From Planctomycetota bacterium (GTDB lineage Bacteria; Planctomycetota; UBA11346), in the NCBI GenBank assembly GCA_038213805.1, contig JBBQSO010000010.1, forward strand, positions 1 through 64,000: a DNA stretch of 64,000 nucleotides. Reading direction: 5' to 3'. This document shows positions 1 through 64,000 of the stretch, piece after piece (the stretch's first letter is position 1; each line of letters begins with the position of its first letter). Made by a program: the position numbers and the translations under genes. The notes beneath the pieces were generated by a model. That model did no database searches, was not told the origin of the DNA, and worked only from the letters and a program-made list of their open reading frames with translations.

Positions 1-933
1 GGCGCGCTCGCCGCGCGGGACGAGCAGGCGGCGCAGCGTGGTGCAGCGCTGGCCGGCGGTGCCCACGGCCGAGAACACGATGGCGCGCAGCGCCAGTTCG
101 GGATCGGCGCTCGGCCGCACGATCAGCGCGTTGTTGCCGCCGAGTTCGAGCAGGCTGCGGCCCAGGCGCGCGGCCACCGCCACCGCCACCGCACGGCCCA
201 TGCGCACCGAACCGGTGGCGGAGATCAAGGGCAGCGCCGGCGACGCCGCCAAGCGCGCGCCGACCTCACTGCCGCCGATCAGCAGGCTGGCGATGCCGGA
301 CGGGGCTTCAGGGAAATCCGCCAGCACCTCGCCGACGATGCGCTGGCACGCGGCGGCGCACAGCGGCGCCTTCTCCGAAGCCTTCCAGACGATGGGATCG
401 CCGCAGACCAGGCCGATCATCGCGTTCCACGCCCACACCGCCATCGGGAAGTTGAATGCGGTGATCACGCCGACCGGGCCGAGCGGGTGCCACTGCTCCA
501 TCAGGCGGTGGCCGGGCCGTTCGCTGGCGATGGTCAGTCCGTGCAGCTGGCGCGACAGGCCGACCGCGAAGTCGCAGATGTCGATCCACTCCTGGACCTC
601 GCCGAGGCCCTCGCTGCCAATCTTGCCGACCTCACGGGTGATCAGCGCAGCGAGGTCGGCGCGGCGCGCGCGCACGCGCTCGCCGATGCGCCGCACCAGT
701 TCGCCGCGGCGTGGCGCCGGCACCACGCGCCAGGATGCGAAGGCCGCAGCCGCAGCCGCGATGGCCGTGTCCGCGTCCGCCGCATCGGCCATCGGGAAGG
801 TCGCCAGGCGCGCGCCGTCGATCGCTGAGCGCGCGCCGAGCATCGCACCCGTGGTGGTGTGCCAAGTCCCACCGATGACAAGCCCGCCGGGCAGCGCGGC
901 GATGCCGAGGCGGTCGAGCAGCGGGTCGATCAT
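1..933 (-). CDS. Aldehyde dehydrogenase, ALDH7 / piperideine-6-carboxylate dehydrogenase type (3' end outside window)
   Basis: Manual translation of the minus strand from ATG at 933 gives PAPRRGELVR, EGLGEVQEWIDICDFAVGLSRQLHG, EQWHPLGPVGVITAFNFPMAVWAWN, LELGGNNA and GTAGQRCTT, the ALDH7 signature motifs. Absent from the ORF track because it runs off the window. Confidence 0.92.
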   Translation of the reverse strand, partial: MIDPLLDRLGIAALPGGLVIGGTWHTTTGAMLGARSAIDGARLATFPMADAADADTAIAAAAAAFASWRVVPAPRRGELVRRIGERVRARRADLAALITREVGKIGSEGLGEVQEWIDICDFAVGLSRQLHGLTIASERPGHRLMEQWHPLGPVGVITAFNFPMAVWAWNAMIGLVCGDPIVWKASEKAPLCAAACQRIVGEVLADFPEAPSGIASLLIGGSEVGARLAASPALPLISATGSVRMGRAVAVAVAARLGRSLLELGGNNALIVRPSADPELALRAIVFSAVGTAGQRCTTLRRLLVPRGERA

Positions 934-1125
934 GGCTGGATCATCCTTCCCGGCGCGATGCGGGACAAGCGCGACGTGACCACGGATCGACAGGGCGGAC
1001 CTGAGGAACGCAGCAGGCCTGGCCCATGGGCCCCACCGACGCATCAGCGGAAGGGGCTCCCCCTGGTGCAATCTCCGCTGCTCCGGTCCTCCATGTCGAC
1101 CCCTCGTCGTTTTGCCACGGCTCCG

Positions 1126-2226
1126 CTAAGCCGACTTGCCGCCCGCGGTGTAGAGCCGGCCAAAACGGTTGGCGAGGAACACATCGAGGTCGACCTGCTC
1201 CTGGCGCACAAAGCCGCTGGTGGTAGCGAGGCGGCCGCCATGGTGCAGATCGACGACGGTGCAGATGCCGGCGGCGGTGGTGATCTGGATGGCGCTCCAC
1301 GGTTCGCCGAAGAGTTCGGCGTGATAGACCTTGCGCGCGTCGGTCACTTGGTGCAGGTAACCACCCTTCATACCGGTGACGGTGACGAAGATCAGCACCA
1401 CGTCCTGCAGGGTCATCGGCACGGCGTGCTCGAAGATGTCCTTGAGGATGTGGCGGCGCTCCTTGAGGCGCAATTCGTTGACCAGGAAGGCGACCAGGTC
1501 GCGGTGGCCGCGGTAGCGGATGGTCTTGTAGTCGAGGTTGCGCACCCGCCCGTGCAGGGTCTCCCACAGCGTGCCGACGCCGCCCGAGGTGTTGAAGGCT
1601 TCGTAGTCGACGCCATCGAGCGAGAAGTGCTCGAGGCCCTCGAGCGCCAGCACCTCCAGGCGCTGGCCGTCGTGGATGACTTCGCAGGGGTTGCAGTACT
1701 CGTTGATCAGGCCATCAGTCGACCAGGTGAGATTGTATTTCAGTTCACCGGTCGGGAACTGCGAAAGCGCGCCGACGCGCAGCTTGACCTCGTCGAGGGT
1801 GTCGAAGCCCTGGGCGAGGTGGTGGCCGGCGATGGCGATGAAGCCCGGCGCCAGGCCGCACTGTGGCATGAAGATCTGCCCGGGTCGCGCCTGGGCCGCG
1901 ACCGCTGCGACCGCGCGCGTGGTGGCGACGTCCTCGGTGAGGTCAAAGTAGCTGACGCCGGCGGCGAGCGCCGCGCGTGCGATGCCCGGGTTGACCGCGA
2001 ACGAGCATGCTGAGAGCACGCTGTCGCGGCCGGTCATCGCCGCGACCAGCTGCGCGTGGTCGGTGACGTCGAGGCGGCGCGTCGCGACGCGCGGGATGCC
2101 GTGCAGGCGTTCCAGCGCGCGCTCGTCCACGTCGCCGACGAGCAGGTCGTAATCGCCGCTCTGCGCGAGCAGCTTGGCGATGGCGCGGCCGATCTTGCCG
2201 GCGCCGAGAAGGAGGAGCTTGGCCAT
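1126..2226 (-). CDS. Saccharopine dehydrogenase-like / L-lysine 6-dehydrogenase
   Basis: N-terminal Rossmann motif LLLGAGKIG, plus YFDLTED, PQCGLAPG, YNLTWSTDGLINEY, EAFNTSGG and YKTIRYRGH. Start trimmed to MAKLLL. Confidence 0.88.
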   Translation of the reverse strand: MAKLLLLGAGKIGRAIAKLLAQSGDYDLLVGDVDERALERLHGIPRVATRRLDVTDHAQLVAAMTGRDSVLSACSFAVNPGIARAALAAGVSYFDLTEDVATTRAVAAVAAQARPGQIFMPQCGLAPGFIAIAGHHLAQGFDTLDEVKLRVGALSQFPTGELKYNLTWSTDGLINEYCNPCEVIHDGQRLEVLALEGLEHFSLDGVDYEAFNTSGGVGTLWETLHGRVRNLDYKTIRYRGHRDLVAFLVNELRLKERRHILKDIFEHAVPMTLQDVVLIFVTVTGMKGGYLHQVTDARKVYHAELFGEPWSAIQITTAAGICTVVDLHHGGRLATTSGFVRQEQVDLDVFLANRFGRLYTAGGKSA

Positions 2227-2482
2227 GGTGCACCTCTGCGGACAGCATACCCCGGCAAGGCGCGGCGTGTCCACCCGGAAGCACCCGGGCTACCACGTGC
2301 CATGCACACGATGCTACGATGGAATCCAGGTTCCCGCGCGCTGGTTGTGCACGGGACGGCCGCCAAGGGTTGCCCGTTCCGAGTGGTGCCCGAGAGTCTG
2401 GTAGGGTATGCTAAGGGAGAAGTTTCAGACGCGCTCGGCGGGTGCGACGTCAGACGCCCGATGTGCCTTCCGCGAGGTCCCG

Positions 2483-3772
2483 ATGACCGACGATCCGCTT
2501 CACGACTTCCACTGGTGCGCGCAGCCCGAGGCCGCGGGCCTGGTGCACGGCGCACTCGCCGCACAACTCGCGCTGGCGCCCGGCGCGCGGCGCCTGGCCG
2601 CGCGCCTCGAGCGTGAGACCGGCATCCGGCTTAGCGATCTGCTCGCGCGCCTCGCCCTGCCGTCGCCCGGCGACCACACCACAGCGCTGCGTGCCGCCGG
2701 CTTCCAGCCCGCGGACGGCGCGTGGCGCCACATGGCCGGCCGCTTCCCGGCACTGGTCGACGGCGGCACGCCTGCCCTGGTGGTGCGTGTCGATCAGCAG
2801 ACGGCGTTCCGCGCCGCGCAGGGCGCGAAGTCCACGACCGACGCCGAACTCGTGCCGCGCTGGACGGTCAGCGACGCCTGGGACGGCGGTAGCGCGGCCA
2901 CACCTGCGGCCGCGGAGCCCGCGGTCGTCGCGGCCTTCGCCGCGCGGCCGCGCGGTGACCCCGATACCGTCGCTGCCCAGGCCGCCCTGCTCGCCCTGGT
3001 CGACGAGGCCGTCGCCTCCGTCGGCCGCGACCGCGCGTGCGAGCTGTTCTTCGCCGCGGAGCGCGGGTACTGGCAGGCGCGCTGTCCCGCCGGCCAGGCG
3101 CAGAAGTCACGGCAGGACGCGCTTGGCATCGGCTGGGCGAACCACGACCACCACACCTTCCGCTCCTCGCGCCCGGCGTTCACCGGACTGATCGCGGTGC
3201 TGGAGCACCTCGGCCTGCGCTGCCGCGAGCGCTTCTACCCGGGCGGCCACGCCGGCTGGGGGGCGCAGGTGCTCGAACATCCCGGCACCGGCATCGTGGT
3301 GTTCGCCGATGTCGACATGAGCGCGGACGAACTGCGCCTCGATTTCGCCCACCAGCCCTTCGCCGACGGCGAAGCCGCCCGCCCGCTCGGCACGGTCGGC
3401 CTGTGGTGCGCGCTGCACGGCGAATCGCTGTTCCAGGCCGGCCTGCACCACCTCGCCTGCCTGGTCGACTTCGACCTCGCGCGCCGCCAGCTGGAAGCCG
3501 CCGGCGTGGTGAGCATGGCGCCGTTCACCGACTTTCCCTTCCTGCGCCAGTGCTTCACCAGCGGCGGCACCTGGACGGTCGACGGCGCGCGCGTCGAACG
3601 GCTCGCGCGCAGCGGCCTGATCACCGCGGCGCAGGCCGCGCAGTTCGCGGCCCACGGCGCGCTCGGCGCGCACCTCGAGCTGATCGAGCGCAATCAGGGC
3701 TTCCGCGGCTTCAACCAGACCGGCGTCGATGCGATCATCGGCGCCACGGATCCGCGGCGGGCGGTGGGGTGA
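2483..3772 (+). CDS. VOC/HPPD-like non-heme metal enzyme, putative 2-oxoadipate dioxygenase/decarboxylase (DUF1338/HglS-like)
   Basis: Motifs DHHTFRS, LHHLA, FLRQCFT and C-terminal HLELIERNQGFRGF..VDAIIGAT give a candidate His/His/Glu triad. Divergent from the lysine catabolism genes. Confidence 0.6.
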   Translation: MTDDPLHDFHWCAQPEAAGLVHGALAAQLALAPGARRLAARLERETGIRLSDLLARLALPSPGDHTTALRAAGFQPADGAWRHMAGRFPALVDGGTPALVVRVDQQTAFRAAQGAKSTTDAELVPRWTVSDAWDGGSAATPAAAEPAVVAAFAARPRGDPDTVAAQAALLALVDEAVASVGRDRACELFFAAERGYWQARCPAGQAQKSRQDALGIGWANHDHHTFRSSRPAFTGLIAVLEHLGLRCRERFYPGGHAGWGAQVLEHPGTGIVVFADVDMSADELRLDFAHQPFADGEAARPLGTVGLWCALHGESLFQAGLHHLACLVDFDLARRQLEAAGVVSMAPFTDFPFLRQCFTSGGTWTVDGARVERLARSGLITAAQAAQFAAHGALGAHLELIERNQGFRGFNQTGVDAIIGATDPRRAVG

Positions 3773-3850
3773 GGGTGCGGGTGCAGGTGCGGGTGATCCG
3801 TCCCCCTCCTCCTGCATCCACCGCGTCCAAAAGCGCGTATACTGCGCGCG

Positions 3851-5083
3851 ATGCCCATCCCGCCGGCCTGGCTGCTGTCCATCCTCGCCATCCTCCTCGC
3901 TGCCGTCTGCTCCTGGCGTAGTGCCACCCCCCTCAGCGCCCTGCTGATCGCGGCCCCGCTGGTCGCGGGTGCAGCCCTGCCGCCCGGCTGGTGGCGTTGC
4001 TGGGGCGGCCGGCTGGCGGTGCTGGCGGTGCTGCCCGCAACGGGCGCGCTGCTGGTCATCCAGGCCCTGCCGCTGCTGCGTGCCTATCCCAGCGCGCTGG
4101 TGCCGGCGCCAACCCTGCTCCACGGCTGGTGCCTGGCGGGGTTGCTCCTGCTTGGCGTCGCTGGCGCGTGGCGCGCGGCGCGGCTGCGTGGCCGCTGGCC
4201 GGTGCGCGTGGCCGGTGCAGTCGCCGCGCTGGCGCTGGCGCTCGCGGTCCTGGCGCTGCTCGGCCCACTCGCGCAGCTCTACCGCCCGCACCTGAGCGCG
4301 CCGGATGCGGCGAAGGTCCAGGATCTGGCGACCACCAGCGACCTGGAGATCGCCGGCGCCGACAGCGTGCGCCTGGCGGCGCGCTTCTACGTGCCGCGCA
4401 CGCCGCCCGCGGTGGGCTTGCCCTTCCGCGGCGTGGTGGTGTTCACCCATGGCGTCGGCGGCTGGAAGGAGGGCTTCCTCAACCACCATTGGCTCATCCT
4501 GCATCTCGGCTGGGCGGTGCTGAGCTACGACCTGCGCGGCCACGGCCACTCGTCGCCGGCGGCGGTGACCTATGGCGCGCACGAGGCGGCCGATCTCGCC
4601 GCGGTGTGGCGTACCGCGCAGGACCTCGCCGATGGGCGGCCCCTGGTCGCCTACGGCGCGAGCATGGGTGCGGCCATCACCCTGGACGCCGCCGCCAACC
4701 TGCCGGACTGCCGGGGCCTGATCATCGAGAGCCCGTTCGCCGACCTCGGCGCCCTGCTGCGCGCTGGCCTCGCCCAGCCGCTGCTGGGCCTGGCACGCAC
4801 CCTTGCCCGGGCGAGCGGCTGGGAAGCCGACGCGCAGCGCCCGGTGGCGCTGCCGATCCTGGCGCACGGACCGCCGCTGCTGCTCGGCTGGATCGCCGAT
4901 GACGCCACCATCCCGGCGACGCAGAGCGCGGCGATCGCCGCTGCCTGCCCGCGCGCCCGCACCGTGGTCATGGCGCACGGTGCGCATCTCGACCTGATCA
5001 TCCACCCGCCATGGCGGGAGGCCGTGGCCGGGTTTCTCGACGGTCCGGCGCTTCGCGCACCTGGTGTTCCGGAAGGTCCGTAA
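3851..5083 (+). CDS. Membrane-anchored alpha/beta hydrolase
   Basis: Several hydrophobic N-terminal helices, then HGVGG, YDLRGHGHS, nucleophile GASMG, ESPF and C-terminal GAH. Confidence 0.85.
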   Translation: MPIPPAWLLSILAILLAAVCSWRSATPLSALLIAAPLVAGAALPPGWWRCWGGRLAVLAVLPATGALLVIQALPLLRAYPSALVPAPTLLHGWCLAGLLLLGVAGAWRAARLRGRWPVRVAGAVAALALALAVLALLGPLAQLYRPHLSAPDAAKVQDLATTSDLEIAGADSVRLAARFYVPRTPPAVGLPFRGVVVFTHGVGGWKEGFLNHHWLILHLGWAVLSYDLRGHGHSSPAAVTYGAHEAADLAAVWRTAQDLADGRPLVAYGASMGAAITLDAAANLPDCRGLIIESPFADLGALLRAGLAQPLLGLARTLARASGWEADAQRPVALPILAHGPPLLLGWIADDATIPATQSAAIAAACPRARTVVMAHGAHLDLIIHPPWREAVAGFLDGPALRAPGVPEGP

Positions 5084-5242
5084 CCAGCGGACGCTCAGCG
5101 CCGATCAGCGACTCAATGAAGTCGGGCAAGCGTCGGCGGCATGCAGGACGTCCCTGCTGAGAGACCCCCGCGATTCCTGCGCGATGCCCCTCGACTCGCC
5201 CGACGGCTAGTGCTACCCTGCCGCACATTGCGGGGAGGGCTC

Positions 5243-8200
5243 ATGTCCCATCGTCACCTGTGCGCCGCCACCCTGGTCCTGACGCTATCCGCGCTCGCCG
5301 CCATCCCGTACGCAGCGGCCACCGCAGCGGCCGACGCCGCACCCGCCGCCGTCACCGAGGACCCGACGACTCCCGCCGCCAGCGCGACGGCCGGCATCTG
5401 GTCCGGCCTCGACGGGCTCGCGGGCCTTGAGGAGCGCGACGGCGCGATCTGGTGGAAGGCCGCGATCGGACCTGGCATACGCATGAGCGGGGTCGATCCC
5501 GTAACGCGCGCGCCGCTGCTTGACACCCCGGCCGGCCCGCTGCGCGTCGATGCCGCGCTGCTGCAGGGCTCTGGCGACGAGCTGCTCGCCGCGCTGCCTC
5601 CACTGCTCGCCGCGGCCGCGGCGGCGCGGCTCGGGACCGCCACCCTGGAGCTGCGCCGCGGTATCATGACCGGCCCGCAGCTGCGCGGCACCGACCTGGT
5701 GGTGCTCGCCGAGGGCGTGCTGCGCAAGCAGGCGCTGCCGCCGCGCGACCTCGCACCGGTCAAGGCGCAGCTCGCCAGGGCCCAGGACGCGCTGGGCATG
5801 GCGCTGGCCCACAGCGGCCTGGGCGAACTCGCGCAGAAGAGCATCGCCGACGTTCTCGGCCATCTGGCCTCGGACGCGCCCGACCAGGATGGCGAGGAGC
5901 TCGACCCGAGTTTTACGCGGCGCCTGGTGCGCGGCGGCTGGCTGCGCACGGTGCTGCCCGCGGGCCCGGAGATCGCCGCGCTCGAACTCGCGGTGCGCGA
6001 TGCCGAGACCGTCGCGCCGGCGCAGGAGTTCAGCGGCCCCGGGCTGCGCCTCGCTGAGCTGCGCGACGCCTTCGGGCGCGGCGGTTGGATCCTGACCACG
6101 CCGAAGCGCAGCGCCTGCGTGCACCCGCACGACCACTTGCGGCTGTACGAAGCCCCAGAACTGCAGCTGGTCGTCGACCTGCCCGCGGGCAGCGACCCGC
6201 TCACCGCCGCCGGGCACGCCGAGCATGCCGCGCTGTACTGGGGCTCGCGCCGGTTGGCGAGCTGGCAGGCGGGCGCGCCTGATCCCGGCCAGGGCTTCCA
6301 CGCCGACGAGGATGCGTGGCGCGCGGCCATCCCCGACCACGGCGCCGGGATCACCGCGGCGGCGGTCAGCGACTTCGTGCCACCGCACATCCTCATCACC
6401 CAGTTCAATGGCGACCCGGTGCGCCTGGTCGGCCCACACGGCGCGCTCACGCCATCGCGGCCCGATGATACCGCCGACGCGGCGCGCTTCGTGCGCGAGG
6501 CCGCGCTGGCGCTGCCCACGCCGGCCGAGCTCGATCTGATCGGCGAACACCTCTTCACCTACGTCTTCGACAGCCCCGATCCCGCGCACCCGCTGCTGGT
6601 CGGCAACGCCACCAACAAGGGCGACATCCACCAGACCTCGGCGCAGACCTGCGCCGCCACCACGTGCGGGATGTTTCGCGGCGACTGCGATGACCTCGCC
6701 GAACTCTACCGCGACATCGCCGCCGCGCAGGGACGCATCGCCTACGTCATCCACCTGCCCGGGCATGCCGCCGCGGCCTTCGCCGAAAAGCAGGATGACG
6801 AGCAGTGGCACAGCTTCGTGCTGCAGACCGGCCAACCGCTGGAGTTCACCGCGCCCGACCTGCCGCACAGCCTCGAGCAGCTCTACAAGCACTTCGACCC
6901 AAACCGCCCGTTCGACGCCACCCAGGTCAGCCTGGCGCTGCGCTTCGAGGGCGAGAACACGCGCTCGACCTGGGTGCTGAGCTGGCGCATCTTCGCCGAG
7001 CGCGCCTACGCCGCGACCATGATCGAGGTCGAGCGCGACTGGTATTTCCACACCCACCACCGCGGCATCGCCACCATGCAGGCGCTGATCGCCGGCGGCG
7101 ACGAGGACTCGGCCAACTACGAGGAGCTGTCCGGGCTCTACCGGCGCACCGGCGAGTGGGACCAGTCGCTCGACTACAAGCGTCGCAGCATGGCGCACAT
7201 CAGCGACCCCAACACCCTGCTGCTCTACCGCATCGAGCTGGTCAGCCTGCTGGCGCGCGCCGAACGCTGGGACGAGGCCGGCGCCGCGGCGCGCGCGCTG
7301 CTCGACGGCGACCTGGCGGCACAACCGCAGGAGAAGCAGAACGAGGCGCTGCCGCGGTTCGCCACCATGCTCGCGGGCGCGCTCGACGACGAGCATCACG
7401 GCGCGCTGCGCCACGAGGTCATCGCCCGGCTGCTCTTCCCCGCGCTCGCCAAGCAGACCACCGGCGTGCGCCAGTGGCTGGACACACGCTTCGACCAGAA
7501 GGAATGGGACCGCAACCCGTGGATCGCGCAGTACCGCGGCCTGAGCGGCGGGCTGGTCGGCGACGTGCTCGGCCTGCTGCTCTCCGAGAAGGGCCCCGGG
7601 CTGCTCGCCAGCGATCCCGATCTGCGCGGCTGGACGGCTTTCGCCCAGGAGTGGATCGACAGTATCGGCTTCGTGCCGAATGGCGGCGAGCCCGCTGGCT
7701 TCCTCGCCGCCTACGCGACCAGCGCCGCGCTCGGCGAGGCGGTCCTCGGTCGCGACGCGCTGCGCGCCATGGTCGAGGCCGCGCCCTTCCCGACCACCCT
7801 CGAGCACGACCACCGCAAGCGCCTGCCCGGCCTCGTCCAGCTGCCTCGCGACCTGCCGTGGATCCACCTGTCGATCCCCTACTGGACGGGGGCGGTCTCG
7901 AACGAGCTGTGGCGGCAGAAAACCGGAGCCTTCGTGGCGGAACGCGTGGTGCGCCTGGGCGCGCCGCTGCGCGCGGCGGTCGCGCAGTGCCACGCCCTCG
8001 GTCTGGATTCGACCCAGGGTGAGCGCGCGGTGCGCCATGCGGAGCTGCTCATCGCTCTCGCCGGCCACGATGCGGGTACGCTGCGCACGCTCTTCGCCGA
8101 GGTCCGGGCACTCGGCGACCGCGCCACCTCGGAAGCCACCGCCGAGCTCATCGGCAGCGCGGCGAAGTACCTGGACCCGCCATGGTTCGCCACGGTGCTG

Positions 8201-8440
8201 GGCATCTGGCGCGAGGTCCTCGACCAGAAGCCGCTGTACTTCGCCATCGCCTGGAACGCCGCGGTCGCACATGCCGACGCCAACGCCCTGGCCGCGGCGC
8301 AACTGGCCGCGGCCCGCTTCCCCGACGATGCGGCCTTCGCCGAAGAGTTGTCCTACCTCAAGGCGGTGGTCGCCGGGCGGACGCCCACCGCGGCCGGCGG
8401 GACCGCGATCCCGCCCAGCGGCGCCCACGGAGCGCCATGA
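5243..8440 (+). CDS. Large exported protein with transglutaminase-like (GDCDD) domain and TPR-like helical C-terminal half
   Basis: Signal-peptide-like N-terminus from MSHRHL, RGDCDDLA...PGHAAAAF motif and TPR-like repeats (YEELSGLYRRTGEWDQSLDY). Strong GC3 codon bias. Confidence 0.65.
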   Translation: MSHRHLCAATLVLTLSALAAIPYAAATAAADAAPAAVTEDPTTPAASATAGIWSGLDGLAGLEERDGAIWWKAAIGPGIRMSGVDPVTRAPLLDTPAGPLRVDAALLQGSGDELLAALPPLLAAAAAARLGTATLELRRGIMTGPQLRGTDLVVLAEGVLRKQALPPRDLAPVKAQLARAQDALGMALAHSGLGELAQKSIADVLGHLASDAPDQDGEELDPSFTRRLVRGGWLRTVLPAGPEIAALELAVRDAETVAPAQEFSGPGLRLAELRDAFGRGGWILTTPKRSACVHPHDHLRLYEAPELQLVVDLPAGSDPLTAAGHAEHAALYWGSRRLASWQAGAPDPGQGFHADEDAWRAAIPDHGAGITAAAVSDFVPPHILITQFNGDPVRLVGPHGALTPSRPDDTADAARFVREAALALPTPAELDLIGEHLFTYVFDSPDPAHPLLVGNATNKGDIHQTSAQTCAATTCGMFRGDCDDLAELYRDIAAAQGRIAYVIHLPGHAAAAFAEKQDDEQWHSFVLQTGQPLEFTAPDLPHSLEQLYKHFDPNRPFDATQVSLALRFEGENTRSTWVLSWRIFAERAYAATMIEVERDWYFHTHHRGIATMQALIAGGDEDSANYEELSGLYRRTGEWDQSLDYKRRSMAHISDPNTLLLYRIELVSLLARAERWDEAGAAARALLDGDLAAQPQEKQNEALPRFATMLAGALDDEHHGALRHEVIARLLFPALAKQTTGVRQWLDTRFDQKEWDRNPWIAQYRGLSGGLVGDVLGLLLSEKGPGLLASDPDLRGWTAFAQEWIDSIGFVPNGGEPAGFLAAYATSAALGEAVLGRDALRAMVEAAPFPTTLEHDHRKRLPGLVQLPRDLPWIHLSIPYWTGAVSNELWRQKTGAFVAERVVRLGAPLRAAVAQCHALGLDSTQGERAVRHAELLIALAGHDAGTLRTLFAEVRALGDRATSEATAELIGSAAKYLDPPWFATVLGIWREVLDQKPLYFAIAWNAAVAHADANALAAAQLAAARFPDDAAFAEELSYLKAVVAGRTPTAAGGTAIPPSGAHGAP

Positions 8441-9738
8441 GCCAGATCCAGGCCGAGCGCGCGCGCGCCGCCTTCGCGGCGCGCTGGGCGCGCATCGCGG
8501 CGCGTTTCTTCACGCTCCAGATCGCCATCCAGGCGGTCAATTTCACGGCCGGGATGTTGGCGGTGTGGCAGGTCGCGCCCAGCGAGTACGCGCTGGTGAC
8601 CGTGGCGATCACCATGCTCGGCACCATGACCATCCTGGCCAACCTCGGGGTGTCGATCGGCATCACCTCGATCGGCGGGCGCGTACACGACGACCCGGTG
8701 CGCTTCGGCGCGCTGGTGCGCACCGGCCTGCGCCTGCGCTGGCTGCTCGCGGCCATCGCCCTGCCCGCCACCGCGCTGGCCCTGGTGCTGAGCCTGGCGG
8801 GCGCCCACGCCGCGCCGGCGGCGATCGCGGTGATCACCGCGCTGGTGCTGGCCGGGGCCGCCTGCGAGCTGACCTCCAGCCAGATGGCCGCGGTGCTGAT
8901 GCTGCGCGACCGCGTCGACGCGGTGCAGGCCATCGAGCTGGGCGTGGCGGCGCTGCGCCTGGCCCTGGTCGGAGCGCTCTACGCCGGCGGCGGACTCGCC
9001 GCCACCACCCTGGTCGCGGCGAGCCTAGCCGCGAGCCTGGCGCGGCGCTGGCTGATCGGCCGGCGCGTCGCCCGCGAGGTCGACTTGCACGCCGCCGAGG
9101 TCCCAAGCGACCGCACCGAGATGCTACGCCTGATGCGCCTTGAGGCGCCCAATTCACTGTTCTTCTGCTTCCAGGGGCAGATCGCGCTGTGGATCCTCGC
9201 CTGGTTCGGCGCGGTCGAGCAGATCGCCGGCCTGGGCGCGCTCGGTCGGCTGGCGGTGGTAGTCGGGGTGCTCGGCGCGTTTTTCAGCGCGGTGCTGGTG
9301 CAGGGCTTTGCACGGCTGCAGGATCCCGCCGGACTGCGCCGCCGCTATGCCGGGCTGGCCAGTCTGGCGCTGGCCATCGCCATCGCCGTGGTCGGCGCGG
9401 TGTGGCTGCTGCCCGGGCCGGTGCTGTGGGCGCTGGGGCCGCACTACCGCGGGTTGGGCGCCGAACTGCCGCTGATGGCCATCAACCTGATGCTCGGCTT
9501 CCTGGTCAACGTGGTCTGGGGGCTGAACGCCAGCAAGGCCTGGATCGGCGCGGTCGCGCGCGGCAACATCATCGCCACGGTGGCAGTGCAGGCCGCGCTG
9601 GCGACGCTGCTCGACCTGCGCACCCTCTCCGGGGTGATCATCTTCACCATCGTCGCGCAGATCCCCAACCTGCTGCTCTGCCTGATTGATGCCTACCGTG
9701 GTCTGGCCGCGGCGCGGCGCGGGGGGCTCGTGGCCTGA
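8437..9738 (+). CDS. Polysaccharide flippase (Wzx / MOP family)
   Basis: About 12 hydrophobic segments and an N-terminal pattern (..EYALVTVA..LANLGVS) typical of Wzx-like proteins. ATGA overlap with the upstream stop. Confidence 0.7.
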   Translation: MSQIQAERARAAFAARWARIAARFFTLQIAIQAVNFTAGMLAVWQVAPSEYALVTVAITMLGTMTILANLGVSIGITSIGGRVHDDPVRFGALVRTGLRLRWLLAAIALPATALALVLSLAGAHAAPAAIAVITALVLAGAACELTSSQMAAVLMLRDRVDAVQAIELGVAALRLALVGALYAGGGLAATTLVAASLAASLARRWLIGRRVAREVDLHAAEVPSDRTEMLRLMRLEAPNSLFFCFQGQIALWILAWFGAVEQIAGLGALGRLAVVVGVLGAFFSAVLVQGFARLQDPAGLRRRYAGLASLALAIAIAVVGAVWLLPGPVLWALGPHYRGLGAELPLMAINLMLGFLVNVVWGLNASKAWIGAVARGNIIATVAVQAALATLLDLRTLSGVIIFTIVAQIPNLLLCLIDAYRGLAAARRGGLVA

Positions 9739-10751
9739 GCGCGGCGCCGACGCGGCGCGGGACGCTCATCGAAGGCGGCGAAGAAACCGCCCTCGACCCA
9801 CTCGCGGAACCACACCATGACCTTGCCGGCGACCTCGGCGAGCTGCTCTGGCGCGGTGGTCGCTTCGAGCGTGGCGAGCGCCTCGCCCAGCGGCCGGCCG
9901 GCGAATAGCGACTCGAGGATGGCGGCCATCGGCATCGTCAGGTCCATGCGCCACAGCGCGAAGCCGCGCCGGTAGACCGCGGTCGCGGACGGCGCCGCGG
10001 CCGGGACGGCCGGTGCGCGCTCCTCGCGCCAGTCCTGCAGGAAGCGGTTGACCGGGTAGGCGAAGCGCAGCACCTGCACGGTCGCGCTCGGACGCAGGCG
10101 GACCGCACCCCAGCGCTCCATCGGGATGGCCTTGAGCGCCTCTGGCCGCAGCACCGGCGCGGCGGCGGCGTGCAGCACCTCGACCATCGCCCATTCCAGC
10201 CGCGCCAGGTCGGTGGCGAAGGCGCGCAGTGGCCAGCGCGCCGGCCGCTCGCCGCACCAGGTGATGAGGTTGCGACCATAGAAGTTGAGATTGGGCCCAC
10301 GCGACGGCCGGTGCTGGATGACCTCGCGCGCCAGCGCCTCGAAGGGCGCGTGGCCGAGCGCGTACTGCAGCGCGGGATAGTCGTCGATCAGGCAGTCGAC
10401 CAGGCGCGCGTGGTAGGCGTAGTGGTAGATCGCGAGGCGGCCGGCCGCATCGAGTTGCGGCCCATCGGTGACCAGACGGGTCAGCGCGCGTGCGTCCAGG
10501 CCAAGCGTGGGATTCGCCGCCGCCACCCCGGCCGCGACGCTGCGCGGATGGGTGACCACATTCGCGAACCAGTCCTGCGCGGCGCGCAGCGGCACCGCGA
10601 GTGGCGCCTGCGCCACGGCACGGCGAGCATGCCGTGCCCGGCCGGCGGGCGCCTGACCCGGGCTGGCGCTGGCGCGCTCGACGATGGGCGTCTCGGCGAG
10701 GCCGCCGGCCTCGGGCGCGGGCAGCGGGGCGGCGACGGGACGGCGCGTCAT
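9693..10751 (-). CDS. DUF2063-type MNIO partner protein (BufC/HvfC-like)
   Basis: RLAIYHYAYHARLVDCLIDDYPAL..LG..F, PSRGPNLNFYG and DLARLEWA motifs. ATGA-coupled directly downstream of DUF692. Confidence 0.85.
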   Translation of the reverse strand: MTRRPVAAPLPAPEAGGLAETPIVERASASPGQAPAGRARHARRAVAQAPLAVPLRAAQDWFANVVTHPRSVAAGVAAANPTLGLDARALTRLVTDGPQLDAAGRLAIYHYAYHARLVDCLIDDYPALQYALGHAPFEALAREVIQHRPSRGPNLNFYGRNLITWCGERPARWPLRAFATDLARLEWAMVEVLHAAAAPVLRPEALKAIPMERWGAVRLRPSATVQVLRFAYPVNRFLQDWREERAPAVPAAAPSATAVYRRGFALWRMDLTMPMAAILESLFAGRPLGEALATLEATTAPEQLAEVAGKVMVWFREWVEGGFFAAFDERPAPRRRRAQATSPPRRAAARPR

Positions 10752-11710
10752 ACCGCCGCCCGCTGGCGCGCGGCGCGCTGCGCCGCCGGGGGACGCGTGG
10801 GCGCGACAGGCCGCTCCGCCCCCACGATCACGGTCGGGGCGCGGGGCGCACGCGGCGTGGGCAGGGCGCGCCGCGCGACGAACTCCCGCGCGCGCTGGGC
10901 GTCGCGCAGCACCACGTCGAAGGCGGGGATCTCGGCGTCCCATTCCAGCGCGACGCTGGCGCCACCGCAGCGGCGGTAGACCTCGCCGAACAGCTCCCAG
11001 ACCGGGTCGGGAACCGGCCCGATGTGGGTGTCGACGAGATGGGTGCCGTTGTCGGTGTGGCCGGCCACGTGCATCTGCACGATGCGGTCGAAGGGCAACG
11101 CCTCCAGGTAGTCAGCCTTGGCGAAGCCGTGGTTGCGCGCGCTGACGTGGATGTTGTTGACGTCGAGCATCAGCCCGCAGTCCGTCAGCCGGCAGAGTTC
11201 GGCGAGGAACTCCGGCTCGGTGAAATGGTTGCCGGCGAACTCGACGTAGGTGGAAGGGTTCTCGAGGAAGAGCGGCGCGGCGAGCGCGTCCTGGACCTGG
11301 CGGACGCGCCGCGCGACGTGGCGCAGGCTCTCGCGCGTATACGGCATGGGCAGCAGGTCGTGGGTATTGCGGCCGCTGACGCCGGTCCAGCACAGGTGGT
11401 CGGAGACCCACAGCGCGCCACAGCGGTCGCGCAGCGCGCGCAGCTCCTTCAAATAGGTCCGATCGAGCGGATCGGTCGTGCCGATCGACAGCGACACGCC
11501 GTGCATCACCACCGGATAGCGCTCGGCGATGCGGTCGAGCACCTGCAGCGGGCGCCCGGCGGTCTGCATGTAGTTTTCGGAGATGATCTCAAAGAAGCCC
11601 ACCGTCGGCCAATGGCTGAGAATGTGGCTGTAGTGCGTGGTGCGCAGCCCCAGGCCGACGCCGAGATTGGGCAGGCCGAAGCGGTTCGCGGGGTGGGCGG
11701 CTCGGGGCAT
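10748..11710 (-). CDS. DUF692 multinuclear non-heme iron oxidative enzyme (MNIO; MbnB/TglH/BufB family)
   Basis: GLGLR, EIISENYM, HGVSLSIG, WVSDHLCW, DLLPMPY, LENPSTY, LDVNNIHV, HVAGH, DTH and LEWD motifs are all present. Confidence 0.95.
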   Translation of the reverse strand: MPRAAHPANRFGLPNLGVGLGLRTTHYSHILSHWPTVGFFEIISENYMQTAGRPLQVLDRIAERYPVVMHGVSLSIGTTDPLDRTYLKELRALRDRCGALWVSDHLCWTGVSGRNTHDLLPMPYTRESLRHVARRVRQVQDALAAPLFLENPSTYVEFAGNHFTEPEFLAELCRLTDCGLMLDVNNIHVSARNHGFAKADYLEALPFDRIVQMHVAGHTDNGTHLVDTHIGPVPDPVWELFGEVYRRCGGASVALEWDAEIPAFDVVLRDAQRAREFVARRALPTPRAPRAPTVIVGAERPVAPTRPPAAQRAARQRAAV

Positions 11711-11769
11711 GGGACCTCGCAGCGGTGTACGTTCGGGAAGCGGTAGCGGTTTGGTGGATTGTGTCTTGG

Positions 11770-11949
11770 GCTGATGGCTGATGGCTGATGGCTGATGGCT
11801 GATGGCTGATGGCTGATGGCTGACAGCGGACGGCCAGCGTCCGCGTCGTCAACCACCTTCGCAGGGCGGCGAGTTGCGGGCAACGCTTCTCGGGTCCTTG
11901 GTCGCGCGTCTCGATCCGAGCTGTCAGCCATCAGCCAACAGCCATCAGC
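11770..11949. repeat. Inverted pair of heptamer tandem-repeat arms: (GCTGATG)7-GCTGACAGC ... GCTGTCAGC-CATCAGC-CAACAGC-CATCAGC
   Basis: Left arm 11770-11827 and right arm 11920-11949 are reverse complements over ~30 bp (one mismatch), around a ~92 nt spacer. Confidence 0.9.
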
Positions 11950-11952
11950 GGC

Positions 11953-11986
11953 AAGCAAAACGGCGACCCCCTTTCGGGAGCCGCCG
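11953..11986 (-). terminator. Intrinsic terminator/attenuator after the RiPP precursor gene
   Basis: Minus strand reads CGGCGGCTCCC-GAAA-GGGGGTCGCCG-TTTTGCTT: an 11-bp stem with G-U pairs, a GNRA loop and a short U tract. Confidence 0.7.
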
Positions 11987-12031
11987 CCCATGAAACCGGG
12001 CGCCGCAGGCGCGCCCCTCATCGCATCAGGT

Positions 12032-12352
12032 TCAGTGCTTGGGGGTGCCGCAGCCGCCATGGCCCTTGCACTCGTTCTTGCCGCCCTTGCCCTTGCCCTT
12101 GCAGTCGTTCTTGCCCTTGCAGTCGTGCTTGTCGGTGGCGCAGCCGCCCTTGCCCTTGCACTCGTTCTTGCCGGTCTCGCCGGCGCAGCCGCCCTTGCCC
12201 TTGCAGGAGTTCAGGCCCTTGCAGTCGTGCTTCTCGCTGGCGCCGGCGGTCTCGCCCGCTTCGGCCGAGAAGGCGTTCTGGAAGTAGGTCTGGCCGGCGC
12301 CGGCGAGGATGCCGGTGACGGCGGCGGCGAGGATGGCGTTGGAGATCTTCAT
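12032..12352 (-). CDS. Secreted Cys-rich MNIO RiPP precursor (BufA2-like metallophore precursor), 106 aa
   Basis: Signal-peptide-like MKISNAILAAAVTGILAGA, then a core with 6 CKG and 3 GGC motifs (9 Cys). SD-like GAAGGA upstream. Lies immediately upstream of DUF692. Confidence 0.9.
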   Translation of the reverse strand: MKISNAILAAAVTGILAGAGQTYFQNAFSAEAGETAGASEKHDCKGLNSCKGKGGCAGETGKNECKGKGGCATDKHDCKGKNDCKGKGKGGKNECKGHGGCGTPKH

Positions 12353-12625
12353 GGAATGATCCTTCTCGGAGGGACGCTCCGGAACAGGGGTGGACTGGTG
12401 AATGTATGGCTCTACGGGCCGTGTTCCACCGTGTTTGCGGTATTCCGTCCAGCGGCCGTGTGAGGCCAAGGCCGGAACCAGGGATGGAACGTACTGACTG
12501 AGGGGCATCTGCGACGGAGTCGTAAAGGCCCGGAATGAGTAGCGGTTGCATGCGAATTGCCTTGAGATCGGCGATTTTGACCTACTCTACCGCGCTTCAC
12601 CTCAACCGGACCCCTTGGACCACGC

Positions 12626-14014
<1,389 letters not shown>

Positions 14015-14086
14015 GCGGCGCGGCCCGGCGCCTGGCGACCTTGTAATCGCCGCCCCCAGCCTATAGCGAAGGGCAGGAGATCTCGC

Positions 14087-15061
14087 ATGCCACGCGTACT
14101 GGTCACCGGCGGCGCCGGCTTCATCGGCTCGCACCTCTGTGCGCGTCTGCACCGCGAGGGGCACGACGTGCTCTGCCTGGACAACTATTACACCGGAACC
14201 AAGGCCAATCTCGCCGGGCTGCTCGGCAGTCCGCGCTTCGAGGCGATGCGCCACGACATCACCTTCCCGCTGCACCTTGAGGTCGACTGGATCTTCAACC
14301 TCGCCTGCCCGGCCTCGCCTATCCACTACCAGTTCGACCCGGTGCAGACCACCAAGACCAGCGTGCACGGCGCGATAAACGTGCTTGGCATGGCGAAGCG
14401 CTGCAAGGCGCGCGTCTTCCAGGCCTCGACCTCCGAGGTCTACGGCGACCCCGCCATCCACCCGCAGGTCGAGAGTTACTGGGGCAACGTCAATCCGATC
14501 GGTCCGCGCAGCTGTTACGACGAGGGCAAGCGTTGCGCCGAAACGCTGTTCTTCGACTACCACCGCCAGCACGGCGTCGACATCAAGGTGGTGCGCATCT
14601 TCAACACCTACGGCCCGAACATGCACCCCTGTGACGGGCGCGTGGTCAGCAACTTCATCGTCCAGGCGCTGCGCGGGCAGGACCTCAGCATTTACGGCGA
14701 CGGCAGCCAGACGCGCTCGTTCTGCTATGTCGACGACCTGGTCGATGGCTTCATGCGCATGATGCAGAGCCCGGCCGGCTTCACCGGCCCGGTCAACCTC
14801 GGTAACCCCGGCGAGTTCACCATGCTGCAGCTCGCCGAGCTGGTGCTCAAGCTCACTGGATCTTCCGCAAAACTGGTGCGCAAGCCGCTGCCCCAGGACG
14901 ATCCCCGGCAGCGCCGCCCCGACATCACCCTGGCCACCACCAAGCTGGGCTGGCAGCCCACCATCCAGCTCGAGGACGGCTTGCAGCGCACCATCGCCTA
15001 CTTCGCCAAGGTCATCCAGGACCCGATTCTGATGAACGCGCGCTACGCCGCCACCGGCTGA
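14087..15061 (+). CDS. uxs: UDP-glucuronate decarboxylase (UDP-xylose synthase)
   Basis: [55 protein letters not shown] and [10 protein letters not shown]. Confidence 0.93.
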
Positions 15062-15113
15062 ACGTCCGCCCGGCGACCCTGGATACCGCAGCGGACTGAA
15101 CACCCGTCGCCCA

Positions 15114-16898
15114 TCATGGCTGACGGTTGATGAAGCCCTTGAACGGGGTCAGAATGATGATCTTCAGATCCAGCCACAGCGACCAGTTGCGAATGTAGTA
15201 CAGATCGAAGTGCAGGCGCCGCCGCATGTCGTTGATGGTGCGGGTCTCGCCGCGCGCGCCATTGATCTGGGCCATGCCGGTGATGCCCGGCTTGACGTAG
15301 TGGCGGCGCATCAGCTCGGCGATGGTCTTGGCGAACTGCTCGTTGTGGCGCACCGCGTGCGGGCGCGGTCCGACGATCGACATGTCACCGCGGATGACGT
15401 TGAGGAATTGGGGCAGCTCGTCGAGGCTGGTCTTGCGCAGGAAGCGTCCGAGCGGGGTGATGCGCGGGTCGTTCTCGGTGGCCTGCTTGAAGTCGTCCGG
15501 GGTCAGTTCGCCGTACTGGCGCTCCGCCACAGCCGGCGCCGACCCCGACGCCGGCACGGTGATCGCGGTCGGCTCTTCCTCGGGCTGCGGGGCGGTGGTG
15601 TCGCCCAGGCGATTGGGCAGGCGGCGGATCTCGCGGGTGCCCTCGCGCCCAGCACGCAAGCCGTCGCTGACAGCCTCGACGCGCATCGAGCGGTGGCGGC
15701 GGGTGGTGTCGCGCGCGACCGCAGCGCCGGCCGGGGGGGCGATCTGCGACGGGGCGGGGGCGGGGGCCGGAGTAGCGCGCCGGGTGGCATCTGGCGTGTC
15801 GGCATCCCTGGCGCCCGGCGGCAGGTCGACGGTGGAGTGGTGGTCGGGTTCGGCGGCAGTGCGCGGCTCGAGCGCGCCGCCGGAGACCGTTGGGCGCGCG
15901 GTGTTGTGGAACATAGTGCGGAACTTCATCACCCGGATGCGCGCCCCGCCAAGGCCGTGGCGGTCCTGGATGAACAGCACCGGACCGGGGCTGGTGAATT
16001 TGACCGCGAGCGCGACGCCGACCAGCAGCGGTGCGATCAGCAACAGGATCAGACCGCCGATGACCTTGTCTTCGAGCCACTTGATGAACAGCGCGCGCTC
16101 GGTGAGCGGGCTCGACGAGAGGTTGATCACGGGCTGGCCGGCGTAGTCGCCGACGCGCAATGAGAACACCGGGAACTGCGACATGTCCGGAACGTACTGC
16201 ACGGTGACCGGATAGTTCAGCAGGCGGTTCATGATGTTGACCACCAGCTTCTGGTCGTCGAAGTTACCGCACACCATCACGCGGTGGACGTCGAGCTCGG
16301 CGACCATGGCCTCGAGCCGCTCGTAGTCGCCGACCACCAGCTCCTTGCCCTCGCCGACCGAAAGCAACCCATCGGAGCACATGCCCACCACCTTGATGCC
16401 GAGCACCGGATTGGCGTCGGCGTGGCGCGAGAACGCCTGGCACATCGACAGCGAGCCCGCGAGCAGGGTGCGTTCCAGGCCGCGCCCGTGGCGATGGCGG
16501 CGCTCCATGTCGTAGAACAGCAGCCAGCGCACCAGGGCCATACCGAGCGACACCGAGACCAGCCACGGGCCGATCACAGCGCGCGGGTAGAAAGTGCTGA
16601 TCTTGAGCACGTAGGCGGCGGCGAAAAACAGACCCACCGCCACCCAGAAAGTCAGCCAGGCGTGGCGGATCCACATCCCCGGGGTGGTCTGGTTGGTTCC
16701 GACGTAGGCGCCGCCGAGGTGAAACATCAGCGCGACCGGCGCGAGCAGACCGAGCAGCAACACGTTCATGCTCTCGCGGTTCGGCGGCGGGGTCGGCGCG
16801 CACAGGTAGAACAGATAGAGCAGACCCCCCATCATGGCCAGATCGGCCATGGCGAGCAGAACCTGGCGGACGAGGGTGCGCGGGGTGTCGGCGAGCAT
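15114..16898 (-). CDS. Undecaprenyl-phosphate sugar phosphotransferase (WcaJ-like priming transferase) with long insertion
   Basis: 4 N-terminal TMs, a CoA-binding-like domain, SPGPVLFIQDRHG, KFRTM, DPRITPLGRFLRKTSLDELPQFLNV, VGPRP, VKPGITG and DLYYIRNWS. Confidence 0.9.
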   Translation of the reverse strand: MLADTPRTLVRQVLLAMADLAMMGGLLYLFYLCAPTPPPNRESMNVLLLGLLAPVALMFHLGGAYVGTNQTTPGMWIRHAWLTFWVAVGLFFAAAYVLKISTFYPRAVIGPWLVSVSLGMALVRWLLFYDMERRHRHGRGLERTLLAGSLSMCQAFSRHADANPVLGIKVVGMCSDGLLSVGEGKELVVGDYERLEAMVAELDVHRVMVCGNFDDQKLVVNIMNRLLNYPVTVQYVPDMSQFPVFSLRVGDYAGQPVINLSSSPLTERALFIKWLEDKVIGGLILLLIAPLLVGVALAVKFTSPGPVLFIQDRHGLGGARIRVMKFRTMFHNTARPTVSGGALEPRTAAEPDHHSTVDLPPGARDADTPDATRRATPAPAPAPSQIAPPAGAAVARDTTRRHRSMRVEAVSDGLRAGREGTREIRRLPNRLGDTTAPQPEEEPTAITVPASGSAPAVAERQYGELTPDDFKQATENDPRITPLGRFLRKTSLDELPQFLNVIRGDMSIVGPRPHAVRHNEQFAKTIAELMRRHYVKPGITGMAQINGARGETRTINDMRRRLHFDLYYIRNWSLWLDLKIIILTPFKGFINRQP

Positions 16899-16906
16899 GC
16901 GGTCGG

Positions 16907-18178
16907 TCAGGGGGTGCGGCGGGGCCGGCTGCGGCGGTTGACGAGGGTCAGGATACGGGCTGCGAAACGCCCTACCACTGCATCGATGCCAAGGTTGTGC
17001 TGCACATAGCGGCGGCCGGCCGCGCCGCGCGTCGCCCAGCCGGGTCGGTCGCCAGCGACCGCATCAAGGGCCGCAGCCAGGGCCGTGGCATCTTCGGGGG
17101 TGGCGACCACGCCACAGCCGGCGCGCTCGACCTCAGCCGCCAGATCGGTGCCGGGATCGGCTGTGACCACGACCGGGCGCGCCACCGCCATGATGTTAAG
17201 CAGCTTCGAGGGCATCACCAACCCGGCTGCGGCGCGGCGCTGGGGGATGCAGTGCAGATCGGCGGCGGAGAGGAACTCGGCCAGGCGCGCGGCCGGGGCC
17301 AGCGGCAGGAAGAGCAGCGTGGTCAGGCCCAGGGCCTGGGCCTTGGCGGCGAGTTCGGCGCGCTCGACGCCTTCCCCCGCCACCACCAGGCGCACCGGCA
17401 CGTGCATGCGCGTCACCGCCTCAAGGAGTAGCTCTACACCCTGCTTCTTGCCCAGGTTGCCGCTGTACATCACCACTACCTCGTCGTCGCGTACTCCCCA
17501 TTCGCGGCGGTAGGGGTTGGGTCCCGCCCAGGGCGCGATCGCGGCGGTGTCCGCCCAATTGGGGAACAGCGCCACCGGCTGGTGCGTCGTCGCCTTGGCC
17601 TGCAGGCGCGCGCGCATCGCACGGCTGACCGTGGTCACCAGGTCCATGCGTTCGAGGATGAAGCGCTCGATGCCGAGCAGCAGGCCGGAGAGCCGCTGCG
17701 GGATCATTTTGAGCTCAAGCGCGGCGTCGACCTGCAGGTCCTGGACATGGTACACCACCGGCACGCGGAAGCGCAGACCGAGCAGCCAGCCGAGCAGGCC
17801 GCCGAGGAAGGGCGGCGCCACTACCACGATCGCATGCGGCCGACGCCGCGCCCCTAAGCTGCGCCGCGCGGTGGCGAACAGCCAGCTGGCGTCGAGGCGC
17901 ATGCGCGCCCTGCCGCTAACGGGCGCGGTCGGCACGTAGTGGCGCACGCGCTCGACCACCACCCCATCGATCACCTCATCGCCGCGGCCGCTGCGATAGT
18001 CGCGCTCGCGATAGTCGTCGGGCACGCGCCACCAGGGATAGTGCGGCAGCCCGGTATGCATGGTCACGCGCCAGCCGCAGTGGCGGTGCAGCCAGGTCGC
18101 CATGCCGGTATTATAGAACGGGATGCCGGTCGGCTCGGGCGCGTAGTTGTACGAATAGATGCTCAGGTGCAGGCTCAA
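16907..18178 (-). CDS. GT4 glycosyltransferase, WcaI-like
   Basis: NYAPEPTGI, PHYPWW, HVQDLQVDAA, YSGNLGKKQG and MPSKL. TTG start. Confidence 0.88.
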   Translation of the reverse strand: MSLHLSIYSYNYAPEPTGIPFYNTGMATWLHRHCGWRVTMHTGLPHYPWWRVPDDYRERDYRSGRGDEVIDGVVVERVRHYVPTAPVSGRARMRLDASWLFATARRSLGARRRPHAIVVVAPPFLGGLLGWLLGLRFRVPVVYHVQDLQVDAALELKMIPQRLSGLLLGIERFILERMDLVTTVSRAMRARLQAKATTHQPVALFPNWADTAAIAPWAGPNPYRREWGVRDDEVVVMYSGNLGKKQGVELLLEAVTRMHVPVRLVVAGEGVERAELAAKAQALGLTTLLFLPLAPAARLAEFLSAADLHCIPQRRAAAGLVMPSKLLNIMAVARPVVVTADPGTDLAAEVERAGCGVVATPEDATALAAALDAVAGDRPGWATRGAAGRRYVQHNLGIDAVVGRFAARILTLVNRRSRPRRTP

Positions 18179-19095
18179 ACCGGGGGCTCCTTGGGGACGG
18201 CGCTCCGGCGTCGCTCCTCAAGCTCATGCTCGAACAGCTTCGCGTCGACGGTGAAGCGGAACCACAGCGTCTGCTGGAAGTGGTAGATCAGGCCGATGCG
18301 GCCATCGAGGAAACCGAGGCGGATAAAGTACCCATAGAAGAAGATCCCGATCGCGCGCAGCAGGCCCGGGAGGCGGTAGTAGAGCCGGTTCTTCATCCAG
18401 CGCTTGCGCATGCGCGGATCGCCAGTCAGTGAACCCTGCAATGTGCCGTCCACCGCCCCCGCGGCTGCCAGGCGCTCGGCCCAGATCTGCTCGGCCTCGG
18501 CGGTCGACCAGCGGTTGTGCGTGGCGATCCACCGCTCGATCGAGATCAGCTGGAGGTCGGTGAGGATGCCGCTCAGGCGCGCGGCCGGTTGGTCGAGGAT
18601 GAAGTGCTGATCGTAACGGCGGTCCTCGCAGCGGCCGTGCGCGGCGCGGTACAGGCGCAGGTGCCAGCCCGGGTTGGTCAGGCCCCAGCGGATCGGCTGG
18701 CCGAGGAAGTTGCTGACGCGGCGCATCAGGTAGCCGTCCGCGCGCGGCGCCGCGAGGGCGGCGCGGATGCTGGTGGCGAGTTCGGGCGAGACCACCTCGT
18801 CGGCGTCGAGATGCAGCACCCAGGCGTCCCCCGCCAGCCCGGCGTGCGCCTGCGCCCAATTGCGCTGCGCGGCGTAGTGCTCGAAGGGATGCTGCACGAC
18901 CTCGCAGCCGAGCGCGGTGACCACCGCGACCGTGGCGTCGGTGCTGAACGAGTCGACCACCAGGATGCGCGTCGCCAGGCCGCGAAGGGCCGCGACCACC
19001 AGCCCCACCGAATGCGCAGAGTTGAAAGTCAGGATGACCGCAGTCAGCGGCAGCGCGGTCGCGACGGGGGCAGCAAGCGGGCTTGGGGCGCTCAT
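18175..19095 (-). CDS. GT2 glycosyltransferase
   Basis: ILTFNS, VVDSFSTD, QRNWA, LDADE and GFLDG motifs. Confidence 0.88.
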   Translation of the reverse strand: MSAPSPLAAPVATALPLTAVILTFNSAHSVGLVVAALRGLATRILVVDSFSTDATVAVVTALGCEVVQHPFEHYAAQRNWAQAHAGLAGDAWVLHLDADEVVSPELATSIRAALAAPRADGYLMRRVSNFLGQPIRWGLTNPGWHLRLYRAAHGRCEDRRYDQHFILDQPAARLSGILTDLQLISIERWIATHNRWSTAEAEQIWAERLAAAGAVDGTLQGSLTGDPRMRKRWMKNRLYYRLPGLLRAIGIFFYGYFIRLGFLDGRIGLIYHFQQTLWFRFTVDAKLFEHELEERRRSAVPKEPPV

Positions 19096-19664
19096 GGCGT
19101 CTCCGCTGCGCGCAGCACGCGCGGCTTGAGCGGCTTGGCCGGCATGCCGGCGTGCACCATCCACGCCGCGGCGTCGCGAGTCGCAACCGCGCGCGCGGCG
19201 AGCACCGCGCCATCACCGATGGTGACGCCCGGGCCGACGAAGGCCTCGGCGCAGATCCACGCCTCAGCGCCGATGGTGATCGGTCGGGCGATGAGCTGGA
19301 AGCCGGGATCCTCGTAGTCGTGGCTGCCGGTGCAGAGGTGCGCACCCTGGCTGACCACGGCGCGGCGGCCGACGGTCACCGCCGCGATGTTGTAGCAGAT
19401 GACGTCGTCGGCGAAGGCCGCCTCGTCATCCATCACCAGGTTCCACGGCGCCCAGATGCGCGCGCGCGGATAGACGTGGCAGTTGCGACCGAGGCGCGCT
19501 CCGCAGCGGCGCAACCAGAAGGCGCGCCAGCGGTGGCAGGGACGCGGCGACGGTCGCACCAGCAGGGCCGCGATCACGCCCCACAGCACGCGGCCGAGGC
19601 GGTTGCGCAGACTGAAGCTGGCCTGGGCGCGCGGATCGATGCCGATGCGGATGTCCTCGCTCAT
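19092..19664 (-). CDS. WcaF-like hexapeptide-repeat acetyltransferase
   Basis: IWAPWNL, VSQGAHLCTGSHDY, PITIG..WI and GPGVTIGDG left-handed beta-helix repeats. Confidence 0.9.
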   Translation of the reverse strand: MSEDIRIGIDPRAQASFSLRNRLGRVLWGVIAALLVRPSPRPCHRWRAFWLRRCGARLGRNCHVYPRARIWAPWNLVMDDEAAFADDVICYNIAAVTVGRRAVVSQGAHLCTGSHDYEDPGFQLIARPITIGAEAWICAEAFVGPGVTIGDGAVLAARAVATRDAAAWMVHAGMPAKPLKPRVLRAAETP

Positions 19665-20845
19665 GGTGCCGCCCCGGCCACCGCGGCGGTCCCGGCGAGC
19701 TCGCCGAGGGCCGCCATCAGGCGGCGCGTCGAGCTGCGGATCTCATAGCGGTCGGCGAAGCAGCGACGTGCCGCCGCGCCCATCGCCTGGCGCTCCGCCC
19801 CGGACAGCGCGTACCAGCGCGCGAGCTGGGACTGCGTCCCGGGCAGGTCGTCGTGCGCCACCAGTCCGGCGCCATCACTCACCACCTCGCGCCAGATGTT
19901 GATGCGGTCCGAGATCAGCACCGGCAGGCCGCAGGCCAGGGCCTCGGCCACCGCCACGCCGAAGTTCTCCTGGTGGCTGGGCAGGGCGAAGGCCTCGCAG
20001 GCGCGGAAGGCACCCCACTTCTCATGGCCCTGCAGCATGCCCGTCCAGATCACGCGCGCGCCCACGCCACGCGCCGCGGCGAGGCGCTCGAGGTCCGCCC
20101 GCCAGCCCTGCTGGTCCGGGCCGACCATGACCAAGCGCAGATCGTCGCGTCCACGACCGGCCGCGGCGAACGCCTCGATGAGTAGGTCGCAGCCCTTCTT
20201 GGTCTGGATGCGTCCCAGGAACAGCAGGTTGCGCGTCCCGGCCAGCTGCGGGAAGCGCCTGAGGAAGTGCGCGCGCTGGATTTCCGCGTCCTCGGGCGGG
20301 GCGGCCGTGCCCAGGCCCACCACCCGCTCGGTCGCGCGGTAGAAGGGGAAGGTGTCGCGCGCGAGCAGGCGCTCCTCCTCGGCGGTGAAGAGCAGAGCCG
20401 CGGCATCGCGCACGTTGGCGCGCTCGCTGGTCAGCCAATAGGCCAGCTTTTTCATGTGCTTGCCGGGATGGCTGCGCCGGAACCATGGATCGAGCATCCC
20501 ATGCGGGAAGATGGCATAGGGCCGGCCCAGGCGCCGGGCAGCGCGGCGCACCGCGGTGCCATTGTACTGCCACAGCCCATGGGCGACGAGCATATCGGCC
20601 GCTGGCGCATGCGCGAGCAGCCACGGCCACAGCGCCGGGGCATACCCGTAGGAGCCCGCGCGCGGTGGCCCGCAGCCCTGCACCGGCAGGGGATAGTCCT
20701 TCAGCCAGGGCGCGGACGGGTCGTCGAGGCAGGCGATGGCCACATCGTGGCCATCGGCCATCGCCGCCAGGCTCATCTGGCGGATGCACTCCGCGGGTCC
20801 GCCAACCGCGGGATCGAGCGAATGGGTGACGTGCAGCAGCTTCAT
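19661..20845 (-). CDS. GT4 glycosyltransferase
   Basis: HGLWQY, PHGMLDPWF, FLGRIQTKKG and PSHQENFGVAVAEALACG. Confidence 0.9.
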   Translation of the reverse strand: MKLLHVTHSLDPAVGGPAECIRQMSLAAMADGHDVAIACLDDPSAPWLKDYPLPVQGCGPPRAGSYGYAPALWPWLLAHAPAADMLVAHGLWQYNGTAVRRAARRLGRPYAIFPHGMLDPWFRRSHPGKHMKKLAYWLTSERANVRDAAALLFTAEEERLLARDTFPFYRATERVVGLGTAAPPEDAEIQRAHFLRRFPQLAGTRNLLFLGRIQTKKGCDLLIEAFAAAGRGRDDLRLVMVGPDQQGWRADLERLAAARGVGARVIWTGMLQGHEKWGAFRACEAFALPSHQENFGVAVAEALACGLPVLISDRINIWREVVSDGAGLVAHDDLPGTQSQLARWYALSGAERQAMGAAARRCFADRYEIRSSTRRLMAALGELAGTAAVAGAAP

Positions 20846-21017
20846 CCGTTGTCCGGCAGGCGGCGAGGCGGGGTCGAGGCACGAAGGAGATGAAGCGGAG
20901 CGGCTGCCGCCGACATTTCAACCACGAGCATGGGCGGGTGGCGCGACGCCGGCCGATATGTCCGCCCGGCGCCACGCAGGGCTGGCGTGCCCGGACGGCG
21001 GGCAGCATCATTGCGTT

Positions 21018-22139
21018 TCACGGCTGGACCTCGCGGTACTGGCGCTCGTACCCGTCGAGCATGGCGGTGGTGCTGAAACGCGCGGCATTAGCCAAGCCCA
21101 GGTGGCGCAGCTCCGCCAGCCGCTCCAGATTGGCAGCGATTGCCGCGGCGGCGGCCGGGGGATCGCATGGGTCAAGCTGGACCGCGGCCTCGCCCCCGAC
21201 CTCGGTCAGGGGCGGACGCGCCGACAGGAACACCACGCAGCCCGCGGCCTGGGCCTCGACGATCGGCCAGCCGAAGCCCTCGGCAAGGGAAGGGAAGAGC
21301 AGGCCGAGGGCGCCAGAATAGAGCGCATTGAGCTGGTCGTTTCCAACCTCTCCGAGCTCGTCGACGCGCCCAGTCAGGCCACATTCTCCGACCAGCGCCC
21401 GCAGGCCGGCGTCGAGGCGCTGCCCGGCGAACACCAGGCGCAACCCGGCGACCGCGCCTCGCGCGTCCAGCGCGCCGGCGATGCGGATGACGCCGGCGCG
21501 GTTCTTGTACCAGGCGTTGCTGCCGATGTGGAACAGGTAAGGGACGCCCGGCGCGGGGGCGCCGGGCAGGCCGGCGAGGCACCTGGCGACCTCCGCTGCG
21601 GTGAACGGACGGTAGGGGTGGTTGGGGCCGTTGGGCACCACCGCCAAGCGCGCCGCAGGCACTGCGAGCACGCGTTCGACATCGGCGCGCGTGGCCTGCG
21701 AGATGCAGGCGATGCGCTGCGCCCGCATCAGGCCGCGCGCCACCCAGGCCTGCAGGCGCCGGCCCGTCCAGCGCACCGGGTTCTCGGGGATCTCGCCCAG
21801 CGCCGAACGCACCGCGAGCAGGTCGTGACAGGTGACCAGGTGCGGCCGGCCGGCGAGCTGCGCGCAGTACATCGCATTCGAGTGATCGCAGATGTGCACC
21901 ACCTCGGCGCGCGCCGCCGCCGCACGCAACTGATGCGGAAAGGCCGCGAACTTGTCCCAGTAGCCCAACCACTTGCCCAGTCCCGACGGCCCCGGGCGCA
22001 GGCGGCCGAGGCGCGGCGGTGGCAGCAGCAGCGTGACCTCATGGCCGCGACCGGCGAGTCCGGCGTGCAGCGCACCGGCGAAGCGCTGCATGCTCTGGTG
22101 ACGGTCAGGAGCGTAGTTGCCCACCAGCAGGACGCGCAT
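21018..22139 (-). CDS. GT4 glycosyltransferase
   Basis: TCHDL, WYKNR and FPSLAEGFGWPIVEAQAAG. Confidence 0.9.
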   Translation of the reverse strand: MRVLLVGNYAPDRHQSMQRFAGALHAGLAGRGHEVTLLLPPPRLGRLRPGPSGLGKWLGYWDKFAAFPHQLRAAAARAEVVHICDHSNAMYCAQLAGRPHLVTCHDLLAVRSALGEIPENPVRWTGRRLQAWVARGLMRAQRIACISQATRADVERVLAVPAARLAVVPNGPNHPYRPFTAAEVARCLAGLPGAPAPGVPYLFHIGSNAWYKNRAGVIRIAGALDARGAVAGLRLVFAGQRLDAGLRALVGECGLTGRVDELGEVGNDQLNALYSGALGLLFPSLAEGFGWPIVEAQAAGCVVFLSARPPLTEVGGEAAVQLDPCDPPAAAAAIAANLERLAELRHLGLANAARFSTTAMLDGYERQYREVQP

Positions 22140-23521
22140 CAGCCGGCCCCTCGCGGCGCTGGCGCGGCCCCTGGCACGGGCGAGGCTGCTGAAGATGGCT
22201 GCGGCGCGGGTGCGCTGGTGGCGAGCGCGGCGATGGTCAGGCCGGTGCAGATCCAGCCGTAGCCGTTAATGGTGCCCTGGTTGACGAGCAGGCCGTTGAA
22301 CAGGTGCGGCGCGGTGGTCGACCACAAGAGCAGGGGCAGCGAATCCTCGTTGCGGCGCACGCACTGCAGGCCGGCGATCAGCATCCAGCCGAGCAGCCCC
22401 CAGCGGAAGGCCACGTAGACCAGCCCAGGGACCATGCCGAGATCGACCAGGATGCGTTCGATCTCGCTCTCGGGATTGGATGGCAGGACCACCCCCGAGG
22501 CCTGACCGGCGCCGCTGGTGGCGCCGATGCCGGCGCCCAGCGTCGGCACCCAGTCCATGCGCGCCGCGCCCGGGCCGACCAGCGTCAGCATGCGCGTCAC
22601 GAAGTCCTCGCCGCCGCGCGTGGCACCGGCCTGCCGGTCGATCAGCGCGGTGATGCCGTCCGCGAAGAACAGCGCCACGAAGCCGCCGAGCAAGGCCAGC
22701 AGCACGGGCACGCCGATGAGCACGTCGAGGCGCTGGCGCCCGGCCGGTTTGCAGAGCTCGGCGCCGACGAAGGCCAGCACGGTGATCGCCGCCATCACGA
22801 AGGCGGTGCGGCTGCCGCTGATCGCCAGGCAGGCGGCGAACGCCAGGGCGGTGGCGACGAAGGCCGGCAGGGACATCAGCGGCCGGTTCAGTTGGCGGTA
22901 GTAGGCTGCGCACAGGCACGCCGTGCCCATGCCGATGAAGCAGGCCATCCCAGCGGTGAAGGTGAAGGTGCCGGTGGTGCGCACCACGCCCTCGGCGACG
23001 GTGAAGACCTCGCCGCCGGAGTAGCTGGCGTTGATGAAGGCGCTGGGTGGCGAGACATGCTGCACCGCGGTCAAAACGGCCATCGGAATGCACGACCAGA
23101 GCGTCCAGCGCACCACACCGTAGAGGTCCTCGCGCCGCATCACCGCCGCCACCACTACCGCGAAGGCCGCGTAGAACACGTAGCTGCGTAAGCCGATGAG
23201 CGCCGCCTGGGCTGGGAAGCCGTTCGCCACCATCTGGTAGCCCGCGAGGAAGATCAAGGCCAGCGCGAGCGCGCCGACTATGGCGAAGAGCCGGCCGAAC
23301 GGCACCAGGCGCGCGCGCAACGCGAGCAGCATGGCGAGCAGTGCGAAGGGGTCGCGGATGAAGAACAGCGCCTGCTGCGCGCCGGGCAGCGCCCACTTGC
23401 GCAGCGCGCCCTCGACCACCAGCAGCCAGTAGACGATCACCACCAGGCGCACCACCTGCCCTCGCAGGCGCTCGCGCGTGACCTGCGCTGGATCAGCGAG
23501 CATGGTGGCGGTCCCGCTCAT
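22139..23521 (-). CDS. Polytopic membrane protein, probable Wzy polymerase
   Basis: About 10-12 TMs with EGALRKW, R..GTF and SGSRT motifs. Embedded among the GTs of the EPS cluster. Confidence 0.65.
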   Translation of the reverse strand: MSGTATMLADPAQVTRERLRGQVVRLVVIVYWLLVVEGALRKWALPGAQQALFFIRDPFALLAMLLALRARLVPFGRLFAIVGALALALIFLAGYQMVANGFPAQAALIGLRSYVFYAAFAVVVAAVMRREDLYGVVRWTLWSCIPMAVLTAVQHVSPPSAFINASYSGGEVFTVAEGVVRTTGTFTFTAGMACFIGMGTACLCAAYYRQLNRPLMSLPAFVATALAFAACLAISGSRTAFVMAAITVLAFVGAELCKPAGRQRLDVLIGVPVLLALLGGFVALFFADGITALIDRQAGATRGGEDFVTRMLTLVGPGAARMDWVPTLGAGIGATSGAGQASGVVLPSNPESEIERILVDLGMVPGLVYVAFRWGLLGWMLIAGLQCVRRNEDSLPLLLWSTTAPHLFNGLLVNQGTINGYGWICTGLTIAALATSAPAPQPSSAASPVPGAAPAPRGAG

Positions 23522-24759
23522 GCGCGACGCGCCCCGCTGGCGATGGCGAGCACGCCCGCACGGTAGCGCTCCCAGGTGAGCTGCGCGACGCGCGCCTGCG
23601 CGCGCCGGCCCATGGCCTCGACGCGCGCGCGATCGCGCACCAGCAGCGCGAGGCGCTCGACGATGGCCGCGTGGTCGCGGATGGGCACGATGAAGCCGTC
23701 CTCACCGTCGGTGATCAGGTCGGGCCCGGCGGTGTTGGGCGTGGTGATCACCACCAGGCCCTGGGACATCGCCTCGCTGATCACCATGCCGAAGCCGTCG
23801 TGCAGCGAGGGCAGCACCAGGACCTCGTGGGCGCGCATCTCGGCGAGGACTTCGCCATGCGGCAGCGAGGGCAGCCAGCGGTGCGCGACGAGCGCACGGT
23901 CGAGCGCAGGGCAGGCCACCGGGCGGCTGCCGATCACCGTCAGCGCGACCGCACGCGGCAGCGCCGCGGCGGCGGCGAACAGGAAGCTGATGCCCTTGCG
24001 CTGGGTCAGGCTGCCGACCGACAGGGCGCGCAGCGGCCCGGAGCGCTCCCAGGCCCGCTCGCCGGCAGCGGGCGGCGCGCCGTAGGGCACCACATGGATC
24101 GGGGCGGTGATACCGGGGGCTGCGGCCAGGGTGCGGCGCGTGTAGCTCGAAGCCGCGATGATGGTGGTGGCGAGGCGCAGCTCCTCGTCCTTGCCGGCGT
24201 TCTTGGCGGCGCTGTCCTGGTTGCCGATCAGGGTCGGCGCCCACTCCGGGCGCTCGGCCTCCTCGACGGCGATCAGCGCGGCGAACTCGCGCCAGTGCGC
24301 CGAGGGCAGGTCATAGATGCGGCGCAGGCCGAGTTCGGCGGCGGCGCGGAAGGTGGCGAGCGCGATGTCTTCGTAGGCGTATACGCCGGTCACGCCACCG
24401 CGCGCGGCGAGCCGTCGCAGCCGCCGCGCGAAGGCGCCGTCGAGGTCGCGGTTGATCGCGTCGAGGGAGAACATCCCGGCCTCGTGGCGCAGCGGACGCC
24501 GCCAGCCGAGCCCGCCTGCGACCAGCCGGCCGAGTTCGCGCCACGGGCGCGTGCGCGTGCACGCGAGCAACGCCGGCGACAACGCGCGGCGCTGGCACTG
24601 GCGCAACAGCGCGGGCGGCAGCACGCGGTTCAGCCACGACTCCGGGTTCCAGGCCAGGGTGATCCAGAACTCGGCGAGCAGACCGCCCTCAAGCAGCGCC
24701 TGCGCGGCGGCGCGGACGTTGGCATTGCCGACCGTGTGGCTCATCGCCAGGCGGGTCAT
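23518..24759 (-). CDS. GT4 glycosyltransferase
   Basis: VGSLTQRKG and LPSLHDGFGMVISEAMSQG. Start at MTRLAM with ATGA overlap. Confidence 0.88.
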   Translation of the reverse strand: MTRLAMSHTVGNANVRAAAQALLEGGLLAEFWITLAWNPESWLNRVLPPALLRQCQRRALSPALLACTRTRPWRELGRLVAGGLGWRRPLRHEAGMFSLDAINRDLDGAFARRLRRLAARGGVTGVYAYEDIALATFRAAAELGLRRIYDLPSAHWREFAALIAVEEAERPEWAPTLIGNQDSAAKNAGKDEELRLATTIIAASSYTRRTLAAAPGITAPIHVVPYGAPPAAGERAWERSGPLRALSVGSLTQRKGISFLFAAAAALPRAVALTVIGSRPVACPALDRALVAHRWLPSLPHGEVLAEMRAHEVLVLPSLHDGFGMVISEAMSQGLVVITTPNTAGPDLITDGEDGFIVPIRDHAAIVERLALLVRDRARVEAMGRRAQARVAQLTWERYRAGVLAIASGARRA

Positions 24760-25946
24760 GGCGGCCCGTCCGGCAGCACTGCGGCGATGGCCTGGCGCAA
24801 GCCAGCGAGATCGGCGGCGAAATCCCACGCGCCGACCCGCCGGTACGCGGCTTCGCCCATGGCGCGGGTGCGCGCCGGATCGGCGATCGCCTCGCGCAGG
24901 CAGGTGCTGAGCGCCGGCACGTCGCCGGTCCGGAACACCCAGCCGGTCTCGCCATGACGCACCAGATCGGGCGCGGAGCCGACCTGATCGCCAGCGATCA
25001 CCGGCCGGCGGCAGTTCATCACCTCGTTGACCACCAGCCCCCACGGCTCGAATTCCGAGGGCAGTACGAACACGTCGCACAGATCATAAAAAGCCGGCAG
25101 CTCGGTCTGGTTGCGAAAGCCCAGGAACTTGACCGTGTCCCAGCCGCTCGCCCTGGCCTCGGCCGCGATCGCGGCGCGGTCGCCGCCATCGCCGATGAAC
25201 AGCAGATAGGCGTTCGGCGCGCCGTGGTCGGTGGCCAGGGCACGGTAGGCGCGCCACAGATCACCGGCGCGCTTGCGCCCCTGGAACTTCGAGGCGAAGA
25301 GGATCACCGGTACGCCCGGCTTGAGGCCCAGCGACGCGCGGAAGGCCTCGCGACCCGGAGCCGCGGCCGCGGCGCGCGCGCGGAAGAAGGCGTTGTCGAC
25401 CGCGTAGGGCACGAGGTGGATGCGCTCCTCGGGCACGCCGTAGTGGCGGTAGTAGTCGGCGTTCGCCGCGCCGATCGCCAGGAAGCCGTCGATTCTCGCG
25501 AACAGCGCGCGCAGCACCGCCTCCTTGACCAGCTTCTTGATCCGCCCGCGCGGATGGCTGGCGAGATTCGACTCGCAGCGCAGCAGCACCGGGATGCCCA
25601 GATCGCGCGCCGCGGCCAGGGCGCGCAGGTTGGCGAGCTGGGCGTACCCGTGCAGCCACAGCACGTCGATGCGCCCGGCGAGCTGATGGCGCAGGTCGCC
25701 GTGCAGCGGGTTGAGGAAGGAGACCTCGCCACCGCCGAGGAAGCGCGGCACGAAGCGCGACTTGTAGCCTTCGAGCAGTGGCACGTCCCAGCGCACCGCC
25801 ACGCCGAAGCCCTGATCGACATAGCTGCGCAGCGAGAAGTCGCTGAGGAAGAGCGCGGTCAGATCGAGCCCGCCGTGCGCGACCAGGTGGCGCAGCAGCG
25901 GCGCCTGGTACTGGATCGGATGGGAGACGAGGTAGCCGATGCGCAT
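24756..25946 (-). CDS. GT4 glycosyltransferase
   Basis: Starts MRIGYLVSHPIQYQAPL; also YAVDN and LPSEFEPWGLVVNEVM. Confidence 0.9.
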   Translation of the reverse strand: MRIGYLVSHPIQYQAPLLRHLVAHGGLDLTALFLSDFSLRSYVDQGFGVAVRWDVPLLEGYKSRFVPRFLGGGEVSFLNPLHGDLRHQLAGRIDVLWLHGYAQLANLRALAAARDLGIPVLLRCESNLASHPRGRIKKLVKEAVLRALFARIDGFLAIGAANADYYRHYGVPEERIHLVPYAVDNAFFRARAAAAAPGREAFRASLGLKPGVPVILFASKFQGRKRAGDLWRAYRALATDHGAPNAYLLFIGDGGDRAAIAAEARASGWDTVKFLGFRNQTELPAFYDLCDVFVLPSEFEPWGLVVNEVMNCRRPVIAGDQVGSAPDLVRHGETGWVFRTGDVPALSTCLREAIADPARTRAMGEAAYRRVGAWDFAADLAGLRQAIAAVLPDGPP

Positions 25947-25963
25947 GGGGACTCGCTGGATGA

Positions 25964-27061
25964 TCAGGGGGCCGGCGGCGCCGGGGGCGGGACGCCGCGC
26001 AGCAGGGCGGCGAAACAGCGCGCTTGCCAGGCCAGGGAGCGGCAGCGCGAGGCATCGCGCATGCGTGCGGCGAGCCCAGGCCCATCGCCGGCGCGCGTGG
26101 CGATGGTCGCACTGCTGATCATCGGCACGTCCGCGTCGGCGACGCCGCGCCCGGCCGCGTCCGCACGGGTCTGCACCGGCACCACGCCATGGCTGGCGTA
26201 CGCGGCGAAGATGCCGGACTTCTCCAGGCCCCACAGCTCGTAATCGATCGCGCCCCAGCGCACGCGCAGCAGCAGAGCACCGACCGCCGCGGCGGGCAAC
26301 GCGCCGTGGCGGTGCACCGGCACCCCCGCGAGCCGCTCCGGCATGTCCTGCGGACGCGGCCCGATGTCGTGGATGGCGGTCACGCCGAGCGCGCGGCAGG
26401 CGGTCGCCAGGAACGGGCTGCGGTAGGCGCGGCTGCGTCCGCCGGGGCCGCCGAACACCACCAGCTCCGCCTCGCGTGCGAGGAAGGACGGCACCACCTC
26501 GGGATCGCCGATGTTGGAGAACACCGGCAGGCGCGGGATCTCCGCCCCGCGTCCGGTCCAGCGCGCCAGACAGCCGTGGTGATGGATGGTGTTGGTCGCG
26601 CACGCGTGGCTGAGCCCGGCGGCGCGCACCGCCAGGCGCTGCTGGATGCCGCGCAGCCAGAACGGACTGCCCCAGGGCGGCGAGTCCGCATAGAGCTCGT
26701 GGAACATCGTCACCAGACGCAGCCGCGGGTGCCGCGTGCGCAGCTGCGCGAGCGCGCCGACCAGCCAGTAGGGGCAGCCGCGCTTCTGGTAGGCGTAGTT
26801 GACCCAGTGCAGGATCATCCCGGTCTCGCCGCCACCCTCGCCGACCAGCCCTGCGACCGCCGCCAGGAAGGCCGCGGCGTCGTGACGGGGCAGCACCGCC
26901 ACCGGTGACGGCGAATCCACGCCCGGCCGCCAGGCCGCGTCGGTGACCAGCCAGGCCTCTGCGAAGCCGAGCCCGGCGAGCGCGCCGCCAAGGCGACGCG
27001 CGTAATCGCCGAGGCCGTTGACCGCCGGCGGCAGCTGGGGGATGACTTGCACCACGCGCAT
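25964..27061 (-). CDS. Atypical GT-B glycosyltransferase
   Basis: GLGDYARRL, YAYQKRG, TMFHEL, PVFSNIG and KSGIFAAYASHG. Cluster context. Confidence 0.7.
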   Translation of the reverse strand: MRVVQVIPQLPPAVNGLGDYARRLGGALAGLGFAEAWLVTDAAWRPGVDSPSPVAVLPRHDAAAFLAAVAGLVGEGGGETGMILHWVNYAYQKRGCPYWLVGALAQLRTRHPRLRLVTMFHELYADSPPWGSPFWLRGIQQRLAVRAAGLSHACATNTIHHHGCLARWTGRGAEIPRLPVFSNIGDPEVVPSFLAREAELVVFGGPGGRSRAYRSPFLATACRALGVTAIHDIGPRPQDMPERLAGVPVHRHGALPAAAVGALLLRVRWGAIDYELWGLEKSGIFAAYASHGVVPVQTRADAAGRGVADADVPMISSATIATRAGDGPGLAARMRDASRCRSLAWQARCFAALLRGVPPPAPPAP

Positions 27062-27106
27062 CAGCGCCCCACTCCGGGCCAGGCCATGCCGTGCGCCGCC
27101 ATCGCC

Positions 27107-28045
27107 TCAAGCCCGTCGGTAGAAGCGCCCGAGGAGCCCACCCACGCCCAGGCAGAAGCGCCGCCAGCGGGAGGCCGCCCCGCCGTACAGTGCAAGCGGC
27201 GCGTCCACGTGCCGCCAGTACTGCTTGTCAGCGGCGGTCGGCGGTTGTCCGCCCAGGGCGTGACGGATGAAGGGCTTGTCCCACGGCTTGGGACGGCCCT
27301 GCGCGTGCGACATCAGGTAGCCACCAGGCGCGAAATCCATGGCGTCCTGACCGGCGATGCTGAGTGGGAAGCGCGTCTGGTCCATGGTCGCGTTGAGCGC
27401 GTCCTGATCGCCCTGGTGGAAGAGGAAGGTGCGCGACTTGGGGATGAAATTGCCGAGCCCGCCCATCGCCGGACCCATCAGTTCCTGGACGCGCATCCAC
27501 TCGTCGAGGAATGGCCGGCAGGCGACCGGCACGCCGAGGAAGCCGGAATTCACGTACACCGCGAGGGTGGTGTTCCAGGTCATGCCGTGCGCGCCGAAGT
27601 AGCGCCGCCAAGCGAGGCGTAGGGGATGGTGCGCGCCGCACTCGGCGTTGACGTCGGCGCACAGCGCGACGTGGTCGCGCGCCCACTCCTCGAAGAACGT
27701 CCACTCGCCCTTGAGCACGATGTCGGGATCGAAGTAGAAGATGCGCTCGACGCCCGTGCCCGCTGCAGCGTCGAGCAGCTGGGCCATGAACTGCGGTTTG
27801 TAGTTGGCGAAGTGATTGGCGGTGGCCAGGGCGGTGAACACCACGGTCAGCGGCCCGACGCGGTAGGTGCTGACCCCGGAGGCGGCCGCGGGCAGCGGCG
27901 CGCACTGCCCGATCCAATAGGGCAGCGCGCCACGGTAGCCGACGTGCACGATGCCGGTGAAGCCGGCGGCGACCAGTGAATTGATCAAAGCACCGACGCC
28001 GCGATCGTAGCGCTTCTCGTAGAGCGTGCAGATGATGCTGCTCAT
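27107..28045 (-). CDS. Putative GT-A (GT8-like) glycosyltransferase
   Basis: ALINSL, FYFDPDIV (DxD), YVNSGF, GDQDALN and H..G..KPW, a GT8-like motif order. Confidence 0.65.
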   Translation of the reverse strand: MSSIICTLYEKRYDRGVGALINSLVAAGFTGIVHVGYRGALPYWIGQCAPLPAAASGVSTYRVGPLTVVFTALATANHFANYKPQFMAQLLDAAAGTGVERIFYFDPDIVLKGEWTFFEEWARDHVALCADVNAECGAHHPLRLAWRRYFGAHGMTWNTTLAVYVNSGFLGVPVACRPFLDEWMRVQELMGPAMGGLGNFIPKSRTFLFHQGDQDALNATMDQTRFPLSIAGQDAMDFAPGGYLMSHAQGRPKPWDKPFIRHALGGQPPTAADKQYWRHVDAPLALYGGAASRWRRFCLGVGGLLGRFYRRA

Positions 28046-28112
28046 GGTGATGGCGATCGCGGTACGCGGCGCGGGCGTGGTGCGGCGTGCGGGCCGGAGG
28101 TGGCGCGGCGGC

Positions 28113-29039
28113 TCAGAAACGCCCTTCGGGCACGAAGATGGTGTCGCCCGGGGCCAGGGGCGGGTCCTCGGCTTTGTTGACACCGCCGAGGATGCCGCGC
28201 ACATCGACGATCGCCACGGTCTTGCCGTCGCGCACCACCTGCACCTGGTCCTGACGCGCGTACAGGTCGAAGCCCCCGGCCAGGGTGATGGCTTTTGAAA
28301 CGGTGAGCTGACCCTCGGCGGGCAGACGCTGCGCGCCGGCGGTCTTGACCCGCCCGACCACGTAGACGCGGTCCTGGCGCGGCACCATGATGATGTCGCC
28401 CGGCTCCAGCAGCACGTCCTTGCCCAGCGACTCCTGGGTGTCGCCGCTGGGGATGGGCAGCGCGCGCTTCAGCCCGGGATGCGCGGGATCGTCACGGATC
28501 ACCTGGGCGGAGCGGCGGTTGGCGTCCTCGGTGAAACCACCGGCCTTGCCGATCACCTGCAAGGCGAGTGTCTCGGCAAAGGGATTGAGCGGGACCGCAT
28601 CCTGGCGCAGCACCGCACCCATTACGTACACCAGGCGCGGACCGTACTCGACCACCGTGACCGTGGTCGCGGCCTTGCGCAGGTAGCCGTCTTCGAGACG
28701 CGTCTGGATTTCTTTGGCGATCTGCTCGGGCGCTCGGCCGATGGCCGCGACTGCACCGATCAGCGGCATCGCGATGGTGCCCTCGGCGCCGATGCGCGCG
28801 CTGGTGGTAAGGTCGGGATTGTCGAAGACCTCGATACGCAGCTGGTCGCCGGCGATGAGCAGCGAGACGCGGCCGGCCGATGTGGGCGGCGCCGGCGGCT
28901 CGACCGCGGCCGCCCACAGCGTCGACCCAAGGAGCGCGCACGCGGCCGGTGGGCCGACCCTGCGGCAGGCCGCCAGTGCCCGTAGCAAGACCGCCGTGCA
29001 GAGCCGGGCCGACTTCATCGCAATGATCGGAATGAGCAT
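28113..29039 (-). CDS. wza: Polysaccharide export protein Wza/OPX with SLBB domains
   Basis: GDQLRIEVF..PDL, GTIAMPLIG, AGGF x2, LEPGDIIMVP and PGDTIFVP. Exact start uncertain. Confidence 0.88.
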   Translation of the reverse strand: MLIPIIAMKSARLCTAVLLRALAACRRVGPPAACALLGSTLWAAAVEPPAPPTSAGRVSLLIAGDQLRIEVFDNPDLTTSARIGAEGTIAMPLIGAVAAIGRAPEQIAKEIQTRLEDGYLRKAATTVTVVEYGPRLVYVMGAVLRQDAVPLNPFAETLALQVIGKAGGFTEDANRRSAQVIRDDPAHPGLKRALPIPSGDTQESLGKDVLLEPGDIIMVPRQDRVYVVGRVKTAGAQRLPAEGQLTVSKAITLAGGFDLYARQDQVQVVRDGKTVAIVDVRGILGGVNKAEDPPLAPGDTIFVPEGRF

Positions 29040-29313
29040 GGCGTCCGACGTTCATAGATTTGGTCCCACTCTTTGCAAGCCAGGAATGCCACAGCCCAGC
29101 GGTGCACGGAAAGCACGCTGGCGACGCGCATTGCGTTTGCATTCGCCGCTCGCGCGGCGATCGTCGCAAGACGTCCAGGTAGCTGCCGCTGCCAGCGCTT
29201 TCCCGCGCAAACGCAGCCGCTGTGGACACATGTCATCGCCCCCCTTCCCGCCTTCACACCCGCTGCTCTTCCGCCCTTCCGCCCTTCCCCCCTTCAGCCA
29301 CTACCCCCCAGCC

Positions 29314-31662
29314 ATGCCCGCGACCGATCACTACCCGACCGCCAGCGCCGGCATCGCCGCGATCACCATCGGGGACGTACTCGGGGTGTGCTGGCGGCAC
29401 CGCTGGCCGGCCTTGCTCGCGGCCCTGGCCACAGCCTGCGTGGTAGTGTACGTCGGCCTCTCGAAGGTACCCCTCTTCGAGGCGCACGCGGTGCTGAAGC
29501 TCGAGGCCGGCTCCAAGGCGACGGTCTTCCACATCGAGCGCGAGACCGACTCCAACGAGACGCTGCTCGGCGCCGAGCGCGACCTGCTGCTGGCCACCCC
29601 GACGCTGCGCGCCGCACTCACCGCCCCGGCCCTGGCCGCCGACCCGTGGTACCGCGACCACGATGACGCCATCGACCGCCTGCGCCTGCGTCTGCGCGCC
29701 ACCACCTCGCACGACAGCCCGACCATCGAGCTGTGGCTGCGCGACGAGCGCGGCGCGGTCGCCGAAGACGGCCTGCGCGCGCTCATCGACGCCTTCAAGG
29801 CGGCGCGCAAGGAGCAGCAGGCGCAGCGCACGCGCGAGGACATGGAGGCGCTGACCCGCCAGGTCGCCGACGCCGCCAAGCGCCTGGAGGAGGTGCGCCG
29901 CGCCGAGGACGCCTTCCGCCACGACAAGGCGATCATCGCCAGCCGGCGCGAGGACAACCCCGCGACCGCGCGCCTGGCCGCCCTCTACCCGCGCCGCGCC
30001 GAGCTCGACCGCACCCTGCCCCTGGGCGCCGCTCTAGAGCAGCGCATCAAGGCCGCCGACGCCATCGCCGATCCCGATCAGCGCCTCGACGCGCTGGTGC
30101 ACATCGAGGCGATCAGCGCGACCCTGGCGGTGGCGGCGGCGCGCACCGCGCTGGGCGAACTGCGCGACCGTCAGAGCGCATTGGGGCAGAAGTACCTCGA
30201 GAAGCACCCGCGCATGATCGAGGTCGCGCAGGCCATCGCGCGCAAGCGCGAGGAGCTGATCGACGCGGTGGCGAGCGCGCGCCAGCTCGCGGTCGCGGTG
30301 CGCGCGCAACAGCTCGCGGAGTCGGCCGAGGTTGACCGCGCTGTCGCCCGTGACGAGGCCGAGCTGCGCACCTTCGAGGACAACGTGCGCGAGCTTGAGC
30401 GCATGCACCAGAACGCGGTCTCGCAGGAGACCGTGTTCAACGAGGTGCAGCTGCGCTACAACCAGGAGCTCGCCACCAGCACCAAGCCATCGGCTTCGAT
30501 CATCGAGCAGGAGCCGCCCAAGGCGCTGGGCTTCCCGATCAACATCTCGCGCACCATCACCGCCGCGGTCGCGCTCGCGCTCGGTGTACTCGCCGCGGTC
30601 ACCACCGCCTTCGTGCTGAACGCCTGCGACCGTCGCATCCGCGGTTCCGCCGGCGCGCGCGAGGCCGGGCGCCTGCCGGTGATCGCCTCGATTCCGCAGG
30701 TCGCTGCGCTCAAGCCACTGGCGCGCGGCGGCAGCCACGAGCAGCACCCCGATCACGCCGAGGCCTACCGCGGCCTGCGCACCACTCTCAAGATGACCCT
30801 GCAGGGCGACGGCTGCCAGGTGCTGCTGCTGACCTCGGCGTGCAGCGGCGAGGGCAAGAGCACGGTCAGCGCACACCTCGCAATCAGCCTCGCCGCGACC
30901 GGTGCCAAGGTGCTGCTGGTCGACGGCGACATGCGCAAGCCGAGCCTGCACACCATGCTCGGCGAGGCCTGCCCCCGCGGCCTCAGCTCGCTGCTCGCCG
31001 GCGACACGCTGGGCGCCGGTCCGGTGCCGACCACCTACCCCAACCTCGACCTGCAGGCGGTCGGCATCCAGCCGCACAACCCGGCCGAGCTGCTGCACAG
31101 TCAGCGCCTGGCCACGCAGGTGGACCAGTGGCGGCGCATTTATCACTATGTGGTCATCGACAGCCCGCCGCTCGACCCGGTGTCCGACGCGCTGCTCCTC
31201 GGCGAGCGCGCCGACGGTGTGCTGATGGTCACCCGCGACCGCCTCACCGAAAAAGCCATGCTCGCCGCCTGCGTCGCCAAGCTCGCGCCGCTCGGCAAGC
31301 GCGTGCTCGGCCTGGTGCTGAACGGTGACCGCGAGCAGGCCAACCGCTACGGCTACCCGTATTTCTATTCGGTCGCCAACCAGAACACCGCCAACAAGGC
31401 CTCGGCGCTGTCCGCGCGCCATGCGCCGCCCGGGCCCGGCCCCGCCGATGCGAAGCCGATGCCCAGCCACGATCCGCGCCCGGCCGCAGCGACAGCGATG
31501 GACTCGTCCGAGCCGCTCATCGACCTGATGCCGCTCGGCCCGCTGCCCAACCGCGCGGGCGCGAGCCGCGACAGCTACGCCACCCAATCGCCCGAGGTTG
31601 CGCTGCCCGACCCGAGCGAGCCGCGCCCGCAGCGCTCGCCGTCGGCGGGTTCGAGCGGCTGA
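29314..31662 (+). CDS. wzc: Polysaccharide co-polymerase / BY-kinase Wzc
   Basis: TM-coiled coil-TM architecture, EAYRGLRT, Walker A GEGKST, LVDGDMRKP, PAELL, IDSPP and Tyr cluster YGYPYFY. Confidence 0.9.
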   Translation: MPATDHYPTASAGIAAITIGDVLGVCWRHRWPALLAALATACVVVYVGLSKVPLFEAHAVLKLEAGSKATVFHIERETDSNETLLGAERDLLLATPTLRAALTAPALAADPWYRDHDDAIDRLRLRLRATTSHDSPTIELWLRDERGAVAEDGLRALIDAFKAARKEQQAQRTREDMEALTRQVADAAKRLEEVRRAEDAFRHDKAIIASRREDNPATARLAALYPRRAELDRTLPLGAALEQRIKAADAIADPDQRLDALVHIEAISATLAVAAARTALGELRDRQSALGQKYLEKHPRMIEVAQAIARKREELIDAVASARQLAVAVRAQQLAESAEVDRAVARDEAELRTFEDNVRELERMHQNAVSQETVFNEVQLRYNQELATSTKPSASIIEQEPPKALGFPINISRTITAAVALALGVLAAVTTAFVLNACDRRIRGSAGAREAGRLPVIASIPQVAALKPLARGGSHEQHPDHAEAYRGLRTTLKMTLQGDGCQVLLLTSACSGEGKSTVSAHLAISLAATGAKVLLVDGDMRKPSLHTMLGEACPRGLSSLLAGDTLGAGPVPTTYPNLDLQAVGIQPHNPAELLHSQRLATQVDQWRRIYHYVVIDSPPLDPVSDALLLGERADGVLMVTRDRLTEKAMLAACVAKLAPLGKRVLGLVLNGDREQANRYGYPYFYSVANQNTANKASALSARHAPPGPGPADAKPMPSHDPRPAAATAMDSSEPLIDLMPLGPLPNRAGASRDSYATQSPEVALPDPSEPRPQRSPSAGSSG

Positions 31663-31728
31663 GCTCAACCGGGGCGAGACGACCGGCAGGATTGTAAGCG
31701 GCTGGCGCGCCGGTCGAGCCCATACGCT

Positions 31729-32496
31729 TCAGTATGCCGGGATCATCCGCGCATGACTGGTCACAACCGTCGAGACCGCCCCCTCCACCACCAGGGCTAG
31801 CGCATGTCCGGGTAGTTCCGGCAACGGTGCGAATGTCCACGACCGCGCCTCATCTGCGAGCGGCGCGCGCAGCAGGCGCGGCACATCCGGGGGCACGCTG
31901 ACCGCGAAGTCCGCGAGCGGCGCGAGCAGACCGGTGCCGGTAGCCTTGACGAAGGCTTCCTTGCGCGTCCAGCAGCCGAGAAAAGCGGCGGCCAGGTCGG
32001 CCGCCGGCAGGCGGCGCAGGGCGGCGAGCTCCTCGGGCGCGCAGCAGGTCGCAGCGAGGGCGAGCGGGTCCGCGCCGGCGCGGCCGGGCGCCAGCGGCTC
32101 GAGGTCGACGCCGAGGCGCCGGCCGCGCGCCAGGGCGCACAGCGCCAGGGCGCCGGCGTGACTGAGCGAGAATTCTAGGCCGCCGCCAGCCACCAGCGCA
32201 GGCTTGCCGTGCGGTCCGCGGGCGAAGGCGAGCATCGCGGGCGGGCGGGTGGTGCAGGCGCCGAGCAACTCGCGCACCTGGCCGTGCGCGGCGATGAAGC
32301 GCGCACGCAGCTCCTCCGTGGCGAAGCGCGCGGCACGCGCACGTTCCTCGCCATCGAGCAACTCCATCCACGCCGCCTGGCGCACCGGACGGTCCAGGTC
32401 CATGGCCACCACGACCACCGCGCCGTCCGCAAGCGCGGCGCACACCTGCGGCCACGGCAACGCCCAATCGTCACCAAAAATATCGGGCACGCTCAT
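31729..32496 (-). CDS. Sfp-type 4'-phosphopantetheinyl transferase
   Basis: ERARAARF, GKP, FSLSH, GVDLE and WTRKEAFVKATG. Confidence 0.9.
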   Translation of the reverse strand: MSVPDIFGDDWALPWPQVCAALADGAVVVVAMDLDRPVRQAAWMELLDGEERARAARFATEELRARFIAAHGQVRELLGACTTRPPAMLAFARGPHGKPALVAGGGLEFSLSHAGALALCALARGRRLGVDLEPLAPGRAGADPLALAATCCAPEELAALRRLPAADLAAAFLGCWTRKEAFVKATGTGLLAPLADFAVSVPPDVPRLLRAPLADEARSWTFAPLPELPGHALALVVEGAVSTVVTSHARMIPAY

Positions 32497-32593
32497 GACC
32501 GGATCACGCGCCGCGTCTGGCTGTCGTCGCTGAGAGCGGCCCAGTGGGCCGCGGTCCCGGCGGGAAGACGGACTGCATCCACGTGGCCGACGC

Positions 32594-33805
32594 TCAATAC
32601 ACCGCGGTCAGCGACACCGTCACCAAGACGCGCTGATAGTCCTCGGCCACCTTGGCCCGGCTGTCGAGATAGCCGGTCTCGAGGCGCGCGGTCAGTCCGC
32701 GCTGCAGCGCCCAGTCGAGGCCCGCGCCGGCCTTCAGGCTGGTGCGCACCTCCTTGTCCTGGCCGGCGGCGGCGCTGGTGTCGCGGTACTGGGCGGCACC
32801 CAGCGAGGCGAAGCCCTGGACCACGTGGGTGAGCACGCGCCGGCCCTGCAGGTCGAGCCCATAGTTCCAACTGGCGTTGCTGCTGACACTGTTGGCGATG
32901 CCACTGGTCAGGCGCAGACCGAAACTGTCGCCGGCCTCGTCCGAGGTCTCGTAGTCCAGGAGCAGCGACGGGGCGTAGGACTCTGACCGGTCGAATGCGG
33001 TGCCAGTACGATCACCGCTGATGCGGTAGCGGCTGTAGCCCAGGCCGACCTCGGTGGCGATGGTGGTGAAGCGGTCCAGGTTCTTCTTCCAGCCGCCAGC
33101 TGCGGTCAGCCCGCGCTCGTCGTTGTATTGGACGTTGTCGTCGTACGCGGTGGCGTCGCCAGTGAGGCGGAAGGTCGCGCTCGCGTCCTGCGCGTAGCGC
33201 CAGGCGTAGCGTGCGGTCACCGTGTAGCGGTCGTAGGTGCCTGAACGAGCCGTGAAGGCGCTGGTGTCGTCGAGATAGCGCAGGCGCTCGGCACTCGCGC
33301 CCAGACCGTAGTCGCTGTACAACGCGTGCCAGGTGCTGTCGGCAGTGACCCGGCCGGCTTCGGTGACCACGCGCTCGCCGGTCTGGGCGAGGAAGGTCAG
33401 GGCGCGATCGTAAAGCGCCTGGCCGGTGAGCTCGTGTTCCTGGCTGGTGCGCTGGTAGCCGAGCGTGGCGTTGCCACCGAGCAGGTCGAACTCGCGGTGG
33501 TCGGCATAGCGGTCGCCGCGCACCTGGCCATCGAAGGTCAGGTGCTGGGCCTCGTCGATGCGGTAGCTGGCGGCGAGACCGGCCAAGCCGAAAACCGAAA
33601 CATCATCTTCGGCCACGTGCCGCGCCACGACGTTGCTATCATAGGTGGCGCCGGCCCCGGCACGTGGATGGACGATCAGCGCGCCGTTATCGAAATCCAT
33701 GCGCGCGATGGTATCCGGTTCCGGGCCTTCAGCCGCACCGGCGGTCGCGCCCTCCCCAGCCAGGAAGGCCAGAGCCAGGAGGCAGCGGACGGGCGCGATG
33801 GCCAT
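32594..33805 (-). CDS. Outer-membrane beta-barrel protein of the EPS export system
   Basis: Signal peptide, YDSNV motif, alternating Tyr/Gly-rich beta strands and terminal VSLTAVY. EPS cluster context. Confidence 0.75.
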   Translation of the reverse strand: MAIAPVRCLLALAFLAGEGATAGAAEGPEPDTIARMDFDNGALIVHPRAGAGATYDSNVVARHVAEDDVSVFGLAGLAASYRIDEAQHLTFDGQVRGDRYADHREFDLLGGNATLGYQRTSQEHELTGQALYDRALTFLAQTGERVVTEAGRVTADSTWHALYSDYGLGASAERLRYLDDTSAFTARSGTYDRYTVTARYAWRYAQDASATFRLTGDATAYDDNVQYNDERGLTAAGGWKKNLDRFTTIATEVGLGYSRYRISGDRTGTAFDRSESYAPSLLLDYETSDEAGDSFGLRLTSGIANSVSSNASWNYGLDLQGRRVLTHVVQGFASLGAAQYRDTSAAAGQDKEVRTSLKAGAGLDWALQRGLTARLETGYLDSRAKVAEDYQRVLVTVSLTAVY

Positions 33806-33884
33806 GGGGTGGACTCCGTGAAGGCGGCGGCGGCCTGGAACCGGCGAACCTGTAACGGATCCGCCGGATCAAGGCTACCCTTAA

Positions 33885-33948
33885 CCGGGTGAGCGACTTT
33901 CGCCCGGGTGAGCGGCATCAGGACTTTCGCCCGGGTGAGCGGCATCAG
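33885..33948. repeat. 27-bp perfect tandem duplication GACTTTCGCCCGGGTGAGCGGCATCAG x2, plus partial copy
   Basis: Copies at 33895-33921 and 33922-33948, preceded by CCGGGTGAGC at 33885-33894. Confidence 0.9.
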
Positions 33949-34032
33949 GCCGCCTCCCCCGGAAACGCGCCTACGGCGCTGCCCCCTTCACAGCCGATGG
34001 AGGCAGGGCATGGAATGACGCTCGGATTTAGG

Positions 34033-34053
34033 GTCTCGCGTCTCGCGTCTCGC
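34033..34053. repeat. Heptamer tandem repeat (GTCTCGC)3
   Basis: Read directly. Reads GCGAGAC on the coding strand, 22 nt after the stop at 34076. Confidence 0.7.
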
Positions 34054-34075
34054 GCCGCACGCAGCGCGTGGCGGG

Positions 34076-35406
<1,331 letters not shown>

Positions 35407-35407
<1 letters not shown>

Positions 35408-36462
35408 CAGCGCGGCCCGCCCGCACCGTGCGCCAGCCCGTCGCGGCCGTAGTACGCCGTATACCAGGCGACGAAGCGCGCCACCCCGGTCGCGATCGGG
35501 GTGGCGGGGCACCAGCCGATGTCGCGCACCAGGTCGCTGACATCGGCGCTGCTCACCGGCACGTCGCCGGGCTGCATCGGCAGCATGATGAGCTCGGCGC
35601 GCCGGCCGAGCTCGCGTTCGAGCGCGGCGATGTAGGCGTTCAGTTCGACCGGCTGGTGGTTGCCGACGTTGTAGATGCGCCACGGCGCCGAGCTGCTGGC
35701 GGGATCGCAGTGCGCGGTGTCCCAGCCGGGATTCGCGGCGGGCGGCCGCGCCAGCACGCGCACCACGGCCTCGGCGATGTCGTCGACGTAGGTGAAGTCG
35801 CGCACCATGCGGCCGTGGTTGTAGACCTCGATCGGCTCACCGGCGAGGATGGCGCGGGTGAATTTGAACAGCGCCATGTCCGGGCGGCCCCACGGACCGT
35901 AGACGGAGAAGAAGCGCAGGCCGGTGGCCGGCAGCTGGTAGAGGTGGCTGTAGCTGTGCGCCATCAGCTCGTTGGCCTTCTTGGTCGCGGCATAGAGGCT
36001 GAGTGGATGGTCGACCGGGTCGTGCACCGAAAAGGGCAGGGCGGTGGACAACCCGTAGACCGAACTCGAACTCGCGTAGACTAGGTGGGTGATGCCGTGC
36101 TGGCGGCTGCCCTCAAGGATGTTCATGAAGCCGACCAGGTTGGCGTCGACGTAGGAGTGCGGGTCGGTCAGGCTATGGCGCACCCCAGCCTGGGCGGCGA
36201 GGTGCACGACGCGCCGGCAGCCGCTCTGCGCGAACGCCGCCGCCATGCCCGGGCGATCGGCGATGTCGAGTTCGCGGAAGGTGAACCCGGGCAGCGCCGC
36301 GAGCTGGGCCACGCGCGCACGCTTGAGCGCCGGATCATAATAGGGCGAGAGATTGTCGATGCCGACCACTGCCGTGCCGCGACCCAGTAGGGCACGGCAG
36401 ACATGGTAGCCAATGAAGCCGGCGGCGCCGGTGACAAGAACGGGGTGGTCGGGGTCGGGCAT
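35407..36462 (-). CDS. UDP-glucuronate 4-epimerase (NAD-dependent epimerase, CapI/Uge-like)
   Basis: TGAAGFIG, HLAAQAGVR, ASSSSVYG, YAATKKANE, GPWGRPDMA, RDFTYVDD and MQPGDV. Confidence 0.92.
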
Positions 36463-36483
36463 GGACGGCGCCAAGATAGGCGC

Positions 36484-36628
36484 GGTCCGGAAGTCCGGAA
36501 GTCCGGAAGTCCGGAAGTCCTGGTTGGCGAGGCACCTCCGTCGCACTGGCGTCCATCTCGATCCCAGTGCTGATCGATGCTCAGATTCCCGGTCCATCTC
36601 GACTTCCGGACTCCCGGACTTCCGGACC
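36484..36628. repeat. Inverted pair of octamer tandem-repeat arms: (GTCCGGAA)4 ... GACTTCCG-GACTCCCG-GACTTCCG-GAC
   Basis: Arms at 36485-36519 and 36601-36627 are reverse complements over 27 bp with one mismatch, around a ~80 nt spacer. Confidence 0.9.
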
Positions 36629-36631
36629 CTC

Positions 36632-37093
36632 TCAACCAATCATCGGCCCTGCCTTGATCAGATAGGCGATCATCGCCAGGACGTAGCAGGCCATCCCCAG
36701 CGAGAGCAGGATCAGCTCGGCCAGGTACTGGCGGGTCTTGGCGTTGCGGTAGGCGATGATGGCGCTGAGCACGCTCAGCGGATCCGGGCCGGTGAACTGG
36801 GTCAGCCAGCGCACGCGCAGCGACATCAGGACCATTACCACCGCGCTCAGCACGAAGACCAGACCGATGGCCATGGCATCGCGGGCGAGCGGTCCACTGC
36901 CGGCGATGCGCGTGCCCGAGAAACCGGTGATGGTCAGGGTGATGGTGGCCAGGGTCAGCATCACCTGCGAACGCGTCTGGATGACCACGAACTGCGTGCT
37001 GATCAGGCGCATGCACTCGCTGAGCGAGCCGGAAGCGCCCTCGCGCGCGAGCAGCGCCGCGGCCTCGGCGGTCGGATCGGTGAGCATCTCCAT
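36632..37093 (-). CDS. Small integral membrane protein (3 TM), unknown function
   Basis: Three hydrophobic segments and high GC3 bias from MEMLTD. Confidence 0.65.
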   Translation of the reverse strand: MEMLTDPTAEAAALLAREGASGSLSECMRLISTQFVVIQTRSQVMLTLATITLTITGFSGTRIAGSGPLARDAMAIGLVFVLSAVVMVLMSLRVRWLTQFTGPDPLSVLSAIIAYRNAKTRQYLAELILLSLGMACYVLAMIAYLIKAGPMIG

Positions 37094-37226
37094 GGATGTT
37101 GCAGCGTAAGCGGTTGCATACAGTCGGGAAGCCCGGTGTGGCGACCCGGGTGGGCAGACGGCAATGCTTACTGTTGCAGCTTGCGGGCAGGCCATGACGT
37201 CCACATTCACCCACGGACTGGACCTT

Positions 37227-39989
37227 ATGACCGCCAAGATCATCGACTTCGCCTTCGACAAGATCGACCTCGATCTGCTCTACATGATGGGCTGCTTCCG
37301 CGAGGTGTTGGCCGAGCTCGGTGAGCCGGGCCTGGCCGATCGCCTGCCGTGGCTGCCCGCCAGCGACGCGCCGCGGCGTGCCGACGCCGAACTCGGCGAG
37401 CGCGATGTCCAGGTGCTGTCGATCGCCTTCCAGCTGCTCAACATGGTCGAGGAGAACGCCGCCGCCCAGTCCCGGCGCCGGCGCGAGACCACCGAGGGCA
37501 TGCTGCGCGAGCCCGGCTGCTGGGGCCAGAACCTGCGCCAGCTGCGCGAGGCCGGCTTCAGTGCCGAGCGCATCGCCGAGCTGCTGCCGACCATCCGCGT
37601 CGAACCGGTGCTGACCGCGCACCCCACCGAGGCCAAGCGCTCGACCGTGCTTGAGCAGCACCGTCAGCTCTACCTGCTGCTGGTCAGGCGCGAGAACCAG
37701 ATGTGGACGCCGATGGAGCAGCAGTCCATCCGCAGCGAGGTCAAGCTGCAGCTCGAGCGGCTGTGGCGCACCGGCGAGCTGCGCCTGCGCAAACCCGACG
37801 TCGCCAGTGAACGGCGCGGCGCCATCCACTACCTGCGCGACGTCTTCCCCGAGGTGCTGCCGCGCATCGACGAACGGCTGCGCGCCGGCTGGAAAGAGGC
37901 CGGCCTGGATCCCGCGCTGGTCGCCGGCCCCGCCAACATGCCGCGGCTGACCTTCGGCAGCTGGGTCGGCGGCGACCGCGACGGCCACCCGCTGGTCACC
38001 GCCCCGGTCACCGACGAGAGCCTGCTCGAACTGCGCCGCGCCGCGCACAGCCTGCTGCGCACCCACCTCATCCGCCTGGGCGAAGGCCTCAGCCTGTCCG
38101 CGCGGCTGCAGCCCCCGCCCGCCGCGCTGGTCGCCGAGACCGCGCGCCTGGTGGCGGCGCTCGGCGAAGCCGGCGCCAAGGCGATGGCGCGCAATCCCGG
38201 CGAGCCGTGGCGCCAGTACGTCGGGCTGCTCATCGCGCGCCTGCCGCGACCGGTCGCCGAGGCGCCAGTGGCGCCCAGCTACCTGCGTCCAGCAGAGCTG
38301 CTCGCCGACCTCGCCAACCTCGGCGCTTCGCTGACCGCGGTCGGCGCCCAGCGTCTGGTCGAAGGCGACGTGGCGCCGGTGGTGCGCCTGGTCGACCTGT
38401 TCGGCTTCCACCTCGCCAACCTCGACATCCGCCAGAACAGCGCGATGCACGAGAAGGCCCTCTCCCAGCTGCTCTGCGCCGCCGGCATCGACGCCGCGAA
38501 GATCGCCGAGTGGAGCGAGAAAGACCGCCTCGCCCTGCTCGACACCGAGCTGCGCTCGCCGCGCCCGCTGGTCCACCCCAGCGCCGAGCTCGGCGCCGAG
38601 GCCAGCAACGTGGTCGCCGCGCTGCGCGTGGTCGCGACTCACGTCACGGCGCATGGCACCGACTGCGTCGGCTCGCTGATCGTCAGCATGACGCGCCGGC
38701 TCTCGGACCTGCTTGCGGTGTACATCCTGGCACGCGAGGCCGGGCTGGTGCGGCCGTTCGACGGCGGCGCTGCGGCCGGCGGCGCCGGCATGGCCTGCCT
38801 GCTGCCGGTGGTGCCGCTGTTCGAGACCATCGCCGACCTCGACGGTTCGGCCGCGATCCTGCGTGCCTTCCTCGACCATCCCGTGACCCGGCGCAGCCTG
38901 GCGATGCAGGGCGGCAGCCGCCCGGTCCAGCAGATCATGCTCGGCTACAGCGATTCGTGCAAGGACGGCGGCATCCTCGCCAGCCAGTGGGGCCTGCACC
39001 GCGCCCAGACCGCGCTGACCGCGGTCGGCCGCGAGATGGGCGTGCAGCTGCGCTACTTCCACGGCCGTGGCGGCACCGTCAGCCGCGGCGCCGGGCCGAC
39101 GCACCGCTTCCTCGAGGCGCTGCCGCACGGCTCGCTGGGCGGCGACCTGCGCGTCACCGAGCAGGGCGAGACCATCGCCCAGAAGTACGCCAACCAGATC
39201 ACCGCCACCTACAACATCGAGCTGCTCCTCGCGGGTACCACTGCGACCACGCTCAAGCACCTGCAGTCCCCGCCCGACCACAGCGACGTCCACCCGCTGG
39301 TCGAGCGTCTGGCGCGGCGCAGCCAGGCGGCCTACGAGGGCCTGCTCGCCGACGATGCGTTCATGGCGTACTTCAGCGAGGCCACCCCCATCGACGCCCT
39401 CGAGCACGCCACCATCGGTTCGCGCCCCGCGCGCCGCACCGGCAAGCGCACGCTCGGCGATCTGCGCGCCATCCCCTGGGTGTTCAGCTGGAACCAGTCG
39501 CGCCACTACCTGCCGGGCTGGTACGGCCTGGGCCAGGCACTCGAAGAGCTGCACCAGCAGGATCCCGCCGGCTTCAAGCGCCTGGCGGACAAGGCCAATT
39601 CGTGGCCGTTCCTGCGCTACGTGCTGACCAACGTCGAGACCAACCTGGCCTCAGCCAACCTTGGGCTGATGGCGGACTACGCCGCCCTGGTCAAGGACGC
39701 CAAGGTCAAGGCGCACATCTACGGCAAGATCTCCGCAGAGTACCAGCGCACCTGGCGCATGGTCGACCTGGTCTTCGGCAGCCCGCTTGCCCTGCGCCGC
39801 CCACGCATGAACCGCACTCTCGAGCTGCGCGACGCCGGGCTGCGCGCGCTGCACCACCACCAGGTCGCCATCCTCGGGCGCTGGCGTGGGCTGCGAGAGA
39901 GCGGGGACATCCCGGCGGCGGATGCGCTGCTGCCGACGCTGCTGCTGTCGATCAACGCGATCGCGAGCGGGCTGCGCACGACGGGGTGA
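37227..39989 (+). CDS. ppc: Phosphoenolpyruvate carboxylase
   Basis: VLTAHPTE, GGDRDGHP, VVPLFETIADL, MLGYSDSCKDGG, FHGRGG, LRAIPWVFSWNQSR and C-terminal GLRTTG. Confidence 0.96.
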   Translation: MTAKIIDFAFDKIDLDLLYMMGCFREVLAELGEPGLADRLPWLPASDAPRRADAELGERDVQVLSIAFQLLNMVEENAAAQSRRRRETTEGMLREPGCWGQNLRQLREAGFSAERIAELLPTIRVEPVLTAHPTEAKRSTVLEQHRQLYLLLVRRENQMWTPMEQQSIRSEVKLQLERLWRTGELRLRKPDVASERRGAIHYLRDVFPEVLPRIDERLRAGWKEAGLDPALVAGPANMPRLTFGSWVGGDRDGHPLVTAPVTDESLLELRRAAHSLLRTHLIRLGEGLSLSARLQPPPAALVAETARLVAALGEAGAKAMARNPGEPWRQYVGLLIARLPRPVAEAPVAPSYLRPAELLADLANLGASLTAVGAQRLVEGDVAPVVRLVDLFGFHLANLDIRQNSAMHEKALSQLLCAAGIDAAKIAEWSEKDRLALLDTELRSPRPLVHPSAELGAEASNVVAALRVVATHVTAHGTDCVGSLIVSMTRRLSDLLAVYILAREAGLVRPFDGGAAAGGAGMACLLPVVPLFETIADLDGSAAILRAFLDHPVTRRSLAMQGGSRPVQQIMLGYSDSCKDGGILASQWGLHRAQTALTAVGREMGVQLRYFHGRGGTVSRGAGPTHRFLEALPHGSLGGDLRVTEQGETIAQKYANQITATYNIELLLAGTTATTLKHLQSPPDHSDVHPLVERLARRSQAAYEGLLADDAFMAYFSEATPIDALEHATIGSRPARRTGKRTLGDLRAIPWVFSWNQSRHYLPGWYGLGQALEELHQQDPAGFKRLADKANSWPFLRYVLTNVETNLASANLGLMADYAALVKDAKVKAHIYGKISAEYQRTWRMVDLVFGSPLALRRPRMNRTLELRDAGLRALHHHQVAILGRWRGLRESGDIPAADALLPTLLLSINAIASGLRTTG

Positions 39990-40388
39990 TTCCGGGTCCA
40001 GGGCGCGCGCCTTCGGCTGAACAGCCCCACGTGCCCGCGTGCCGGGCCCAACGCGACCAGGAGGCCGCGCGCCACCGGTCAGGCCTGCGCACAGCAAGGC
40101 GAACGCCTACGGGACTGGCGGTGGTACGCAGACCTTCCCCGCGTGCTCTCGCAGCGTACCCGCCACTCGCGACCCCGGACCTGCACCGGGCCGGCCATGC
40201 CGCGACGCGCAGGTGCCGACCTTGGGGCCATATCGTTTTGGGCACGTTCATGCGCGTTTCCGCCAAACCCAGCCATTCGGGGCGGGTACTTCGCGACTTG
40301 GCACGCGCTCCGTGCGCCAGACTGGCAACGCCTGCACCGTACGGCCTGTAGACCCTCCAGCGCCCCCTTCCACCCTGTGAGATCCGCC

Positions 40389-41270
40389 ATGCTCCTCCGC
40401 CCCTGCCTGCTCGCCCTGATCGCCGCCGGCCCGCTGGCCGCGGCCGACGCGCCGGCGAAGATCCTGCTCTTCACCCGTTCGCAGGGCTTCGAGCACAGCG
40501 TCATCAAGCCGGGCAAGGAGGGCACCTGCCTGGTCGAGCGCGTCCTGACCACGCTCGGCAAGGAGCACGCCTTCACCATCACCACCACCAAAGACGGCGG
40601 CGTGTTCACCGCCGAGAAGCTGAAGGAGTACGACGCCTTCGCCTTCTACACCACCGGCGACCTGACCAAGGAGGGTGGCGACAAGAACCCGGCGATGAGC
40701 CCCGAGGGCAAGCAGGCGCTGTTCGACGCGATCAAGGCCGGCAAAGGCTTCATCGGTTTCCACAGCGCCACCGACACCTTCCATGGACCGAGCGGCGCGC
40801 ACAGCGCCAAGCAGGACGCGGAGCCCGATCCCTACGCGGTGATGATCGGCGCGGAGTTCATCGTGCACGGCGCGCAGCAGTCGCCCAAGGTCATCACCAC
40901 CGACGCCAAGTTCCCCGGCGTGGACGGCTTCGGCGCGAGCCTGGAGTTCAAAGAGGAGTGGTACTCGCTCAAGCAGCTGCAGAAGGATCTGCACGTCGTC
41001 CAGGTGCTGGACACCAGCACCATGCAGGGCTGGATGTATAAGCGCGCCGAGTACCCGGTGACCTGGGTCCACCCCTACGGCAAGGGCAAGGTCTTCTACA
41101 CCGCGATGGGCCACCGCGACGAGACTTGGGCCAGCCCGCTGTTCCTGAAGCTGATCACGAACGGCATCGACTACGCCCTGCACCGCATCACCGTCGACGA
41201 GACCCCGAACATCGACACCGTCGCGCCCAAGGCTAACGAGCTGCCGGCGCCGGAGCCCGCGAAGAAGTAG
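40389..41270 (+). CDS. Exported ThuA-like (class I GATase-like fold) protein
   Basis: Signal peptide, FTRSQGFEH, GFIGFHSATDT, EEWY and GKVFYTAMGH. Confidence 0.85.
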   Translation: MLLRPCLLALIAAGPLAAADAPAKILLFTRSQGFEHSVIKPGKEGTCLVERVLTTLGKEHAFTITTTKDGGVFTAEKLKEYDAFAFYTTGDLTKEGGDKNPAMSPEGKQALFDAIKAGKGFIGFHSATDTFHGPSGAHSAKQDAEPDPYAVMIGAEFIVHGAQQSPKVITTDAKFPGVDGFGASLEFKEEWYSLKQLQKDLHVVQVLDTSTMQGWMYKRAEYPVTWVHPYGKGKVFYTAMGHRDETWASPLFLKLITNGIDYALHRITVDETPNIDTVAPKANELPAPEPAKK

Positions 41271-41288
41271 TCCTTTGGGCCACTCGCT

Positions 41289-41320
41289 AAGCCGGCGCCG
41301 CAGAGCGCCGGCTTTTTTTT
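41289..41320 (+). terminator. Rho-independent terminator
   Basis: AAGCCGGCGC-cgcaga-GCGCCGGC followed by T8, directly after the stop at 41270. Confidence 0.9.
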
Positions 41321-41685
41321 GGCCGTGGCGGACGGTGGCCTGCCGTCGTGTGTGGCTGCAGCCGCGCGTGCGGATCCGGTGGCGGGGGGTACTCATGCGC
41401 AGCGGGCCCGCGGCGACCTGCGGCAGGGCGGTGTCGGAGTGGAGCTGGGTGTCGGTGAGCACGGCGACTCCTTGTTCCGTGGCGAGGCAGGCCTTGCTGC
41501 GCACATCGTGCATGGTGGAGATGACAGTGGGATGATGTTGGGGATGGGTGGTGGTCAGGTGGCCGTCAGGCAGCACGGAGCGGTCCGCGGCCTGCGCAGG
41601 CCGGATCAGTTGCCTGGACCCGGACCTGACGCGCTGGCGGTGGGACCACGTTGCCCCGGTCGGACGGCCCTGATAGACTGCCGGA

Positions 41686-43071
41686 ATGCACCAGGCCTTC
41701 CTCGTCATCGCGATGCTCAGCCTTTCATGCCTGTGGGACAGCGACACGTTGCGCGACGAGGCACGCCTGCGCCCGGATGTCTGGGAGGTGATCAGCGGCC
41801 AGTTCGCGCGGCATAGCGAGGCCTACTACCGCAGCCGGGTGGCGGCGATCAGCGCGCTGCCCACCCCGGACCGCGTCCAGCGCAACGACCTCGCGGTGGC
41901 GTGCATCCGACTCAAGGACCTGGCCTGGGCGGAGAAGGTCCTGACCGCGCTGCGTGCCGAGGACGCGCAGGAGTACGAGGCGCTCTCCAACTTCGCGGTG
42001 CTGCGCCGCAACCAGGGCCGCTTCGCAGAGGCCGTGCCGCTGTTCGAGCAGGCGCTGAAGCTGCGCCCCGAGGGGCATCTCGGGCTCGGCGACTGGACAC
42101 TGCGCGCGGTGCGCTGGCAGGCGCGGGTGGTGGAGGATCCGACCCTTGCTGAGCGCGAGGACTTCCTCGGACGGCCGCGGGCTGCGGAGGTCGACATGTT
42201 CCTGACCGGCAAGGAGGTCACCTCTGTAGCTTGGGACAAGCTGCCGGCAGACACCCAGGAGCATCTGCGCCTGCTCAACCTGCTACTGCGCAATTACACG
42301 GTCTTCGCGGAGGGATTCCTGACTCTCGGAGACGAGCTCGCCGCAGTCGATGACAACAGCCTGGCGATCTACGCCTACGTACGTGCCCTCGACCTGCAGC
42401 ATCCCGCCACAGCGCTGCTGCGGCAGCGCATCCGCGCGGTCGCCACGCGCGTTGGCCGCTGGTCCGGACCACTCCACTCCATCGACGACCACGGCATCGA
42501 GCGGACGGTTGACGAGATCCTCGCCGGGGCGCGCGGCGAGCTCGCGAAATGCACGCGATGGCAGGACGACTTCACGCGCCTGGAAGGCGTCCCGGTCGCC
42601 GCCGGGAAGCAGCCGTCTTTCGAGGAGACCCTGGCGGCGTGCACGGCCAAGGGCATCACGCCCTACCTGCCGACCACCGACGTCGATCGCCGAGCCGAGG
42701 TCTCGAGCATGTGGGTCGATGGCCTGGACCTGCTCAAGCGCCGGCAGTTCCCCGCCGCCGAGCAGATCCTTGCGAAGGCGTCCACCCTCGCTGAGAAAAC
42801 CATGCCGGACTCGGGAGACCGGGCGCGGCTGTTGATCGTCTATGCCGCAAGCCTCTCGCCGCAGGGCGGCGCTGCGCACCTGCGCATGGCAGCCAAGGCG
42901 CTGGAGGAGGCGGAGCGGATCTTCCGCGGCGAGGCCGACCGCGATCGTGCATCGCTGGACATGACCTTGGGAAACCTCGTCCTGGTCTATGGCGCACTCA
43001 AGGACCAGAAACAGGTGGCGGCGGTGACCGCACGACTGCAGGCACTGGTTCAGGAGCCGGCGAAACCGTGA
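41686..43071 (+). CDS. Exported TPR-repeat protein
   Basis: Short hydrophobic leader, then CLWDSDTL and TPR-like units (ALSNFAVLRRNQGRFAEAVPLFEQALKLRP). Confidence 0.72.
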   Translation: MHQAFLVIAMLSLSCLWDSDTLRDEARLRPDVWEVISGQFARHSEAYYRSRVAAISALPTPDRVQRNDLAVACIRLKDLAWAEKVLTALRAEDAQEYEALSNFAVLRRNQGRFAEAVPLFEQALKLRPEGHLGLGDWTLRAVRWQARVVEDPTLAEREDFLGRPRAAEVDMFLTGKEVTSVAWDKLPADTQEHLRLLNLLLRNYTVFAEGFLTLGDELAAVDDNSLAIYAYVRALDLQHPATALLRQRIRAVATRVGRWSGPLHSIDDHGIERTVDEILAGARGELAKCTRWQDDFTRLEGVPVAAGKQPSFEETLAACTAKGITPYLPTTDVDRRAEVSSMWVDGLDLLKRRQFPAAEQILAKASTLAEKTMPDSGDRARLLIVYAASLSPQGGAAHLRMAAKALEEAERIFRGEADRDRASLDMTLGNLVLVYGALKDQKQVAAVTARLQALVQEPAKP

Positions 43072-43205
43072 CGAAGGGGCTCCGGGGGCGGGTGGACGGC
43101 TCCACCATCGTCCCGCCCCTCGTCTTCCCAGGAATTGGCGGCAATGGATCCGCATCAGACACGTAGGAACTGACCCCGCACTGGCCAACCACCGAAAGAC
43201 TCCCC

Positions 43206-44096
43206 ATGCCCCTCCGTCCCCTGCTCTTAGCCGCCCTGCTGTCCACGCCGCTGGCCATGGCGCGCGCCGCCGAACCGGCCGCCGCCCCCGCCCCCGCCGC
43301 CGGCCCGACCTTCACCGCCGGCATCGAATACGCGAATCCTGCCGACCAGCACCTCAAGCTCGACCTGGCGATGCCGGTCGGGGCCGGGCCGTTCCCGGCG
43401 GTGATCTGCATCCACGGCGGTGGCTTCCGCGCCGGTTCGCGCGAGGGCTATGACGGCTTCTGCAAGACCCTGGCCGCGGCCGGCTATGTCGCCGCGACCA
43501 TCACCTACCGGCTGGCGCCGGCGCATCCCTTCCCGGCCGCGGTGCAGGATTGCAAGGCGGCGGTGCGTTGGCTACGCGCACACGCTTCCGAATACCATGT
43601 CGACCCGGCGCGCATCGGTGCCACCGGTGATTCGGCGGGCGGGCACCTCGCGCTGTTCCTCGGCGTCACCGCGGGCATCAAGCAGTTCGAGGGAGCGGAA
43701 AACCTTGACCAGTCCAGCGCGGTGAGCTGCGTTGTCGACCGCTACGGCCCAAGCGACTTCACCCGGGTGTATGGGAAGAGCGTCGACGCCGCCGAGGTGC
43801 TGCCGCTGTTCTTCGGCGGAGATCTCAAAGCCAAACTGCACGAGCACATCGTCGGCAGCCCGCTCAGCTGGATCACGCCCGAGGCGGCGCCGACTCTGTG
43901 CATCCACGGCACCGCCGATCCCTACGTGCCGTTCGAGCAGTCCGTGTGGGCGGTCGAACGCTTCCTGGCCTGCGGTGTCCAGGCCGAACTGCTGACCATC
44001 CCCGGTGGCAAGCACGGCTTCGGCGGCGTCGACGCGGAAAAGGCCCAGCAGGGTGCACTGGCGTTCTTCGCTGCGCACCTGCATCCAGGGCAATAA
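43206..44096 (+). CDS. Exported esterase/lipase (HSL-like / carbohydrate esterase alpha/beta hydrolase)
   Basis: IHGGGF, YRLAP, GDSAGGHLA, HGTADPYVP and GGKHGF. Confidence 0.9.
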   Translation: MPLRPLLLAALLSTPLAMARAAEPAAAPAPAAGPTFTAGIEYANPADQHLKLDLAMPVGAGPFPAVICIHGGGFRAGSREGYDGFCKTLAAAGYVAATITYRLAPAHPFPAAVQDCKAAVRWLRAHASEYHVDPARIGATGDSAGGHLALFLGVTAGIKQFEGAENLDQSSAVSCVVDRYGPSDFTRVYGKSVDAAEVLPLFFGGDLKAKLHEHIVGSPLSWITPEAAPTLCIHGTADPYVPFEQSVWAVERFLACGVQAELLTIPGGKHGFGGVDAEKAQQGALAFFAAHLHPGQ

Positions 44097-44151
44097 AGGC
44101 GGAGATGCTGCGGCCAACCGGGATGCAGCTGTCACCCGCGGGGGCGGAGCA

Positions 44152-44589
44152 TCACACCGGTGGCGAGAGCGGGACCAGGGTAACGCTGACCTGGACACCG
44201 AGCGGCAGAGGCGGCAGGCCACCGGCGGGGTGCGGTGCGCAATCCATGCGGCACGCCAGGGCGAGATCCTCCGCCACCATGTCCTCGGGATCAGGGCTTT
44301 CTGCCGGCGGCGTGCGCGCCTTCGCGCGCGCCGTCCAAGTCGCGAGAAGGGCGCAGCCAGCGCCGACGCCGGCGGCGCCCAGCAGCCAGGCGAGGGGATG
44401 GGCGCGGACGTTGTCGGCCACCGCCCGCGCAGCACGCCCAGGCCAGGAGGGCGGTACGGTCGTCTGCTCCTTTTCCCCAGTCGTTGGTGGCGTGACCTCG
44501 CCATGTTCCGCATGGGATGCCTGCCACCGCCTGAAGGCAAGGCGACGCAAATGACGACGGTTGATCGTCTGCGGAGCGGCGATGCGCAT
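44152..44589 (-). CDS. Hypothetical single-TM protein (weak ElaB/DUF883-like NVRAHPLAWLLGAAGVG segment)
   Basis: The ORF fills an intergenic gap, has one TM and has a sigma-54-like promoter upstream. Start uncertain. Confidence 0.35.
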   Translation of the reverse strand: MRIAAPQTINRRHLRRLAFRRWQASHAEHGEVTPPTTGEKEQTTVPPSWPGRAARAVADNVRAHPLAWLLGAAGVGAGCALLATWTARAKARTPPAESPDPEDMVAEDLALACRMDCAPHPAGGLPPLPLGVQVSVTLVPLSPPV

Positions 44590-44756
44590 GCGTGATGCCT
44601 CCAGGAAAAACCCTCGGCCGACCGTCGCCACGCTGAGGCACCAAAGCCATAGCAGGGGATGAGCGGAGGCCAAAGGCCGGGAATGTCCATTGCTCTGAAC
44701 GGCCGTTCCGGGTCGACCGGGGCGGTCGGTTTTCCGTTCAGTGGACGAAATAATTT

Positions 44757-44773
44757 AGCACGTCACGTGCCAA
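44757..44773 (-). promoter_or_regulatory. Putative sigma-54 (-24/-12) promoter
   Basis: Minus strand TTGGCACGTGACGTGCT has correct GG-N10-GC spacing and matches TGGCACG-N4-TTGC with one mismatch. Confidence 0.55.
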
Positions 44774-44912
44774 TGGGATCGACGACACGCGGATTGGTTC
44801 TTTGCCGGAATTTCCACCCGCTTTGCGGTCACACTGCCAGTCCTCCGCGCGCGTGGCTTCAGCGCGTCATGCAGGATGCATGACCCCGGGCCGAGACGCG
44901 GTTGCAGGCGGC

Positions 44913-45707
44913 TCAGGCCAACTCGCCCCGGAGGACGGTGCGCGCCGCCCCCGTCAGCTCGACACGACCATCACCCACGGTGACCCCGACCGTGCCGCCG
45001 CGTCGCGAACACTGCCGCCCGACCAGTTCCGTGCGGCGCAGGCGGGTGCCCCAGAAGGGGCCGAGGGCGCAGTGCGCCGAACCGGTCACGGGATCCTCGG
45101 GAATGCCGTATCTCGGCGCGAAGACCCGCGAGACGAAGTGCCAGCGCGCATCGTCGCTGCGCGCGGTGACGATCAGGGCGCGCAGGTCCAGCGCGGCGAT
45201 CGCGAGCAGATCGGGGGCCAGGCCGCGCACGGTGGCGGCGTCGTCGACCTCGACCAGCAGGTCGGTCCCGGCGCTGGCGACCGTCAGCAGGCGCGCACCG
45301 AGCGCGGTGTCGAGGTCGTCAGGCGGAGTGGTGGGCCGCACCGGCACCGCCGGGAAATCCATGGCGATCACCGACCCGCGCCGCGTGCACGCGAGCACGC
45401 CGCTGCGCGTGTGGAAGCGCAGCGCGTGCGCCGCGGGAGCCATCGCGGTCTCCCACAGCGCGTGCGCCGAGGCGAGGGTGGCGTGTCCGCACAGCTCGAC
45501 CTCGGCGACCGGGGTGAACCAGCGCAGGTCCCATTCACCGTCGCTGCGTGCCCACAGGAAAGCGGTCTCGGCCTGGTTCATCTCCGCCGCCAGCGCCTGC
45601 ATCCACTGCGCATCGACCGCACCCTGCGGCACGCACACCGCGGCGGGATTGCCGGTGAAGGGCGCATCGGCGAAGGCATCGATGAGCATCAGCATGCGGA
45701 CGGTCAT
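44913..45707 (-). CDS. PhzF family isomerase/epimerase
   Basis: DAFADAPFTGNPAAV, ETAF, LRWFTPVAEVELCGHATLA and EDPVTGSAH. Confidence 0.93.
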   Translation of the reverse strand: MTVRMLMLIDAFADAPFTGNPAAVCVPQGAVDAQWMQALAAEMNQAETAFLWARSDGEWDLRWFTPVAEVELCGHATLASAHALWETAMAPAAHALRFHTRSGVLACTRRGSVIAMDFPAVPVRPTTPPDDLDTALGARLLTVASAGTDLLVEVDDAATVRGLAPDLLAIAALDLRALIVTARSDDARWHFVSRVFAPRYGIPEDPVTGSAHCALGPFWGTRLRRTELVGRQCSRRGGTVGVTVGDGRVELTGAARTVLRGELA

Positions 45708-45805
45708 AGCCGCGGGGCTGCGACCGCAACCTCACGGCCGGCGAGGGTCAGGCAGGAACCGCAGGCCCCACCCGGGCCCAACGCCGCCGTCAGCGGCCGA
45801 CTGCC

Positions 45806-46750
45806 TCACTGGCTGCCGGCGCCACCCACCTGCATGCGCAGGCCGTAGATGCTGGTCGAGGCGGTGATGAACAGCAGATGGTGGTCCTTGCCGCCGAAGC
45901 AGATGTTGCCGGTCCAGTTCTCGGCGACGTCGATGTGCTCGATCTTCTCGCCTTTGGGGTTGAAGACCGTCACGCCTTTGTTGGTGAGGTAGACGTTGCC
46001 GTGGTCGTCGATGGTCATGCCGTCCGAGCCCATGGCGCAGAACTTGGTCTTGTCTGCGAGCGTGCCGTCGGCGTTGATGGCGTAGCGCCAGGTGATGCTG
46101 GCGCCGATGTCGGCGACGTAGAGGGTCTTGCCGTCCGGCGTGCCGATGAGGCCGTTTGGCCGGTCGAAATCGGTGATCACCGGCACCAGCTTGGCGCGGT
46201 CGGCCGCGAGGAAGTACACGCCCATGAAAGGCTGCTCGCGGTCGCCACGCTTCCAGTAATCGCGCTTGTAGAAGGGGTCGCTGAAGTACAGGCCGCCATC
46301 GGGGCGGACCCACACATCGTTTGGCGCATTGAGCAGCTTGCCGTTGTAGTCCTTGAGCAGCACGGTGACCTTGCCGGCGGGCGAGATCGACCACAGCTGG
46401 TTGTGCTCGTCAGCGCAGGCGATCAGGTCGCCGGCCGCGGTGAAGCACAGGCCGTTGGAACGGTCGCACGGCGACATGAAAACCGACAGCTTGCCGTCCA
46501 CCGACCACTCGTGGATGCGGTCGTTGGGCTGATCGGTGAAGAACACGTTGCCGGCGGCGTCGCTCGCCGGGCCCTCGGTGAAGATGAAGCCGCTGGCGAG
46601 CTTCTCGAGCGTGGCACCGGGCGCGACGATGGTGCTGGCGCTGAAGTCCTGGGCGGCATCGGCGTCGGCGCCGAGCAGCGCGGCGATGGCGGCGGCAGCG
46701 AGGCACAGCGTTCTGCGCGCGGGGCGGGGGAGGGTCGAGGATGCGTGCAT
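45806..46750 (-). CDS. SMP-30/gluconolactonase family protein, exported
   Basis: FTEGP, FTDQPNDRI, SNGL, NAPND, RPNG and DGMTID. Confidence 0.9.
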   Translation of the reverse strand: MHASSTLPRPARRTLCLAAAAIAALLGADADAAQDFSASTIVAPGATLEKLASGFIFTEGPASDAAGNVFFTDQPNDRIHEWSVDGKLSVFMSPCDRSNGLCFTAAGDLIACADEHNQLWSISPAGKVTVLLKDYNGKLLNAPNDVWVRPDGGLYFSDPFYKRDYWKRGDREQPFMGVYFLAADRAKLVPVITDFDRPNGLIGTPDGKTLYVADIGASITWRYAINADGTLADKTKFCAMGSDGMTIDDHGNVYLTNKGVTVFNPKGEKIEHIDVAENWTGNICFGGKDHHLLFITASTSIYGLRMQVGGAGSQ

Positions 46751-46966
46751 GGGCTCTCCGTAGGCGGGAATGATGGGCGCCGGGCGGCGCGAAGACAAGC
46801 CGTGAACGAGCCTTTGGCGCACTGCGCATGAACCTGTCAGCGGCCAACCAGCGGCGCGGTCCACGGCAGGGAGCAGTTGCATGGCAGGGCAGGGCAGGGC
46901 AGGTCGCGTCGGTGCGGCCAGCCGAATCGCGGCAACGGCATGACCCACGATCGTGTACCATCCCCC

Positions 46967-48001
46967 ATGCGCACCCTGCTCTGCCTGCTTGCCTCCGTCC
47001 TCGCACTCCCCGCCGTCGAGGTCGTCCCGCTGCACCTCGATGGGCTGCTCCAGCCGCAGGTCGCGGTCGGTGCGGATGGCACCGTGCACGTGGTCGGGGT
47101 CACTCCCGACGCGGACGGCTCGGATGTGGTCTACCGCCGACGGGCACCGGGTGGCACCTTCGGTGCGGCGCGCACCGTCGACGATCAGGCGAAATCGGCG
47201 ACTTGCATCGGCAGCATCCGCGGCGCGCGCCTGGCGCTCGGCCGCGCGGACAGCGTGCACATCGCCTGGAACGGGCGCGACGGCAAAGCGGTGTGGTACA
47301 GCCGCGACTTCGCACCGCAGCGCAACCTGCTGCCGCCAGGTGACGGCGTCGATGGCGGCGGCGCGATCGCGGCCGATGCCCAGGGCCATGTGGCGGTGGT
47401 CTTCCACCACCAGGCGGGCGCCACGGATGAGGAGGGCCGCCAGGTCGCGGTGGTCGCCAGCGCCGACGATGGCGCGACGCTGGCGGCGCCGCGCGCCCTG
47501 GCCCTGCCGGCCCGCGGGGTATGCGGCTGCTGCTCACTGGCGGCGGGGCTGGATGCCAAGGGCCGCGTCGAGGTGCTGGTGCGCGACGCGACCGGCGGCG
47601 CACGCGACATCTGGTTCGTCTCCGGCGACGGCACCGGCCGCGAGCTGGGACCGTGGCGGATCGCGACCTGCCCGCTGAGCACCGCCGCTTACCTGCGCCA
47701 CGGCAGCGCCACCTACCTGGCCTGGGAGCAGCAGGGCCAGGTGTGGTGGTGCCAGGCCGGCCGCGCCCCCATCTCATGCGGTCCCGGCAAGCACCCCGCG
47801 CTGGCGGTGGACGCCGCCGGCGCGGTGCTGGTGGCCTGGGCGACCGGCACTGGCTGGAACCGCGGCGGCGAAGTGCGCTGGCAGGCCTACGACCAGCGCG
47901 GCACAGCGCTCGGCGCGCCAGGGACCCAGCCCGGGTTGCCGGTCTGGGGGACGCCGGCGGCGTTCGCGGAGGGGCCGGGGAAATTCACCGTAATCTATTA
48001 G
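46967..48001 (+). CDS. Exported beta-propeller (BNR/Asp-box-like) protein with CGCC and WxIxxCP motifs
   Basis: Signal peptide, SADDGATL Asp-box-like motif and repeated HVAW/HIAW strands. Confidence 0.6.
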   Translation: MRTLLCLLASVLALPAVEVVPLHLDGLLQPQVAVGADGTVHVVGVTPDADGSDVVYRRRAPGGTFGAARTVDDQAKSATCIGSIRGARLALGRADSVHIAWNGRDGKAVWYSRDFAPQRNLLPPGDGVDGGGAIAADAQGHVAVVFHHQAGATDEEGRQVAVVASADDGATLAAPRALALPARGVCGCCSLAAGLDAKGRVEVLVRDATGGARDIWFVSGDGTGRELGPWRIATCPLSTAAYLRHGSATYLAWEQQGQVWWCQAGRAPISCGPGKHPALAVDAAGAVLVAWATGTGWNRGGEVRWQAYDQRGTALGAPGTQPGLPVWGTPAAFAEGPGKFTVIY

Positions 48002-48133
48002 ACGCGGCACCAGACCCGGGTTGCCAGGCCGCCGTTTCGTCCCAGGAGGTGCGGAATTCCCGTCTGCTCTGCGTCCGGCCGGGGTTAAGGTGGCGTTGTC
48101 ACGCACCTCCTGCCCAAGCACTGCGAGCCCCCG

Positions 48134-49711
48134 ATGCGCTTCTCGTCCTTTCGTCTGCTCCTCGCCACCGTGCTGTCCGCGGCCTGTCACGCTGCGAGCG
48201 CCGCCGAGGTCGAGGTCCTGCTCACCAAGGTTGACGACGGCGACGCCAAGCACGCCCAGTTCGAAGTCGGCGACCACTGGCGCTGCGACGTCCACCAGGA
48301 CGAGGCCTTCGCCTTGCTGCGCCGCGAGATCGTGCCGCTGACGGAGGCGTCGCCAAACCTGCCCATCGCCATCGCCATCGATCGCGGCCAGGCCTACCAG
48401 ACCATGCTCGGCTACGGCGCGGCGATGACCGAGGCGTCGGCCTCCGTGCTGATGCAGCTCAAGACGAAGAATCCGGAATTGTACGCCTACACCCTGGGCA
48501 AGCTGTTCTCGCCGACCCTGGGCGCTGGTTTCAGCGTGCTGCGCCTGCCCATGGGCGCGTCCGATTATGTTTCAACCAAGACTTATTACACCTACTGCGA
48601 CCAGGAATCGCCGGATCTTGCCGGTTTCAGCATCGCCCAGGACCAGGCGTCGGTGATCCCGGCGCTGCGTGACGCCCTGCTACTGAACCCGGAACTGAAG
48701 CTCATCGCCACGCCGTGGAGCCCGCCGGCGTGGATGAAGACCAACCGCGCGCTGATCGGGGTCACCGCCGCGGCCAAGGCCAAGGGCGAGACCTGCAGGC
48801 TGCGGCCGGAGTGCACCGCGCTCTACGCCGACTACTTCGTGAAATTCATCCAGGCCTATCAGGCCGCCGGCATCGCTATTTACGGCGTCACCCTGCAGAA
48901 CGAGCCGCAGTTCGACGCCGCCGCATATCCCTGCATGCGCATGGATGAGGACGACCAGATCCGCTTGGTGCGCGCGCTCGGCCCCAAGCTCGCGGCCAAC
49001 CACCTGGCCACGCGCATTTTCGTCCACGACCACAACTGGGTGCTGCATGCCAACGACCGCCAGGTGATCGGCGGCGACGCGAAGTTGCAGCCTGTCGACA
49101 GCGTCGCGAAGATCATGGCCGATCCCGAGGCCGCCAAATACATCGCCGGCAGCGCCTGGCACTGCTACACCGGCGGCGCCGGCGACATGAAGCACGCCTA
49201 CGACGCGACCCACGCGCGCTTCCCGCAGGGCCAGATTCTGACCACCGAGCTGTCCGGCTGGGGCCGCGACCGCGGCGGCTGGTGGGGCGACGTCGAGTGG
49301 GGCATGCGCAACTGCTGGTTGGGGCCGGAGCAGAACTGGAGCGAGTCGGCGCTGGAGTGGAACCTGGCCCTCGACCACCGCTTCGGCCCGACCCTGCGCG
49401 ACAACAGCGCCGCGATGGGCATCGTCACCATCCGCACCGACCATTTCCAAGATGTGAAGTTCGAACGCGAATTCTACGCCATGGCGCAGATGTCGAGGGC
49501 GGCACGGCCCGGTGCGCGCCGCATCGCCGCCACCATCAGCGCCGGCCCGGGCGCGGGTCTCGATCTGATCGCCTTCGCACTGCCCGCCGGCGGGACCTCG
49601 CTGGTGGTGTTCAACCGGACTGGCGGCGAGGCGGCCTTCCAGGTGGGTGAAGGGGCCAAGGCGTTCGGCTACCACCTGCCGGGTCACAGCATCGCGACGT
49701 TCACCTGGTAA
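48134..49711 (+). CDS. Glycoside hydrolase family 30
   Basis: GYGAAMT, RLPMGASD, PWSPPAWMK, acid/base QNEP, WHCY, nucleophile TTE and WNLALD. Signal peptide. Confidence 0.9.
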   Translation: MRFSSFRLLLATVLSAACHAASAAEVEVLLTKVDDGDAKHAQFEVGDHWRCDVHQDEAFALLRREIVPLTEASPNLPIAIAIDRGQAYQTMLGYGAAMTEASASVLMQLKTKNPELYAYTLGKLFSPTLGAGFSVLRLPMGASDYVSTKTYYTYCDQESPDLAGFSIAQDQASVIPALRDALLLNPELKLIATPWSPPAWMKTNRALIGVTAAAKAKGETCRLRPECTALYADYFVKFIQAYQAAGIAIYGVTLQNEPQFDAAAYPCMRMDEDDQIRLVRALGPKLAANHLATRIFVHDHNWVLHANDRQVIGGDAKLQPVDSVAKIMADPEAAKYIAGSAWHCYTGGAGDMKHAYDATHARFPQGQILTTELSGWGRDRGGWWGDVEWGMRNCWLGPEQNWSESALEWNLALDHRFGPTLRDNSAAMGIVTIRTDHFQDVKFEREFYAMAQMSRAARPGARRIAATISAGPGAGLDLIAFALPAGGTSLVVFNRTGGEAAFQVGEGAKAFGYHLPGHSIATFTW

Positions 49712-49800
49712 GCCTCGGTGAGCGCGGTGCGACTACGCACACCGGCGCTGCGCTCAGCGGGCGCGCGTGAACCACGGTGGCAGGATGGCCGGCCTCGCGC

Positions 49801-52122
49801 CTACGGCTTCACTCCGGCCGTCGCCGGACCGTACGCGGCCATCTGCCCGCATGACGAAAACGCCTGCGCCGGGGCGTCGCCGCTCGCGGGCCGGCCGGCG
49901 ACGCGCACCGCCACCGCAGTCGTCGGCTCGGCCAGGGTGCAGGTGAAGCGCGCGCCCTCATGCAGGCTGCCGGGGCTGGTCGCCGTGGTGGCGGGGTAGT
50001 CCGCAAAAGTGCCGACGGTAACCCAAGGCGCGCCCTCGGCGGCCTGCGCCTGCACGACCGGTCGGCTTGACGAGGTGTCGAACCAGCCCCCATCGTGCGC
50101 GGTCATCCCGTGCGTGAACTGCACGCTGGCGATGGTCACGGGTGCAGGCAAGGCGACCGCGAACCAGTCCAGATCGGCCTTCGCACCGTTCCAGGTGACG
50201 ACCACCCGGCCGTCGACGACCGAACCGGAGACGTTGCCGCTGCGTGAACGGCTCTCGCTGCCATCGGCCAGCAGGTTGCCATCGGGGCGCGCGGCCCCGG
50301 CGATCGGCAGCCACACCCGGTAGGTCGAGCGGCGGTCGGACGCGGCATCCGCGCCCGGGGCCGGGCCGGTGCCCGCGGTCGCGAACGGCGCGAGCAGCGT
50401 GGTGCCGCCGTGCGTGGTGATGCGGAAGATCTCCGCATGCGCCCAGTCCTTGTACGGCCCGCTCGCCGGCTGGGGAGCGATGGCGAGGTCCGCGATCGCC
50501 GTGGTGTCGAGCAGCGGCCGGTCCGAACCGCGCGGATCGAGCGCCGCGTCGGCGGCGAGGACCAGCGGGCCGTAACAGATGGCGGCCTTGTTCTGGTTGG
50601 CGTGGTCTCCGACCACCACGCGCGGCGTCGGCGGCAGGGTCAGCAGCAGGTGTTCGGTGCCGCTCCAGGTGCGGCGGACCACGACGTAGCCGTCGGGCCC
50701 GGGCTGCACCGGCAGCGCCTTGCCGCCCAGGGCGAGTGCCGCCGTGGCGCACCACGCCGGGATGCGCAGCCGCACGCTGAAGGCGCCGGGCTGCGCTGCC
50801 ACGATCGCGATATCGACCGCGGATCCGGAGGGGTAGGTGGTGGAGATGGTCACGCCCACCTCGGCGCCGCCAGCGAGCCGCAGCTGCGCATGCGCGGCGT
50901 CTTCGAGGTTCACCACCACGCCCTCGGCGTCGGTGGTGATCGCGAAGGTCGGGATGAGCGCGAATCCGCGCGGTCCGCTCGACAGGCAGCACTGGCCGTC
51001 GAGGGTCGAGGTGTACGGCTTGGTGCCCTCCATCTGCACGTAGTAGCCCCAGGCGCGCCCATCCGGCCGCTGCGCGCCGGGCAGCTGGTTGTAGACGATG
51101 CGCTCAAGCTCATCGGCGTAGCGCGCCTTGCCGGTCAGGCGCAGCAGGTGGGCGTTGAACTGCAACCACGTGACGGTGACGCAGGTCTCGCCGACGTTGC
51201 TGGTGTTCGGCAGGTTGAAGTCCTCGTGGAAGTGCTCCTTCCAGCTCGCCGTGCCGGTGATGTAGCGGCGCTTGGCGACGATGTCGCTCCAGGCGTTCTC
51301 GCCGGCGGTGAGCAGGTCCTTGTCGCCGGTCACGCGGTACCACTCGAGCATGCCGTCGATGCACGACATCATCTCGTAGGCCTTGGCGTTGCCGACCTGG
51401 TCGACGCCGCGGCCCGCGACCAGACGCGACACGATGTGCGGCCCAGTCGGCGTCTCCCACGCGCGCATGACGTAGCGGCAGAAGTCGCGGTAGCGCTCCT
51501 CCCCGGTGAAGCGGTACATCCACACCATCGGCTCGAGCACGCTGCCCGCCGCCATGCCCTTGTGCGCGCCTGCGCCGTTGAGGTCGCGCTTGCCCTCGCC
51601 GAAGTCGCGGCACAGCAGGTCGGCCATGGCGCGGCAGCAGGGCAGCGCGCTGCGGTCGCCGCTCAGGCGCATCCAGGTGACCAGGCCGATGAGGTTGTAC
51701 TTGTGCGCCCACACGTCCCATTCCGTCCAGCGCTGCGCCGGCAGGTAGGTGCCGAGGTAGCCGTCCTCCTGCTGGCAGGCGACGAGCTCGGCGACCGCCT
51801 TCGCGATCTTGGCGTGCAGCCGCTCGTCGCCGCTGTTCGCCCAGGCCAGGCTCGCGGCGTGCAGCCACTTGCCGACGTGCTCGCCATCCCAGGTCTGGCG
51901 ACCGGGCCGCTTGCGGTAGCCCTCGAGCAGACGGTCGACGTCGATCTCGAGCAGGCGGTTGACGGTGCTTGCCTGGATGCGCGCACCGACCATGCCCTCG
52001 AGCTGCACGCGGTCCGGCACCTGCGCCTCCTGCACGTCGGCCACCGCCGCCGGGACGACATCCGGCACGGGGGTGATGGCGGCGGGGGAGGCGAGACAGG
52101 CGAGCAGGAGGATGGGCAGCAT
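49801..52122 (-). CDS. Glycoside hydrolase family 127 (beta-L-arabinofuranosidase-like) with C-terminal beta-sandwich domain
   Basis: GKWL, DGYLGTY, KAYEMM, ETC, CC, RIPAW and GPLVLA motifs. Signal peptide. Confidence 0.85.
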   Translation of the reverse strand: MLPILLLACLASPAAITPVPDVVPAAVADVQEAQVPDRVQLEGMVGARIQASTVNRLLEIDVDRLLEGYRKRPGRQTWDGEHVGKWLHAASLAWANSGDERLHAKIAKAVAELVACQQEDGYLGTYLPAQRWTEWDVWAHKYNLIGLVTWMRLSGDRSALPCCRAMADLLCRDFGEGKRDLNGAGAHKGMAAGSVLEPMVWMYRFTGEERYRDFCRYVMRAWETPTGPHIVSRLVAGRGVDQVGNAKAYEMMSCIDGMLEWYRVTGDKDLLTAGENAWSDIVAKRRYITGTASWKEHFHEDFNLPNTSNVGETCVTVTWLQFNAHLLRLTGKARYADELERIVYNQLPGAQRPDGRAWGYYVQMEGTKPYTSTLDGQCCLSSGPRGFALIPTFAITTDAEGVVVNLEDAAHAQLRLAGGAEVGVTISTTYPSGSAVDIAIVAAQPGAFSVRLRIPAWCATAALALGGKALPVQPGPDGYVVVRRTWSGTEHLLLTLPPTPRVVVGDHANQNKAAICYGPLVLAADAALDPRGSDRPLLDTTAIADLAIAPQPASGPYKDWAHAEIFRITTHGGTTLLAPFATAGTGPAPGADAASDRRSTYRVWLPIAGAARPDGNLLADGSESRSRSGNVSGSVVDGRVVVTWNGAKADLDWFAVALPAPVTIASVQFTHGMTAHDGGWFDTSSSRPVVQAQAAEGAPWVTVGTFADYPATTATSPGSLHEGARFTCTLAEPTTAVAVRVAGRPASGDAPAQAFSSCGQMAAYGPATAGVKP

Positions 52123-52152
52123 GAAGAGCTCCGGGGGGCGGGGAGGCACTGG

Positions 52153-52289
<137 letters not shown>

Positions 52290-52363
52290 AGTTGGCGGTG
52301 TCCGTGTGCCAGAATCGCTATCGCGACAGAGAAGATACCGGCCCCAGGGGTCGACGTTCATTG

Positions 52364-52398
52364 AAAATCATTTGCGCAAACGTTTGAGTAGCGATTTT
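52364..52398. promoter_or_regulatory. Putative LacI-family operator
   Basis: Palindrome CAAACGTTTG (52377-52386) with central CG, flanked by AAAATC...GATTTT, in an AT-rich patch upstream of GH127. Confidence 0.5.
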
Positions 52399-52564
52399 GC
52401 GCAGATACTCGGCGCATCGACCTGCATGCTGGAACTCGGGTCGCAGCAGACACTGACAGGCATGCGGCCCAGTGGGCCGCTCTCGATAGGACGGAAAAAA
52501 CGGCCAAGCCAGCGTCAGCGGTTCCAACCATCCCCGTTGACCCGGAAGCTGCCAACCGCGCTGC

Positions 52565-53116
52565 TCAGCGCCGCTTCCGCGTCTTCGCCTTCGCCTTCAC
52601 CGGAGCCGCCTTCGCTTTCACCGTCTTCCTACCCACTTTCACAAACCCCCACAGCGTGATGATCATCCCGCTCGGCGTGCGCAGCTTGCAGGTGCGCATC
52701 GGGTTCTCTTCCCCCCACTCGGCCTTGAGGTCCTGCACGATGCGCACCTTGCGGCGCTTCAGCGCGGCCACAGCCACGGCGATGTTGCCGAGCATGAACT
52801 GGAGGTTCAGCTCGGCCGCCGTGCGCTTCGCCGCATGGATGGTGAAGGCGAATTCGCCATCCGGGGTCATGATCATCGCGTGGCCATCCCACATCGCGTT
52901 GACCTTCATGCCGAGGATGTCGAGGTAGAAGCCGAGCTCGGCCGGGAAGTTGCTGACCCCGAACTCGGTCACCGCCTTCCAGCAGTCGCCCCAGGTGAAC
53001 GGATAGGGATGGCCGGGCGCGGGCCACAGCTTCTCCCAGTCCTCACGGGACGTGATCTGCTTCAGGGCCTTGAGGCGCCGGCGGCCCAAGGTGGTACAGG
53101 TGGCGGTGATGCCCAT
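52565..53116 (-). CDS. VOC/glyoxalase-like protein with basic C-terminal tail
   Basis: FY..ILG, LQFML.NI..AVAALK.R.V, EWG and TPSG.IITL patterns. K/A-rich tail. Confidence 0.65.
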   Translation of the reverse strand: MGITATCTTLGRRRLKALKQITSREDWEKLWPAPGHPYPFTWGDCWKAVTEFGVSNFPAELGFYLDILGMKVNAMWDGHAMIMTPDGEFAFTIHAAKRTAAELNLQFMLGNIAVAVAALKRRKVRIVQDLKAEWGEENPMRTCKLRTPSGMIITLWGFVKVGRKTVKAKAAPVKAKAKTRKRR

Positions 53117-53235
53117 GCGAACTCCATGGATGCGGTTGATCCCGGCCCATGCGGCTCGGGACCCAGCCACCCTAGGAGGCGTCCCAGCCATTGCCATCCG
53201 CCCGTGGCGCCTGCCGAAGCAGGCCTTCCAGGATG

Positions 53236-53754
53236 TCAGTGCGTCAGGACCAGCGTCGCGGTCTTGCGGCTGCCACCGATCTTCCATACCGCATCGATGA
53301 ACAGCGGATTGACCGCCAGGCGCGTGGCCACGGCTTCAGCGATGCGCTCGCTGGTCGCGCGCGTGCACGGCGTCTCCTTGTCCAGCTTCAGCTCGTCGAG
53401 CAGGGCCTGCAGGGCGTCCTTGGCCAGACCGGGAATGTGCACGGTCTCGAGCGTGATCAGGTTGCGCGGCTTGACCGCCCAGGTCAGGCGCATGCCGCCC
53501 GTGACGAAGGTGTTGGCGGCTTTGACGTCGGGATCGAGGTAGCCCAGCTCGCGCAGCTGCATGACGATCAGCTCGCGATCCGCCTTCTCCTTGGCACGGT
53601 CGTAGGCGCCGCCCTTGGCGTTCGCGAGCTGGGCGGCGACCGCATCCGCCATCAGGCCGGCCGGCAGACCGTCAATGACAACCTCGGCGATGGCCACCGC
53701 GTGGGCGTGGGCGACGACGGCGAGCAGCAACAGCAGGCAGAGCAGCGGGCGCAT
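53236..53754 (-). CDS. Small exported protein, POTRA-like
   Basis: Signal peptide, IAEVVIDG and LRELGYLDPDV resemble POTRA repeats. Confidence 0.55.
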   Translation of the reverse strand: MRPLLCLLLLLAVVAHAHAVAIAEVVIDGLPAGLMADAVAAQLANAKGGAYDRAKEKADRELIVMQLRELGYLDPDVKAANTFVTGGMRLTWAVKPRNLITLETVHIPGLAKDALQALLDELKLDKETPCTRATSERIAEAVATRLAVNPLFIDAVWKIGGSRKTATLVLTH

Positions 53755-53841
53755 GGGATGACTCCGGGTCCGGCGGCAGCATAGGTCCCCCACGGGGATC
53801 GCCACCGGCACTGCGAGCGAGCCGGGACACCGAACCGTCGT

Positions 53842-54005
53842 ACCGCAGAGGCGCAGAGCGAAATCAGGAGGCCCCAGCGTGGTTATTTCCCTTGTCGCTT
53901 CCGCTCTGAGGCCACGGCGGCGAAAGCCGACCTCCATCAGCATTGCGCGATCCTACGACCGCTGTCCTCTGCGGACTCGTGCCTCCCCCTCTGCGCCTCT
54001 GCGTT
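53842..54005. repeat. Inverted repeat element CGCAGAGGCGCAGAG ... CTCTGCGCCTCTGCG
   Basis: 15-bp perfect inverted repeat at 53844-53858 and 53989-54003, with an extra CTCTGCGG unit near 53966. Confidence 0.8.
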
Positions 54006-54058
54006 AAATCCCTCTGCTGACTGGTCGGGCCGCTCCACCCGGCGATCCGACCCTGCCG

Positions 54059-56281
54059 TCACGGCAGCGCGTTGATCGTCCCATACACCGTCGCCGTCAC
54101 CGCCGCCCCATCCGCCGCGGCGATCTTGCAGGTCACCACCTGGCAGTTCACCGGGCGCATGCCGGGGATGGCCAGGACCACGGTGCGACCGTCGGCCTTG
54201 AGATGGGCAGCGCTGATCTCGAGATGGTCGCGGCGCTTCTGCGTGGGATCGGCGACCGAGACCTCGGGCGAGCCGTAGCTGGCGCTCCAGACCACGTTGA
54301 ACTGCTCGGCCGTGTAGTTGCCGACGTCCTCGGCGGCGGCCTTGTCGAGGGCGCTGGTGAAGGTGATCTCCACGCCGTCGTGGGTCGCCACCCAGGCGCA
54401 GGCCATGCGCACCGGCGCACCGGTGTAGCGCACGCGCTGCAGGCAGCCGTCGCGCCCACCGCTGGTCTGCCAGCCGCGCAGCCCGCACACGTAAAGCTGG
54501 CCGTCGGCCGGGCTGAAGCGCGCGCGCATGATGCCGCTGGCGAAGGTAAGGGGAAAGCGCGTGAGCGCGCCCTGCATGACGTCGCCGACCGTCTGGGTCA
54601 TCGCCGCGAAGAGCGTGCACTTGCCGTAGGACAGGTGCAGCATGCTGCCGGCGAACGGGCCCCAGCGCCCGTCCGGCACCCACACCTGGCCGCCGCTGCT
54701 GTTGTCGATGTCGTAGGGGATCCAGATGATGGGTGGATCGCGCTTGGTCGGCTTCACCGGCCCGGGCACACCGTCGGGGATGCCGACGAAGGCGCCTTCG
54801 CGGATGCGGTTGATCGGACACACCGGCACCCATGAGCCCTGGTTGTCGCCAGCCACCATCTCGCCGTGCGGCCCGACGCCGATGCCGTTGGGCGCGCGCA
54901 GACCGCGCGCCACCACCTCGAGCTTCGCGCCGTCGGGCGAGAGCTTGAAGTAGCAGCCGTTGGCGTCGCACCACAGGTCGAAGTTGGGGCCGCCGCGCCC
55001 GGGGGTCGACGCCTTGGCGAAGTAGAGGTTGCCCTGGGGATCGGTCTGCAGGTCGAGCATGAACTCGTGGAAGTGCCGGGTCAGCTCCATGTCGCTGTTG
55101 AAGCTCTCGTAGAAGTCGGCCTCGCCGTCGCCATCGAGATCATGCAGGCGCACGATGCGGTCGCGGCAGGTGCAGAGGATGTCCTTGCCGACGATCTTCA
55201 GGCCGAGCGGCTGGTACAGGCCGCTGGCGTAACGCTTCCACGTCAGATCCTGCAGGGCGCCGTCGATGCCGCTGACGATCCACACGTCGCCGCTCCAGGT
55301 GCACAGCGCGGCGCGCTTGCCGTCCGGGAAGAAGTCGAAGCCGCCTGGGCGCATCCACGCGTGCCAGGGGTTCTCGTCAGGCAGTGTGAGGGTGTCGACG
55401 GCGTAAGGCGCGTCGGCGGCGGGTTTGCCCAGGCTGCCGTGGGTGACGACGGTCTCCGCCCAGCGCGCCGGACCACCCGTGGTCAGCGCGGCGAGCGGTT
55501 GCGCCGGGCCGGCGTCGCCCGCACCGATCACGGCGGTCAGCGTGCGCGCAGCGGTGGCGGCGGGCAGCACGGCGATGACGCGGCCGTCCGCCTCGGCGAT
55601 GGTCGCGCCCGCGGCGTCGCCGCCCAGAATGCAGCGCGTGCCGGCGGCGGCGAGGTCGACGCGCAGCTCCTGGGCGCTGGGCGCCAGCGAGAAGGTCCGC
55701 ACCAGGCCGCCCGCGGCGGTGAGCGACGGGCGCTCAAGCATGGCGCAGCCGTCGGCGACGTAGGACAGCACCACGTCCTGCCCGTGCAGGTAGTAGCCGC
55801 GCGGGCGCAGCCACGCGGCCGGCAGCGGCTGGCCCTCGCGCGTCCGGTCGCTGGCGCCGGCGGGCACGTTGTAGGCGGCGCGCCGCTCCTCGCGCGGATC
55901 GGTGAAGCTGCCGGCGTGCGCCCAGCCCGGTCCCATCGGGCTGGAGAAAATGATGGAGCCGGCGGGTTGCGGCTGGGCGTGGTGCTCGCCGTTGAAGACC
56001 ACGTTGCGACCATCGAGGAAGCCGCCGCTCCACAGCGCCGCCACGCGCATGGTCTCGAGGTCGTAGCACACCCAGGTCTGCTTGGCAGGGTCGAGGCGCA
56101 CCAGCAGCGCGCGCAACACATAGGTCTTGTCGACCAGCAGCGTACACGAGAAGGCCGGACCGTAATCCATCTGCGCCCAGCGCGGCGCATCACCGGCGCG
56201 CGCGGCCAGCACCAGGGCAAGCAGCAGCAGGGCGCGCAGGCAGGATACGGAACGCGGGCCACGAGCAGGGCGAAGGGTCAT
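54059..56281 (-). CDS. Exported PVC-type protein with beta-propeller (DUF6797-like N-terminus, sugar-dehydrogenase-like propeller)
   Basis: MDYGP, ALCTWSGDVW, ASGLYQPLGL, LHDLDGDGEADFYE, GLRAPNG, DNQGSW and WGPFAG. Confidence 0.65.
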   Translation of the reverse strand: MTLRPARGPRSVSCLRALLLLALVLAARAGDAPRWAQMDYGPAFSCTLLVDKTYVLRALLVRLDPAKQTWVCYDLETMRVAALWSGGFLDGRNVVFNGEHHAQPQPAGSIIFSSPMGPGWAHAGSFTDPREERRAAYNVPAGASDRTREGQPLPAAWLRPRGYYLHGQDVVLSYVADGCAMLERPSLTAAGGLVRTFSLAPSAQELRVDLAAAGTRCILGGDAAGATIAEADGRVIAVLPAATAARTLTAVIGAGDAGPAQPLAALTTGGPARWAETVVTHGSLGKPAADAPYAVDTLTLPDENPWHAWMRPGGFDFFPDGKRAALCTWSGDVWIVSGIDGALQDLTWKRYASGLYQPLGLKIVGKDILCTCRDRIVRLHDLDGDGEADFYESFNSDMELTRHFHEFMLDLQTDPQGNLYFAKASTPGRGGPNFDLWCDANGCYFKLSPDGAKLEVVARGLRAPNGIGVGPHGEMVAGDNQGSWVPVCPINRIREGAFVGIPDGVPGPVKPTKRDPPIIWIPYDIDNSSGGQVWVPDGRWGPFAGSMLHLSYGKCTLFAAMTQTVGDVMQGALTRFPLTFASGIMRARFSPADGQLYVCGLRGWQTSGGRDGCLQRVRYTGAPVRMACAWVATHDGVEITFTSALDKAAAEDVGNYTAEQFNVVWSASYGSPEVSVADPTQKRRDHLEISAAHLKADGRTVVLAIPGMRPVNCQVVTCKIAAADGAAVTATVYGTINALP

Positions 56282-56325
56282 GATCAGCTCCAAGGGGGTG
56301 CAGCAGGTTATTCGGCCAACCCTTG

Positions 56326-56347
56326 CTAATGTTTAGCTAAAGTTTAG
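56326..56347. promoter_or_regulatory. Tandem operator-like sites CTAATGTTTAG-CTAAAGTTTAG
   Basis: Two 11-bp near-palindromes in tandem, with junction palindrome TTTAGCTAAA, in the AT-rich divergent promoter region of the LacI gene. Confidence 0.55.
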
Positions 56348-56356
56348 AAAAGGTCC

Positions 56357-57394
56357 ATGACCAAGCTTCGCAGGCCTGCCAAACCCCCTTCCCTGGCCTC
56401 GGTCGCGCGTGCTGCCGGGGTCAGCGCGGCCGCGGTCTCGCTGGTGCTGAGCGGGCGCGACCGCGACTACGGCCTGAGCACCGAGACCGCCGCGCGCGTG
56501 CGCGCCGCGGCCACCGCCCAGGGCTACCAGCGCCCGACCCGTCGCCGCGGCCCGCCGCGCCTGCACGTGGTGCATTTCGAGGACCTGGTGCGCATGGAGG
56601 AGCGCGGCCTGGGCGCCAGCGTGCTGCAGCCGCTGATGGCGGCGCTGGCCGCGCGCGGCTGGCTGGCCTCGGTCGACGCGCGCCTGCCCGACGACCCTGC
56701 GGCGCCGGGCGCGGCGGTGCTGTCGGCCAGCGCGGTGGTGGTGCCGGTCAACCTCGGCTACGACGCGGCCGCCGGCGCGCTGGTGCGCGCGGCGGCCGCC
56801 GGCGGCGTGCAGGCGGTGGTGCTCGGCCGCATCCTGCCCGATGTCACCGCCATCCAGATCGACGGCGACCAGGAGGGCGGCGGCCGGCTCGCCGCGGAGC
56901 ACCTGCTCGCGCTCGGCCACCGCCGCATCGCCCTGGTCGGCGGCGTCAGCGGCGATCCGCACAGCGCCGCGCGCCTTGCCGGCTTCAGCGCGGCCGCGCG
57001 CCTGGCCACGCCGCGCGCCGCGCTCGAGCAGTGGGGCGAAGGTGGCTACAGCGTCGCCGGCGCGCACCGCCTGGTGGCGGCGCGGCTCGCCGCGGGCGAC
57101 CGGCCCACCGCCATCTTCTGCGCCAACGACCGCATGGCGCTGGGCGCGCTGCTGGCGCTGCGCGAGGCCGGCGTGGCGGTGCCGGGCCAGGTCTCGCTGG
57201 TCGGCTTCGACGACCAGGCGGAGTTCGCCGCGGTCGCGCCCGGCCTGACCACCGTGCGCCTCGATGCCGAAGGCGCCGGCCAGCGCCTCGCCCTGCTGCT
57301 CGACCCCGCCACCGCTCCGTCCGCCGAACACATCATCCTGCCCGCGCGCCTGGTCGTGCGCGGCTCGACCGCCAGCCCCGGGAAGAAACCATGA
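56357..57394 (+). CDS. LacI-family transcriptional regulator
   Basis: SLASVARAAGVSAAAVSLVL HTH, LGHRRIA, TAIFCANDRMA, SLVGFDD and LTTVR. Confidence 0.93.
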   Translation: MTKLRRPAKPPSLASVARAAGVSAAAVSLVLSGRDRDYGLSTETAARVRAAATAQGYQRPTRRRGPPRLHVVHFEDLVRMEERGLGASVLQPLMAALAARGWLASVDARLPDDPAAPGAAVLSASAVVVPVNLGYDAAAGALVRAAAAGGVQAVVLGRILPDVTAIQIDGDQEGGGRLAAEHLLALGHRRIALVGGVSGDPHSAARLAGFSAAARLATPRAALEQWGEGGYSVAGAHRLVAARLAAGDRPTAIFCANDRMALGALLALREAGVAVPGQVSLVGFDDQAEFAAVAPGLTTVRLDAEGAGQRLALLLDPATAPSAEHIILPARLVVRGSTASPGKKP

Positions 57395-58797
57395 CCATGC
57401 GCCACCTCGCCGTCGCCCCCGCCAAGCACCTGGTGCGCCCGCCCGCGCGCCTGCAGCCGATCCAGGCCAGCGCCGGCACGCCCTCCGTCGACCTGGCGCG
57501 CGTCGCCAACGACATCAAGGACGTCGCGACCCTGGCGCCGACCATCGTCATCGACAGCCCCGAGCACTGGGAGCGCGTGGTGCGCGGCCTGCCGGCCGAC
57601 ATCGACGGCATCCTGCCGCTGTCGATCCCCGCCTATCCCACCGAGGTGTGGAACAGCCACCCGCAGGCGCTGGTCGACCGCGGCCTGCCGGTGGTGTTCT
57701 GGTGCCTGCCCGAACACGACGAGCCCGACTTCTGGCGCTGGTCGGCGCGCGACATGCTGCAGTCGCTGGGCATCGCCGTGCACCTGGTCGACAGCCGGCG
57801 CAGCGGCCTGGCGCTGCTGCGCGCGCTGGCGGTGAAGCGCCAGCTCACCGGCGCCACCATCGCGGTGTTCGGGGTGCAGAACTTCCCCTGGAACGCGCAC
57901 GCCGCCGGCGCGCACATGGAGCGCGCGCTCGGCCTCAACGTCCAGGTCCACGACCTCGACCCGATGCGCGAGCGCGCGGACGCGATCAGCGACGCGCAGG
58001 CCCTGGAGTTCTGGAAGGGACGCTCATCGCGCTACCGCGAGAACGGCGTGGCCAAGCCGTGGCTGCTCGGCGCGGTCAAGACCTGGCTGGCGATCCGCAG
58101 CGTGTTGGAGGAGACCCGCGCCCTGGGCTTCGGCGTGAACTGTTTCGGCGACCTCATCCCGCGCGGCCACCGCGACGTGCCCTGCCTGGCCCAGGTGTTG
58201 GCGCGTGAGGAGGGCTACCTGGCGGCCTGCGACGGCGACTTCTGCTGCCTCGCCTCGATGGCCATCGCCACGCATCTGACCGGGCGCACCTGCACCATGT
58301 CCAACCTCTACCCGGTGTCCTACGGTGGTGCGCTCGCCGCGCACTTCGGCGATCCGCTCGCGCCCGATCCGGCCGCCTTCGCGCGCGACGAGTGGGCCAA
58401 CCTCGGGCGTCTCGCGCACTGCGGCTTCGCCGGCGTGGTCTCGCCCGAGGTCGCGGAAGGCGGCACGGTCGATTTGCGCGACTGGGGCGGCACCTACGAG
58501 ATCAAGCGCGACGGCCGCGGCTGCGGCGTCGACGGCGTGATGCCGGCCGGACCGGTGACCGCGCTCGAAGTCAAGTTCGACGGCCGCACCCTGCTCGCCG
58601 CGAAGGGCGAGGTGCTGGAGACCACCCGTCACCCGCACCTGCCGCACTGCGAGAAGAGCGTGCTGATGCGCTTCCGCAATCTGCCCGGCTTCGTCAGCCG
58701 CATCTCGCGCGAGCACCCCGCCATCGTTTACGGCGACCACCTCGCCGACCTCGCCATCGCCGCGCCGGTGCTGGGCATGGCGCTGGAGACCTTCTGA
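57391..58797 (+). CDS. L-fucose/L-arabinose isomerase-like sugar isomerase
   Basis: NCF, PCLA, ACDGD (cf. ACEGD), AHCG and H..IVYGD. ATGA-coupled to LacI. Confidence 0.65.
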   Translation: MTMRHLAVAPAKHLVRPPARLQPIQASAGTPSVDLARVANDIKDVATLAPTIVIDSPEHWERVVRGLPADIDGILPLSIPAYPTEVWNSHPQALVDRGLPVVFWCLPEHDEPDFWRWSARDMLQSLGIAVHLVDSRRSGLALLRALAVKRQLTGATIAVFGVQNFPWNAHAAGAHMERALGLNVQVHDLDPMRERADAISDAQALEFWKGRSSRYRENGVAKPWLLGAVKTWLAIRSVLEETRALGFGVNCFGDLIPRGHRDVPCLAQVLAREEGYLAACDGDFCCLASMAIATHLTGRTCTMSNLYPVSYGGALAAHFGDPLAPDPAAFARDEWANLGRLAHCGFAGVVSPEVAEGGTVDLRDWGGTYEIKRDGRGCGVDGVMPAGPVTALEVKFDGRTLLAAKGEVLETTRHPHLPHCEKSVLMRFRNLPGFVSRISREHPAIVYGDHLADLAIAAPVLGMALETF

Positions 58798-60101
58798 TGG
58801 CGGACGCCGCCAACGAGGCGCTGCTGCTGGGCATCGACTGCGGCACCGGCAAGGTCGCAGTCGCGGTGCTCACCGCGTCGGGCCGCCAGCTGCACACCGC
58901 GGCAGCGCCGCACGGCGCGGAACTGGCCGTGGCGGCGGGGCGCGCCGAGCAGGATCCCGCGCGCATCCTCGCCTGCGCCGAGGGCCTGGTGCGCGCGCTG
59001 CCCGCGCCGCTGCGCGCCGGCATCGCCGCCATCGGTCTCACCGGGCAGATGCACGGCGTGCTGCTGCACGACGCCGGGGGAGTCGCGCTGACGCCGCTGG
59101 TCACCTGGCAGGACCGCCGCGCCCTGGAGGATCCCACCTTCCTGGCGTCGTGTGGGCTGCCGCTGCACGCCGGCTATGGCCTGGCCACGCTGACGTGGTG
59201 GGCGCGGCACGGCGGGCTGCCGCCGGGCGCGCGCGCCGCCACCATCCACGGCTTCCTCGCCGCGCGCTGGTGCGGACTCGATCGCGCCCCCATCGATCCG
59301 ACCGATGCCCAGGCTTGGGGCGGCCTTCTACCGCCGGCCGGCGTCCCTGCCGGACTGCTGCCAACGGTGGTTGGGCACGGTGACCGCATCGGCACTCTCA
59401 CCGGCGCTGCAGCAACTGCGCTGGGCCTGACCGCCGATCTGCCGGTGGCCGCGCCGCTCGGCGACAATCAGGCCTCGCTGCGCGCCACGCTCCGCGATCC
59501 GCAGCACGCGCTCGCCTTCACCCTCGGCACCGGCTGCCAACTCACCGCGGTGGTGCCGCGCGGCGCGGCGATCGCCCCCGGCCACGCCGAGCGCCGCCCG
59601 TTCAGCGCCACCGCAGACCTGCTGGTCGCTGCGCCCATGTGCGGCGGCGCGGCGTGGCAATGGTTGGCCGACGCCGCCGCGGGCTGGTGCATCGATCTCG
59701 GTTTCGCGGCGCCGCCGCGCGACGAGCTGTTCGCACACCTCGACCGCCTCGGGTTGGCCGCGTCCGATCGCCTTGAGTTTGCGCCACACCTTGCTGGCGA
59801 ACGTCACGACGTCGCACTGACCGGCGCTCTGCGCGGCTTGACCCTCGCCAATGGGCGTCTCGGTGAGGTCGCACGGGCCCTTGCGCGTGGGCTCGCAGCC
59901 AACGCGCGCGATCTGCTGCCCGCCGCCGCGCGCGCCGGTCGCACGCAGGTGGTCGCGAGCGGCAACGCGCTGCGCCGCTCGGCGCTGCTGCGCGCGATGG
60001 CCGAGGCGGAATTCGGCATGCCGCTGGTGCTCAGCGTGTGCGTCGAAGAGGCGGCGAGCGGCGCGGCCCTGGTGGCGGGCGGCCTGGGCCTCAGCGCTTA
60101 G
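58797..60101 (+). CDS. FGGY-family carbohydrate kinase, sedoheptulokinase-like
   Basis: GIDCGT, TGQMHG, TWQDRR, GDNQAS, GTGCQL, GER, SGNALRR and EEAASGAA. Confidence 0.85.
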   Translation: MADAANEALLLGIDCGTGKVAVAVLTASGRQLHTAAAPHGAELAVAAGRAEQDPARILACAEGLVRALPAPLRAGIAAIGLTGQMHGVLLHDAGGVALTPLVTWQDRRALEDPTFLASCGLPLHAGYGLATLTWWARHGGLPPGARAATIHGFLAARWCGLDRAPIDPTDAQAWGGLLPPAGVPAGLLPTVVGHGDRIGTLTGAAATALGLTADLPVAAPLGDNQASLRATLRDPQHALAFTLGTGCQLTAVVPRGAAIAPGHAERRPFSATADLLVAAPMCGGAAWQWLADAAAGWCIDLGFAAPPRDELFAHLDRLGLAASDRLEFAPHLAGERHDVALTGALRGLTLANGRLGEVARALARGLAANARDLLPAAARAGRTQVVASGNALRRSALLRAMAEAEFGMPLVLSVCVEEAASGAALVAGGLGLSA

Positions 60102-60768
60102 CAGCCGCCTTCGTCTTCGGCCGCACCTTGGAACCGGACTTGCCCGCGGTGCCACGGCGCTCGCCGCGCAGCGTCGAGCGCGGTGCGGTCTTTGCCGCCG
60201 CTGCAGCGCGCCGGCGGGGCTTGGCCGCCATGGCGGGCGTCCGCTTTGCTTTGGCCTTGCTGCGCTGCGCCGGAGCGGCAGCGCTCGCACGCGCCAGCAG
60301 CGCCGCGCGCCGCTGCGCCAAGCGCTTGCCCAACACCGCGAGCTCAGCCCTGGTGAAGGCCAGGCGCGCCTTCGGGAACATGGTGTGCTCCTCCTCCTTG
60401 AAGTGGTGACGGATGCCCTCGCCCAGGACGTGCGCCTTGGCCTGCCATTGCGGCGTCCCGGTATCCATGCGGCCCAATTCGCGGATCAGCACGTCGGCGA
60501 CGTGGTGCTCCTGCAGGCCTTCCTGGACGATGTCGGCGAGCGCCTCACGCTTGGCGGCGGCGGCGCGGTAGAACACCGACTCCTCTGCCTTCTGGTGCGC
60601 GGTCAGCAGCTGGCGCAGTTCGGCGAAGAGCTTCTGCCGCTTCACCCGTGCGCGGTCGCCGGTGTCCTGGATGGCCTCCAACAGGGCGCGGGCCTTCACA
60701 TGGTCGGCCTTGAGCAGGTCCAGCGGGTCGTGTGCGCCGTGCGGGATGACGAAGTCGATGAGGGCCAT
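60091..60768 (-). CDS. Hemerythrin/HHE cation-binding protein with basic tail
   Basis: LLKADH, HQKAEESVFY, EH and HHFKEEEHTMFP. K/R/A-rich C-terminus. Confidence 0.85.
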   Translation of the reverse strand: MALIDFVIPHGAHDPLDLLKADHVKARALLEAIQDTGDRARVKRQKLFAELRQLLTAHQKAEESVFYRAAAAKREALADIVQEGLQEHHVADVLIRELGRMDTGTPQWQAKAHVLGEGIRHHFKEEEHTMFPKARLAFTRAELAVLGKRLAQRRAALLARASAAAPAQRSKAKAKRTPAMAAKPRRRAAAAAKTAPRSTLRGERRGTAGKSGSKVRPKTKAAAKR

Positions 60769-61187
60769 GGGTTCCTCGCTGATGGGGGTGGGCTCGGGCG
60801 GTGAGGGGCGATGGACGGTTCCGGCCGTCGCCGTGCATTGGTCACCCGACAAAGCGCACGCTGTGCCGATAGCGCGCCGATGGTGGGACGTGACGCTATT
60901 CCCAGACGGATGGCACATTGGCTGGCATCCGCCCGACCACCACATACTCCGCAGGCCCTCCGCAGGACGCCAACGTGGATCATCGCCCTGCTCCGTGCAC
61001 GGCGTGTCCCGATCGACCTTGCGGACTGCAATCCTCAGGCATCGCTGTCCGTGCGCCCTGGGACCGGCGACGAGTGCCGCGCATCAGCGTTCCCGAGGTC
61101 GGTGGTGCGCGGTGCAGGGGCAACAGCCCACGAAGCGCACCGTCATCCCACGATCTGCACCCACAGCCAGCGCATCCCCTCTCCCCA

Positions 61188-63905
61188 TCACGGCGCCACC
61201 GGCCCCAGCGTGATGTCATCCAGCCACATGACGCTCGGTCCGGTCGCGTCGCTGCCGAAGCCGTACCAGGCGATCGCGGTGAAGGCCTGGTCGCAGGGCA
61301 GGTGCGCGAAACGCTGCGGCTCCGCGGCGCCGGGCAGGGTCACGGCCAGATCCCAGGTGCCGTCCGCATGATCGCCGAGCCCTGCGGTCATGGCGAAGCG
61401 CAGCCAGGCGCCGTGTGGCACTGTGAGCAGCTCGCGCCCGCCCGCGCGCAGCACGCCCGCGGCATCGATGCGCAGCGACGGGCCGGCGTGGTAGGGATTC
61501 CCCTTGGTACGCCACTCGTGGAAGAAGATCGCGCCCTCGTCCATGCGCAGGGCGAAACTGCCGGCCAAGCGGCCACTGCTGAAGGACGGTGCGTACGCGA
61601 AATGCGGGTCCCACGAGTTCTTCAAGCCGGCCGCATCGGTGATCTTCAGGCTGCGCTTACCACCGGCAGCGGTCTCGTCGCTGACGCGGATATTCGCGGC
61701 GGGCACCTTGGGATCCTCGGCGATCTGCGCGTCCGAGGGCTTCTCGCCCAGCGGGGTGTCCTCGAAATCCTCGTGGATCGGCTGCAGGGAACGCGGCGGC
61801 GGGGGCGGCGGGAACGCGGCAAAGGCCTGGTCGTGGGCGCGCGCAGCGTCGTAGACGGGCAGCCACGCGCGCAGCGCGCCGACGGCGTGGTCGCGGCGCA
61901 GGCCACAGTCGCCCAGGGCCAGCGGCACGAAGCCGAGGCGCTCGGCGGGCGAGCCCGGCTTGAGGTGGAAGTCGCCGTGCACCGGGTCGACGAACTGCGG
62001 ATCCGCGACCAGCGAGGCGCCGTCGACGCCGCCGGCCTGCCAGTCCGCGAAGCTCTTGCCGGTGAAATCCGGCGCGGCGTCGTCGCGCCAGTAGAGGTTG
62101 TGGTCCATGGCGAAGTGCACGCCCGGCTTGTTCCAGTTGCTGCCGAGGATCGGCGCGTCGTGGGCGAGCACCACATTGTGCTCGAGGGTGAACGACAGAT
62201 GGTCCTCGTCGCGCGTGCGCATCAACTGCGCCTCGCGTCCGTACGCGAACACGTTGTTGCGGATCTGGTTGTCCCGCCCGTAGTGCTGGTGGAAGCCACT
62301 CGACGAGGTGCGGTAGACCAGGTTGCCTTCCATGACGATGCCGCTGCTGCCCTCGTCGGTGTACAGTCCCCAGCCGCCGTAGCTGAACGCGGTCACGTCG
62401 TGGATGCGGTTGCCGCGCACCACCGTGCCAGGCGAGACGCCCAGGGTGTAGACGCCGCCCATGTCGCTGAGCACGCCCTGGCCGAGGCGGTCCATATGAT
62501 TGGCGAGGATGCTGTTGCCGTGCGCGCCGCTGGGGCCGTAGCCCCACGTCCAGCCCACCGAGACCGCAGTGTAGTACAAGTCATGGAAGTCGCAGTGTTC
62601 GACGACATTGTCCGCGGATTGCCCGATCCACACCCCGATCGCGCCCGGGCCGATGCGCCCGGCCCAGGCGATCACGCAGTCGCGCACGGTGAGATGATGG
62701 GTGGTCTCCTCGGCGCGCTCGCGGTGCTGCCCCTCGCCGAGCTTGATGCCACCGGCGCCGAGGTCGGCCAGGGCGCAGCCGCTGATGCGGTCGGCGCTGC
62801 AGCCGCGCCCGAGCTCGAGGCCGTAGCCACCGGTGTGCAGCACCGCGCAGCCGGTGAAGGCGCCGTCCTGCAGGCCCACGGCCTCGATCGCCGACGGCAT
62901 GGTCATCTCGGCCTGGCCGTAGCTGTAGCCTTCGGGCTTCATCGCCCAGGCGCTGTGCGCGAAGGTCAGGCCGGAAAACTCCAGGTGCGTGACGAAGCGG
63001 CTCTTCTCCGGCTCCCCGACGATGCGCAGCAGATGTTCGCTGCGCGGTGCGATCACCTCGGTGCGCGCCGGGTCCTCGCCCGGGCGCGGGATGTAGGTGA
63101 GTGTGCCGGTCGGCTTGTCGAGATACCACTCGCCGGGCTGGTCGAGCGCCTCGGCGACGTTCTCGACGAGGTAGCGCCCGCCCGCGCGCAGGCCGCACCA
63201 GTCGGAGGCGCTGGTGGTGTGCCCGGTGAAAGTCACCGCGCGCTCGGGCGCGTCGACCGCGGCGACGCGGAAGCGCGACATTTGCCACTGATGGAAGGCG
63301 AGCACCTCGACGTCGCCGAGATTGCGCCAGCCCGCGTCGAGTTCGCCGGGGTTGAAGCGGAAGCGGTCATAGCCCTTGCCGGCGCTGCCCGGCGTGGGCG
63401 CGACCTCACCGGCTATTGAGTGGTAACCGTTCTTGGGCAGGCGCGGGCGATAGCGGCGCTCGCCGCCGACCCACAGCTGGTTGAAGGTCCACACACCGGC
63501 AGCCACCGTGGGCAGGTGCGCCACCCAGCGGCCGTGCGCATCGACGACGAAGCCGGTGATGCGCGTGCCGCCGCTGATGACCGGCGCAGCGCCCGGCGCG
63601 GCGGCCCAGGTGACCGGCGCGACGGCGCTGCCGGAATCCTCAGGCGTGAACACCAGCGGCTCGGCCAGCTCGTAGCGCCCTTCGTGGACCAGCACCGTGA
63701 CCGGCGCCATGCGCGCGGCCGGTGGCAGCTCGCGCACCGCGCGCTGGGCGCGCTGCAGGGTGGCGAATGGGCCGTCGTGATGCGCGACGTCGGGTGCCGC
63801 CAGGGTGCCGGTCCACGCGTCGTCGCCGCCCGGTGCGACGTGGAAATCGGCCGCCCAGCCAGAGCGCAGCGGCAGGATCAGAAAGGCGAGCGCGAGCAGG
63901 CGCAT
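61188..63905 (-). CDS. Exported right-handed beta-helix protein (GH141-like / polysaccharide-active)
   Basis: FHVAPGGDD.WTG, DGPFATL, LDQPGEW, YTAVSVGWTWGY, DMGGVYTLG and GLYTDEGSS, plus a C-terminal extra domain. Confidence 0.85.
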   Translation of the reverse strand: MRLLALAFLILPLRSGWAADFHVAPGGDDAWTGTLAAPDVAHHDGPFATLQRAQRAVRELPPAARMAPVTVLVHEGRYELAEPLVFTPEDSGSAVAPVTWAAAPGAAPVISGGTRITGFVVDAHGRWVAHLPTVAAGVWTFNQLWVGGERRYRPRLPKNGYHSIAGEVAPTPGSAGKGYDRFRFNPGELDAGWRNLGDVEVLAFHQWQMSRFRVAAVDAPERAVTFTGHTTSASDWCGLRAGGRYLVENVAEALDQPGEWYLDKPTGTLTYIPRPGEDPARTEVIAPRSEHLLRIVGEPEKSRFVTHLEFSGLTFAHSAWAMKPEGYSYGQAEMTMPSAIEAVGLQDGAFTGCAVLHTGGYGLELGRGCSADRISGCALADLGAGGIKLGEGQHRERAEETTHHLTVRDCVIAWAGRIGPGAIGVWIGQSADNVVEHCDFHDLYYTAVSVGWTWGYGPSGAHGNSILANHMDRLGQGVLSDMGGVYTLGVSPGTVVRGNRIHDVTAFSYGGWGLYTDEGSSGIVMEGNLVYRTSSSGFHQHYGRDNQIRNNVFAYGREAQLMRTRDEDHLSFTLEHNVVLAHDAPILGSNWNKPGVHFAMDHNLYWRDDAAPDFTGKSFADWQAGGVDGASLVADPQFVDPVHGDFHLKPGSPAERLGFVPLALGDCGLRRDHAVGALRAWLPVYDAARAHDQAFAAFPPPPPPRSLQPIHEDFEDTPLGEKPSDAQIAEDPKVPAANIRVSDETAAGGKRSLKITDAAGLKNSWDPHFAYAPSFSSGRLAGSFALRMDEGAIFFHEWRTKGNPYHAGPSLRIDAAGVLRAGGRELLTVPHGAWLRFAMTAGLGDHADGTWDLAVTLPGAAEPQRFAHLPCDQAFTAIAWYGFGSDATGPSVMWLDDITLGPVAP

Positions 63906-64000
63906 GTGCGGGATTTCCCAGGAGTGTTCGTAGCGACGCGGGGAGGTGTATAACCCTCCGCCCGGCCTCCGTTGAGGTAGGCTCCGTGCATACCAGCGCG

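Follow-up and report, generated by a model that had tools for sequence, protein, structure and literature searches.

A minus-strand gene cluster in a Planctomycetota genome, in which a Cys-rich peptide with a predicted signal for secretion is encoded ahead of an MNIO (DUF692) enzyme and a DUF2063-type protein, raises the question of what it makes and how far it departs from the bufferins already described. A sequence-only reading of the window (the whole 64,000-nucleotide stretch of DNA that was analysed) had proposed an operon of a precursor, an intact DUF692 enzyme and a DUF2063 partner, the last two ATGA-coupled. All of this is confirmed: the three ORFs are present and open in the window translation, the stop codon of the MNIO gene overlaps the start of the partner gene as stated, and the precursor core that had been quoted equals the translation letter for letter. 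With a probability of about three in four, the product of the operon is an exported peptide that binds copper and belongs to the bufferin-2 or Cys-Lys captophorin kind. Three-gene systems of this type have already been described, and the locus is no surprise in kind.

Table 1. Features of the peptide locus (positions in the window)
Feature	Position	Strand	Basis or remark
DUF2063 (PME1) partner gene, bufC-like, 352 aa	9693..10751	-	PF09836; ATGA-coupled to MNIO
MNIO (DUF692) maturase gene, bufB-like, 320 aa	10748..11710	-	NCBIfam MNIO_BufB, PF05114, motif residues
(GCCATCA)n array, 7.9 copies	11769..11823	no strand	tandem repeat count
Stem-loop, GAAA loop and short U tail, 3' of precursor	11958..11989	-	RNA fold
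Precursor peptide gene (bufA-like), 106 aa, 9 Cys	12032..12352	-	ORF; NCBIfam BufA2 41.5 bits vs cut-off 60
Cys-rich core, two tandem half-domains, 5 + 4 Cys	12050..12232	-	six CKG, three GGC
Predicted Sec-type signal peptide, ~residues 1-29	12266..12352	-	hydropathy; judged by eye
Ribosome-binding site of precursor, GAGAAGGA	12360..12367	-	sequence, 7 nt 5' of ATG 12352
ECF-sigma-type promoter-like motif GCAAAC-N16-CGTA	12413..12438	-	86 nt 5' of precursor start; function inferred

A longer precursor ORF of 158 aa opening at 12508 is an unlikely alternative, because the ribosome-binding site is placed for the shorter frame, the closest homologues begin at the same MK(I/L/V)S and the promoter-like motif would fall within the extension. 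The stem-loop 3' of the precursor (-25.9 kcal/mol) has a z-score of -3.8 on a 46-nt piece picked by eye and of -1.4 on an 87-nt piece, and is absent from the output of the terminator scan; it is possibly a partial terminator or an mRNA stabiliser. The (GCCATCA)n array is a genome-wide intergenic repeat outside the peptide system, with 183 arrays of at least three units in the whole genome. On one side the operon is flanked by a divergent gene for an RhlE-like DEAD-box helicase, on the other by a convergent gene for a membrane protein that matches neither Pfam nor NCBIfam. The earlier remark that no DoxX or sigma gene adjoins the operon is true of its immediate flanks, but this is the normal state of Buf2 clusters and not unusual as had been thought.

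To judge from the sequences, the arrangement of the three genes is not due to chance, since both enzymes pass their family cut-offs and an MNIO lies within 1.5 kb of the precursor, with the gene order kept, in 22 of 24 further loci of the phylum; the proposed bufferin/captophorin layout of MNIO, DUF2063 protein and precursor with a predicted signal peptide is borne out. The MNIO scores 343.5 bits against NCBIfam MNIO_BufB (NF050167, cut-off 310) and 347.6 bits against PF05114, has all the motif residues (H70, H105, E150, D183, N186, H214, D227, H229, E256 and D258) and is identical to a canonical BufA2-linked MNIO at 143 of 266 positions. The partner reaches 58 bits against PF09836 (cut-off 27.2) and is the only DUF2063 match in the whole genome. 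A further MNIO of the genome (C2), whose gene follows that of a membrane protein with a Cys-rich tail, was rejected as maturase: it scores 215.9 against the BufB cut-off of 310 and falls outside the clade discussed below.

The nine Cys residues of the precursor (44, 50, 56, 65, 71, 78, 84, 95 and 101) follow an N-terminus with a hydrophobic stretch by hydropathy and a small-residue cleavage region, which has neither twin arginine nor lipobox Cys and forms a helix (residues 4-27) in a low-confidence model. The core DNA is a tandem repeat with a period of 90 and 1.9 copies. Comparison with the BufA1, BufA2 and HvfA models, as had been advised, upholds the label of a BufA2-like variant in part: the BufA2 profile (NF050166) is the sole NCBIfam match (E 1e-10) but stays under its cut-off (Table 1); no Pfam family matches, PF10048 (DUF2282/BufA1) included, and EGKCG has no match in the six frames of the genome. 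C65, C71, C78 and C84 correspond in the alignment to Cys two to five of a canonical BufA2-type peptide, while neither the C(Y/F)G strand nor the C-terminal helix segment, which the five canonical peptides compared all have, is present. AlphaFold2 models built on 34- and 85-row alignments are both unusable (pLDDT 47.0 and 45.2) for judging the BufA2-type fold of a small beta sheet and a helix with a first-to-last Cys disulfide. The ESM Atlas gave 30 clusters without a name at about 0.90; among those with a name the nearest was a 'putative BufA2' at 0.80, which is a lead only. In one permafrost metatranscriptome run 6% of words matched, and 50 contig pieces fell mainly within the core of the precursor; an identity of at least 99% is reached by only 4 of the 50, so that they represent mostly relatives, and strand and level are not readable from them.

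The repeat grammar ([HN]xCKG and GGC), which had been taken as the locus's own, is not private to it: there are 968 homologues of the precursor, the family occurs in 46 of 301 genomes of the phylum, and the same grammar appears in Dataset S2 of PMC13097082, a paper of 2026, with 116 occurrences of CKGKGGC. Nor is the odd Cys count special, odd numbers being frequent (22 of 121); the subfamily has eight invariant Cys in a range of 8 to 12. Among nine relatives run against the BufA2 model, three pass (62.8, 85.1 and 90.0) and six fail (34.7-57.6). Of 41 related genomes, 19 have a match to the precursor profile, and it is these 19 that also have an above-cut-off BufB; one of them (G032) has weak profile matches only, plus an unrelated SCGG-repeat precursor. 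The subfamily is a large and apparently uncharacterised branch of the Cys-Lys captophorins that extends over Planctomycetota, Verrucomicrobiota and further phyla. Its real differences, as judged from sequence comparison, are the missing Buf2 strand and helix motifs, MNIOs in a clade of their own and the fact that no characterised member was found.

Two further precursors sit away from the operon in the same genome. One adjoins a DoxX gene, so that DoxX does exist in this genome, and passes the BufA2 model (62.8 against 60); the other has a lipobox-like signal. With one BufB-type MNIO and one DUF2063 protein for three precursors, two of which have no enzyme gene nearby, the same single enzyme pair would probably also mature the two stand-alone precursors. 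A gene for MsrB (methionine sulfoxide reductase) is divergent from the second precursor. A methyltransferase and a heme-oxygenase-like oxidase 3' of the third were rejected as tailoring enzymes, because the pair is seen only in this genome and a close relative (G010), is missing from the paralog locus of another genome (G007) and from 24 phylum loci, and lies about 270 nt from the precursor, with a hairpin in between.

GCAAAC-N16/17-CGTA is common to the upstream regions of all three precursors. The 5.5 Mb genome has four exact matches, about as many as the 2.9 expected by chance, and across 41 genomes the strict pattern shows no genome-wide enrichment over a reversed control; it is only the placement of the matches, not their number, that carries information. 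Three belong to the precursors, and the fourth heads an operon encoding a lipoprotein-type thioredoxin (WCPPC), an ECF sigma and a candidate anti-sigma that bears a PDZ domain and is predicted to span the membrane once. An orthologue of this sigma adjoins a precursor in another genus. In relatives the motif boxes are kept with a changed spacer; of 14 genomes of the same family that were scored, 7 lack the motif 5' of the precursor. A sigma-70 promoter scan of the locus found nothing, and no NrsF match was obtained in the genome (90% complete), the positive control having matched in Caulobacter vibrioides. Taken together, the sequences suggest that one ECF stress sigma (C104), with its PDZ-bearing anti-sigma-like partner, may switch on the operon and both sister precursor genes. 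In the PMC7826278 supplement, the 17 of 22 PDZ passages covered assign this sigma to no named group. That regulation may differ from the usual, as the sequence-only reading had allowed, is thus supported on other grounds, namely the NrsF result and the different ECF system predicted.

The product is likely a periplasmic poly-5-thiooxazole copper binder, as far as can be predicted from its genes. In the cytoplasm, the MNIO and DUF2063 pair would oxidise core Cys residues to 5-thiooxazoles (-4.03 Da each); the modified peptide would then exit via Sec and lose its signal peptide, and in the periplasm its ring thiols and nitrogens would coordinate Cu(I)/Cu(II), each chain probably taking up more than one ion. 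Within this model we lean slightly towards conversion of most or all nine Cys (-36.3 Da), since the surroundings of every Cys look like those of the central Cys that is modified in canonical BufA2-type peptides; with Buf2-like disulfide clamps, seven rings and one S-S (-30.2 Da) or five rings and two S-S (-24.2 Da) would result. Against the copper-captophorin reading stand the missed BufA2 cut-off, the missing scaffold motifs, the two unusable models, Ala259 of the MNIO, the reservation in PMC13097082 on the product of such clusters, the lack of copper-related genes in the operon's flanks within the window, a CopA-type ATPase outside the motif matches and the motif's absence 5' of the precursor in half of the same-family genomes scored.

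The thiooxazole chemistry could be kept in a peptide whose main job is not copper but the buffering of another soft metal (Ag, Au, Hg or Zn), or a thiol/disulfide sink in envelope stress. The predicted regulon, with its lipoprotein-type thioredoxin, DoxX and PDZ anti-sigma-like protein, lends itself to such a role, as do the divergent MsrB and a CopA-type ATPase of the genome that is not among the motif matches. This content fits copper too, however, because thiol stress in the periplasm is an effect of copper itself. Fusions of MerC with Buf2 hint at further metals in the family (PMC12452194), but the characterised relatives bind copper, Buf1 being Cu-selective in a metal mixture and buf1/buf2 being induced by Cu and not by Fe, Zn or Mn (PMC11626156); a non-copper role is therefore unlikely. 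It is a good deal less probable still that the HxC/GGC-linked MNIOs make another Cys modification (oxazolone-thioamide, cross-links or macrocycles) and hence no captophorin. These enzymes do form a separate clade (23 of 35 rows, support 99/97), although in a small, hand-picked tree, and the precursor is without Buf2 scaffold motifs. The residue after the catalytic Asp, at the position of FonB Phe250, is Ala259 (LEWDAE) in place of the Asp of the Cys-Lys signature, which is a logo feature and no formal criterion; of the 22 readable clade members, 15 have Ala and 7 have Asp there, but the residue varies in canonical BufA2-linked MNIOs too (Asp in three, Gly in two of five), and FonB F250A and F250D variants still yield 5-thiooxazole according to the accessible part of PMC13097082. 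The MNIO clears the BufB equivalog cut-off, and its scores against the MbnB, ChrH and ApyH models are far lower (54, 38 and 106 bits). The same part of PMC13097082 gives 5-thiooxazoles as the product of the PME1-dependent MNIOs so far tested, while not regarding them as established as the sole product of such clusters.

There is little to recommend a plain secreted peptide, metallothionein-like or disulfide-bonded and modified marginally or not at all. Two of the three precursors do lack an enzyme alongside, and FonBC left Cys-Lys motifs such as NACKG unprocessed (PMC13097082, accessible part), which means that only a matched enzyme would act on CKG; against this, the linkage to an intact MNIO-PME1 pair is tight across phyla, and wherever the precursor family occurs among the 41 genomes, a BufB above the cut-off is present too. 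The copper-binding captophorin may extend, though this is less likely than not, to a dispersed regulon in which one MNIO/PME1 pair would serve a soluble 9-Cys, a soluble 10-Cys (beside DoxX) and a lipid-anchored 6-Cys precursor, giving scaffold-free poly-thiooxazole chains with several Cu. All would stand under a self-activating, undescribed ECF sigma, the PDZ anti-sigma and lipoprotein thioredoxin sensing periplasmic damage, not metal.

Besides SigF/NrsF (ECF16), the predicted sigma and promoter would give bufferin control a second and independent route. Three precursors per enzyme pair offer a test of maturation in trans, and the range of 8 to 12 Cys, built on eight invariant ones, forms a natural deletion series for rings versus disulfides and the scaling of copper stoichiometry.

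Among known systems, fontiphorin, oxazolin (HvfA) and gonophorin share the low-complexity repeat core, MNIO with PME1 and the signal peptide, here predicted, and fontiphorin carries seven 5-thiooxazoles on its repeat core; they are built of Lys-Cys 5-mer repeats (EGKCG), whereas the spacing here is a Cys-Lys 6-mer, and both enzymes miss the oxazolin cut-offs (HvfB 242 against 360, HvfC 46.9 against 142 bits). With bufferin 1 (DUF2282/BufA1) the operon shares ECF-type control, here predicted, and, by count, a half-domain with the four-Cys set of Buf1, in which stability and part of the Cu site are tied to the beta sheet (PMC11626156); it differs in having no DUF2282 match, no NrsF found in the genome and a candidate anti-sigma with PDZ. 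Bufferin 2 of C. vibrioides (BufA2-BufB2-BufC2; PMC11626156, PMC12452194) has the same gene order, no adjoining DoxX, a signal peptide, here predicted, the 5/5/6/5 Cys spacing, NxCKG motifs and an MNIO over the BufB cut-off. Buf2 has four -4.03 Da Cys and one likely S-S, and the buf genes protect against copper (PMC11626156); a supplement table already lists planctomycete and verrucomicrobial genomes, Pirellula staleyi and Opitutus terrae, among its carriers. It has 6 or 12 Cys (BUF_6/12Cys), in contrast to nine in two shortened half-domains here, where HxCKG stands in place of the C(Y/F)G strand, GGC follows the last NxC by 5 residues instead of about 12, the precursor stays under the BufA2 cut-off with no confident fold and the predicted regulator is other than SigF/NrsF. 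The Cys-Lys captophorins, as far as the accessible part of PMC13097082 goes, likewise combine MNIO, PME1 and a Cys-rich precursor with several Cys-Lys motifs, although their MNIO logo has Asp where Ala stands here. Among 28 rows of its Dataset S2, six 'CK-style' ORFs, none characterised in that part, have nine core Cys in the same grammar as here; their leaders are twin-arginine and lipoprotein-like with Cys arranged 4+5, whereas the present precursor has a predicted Sec-type leader and the order 5+4.

The three genes that the sequence-only reading had described as a minus-strand operon were all found as open reading frames, and the MNIO (DUF692) and DUF2063 genes overlap as ATGA. The MNIO is intact, as had been stated: it passes the NCBIfam bufferin-maturase model (343.5, cut-off 310), stays below the HvfB, ApyH, MbnB and ChrH models of the same library, and retains H70, H105, E150, D183, N186, H214, D227, H229, E256 and D258, which we take, after the MbnB and TglH structures, to bind iron or to act as the catalytic base. 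The partner passes PF09836, as expected of the DUF2063 type proposed for it. The assignment of the catalytic Asp among the conserved residues follows PMC13097082; the next residue is Ala in the window enzyme and Asp in the Cys-Lys logo of that source. The nearest named records are Planctomycetota MAGs with precursors 95–97 % identical. RNA folding places a stem-loop 3' of the precursor gene that could lead to an excess of precursor relative to enzyme; it is absent from the terminator-scan listing. Two further genes are convergent with the operon, with a 46-nt overlap with the 3' end of the partner gene. The heptamer arrays found between precursor and MNIO recur in the genome (183 with at least three units), several at contig ends and often as inverted pairs.

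Coordinates of the operon, its surroundings and related loci (G000, genome of the window; C, its contigs; L, loci examined)
Feature	Position	Strand	Description
Precursor	12032-12352	minus	ORF, 106 aa, nine Cys
MNIO	10748-11710	minus	ORF, 320 aa
DUF2063 protein	9693-10751	minus	ORF, 352 aa
Exported-looking protein	5246-8440		1064 aa; no Pfam match
Multi-pass membrane protein	8437-9738		flippase-like by eye; no Pfam match
(GCCATCA)n arrays	11769-11823 and 11924-11949		REP-like repeat
Ten-Cys precursor locus	L004:3372-9142 (G000:C57)
Six-Cys precursor locus	L003:4503-6983 (G000:C35)
Second MNIO locus	L002 (G000:C2:95306-97738)
Thioredoxin-ECF operon	L081:4944-6807 = G000:C104:13943-15806		thioredoxin (WCPPC), ECF sigma, membrane-PDZ anti-sigma-like protein
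Pseudoalteromonas plasmid locus	L076:65-1936		623-aa protein, MNIO next

The description of the precursor as a BufA2-like variant holds insofar as NCBIfam BufA2 is its sole library match, and falls short in that the score lies below the cut-off (41.5 versus 60). A protein search gave 968 relatives out of 1764 candidates with lengths of 58–186 aa. Their core consists of two tandem half-domains, HxC-x5-C-loop-NxC-x5-C, with two, one or no extra Cys in the loop; eight Cys and two His are invariant both when 34 rows are aligned and when 85 are. When Cys were counted in the query and the best 120 of the 968 relatives, the 121 sequences had 6 (2), 7 (1), 8 (17), 9 (8), 10 (54), 11 (9), 12 (26) or 13 (4), the commonest half-domain combinations being 6+4 (46), 6+6 (18), 4+4 (16), 5+5 (10) and 4+5 (7). 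Nine Cys is simply one such combination (5+4 in the window precursor, an arrangement seen in 2 of the 121), and the odd count, odd numbers occurring in 22 of the 121, loses the distinctiveness once attributed to it. Nor does the repeat grammar belong to this locus alone: besides the 968 relatives, the family profile matches 46 of 301 Planctomycetota genomes, and related loci also come from Verrucomicrobiota, Myxococcota and Bdellovibrionota. In Dataset S2 of PMC13097082, which defines the captophorins including the Cys-Lys precursor group, CKGKGGC occurs 116 times; the first 30 occurrences fall in 28 rows, six of which are flagged as CK-style and have nine core Cys in the grammar of the window precursor. 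Buf2 Cys numbers are given as 6 or 12 in PMC12452194, which also reports hundreds of further ORFs with 1–18 Cys upstream of MNIOs and counts Pirellula staleyi and Opitutus terrae as Buf2 carriers; PMC8692599 deals with the six-Cys form.

Among 24 new loci of the phylum, an MNIO lies within 1.5 kb of the precursor in 22, DoxX in none and the thioredoxin-operon ECF sigma likewise in none. The missing DoxX and ECF/anti-sigma genes had been held unusual, a view that published clusters contradict: the founding buf2 cluster lacks DoxX, which is dispensable for Buf1 (PMC11626156), and, according to PMC12452194, sigma/NrsF genes are present in Buf1 clusters and not in Buf2 clusters. In the 41 related genomes, which are kin and not independent samples, a precursor-profile match and an above-cut-off BufB occur in the identical 19, one of which (G032) has no more than weak profile matches and an unrelated SCGG-repeat precursor. 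Its BufB gene (L065) follows a precursor with SCGGDK repeats, another grammar, while precursors in G029 and G021 (L033, L034) consist of four three-Cys units separated by Lys/Ala-rich linkers of about 25 residues. The window precursor has a predicted Sec-like leader, unlike the RRxF twin-arginine leaders, often with a lipobox-like Cys, of 48 of the 120 homologues (P0002-P0121); neither "Tat" nor "twin-arginine" occurs in the main text of PMC12452194.

G000 encodes two additional members of the precursor family. That on C57 has 10 Cys and is followed by DoxX, an NDH-2-like oxidoreductase and a multi-pass membrane protein, with MsrB and an MsrA-like gene divergent and a strong hairpin (z -5.4) after the precursor. 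That on C35, of lipoprotein type, has six core Cys plus a lipobox-like Cys and precedes a HemK-like methyltransferase and a heme-oxygenase-like diiron oxidase (PF14518), a linkage seen in G000 and G010 only. Since the genome holds one BufB-type MNIO and one DUF2063 protein, both precursors are likely matured in trans; stand-alone precursors are common (PMC12452194). The second MNIO of G000, preceded by a membrane protein whose tail is rich in Cys, belongs to a separate system.

Comparison of upstream regions by eye revealed GCAAAC-N16/17-CGTA at distances of 86, 106 and 184 nt from the start codons of the three G000 precursors. This motif was found after the fact and was therefore tested against triplets drawn at random from 2145 crude upstream regions: 419 of 200,000 shared a 6+4 key of any kind, and 8 of 200,000 one at ≤60 % GC. 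Exact copies number four in the genome. The one that does not precede a precursor heads an operon in which a thioredoxin of lipoprotein type is encoded together with an ECF sigma factor and a PDZ protein; there are 51 sigma-region matches, and a random site would fall in the 600 nt ahead of one of them with a probability of about 0.3 %. Besides its PDZ domain, the third protein of the operon has a predicted membrane segment and matches an anti-sigma model weakly (35.3 versus 100); its pairing with the sigma factor is conserved in the host's family. Self-activation is typical of ECF factors. All three strict matches in G003 are at orthologous places with changed spacers, and in G017, of another genus, a divergent sigma orthologue (reciprocal best hit) adjoins the precursor, and variants of the motif face each of these two genes. 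The motif lies upstream of five among the 20 sigma loci listed. A matrix built from these five sites alone, which is partly circular as they were found with the precursor-derived pattern, scores ≥13 (exceeding 99.7 % of background windows) upstream of precursors in G000, G003, G010, G012, G014, G017 and G021, and below 13 in G002, G004, G005, G006, G007, G022, G264 and four genomes of other families. Among 13 same-family genomes with both tests, six have sigma and motif and five neither; the exceptions are G004 (sigma only) and G010 (68 % complete; motif only). The predicted sigma control of the precursors is lineage-limited. The buf1 and buf2 genes are controlled by SigF and induced by Cu (PMC11626156); no NrsF was found in G000, and the CopA-type ATPase gene is not among the motif matches.

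The Cys of the precursor core would become rings, and the peptide would be exported and bind copper, as Buf1 does at 1:1 (PMC11626156). How many rings would form can be read in two ways. HxCKG matches the fourth, NxCKG the second and fifth and GGC the third Cys of a canonical BufA2-type peptide, and the second to fifth are the positions modified in Buf2 (PMC11626156); because each Cys context has such a counterpart, local context favours rings at all nine. The outer Cys pairs are symmetrically invariant, which favours disulfide clamps instead, and Buf2 itself has four central Cys at -4.03 Da and a likely first-to-last disulfide (PMC11626156). The nine-ring and clamp readings differ by computed mass; AlphaFold2 gave no usable precursor model.

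The locus is real and of a known kind, and its branch is a widespread, uncharacterised variant whose predicted regulon is testable. Listings of openly accessible literature on captophorins, on bufferins and Planctomycetota, and on MNIO with twin-arginine and precursor yielded no characterised member of the branch. In a small, hand-picked tree of 35 MNIOs, which lacks C. vibrioides BufB2, 22 enzymes linked to HxC/GGC precursors and one from Pseudoalteromonas form a clade (support 99/97), and five canonical BufA2-linked MNIOs fall outside it. The residue after the catalytic Asp is Ala in 15 and Asp in seven of the 22 readable clade members, and Asp in three and Gly in two of the canonical enzymes. 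The Pseudoalteromonas MNIO is preceded by a protein of 623 aa that has 15 Cys and, near its end, the HxC/NxC/GGC motifs of the family, which makes it a protein-sized candidate substrate. The BufA2 model is passed by P0022 and P0115, which are intermediate between the canonical and the window precursor, and by a G000 paralog, and failed by six of the nine relatives scanned. In five canonical BufA2 peptides from plasmid records, the core opens with C(Y/S)G and a longer segment precedes the last Cys, whereas in the window precursor further CKG/GGC units replace both this start and the long C-terminal segment.
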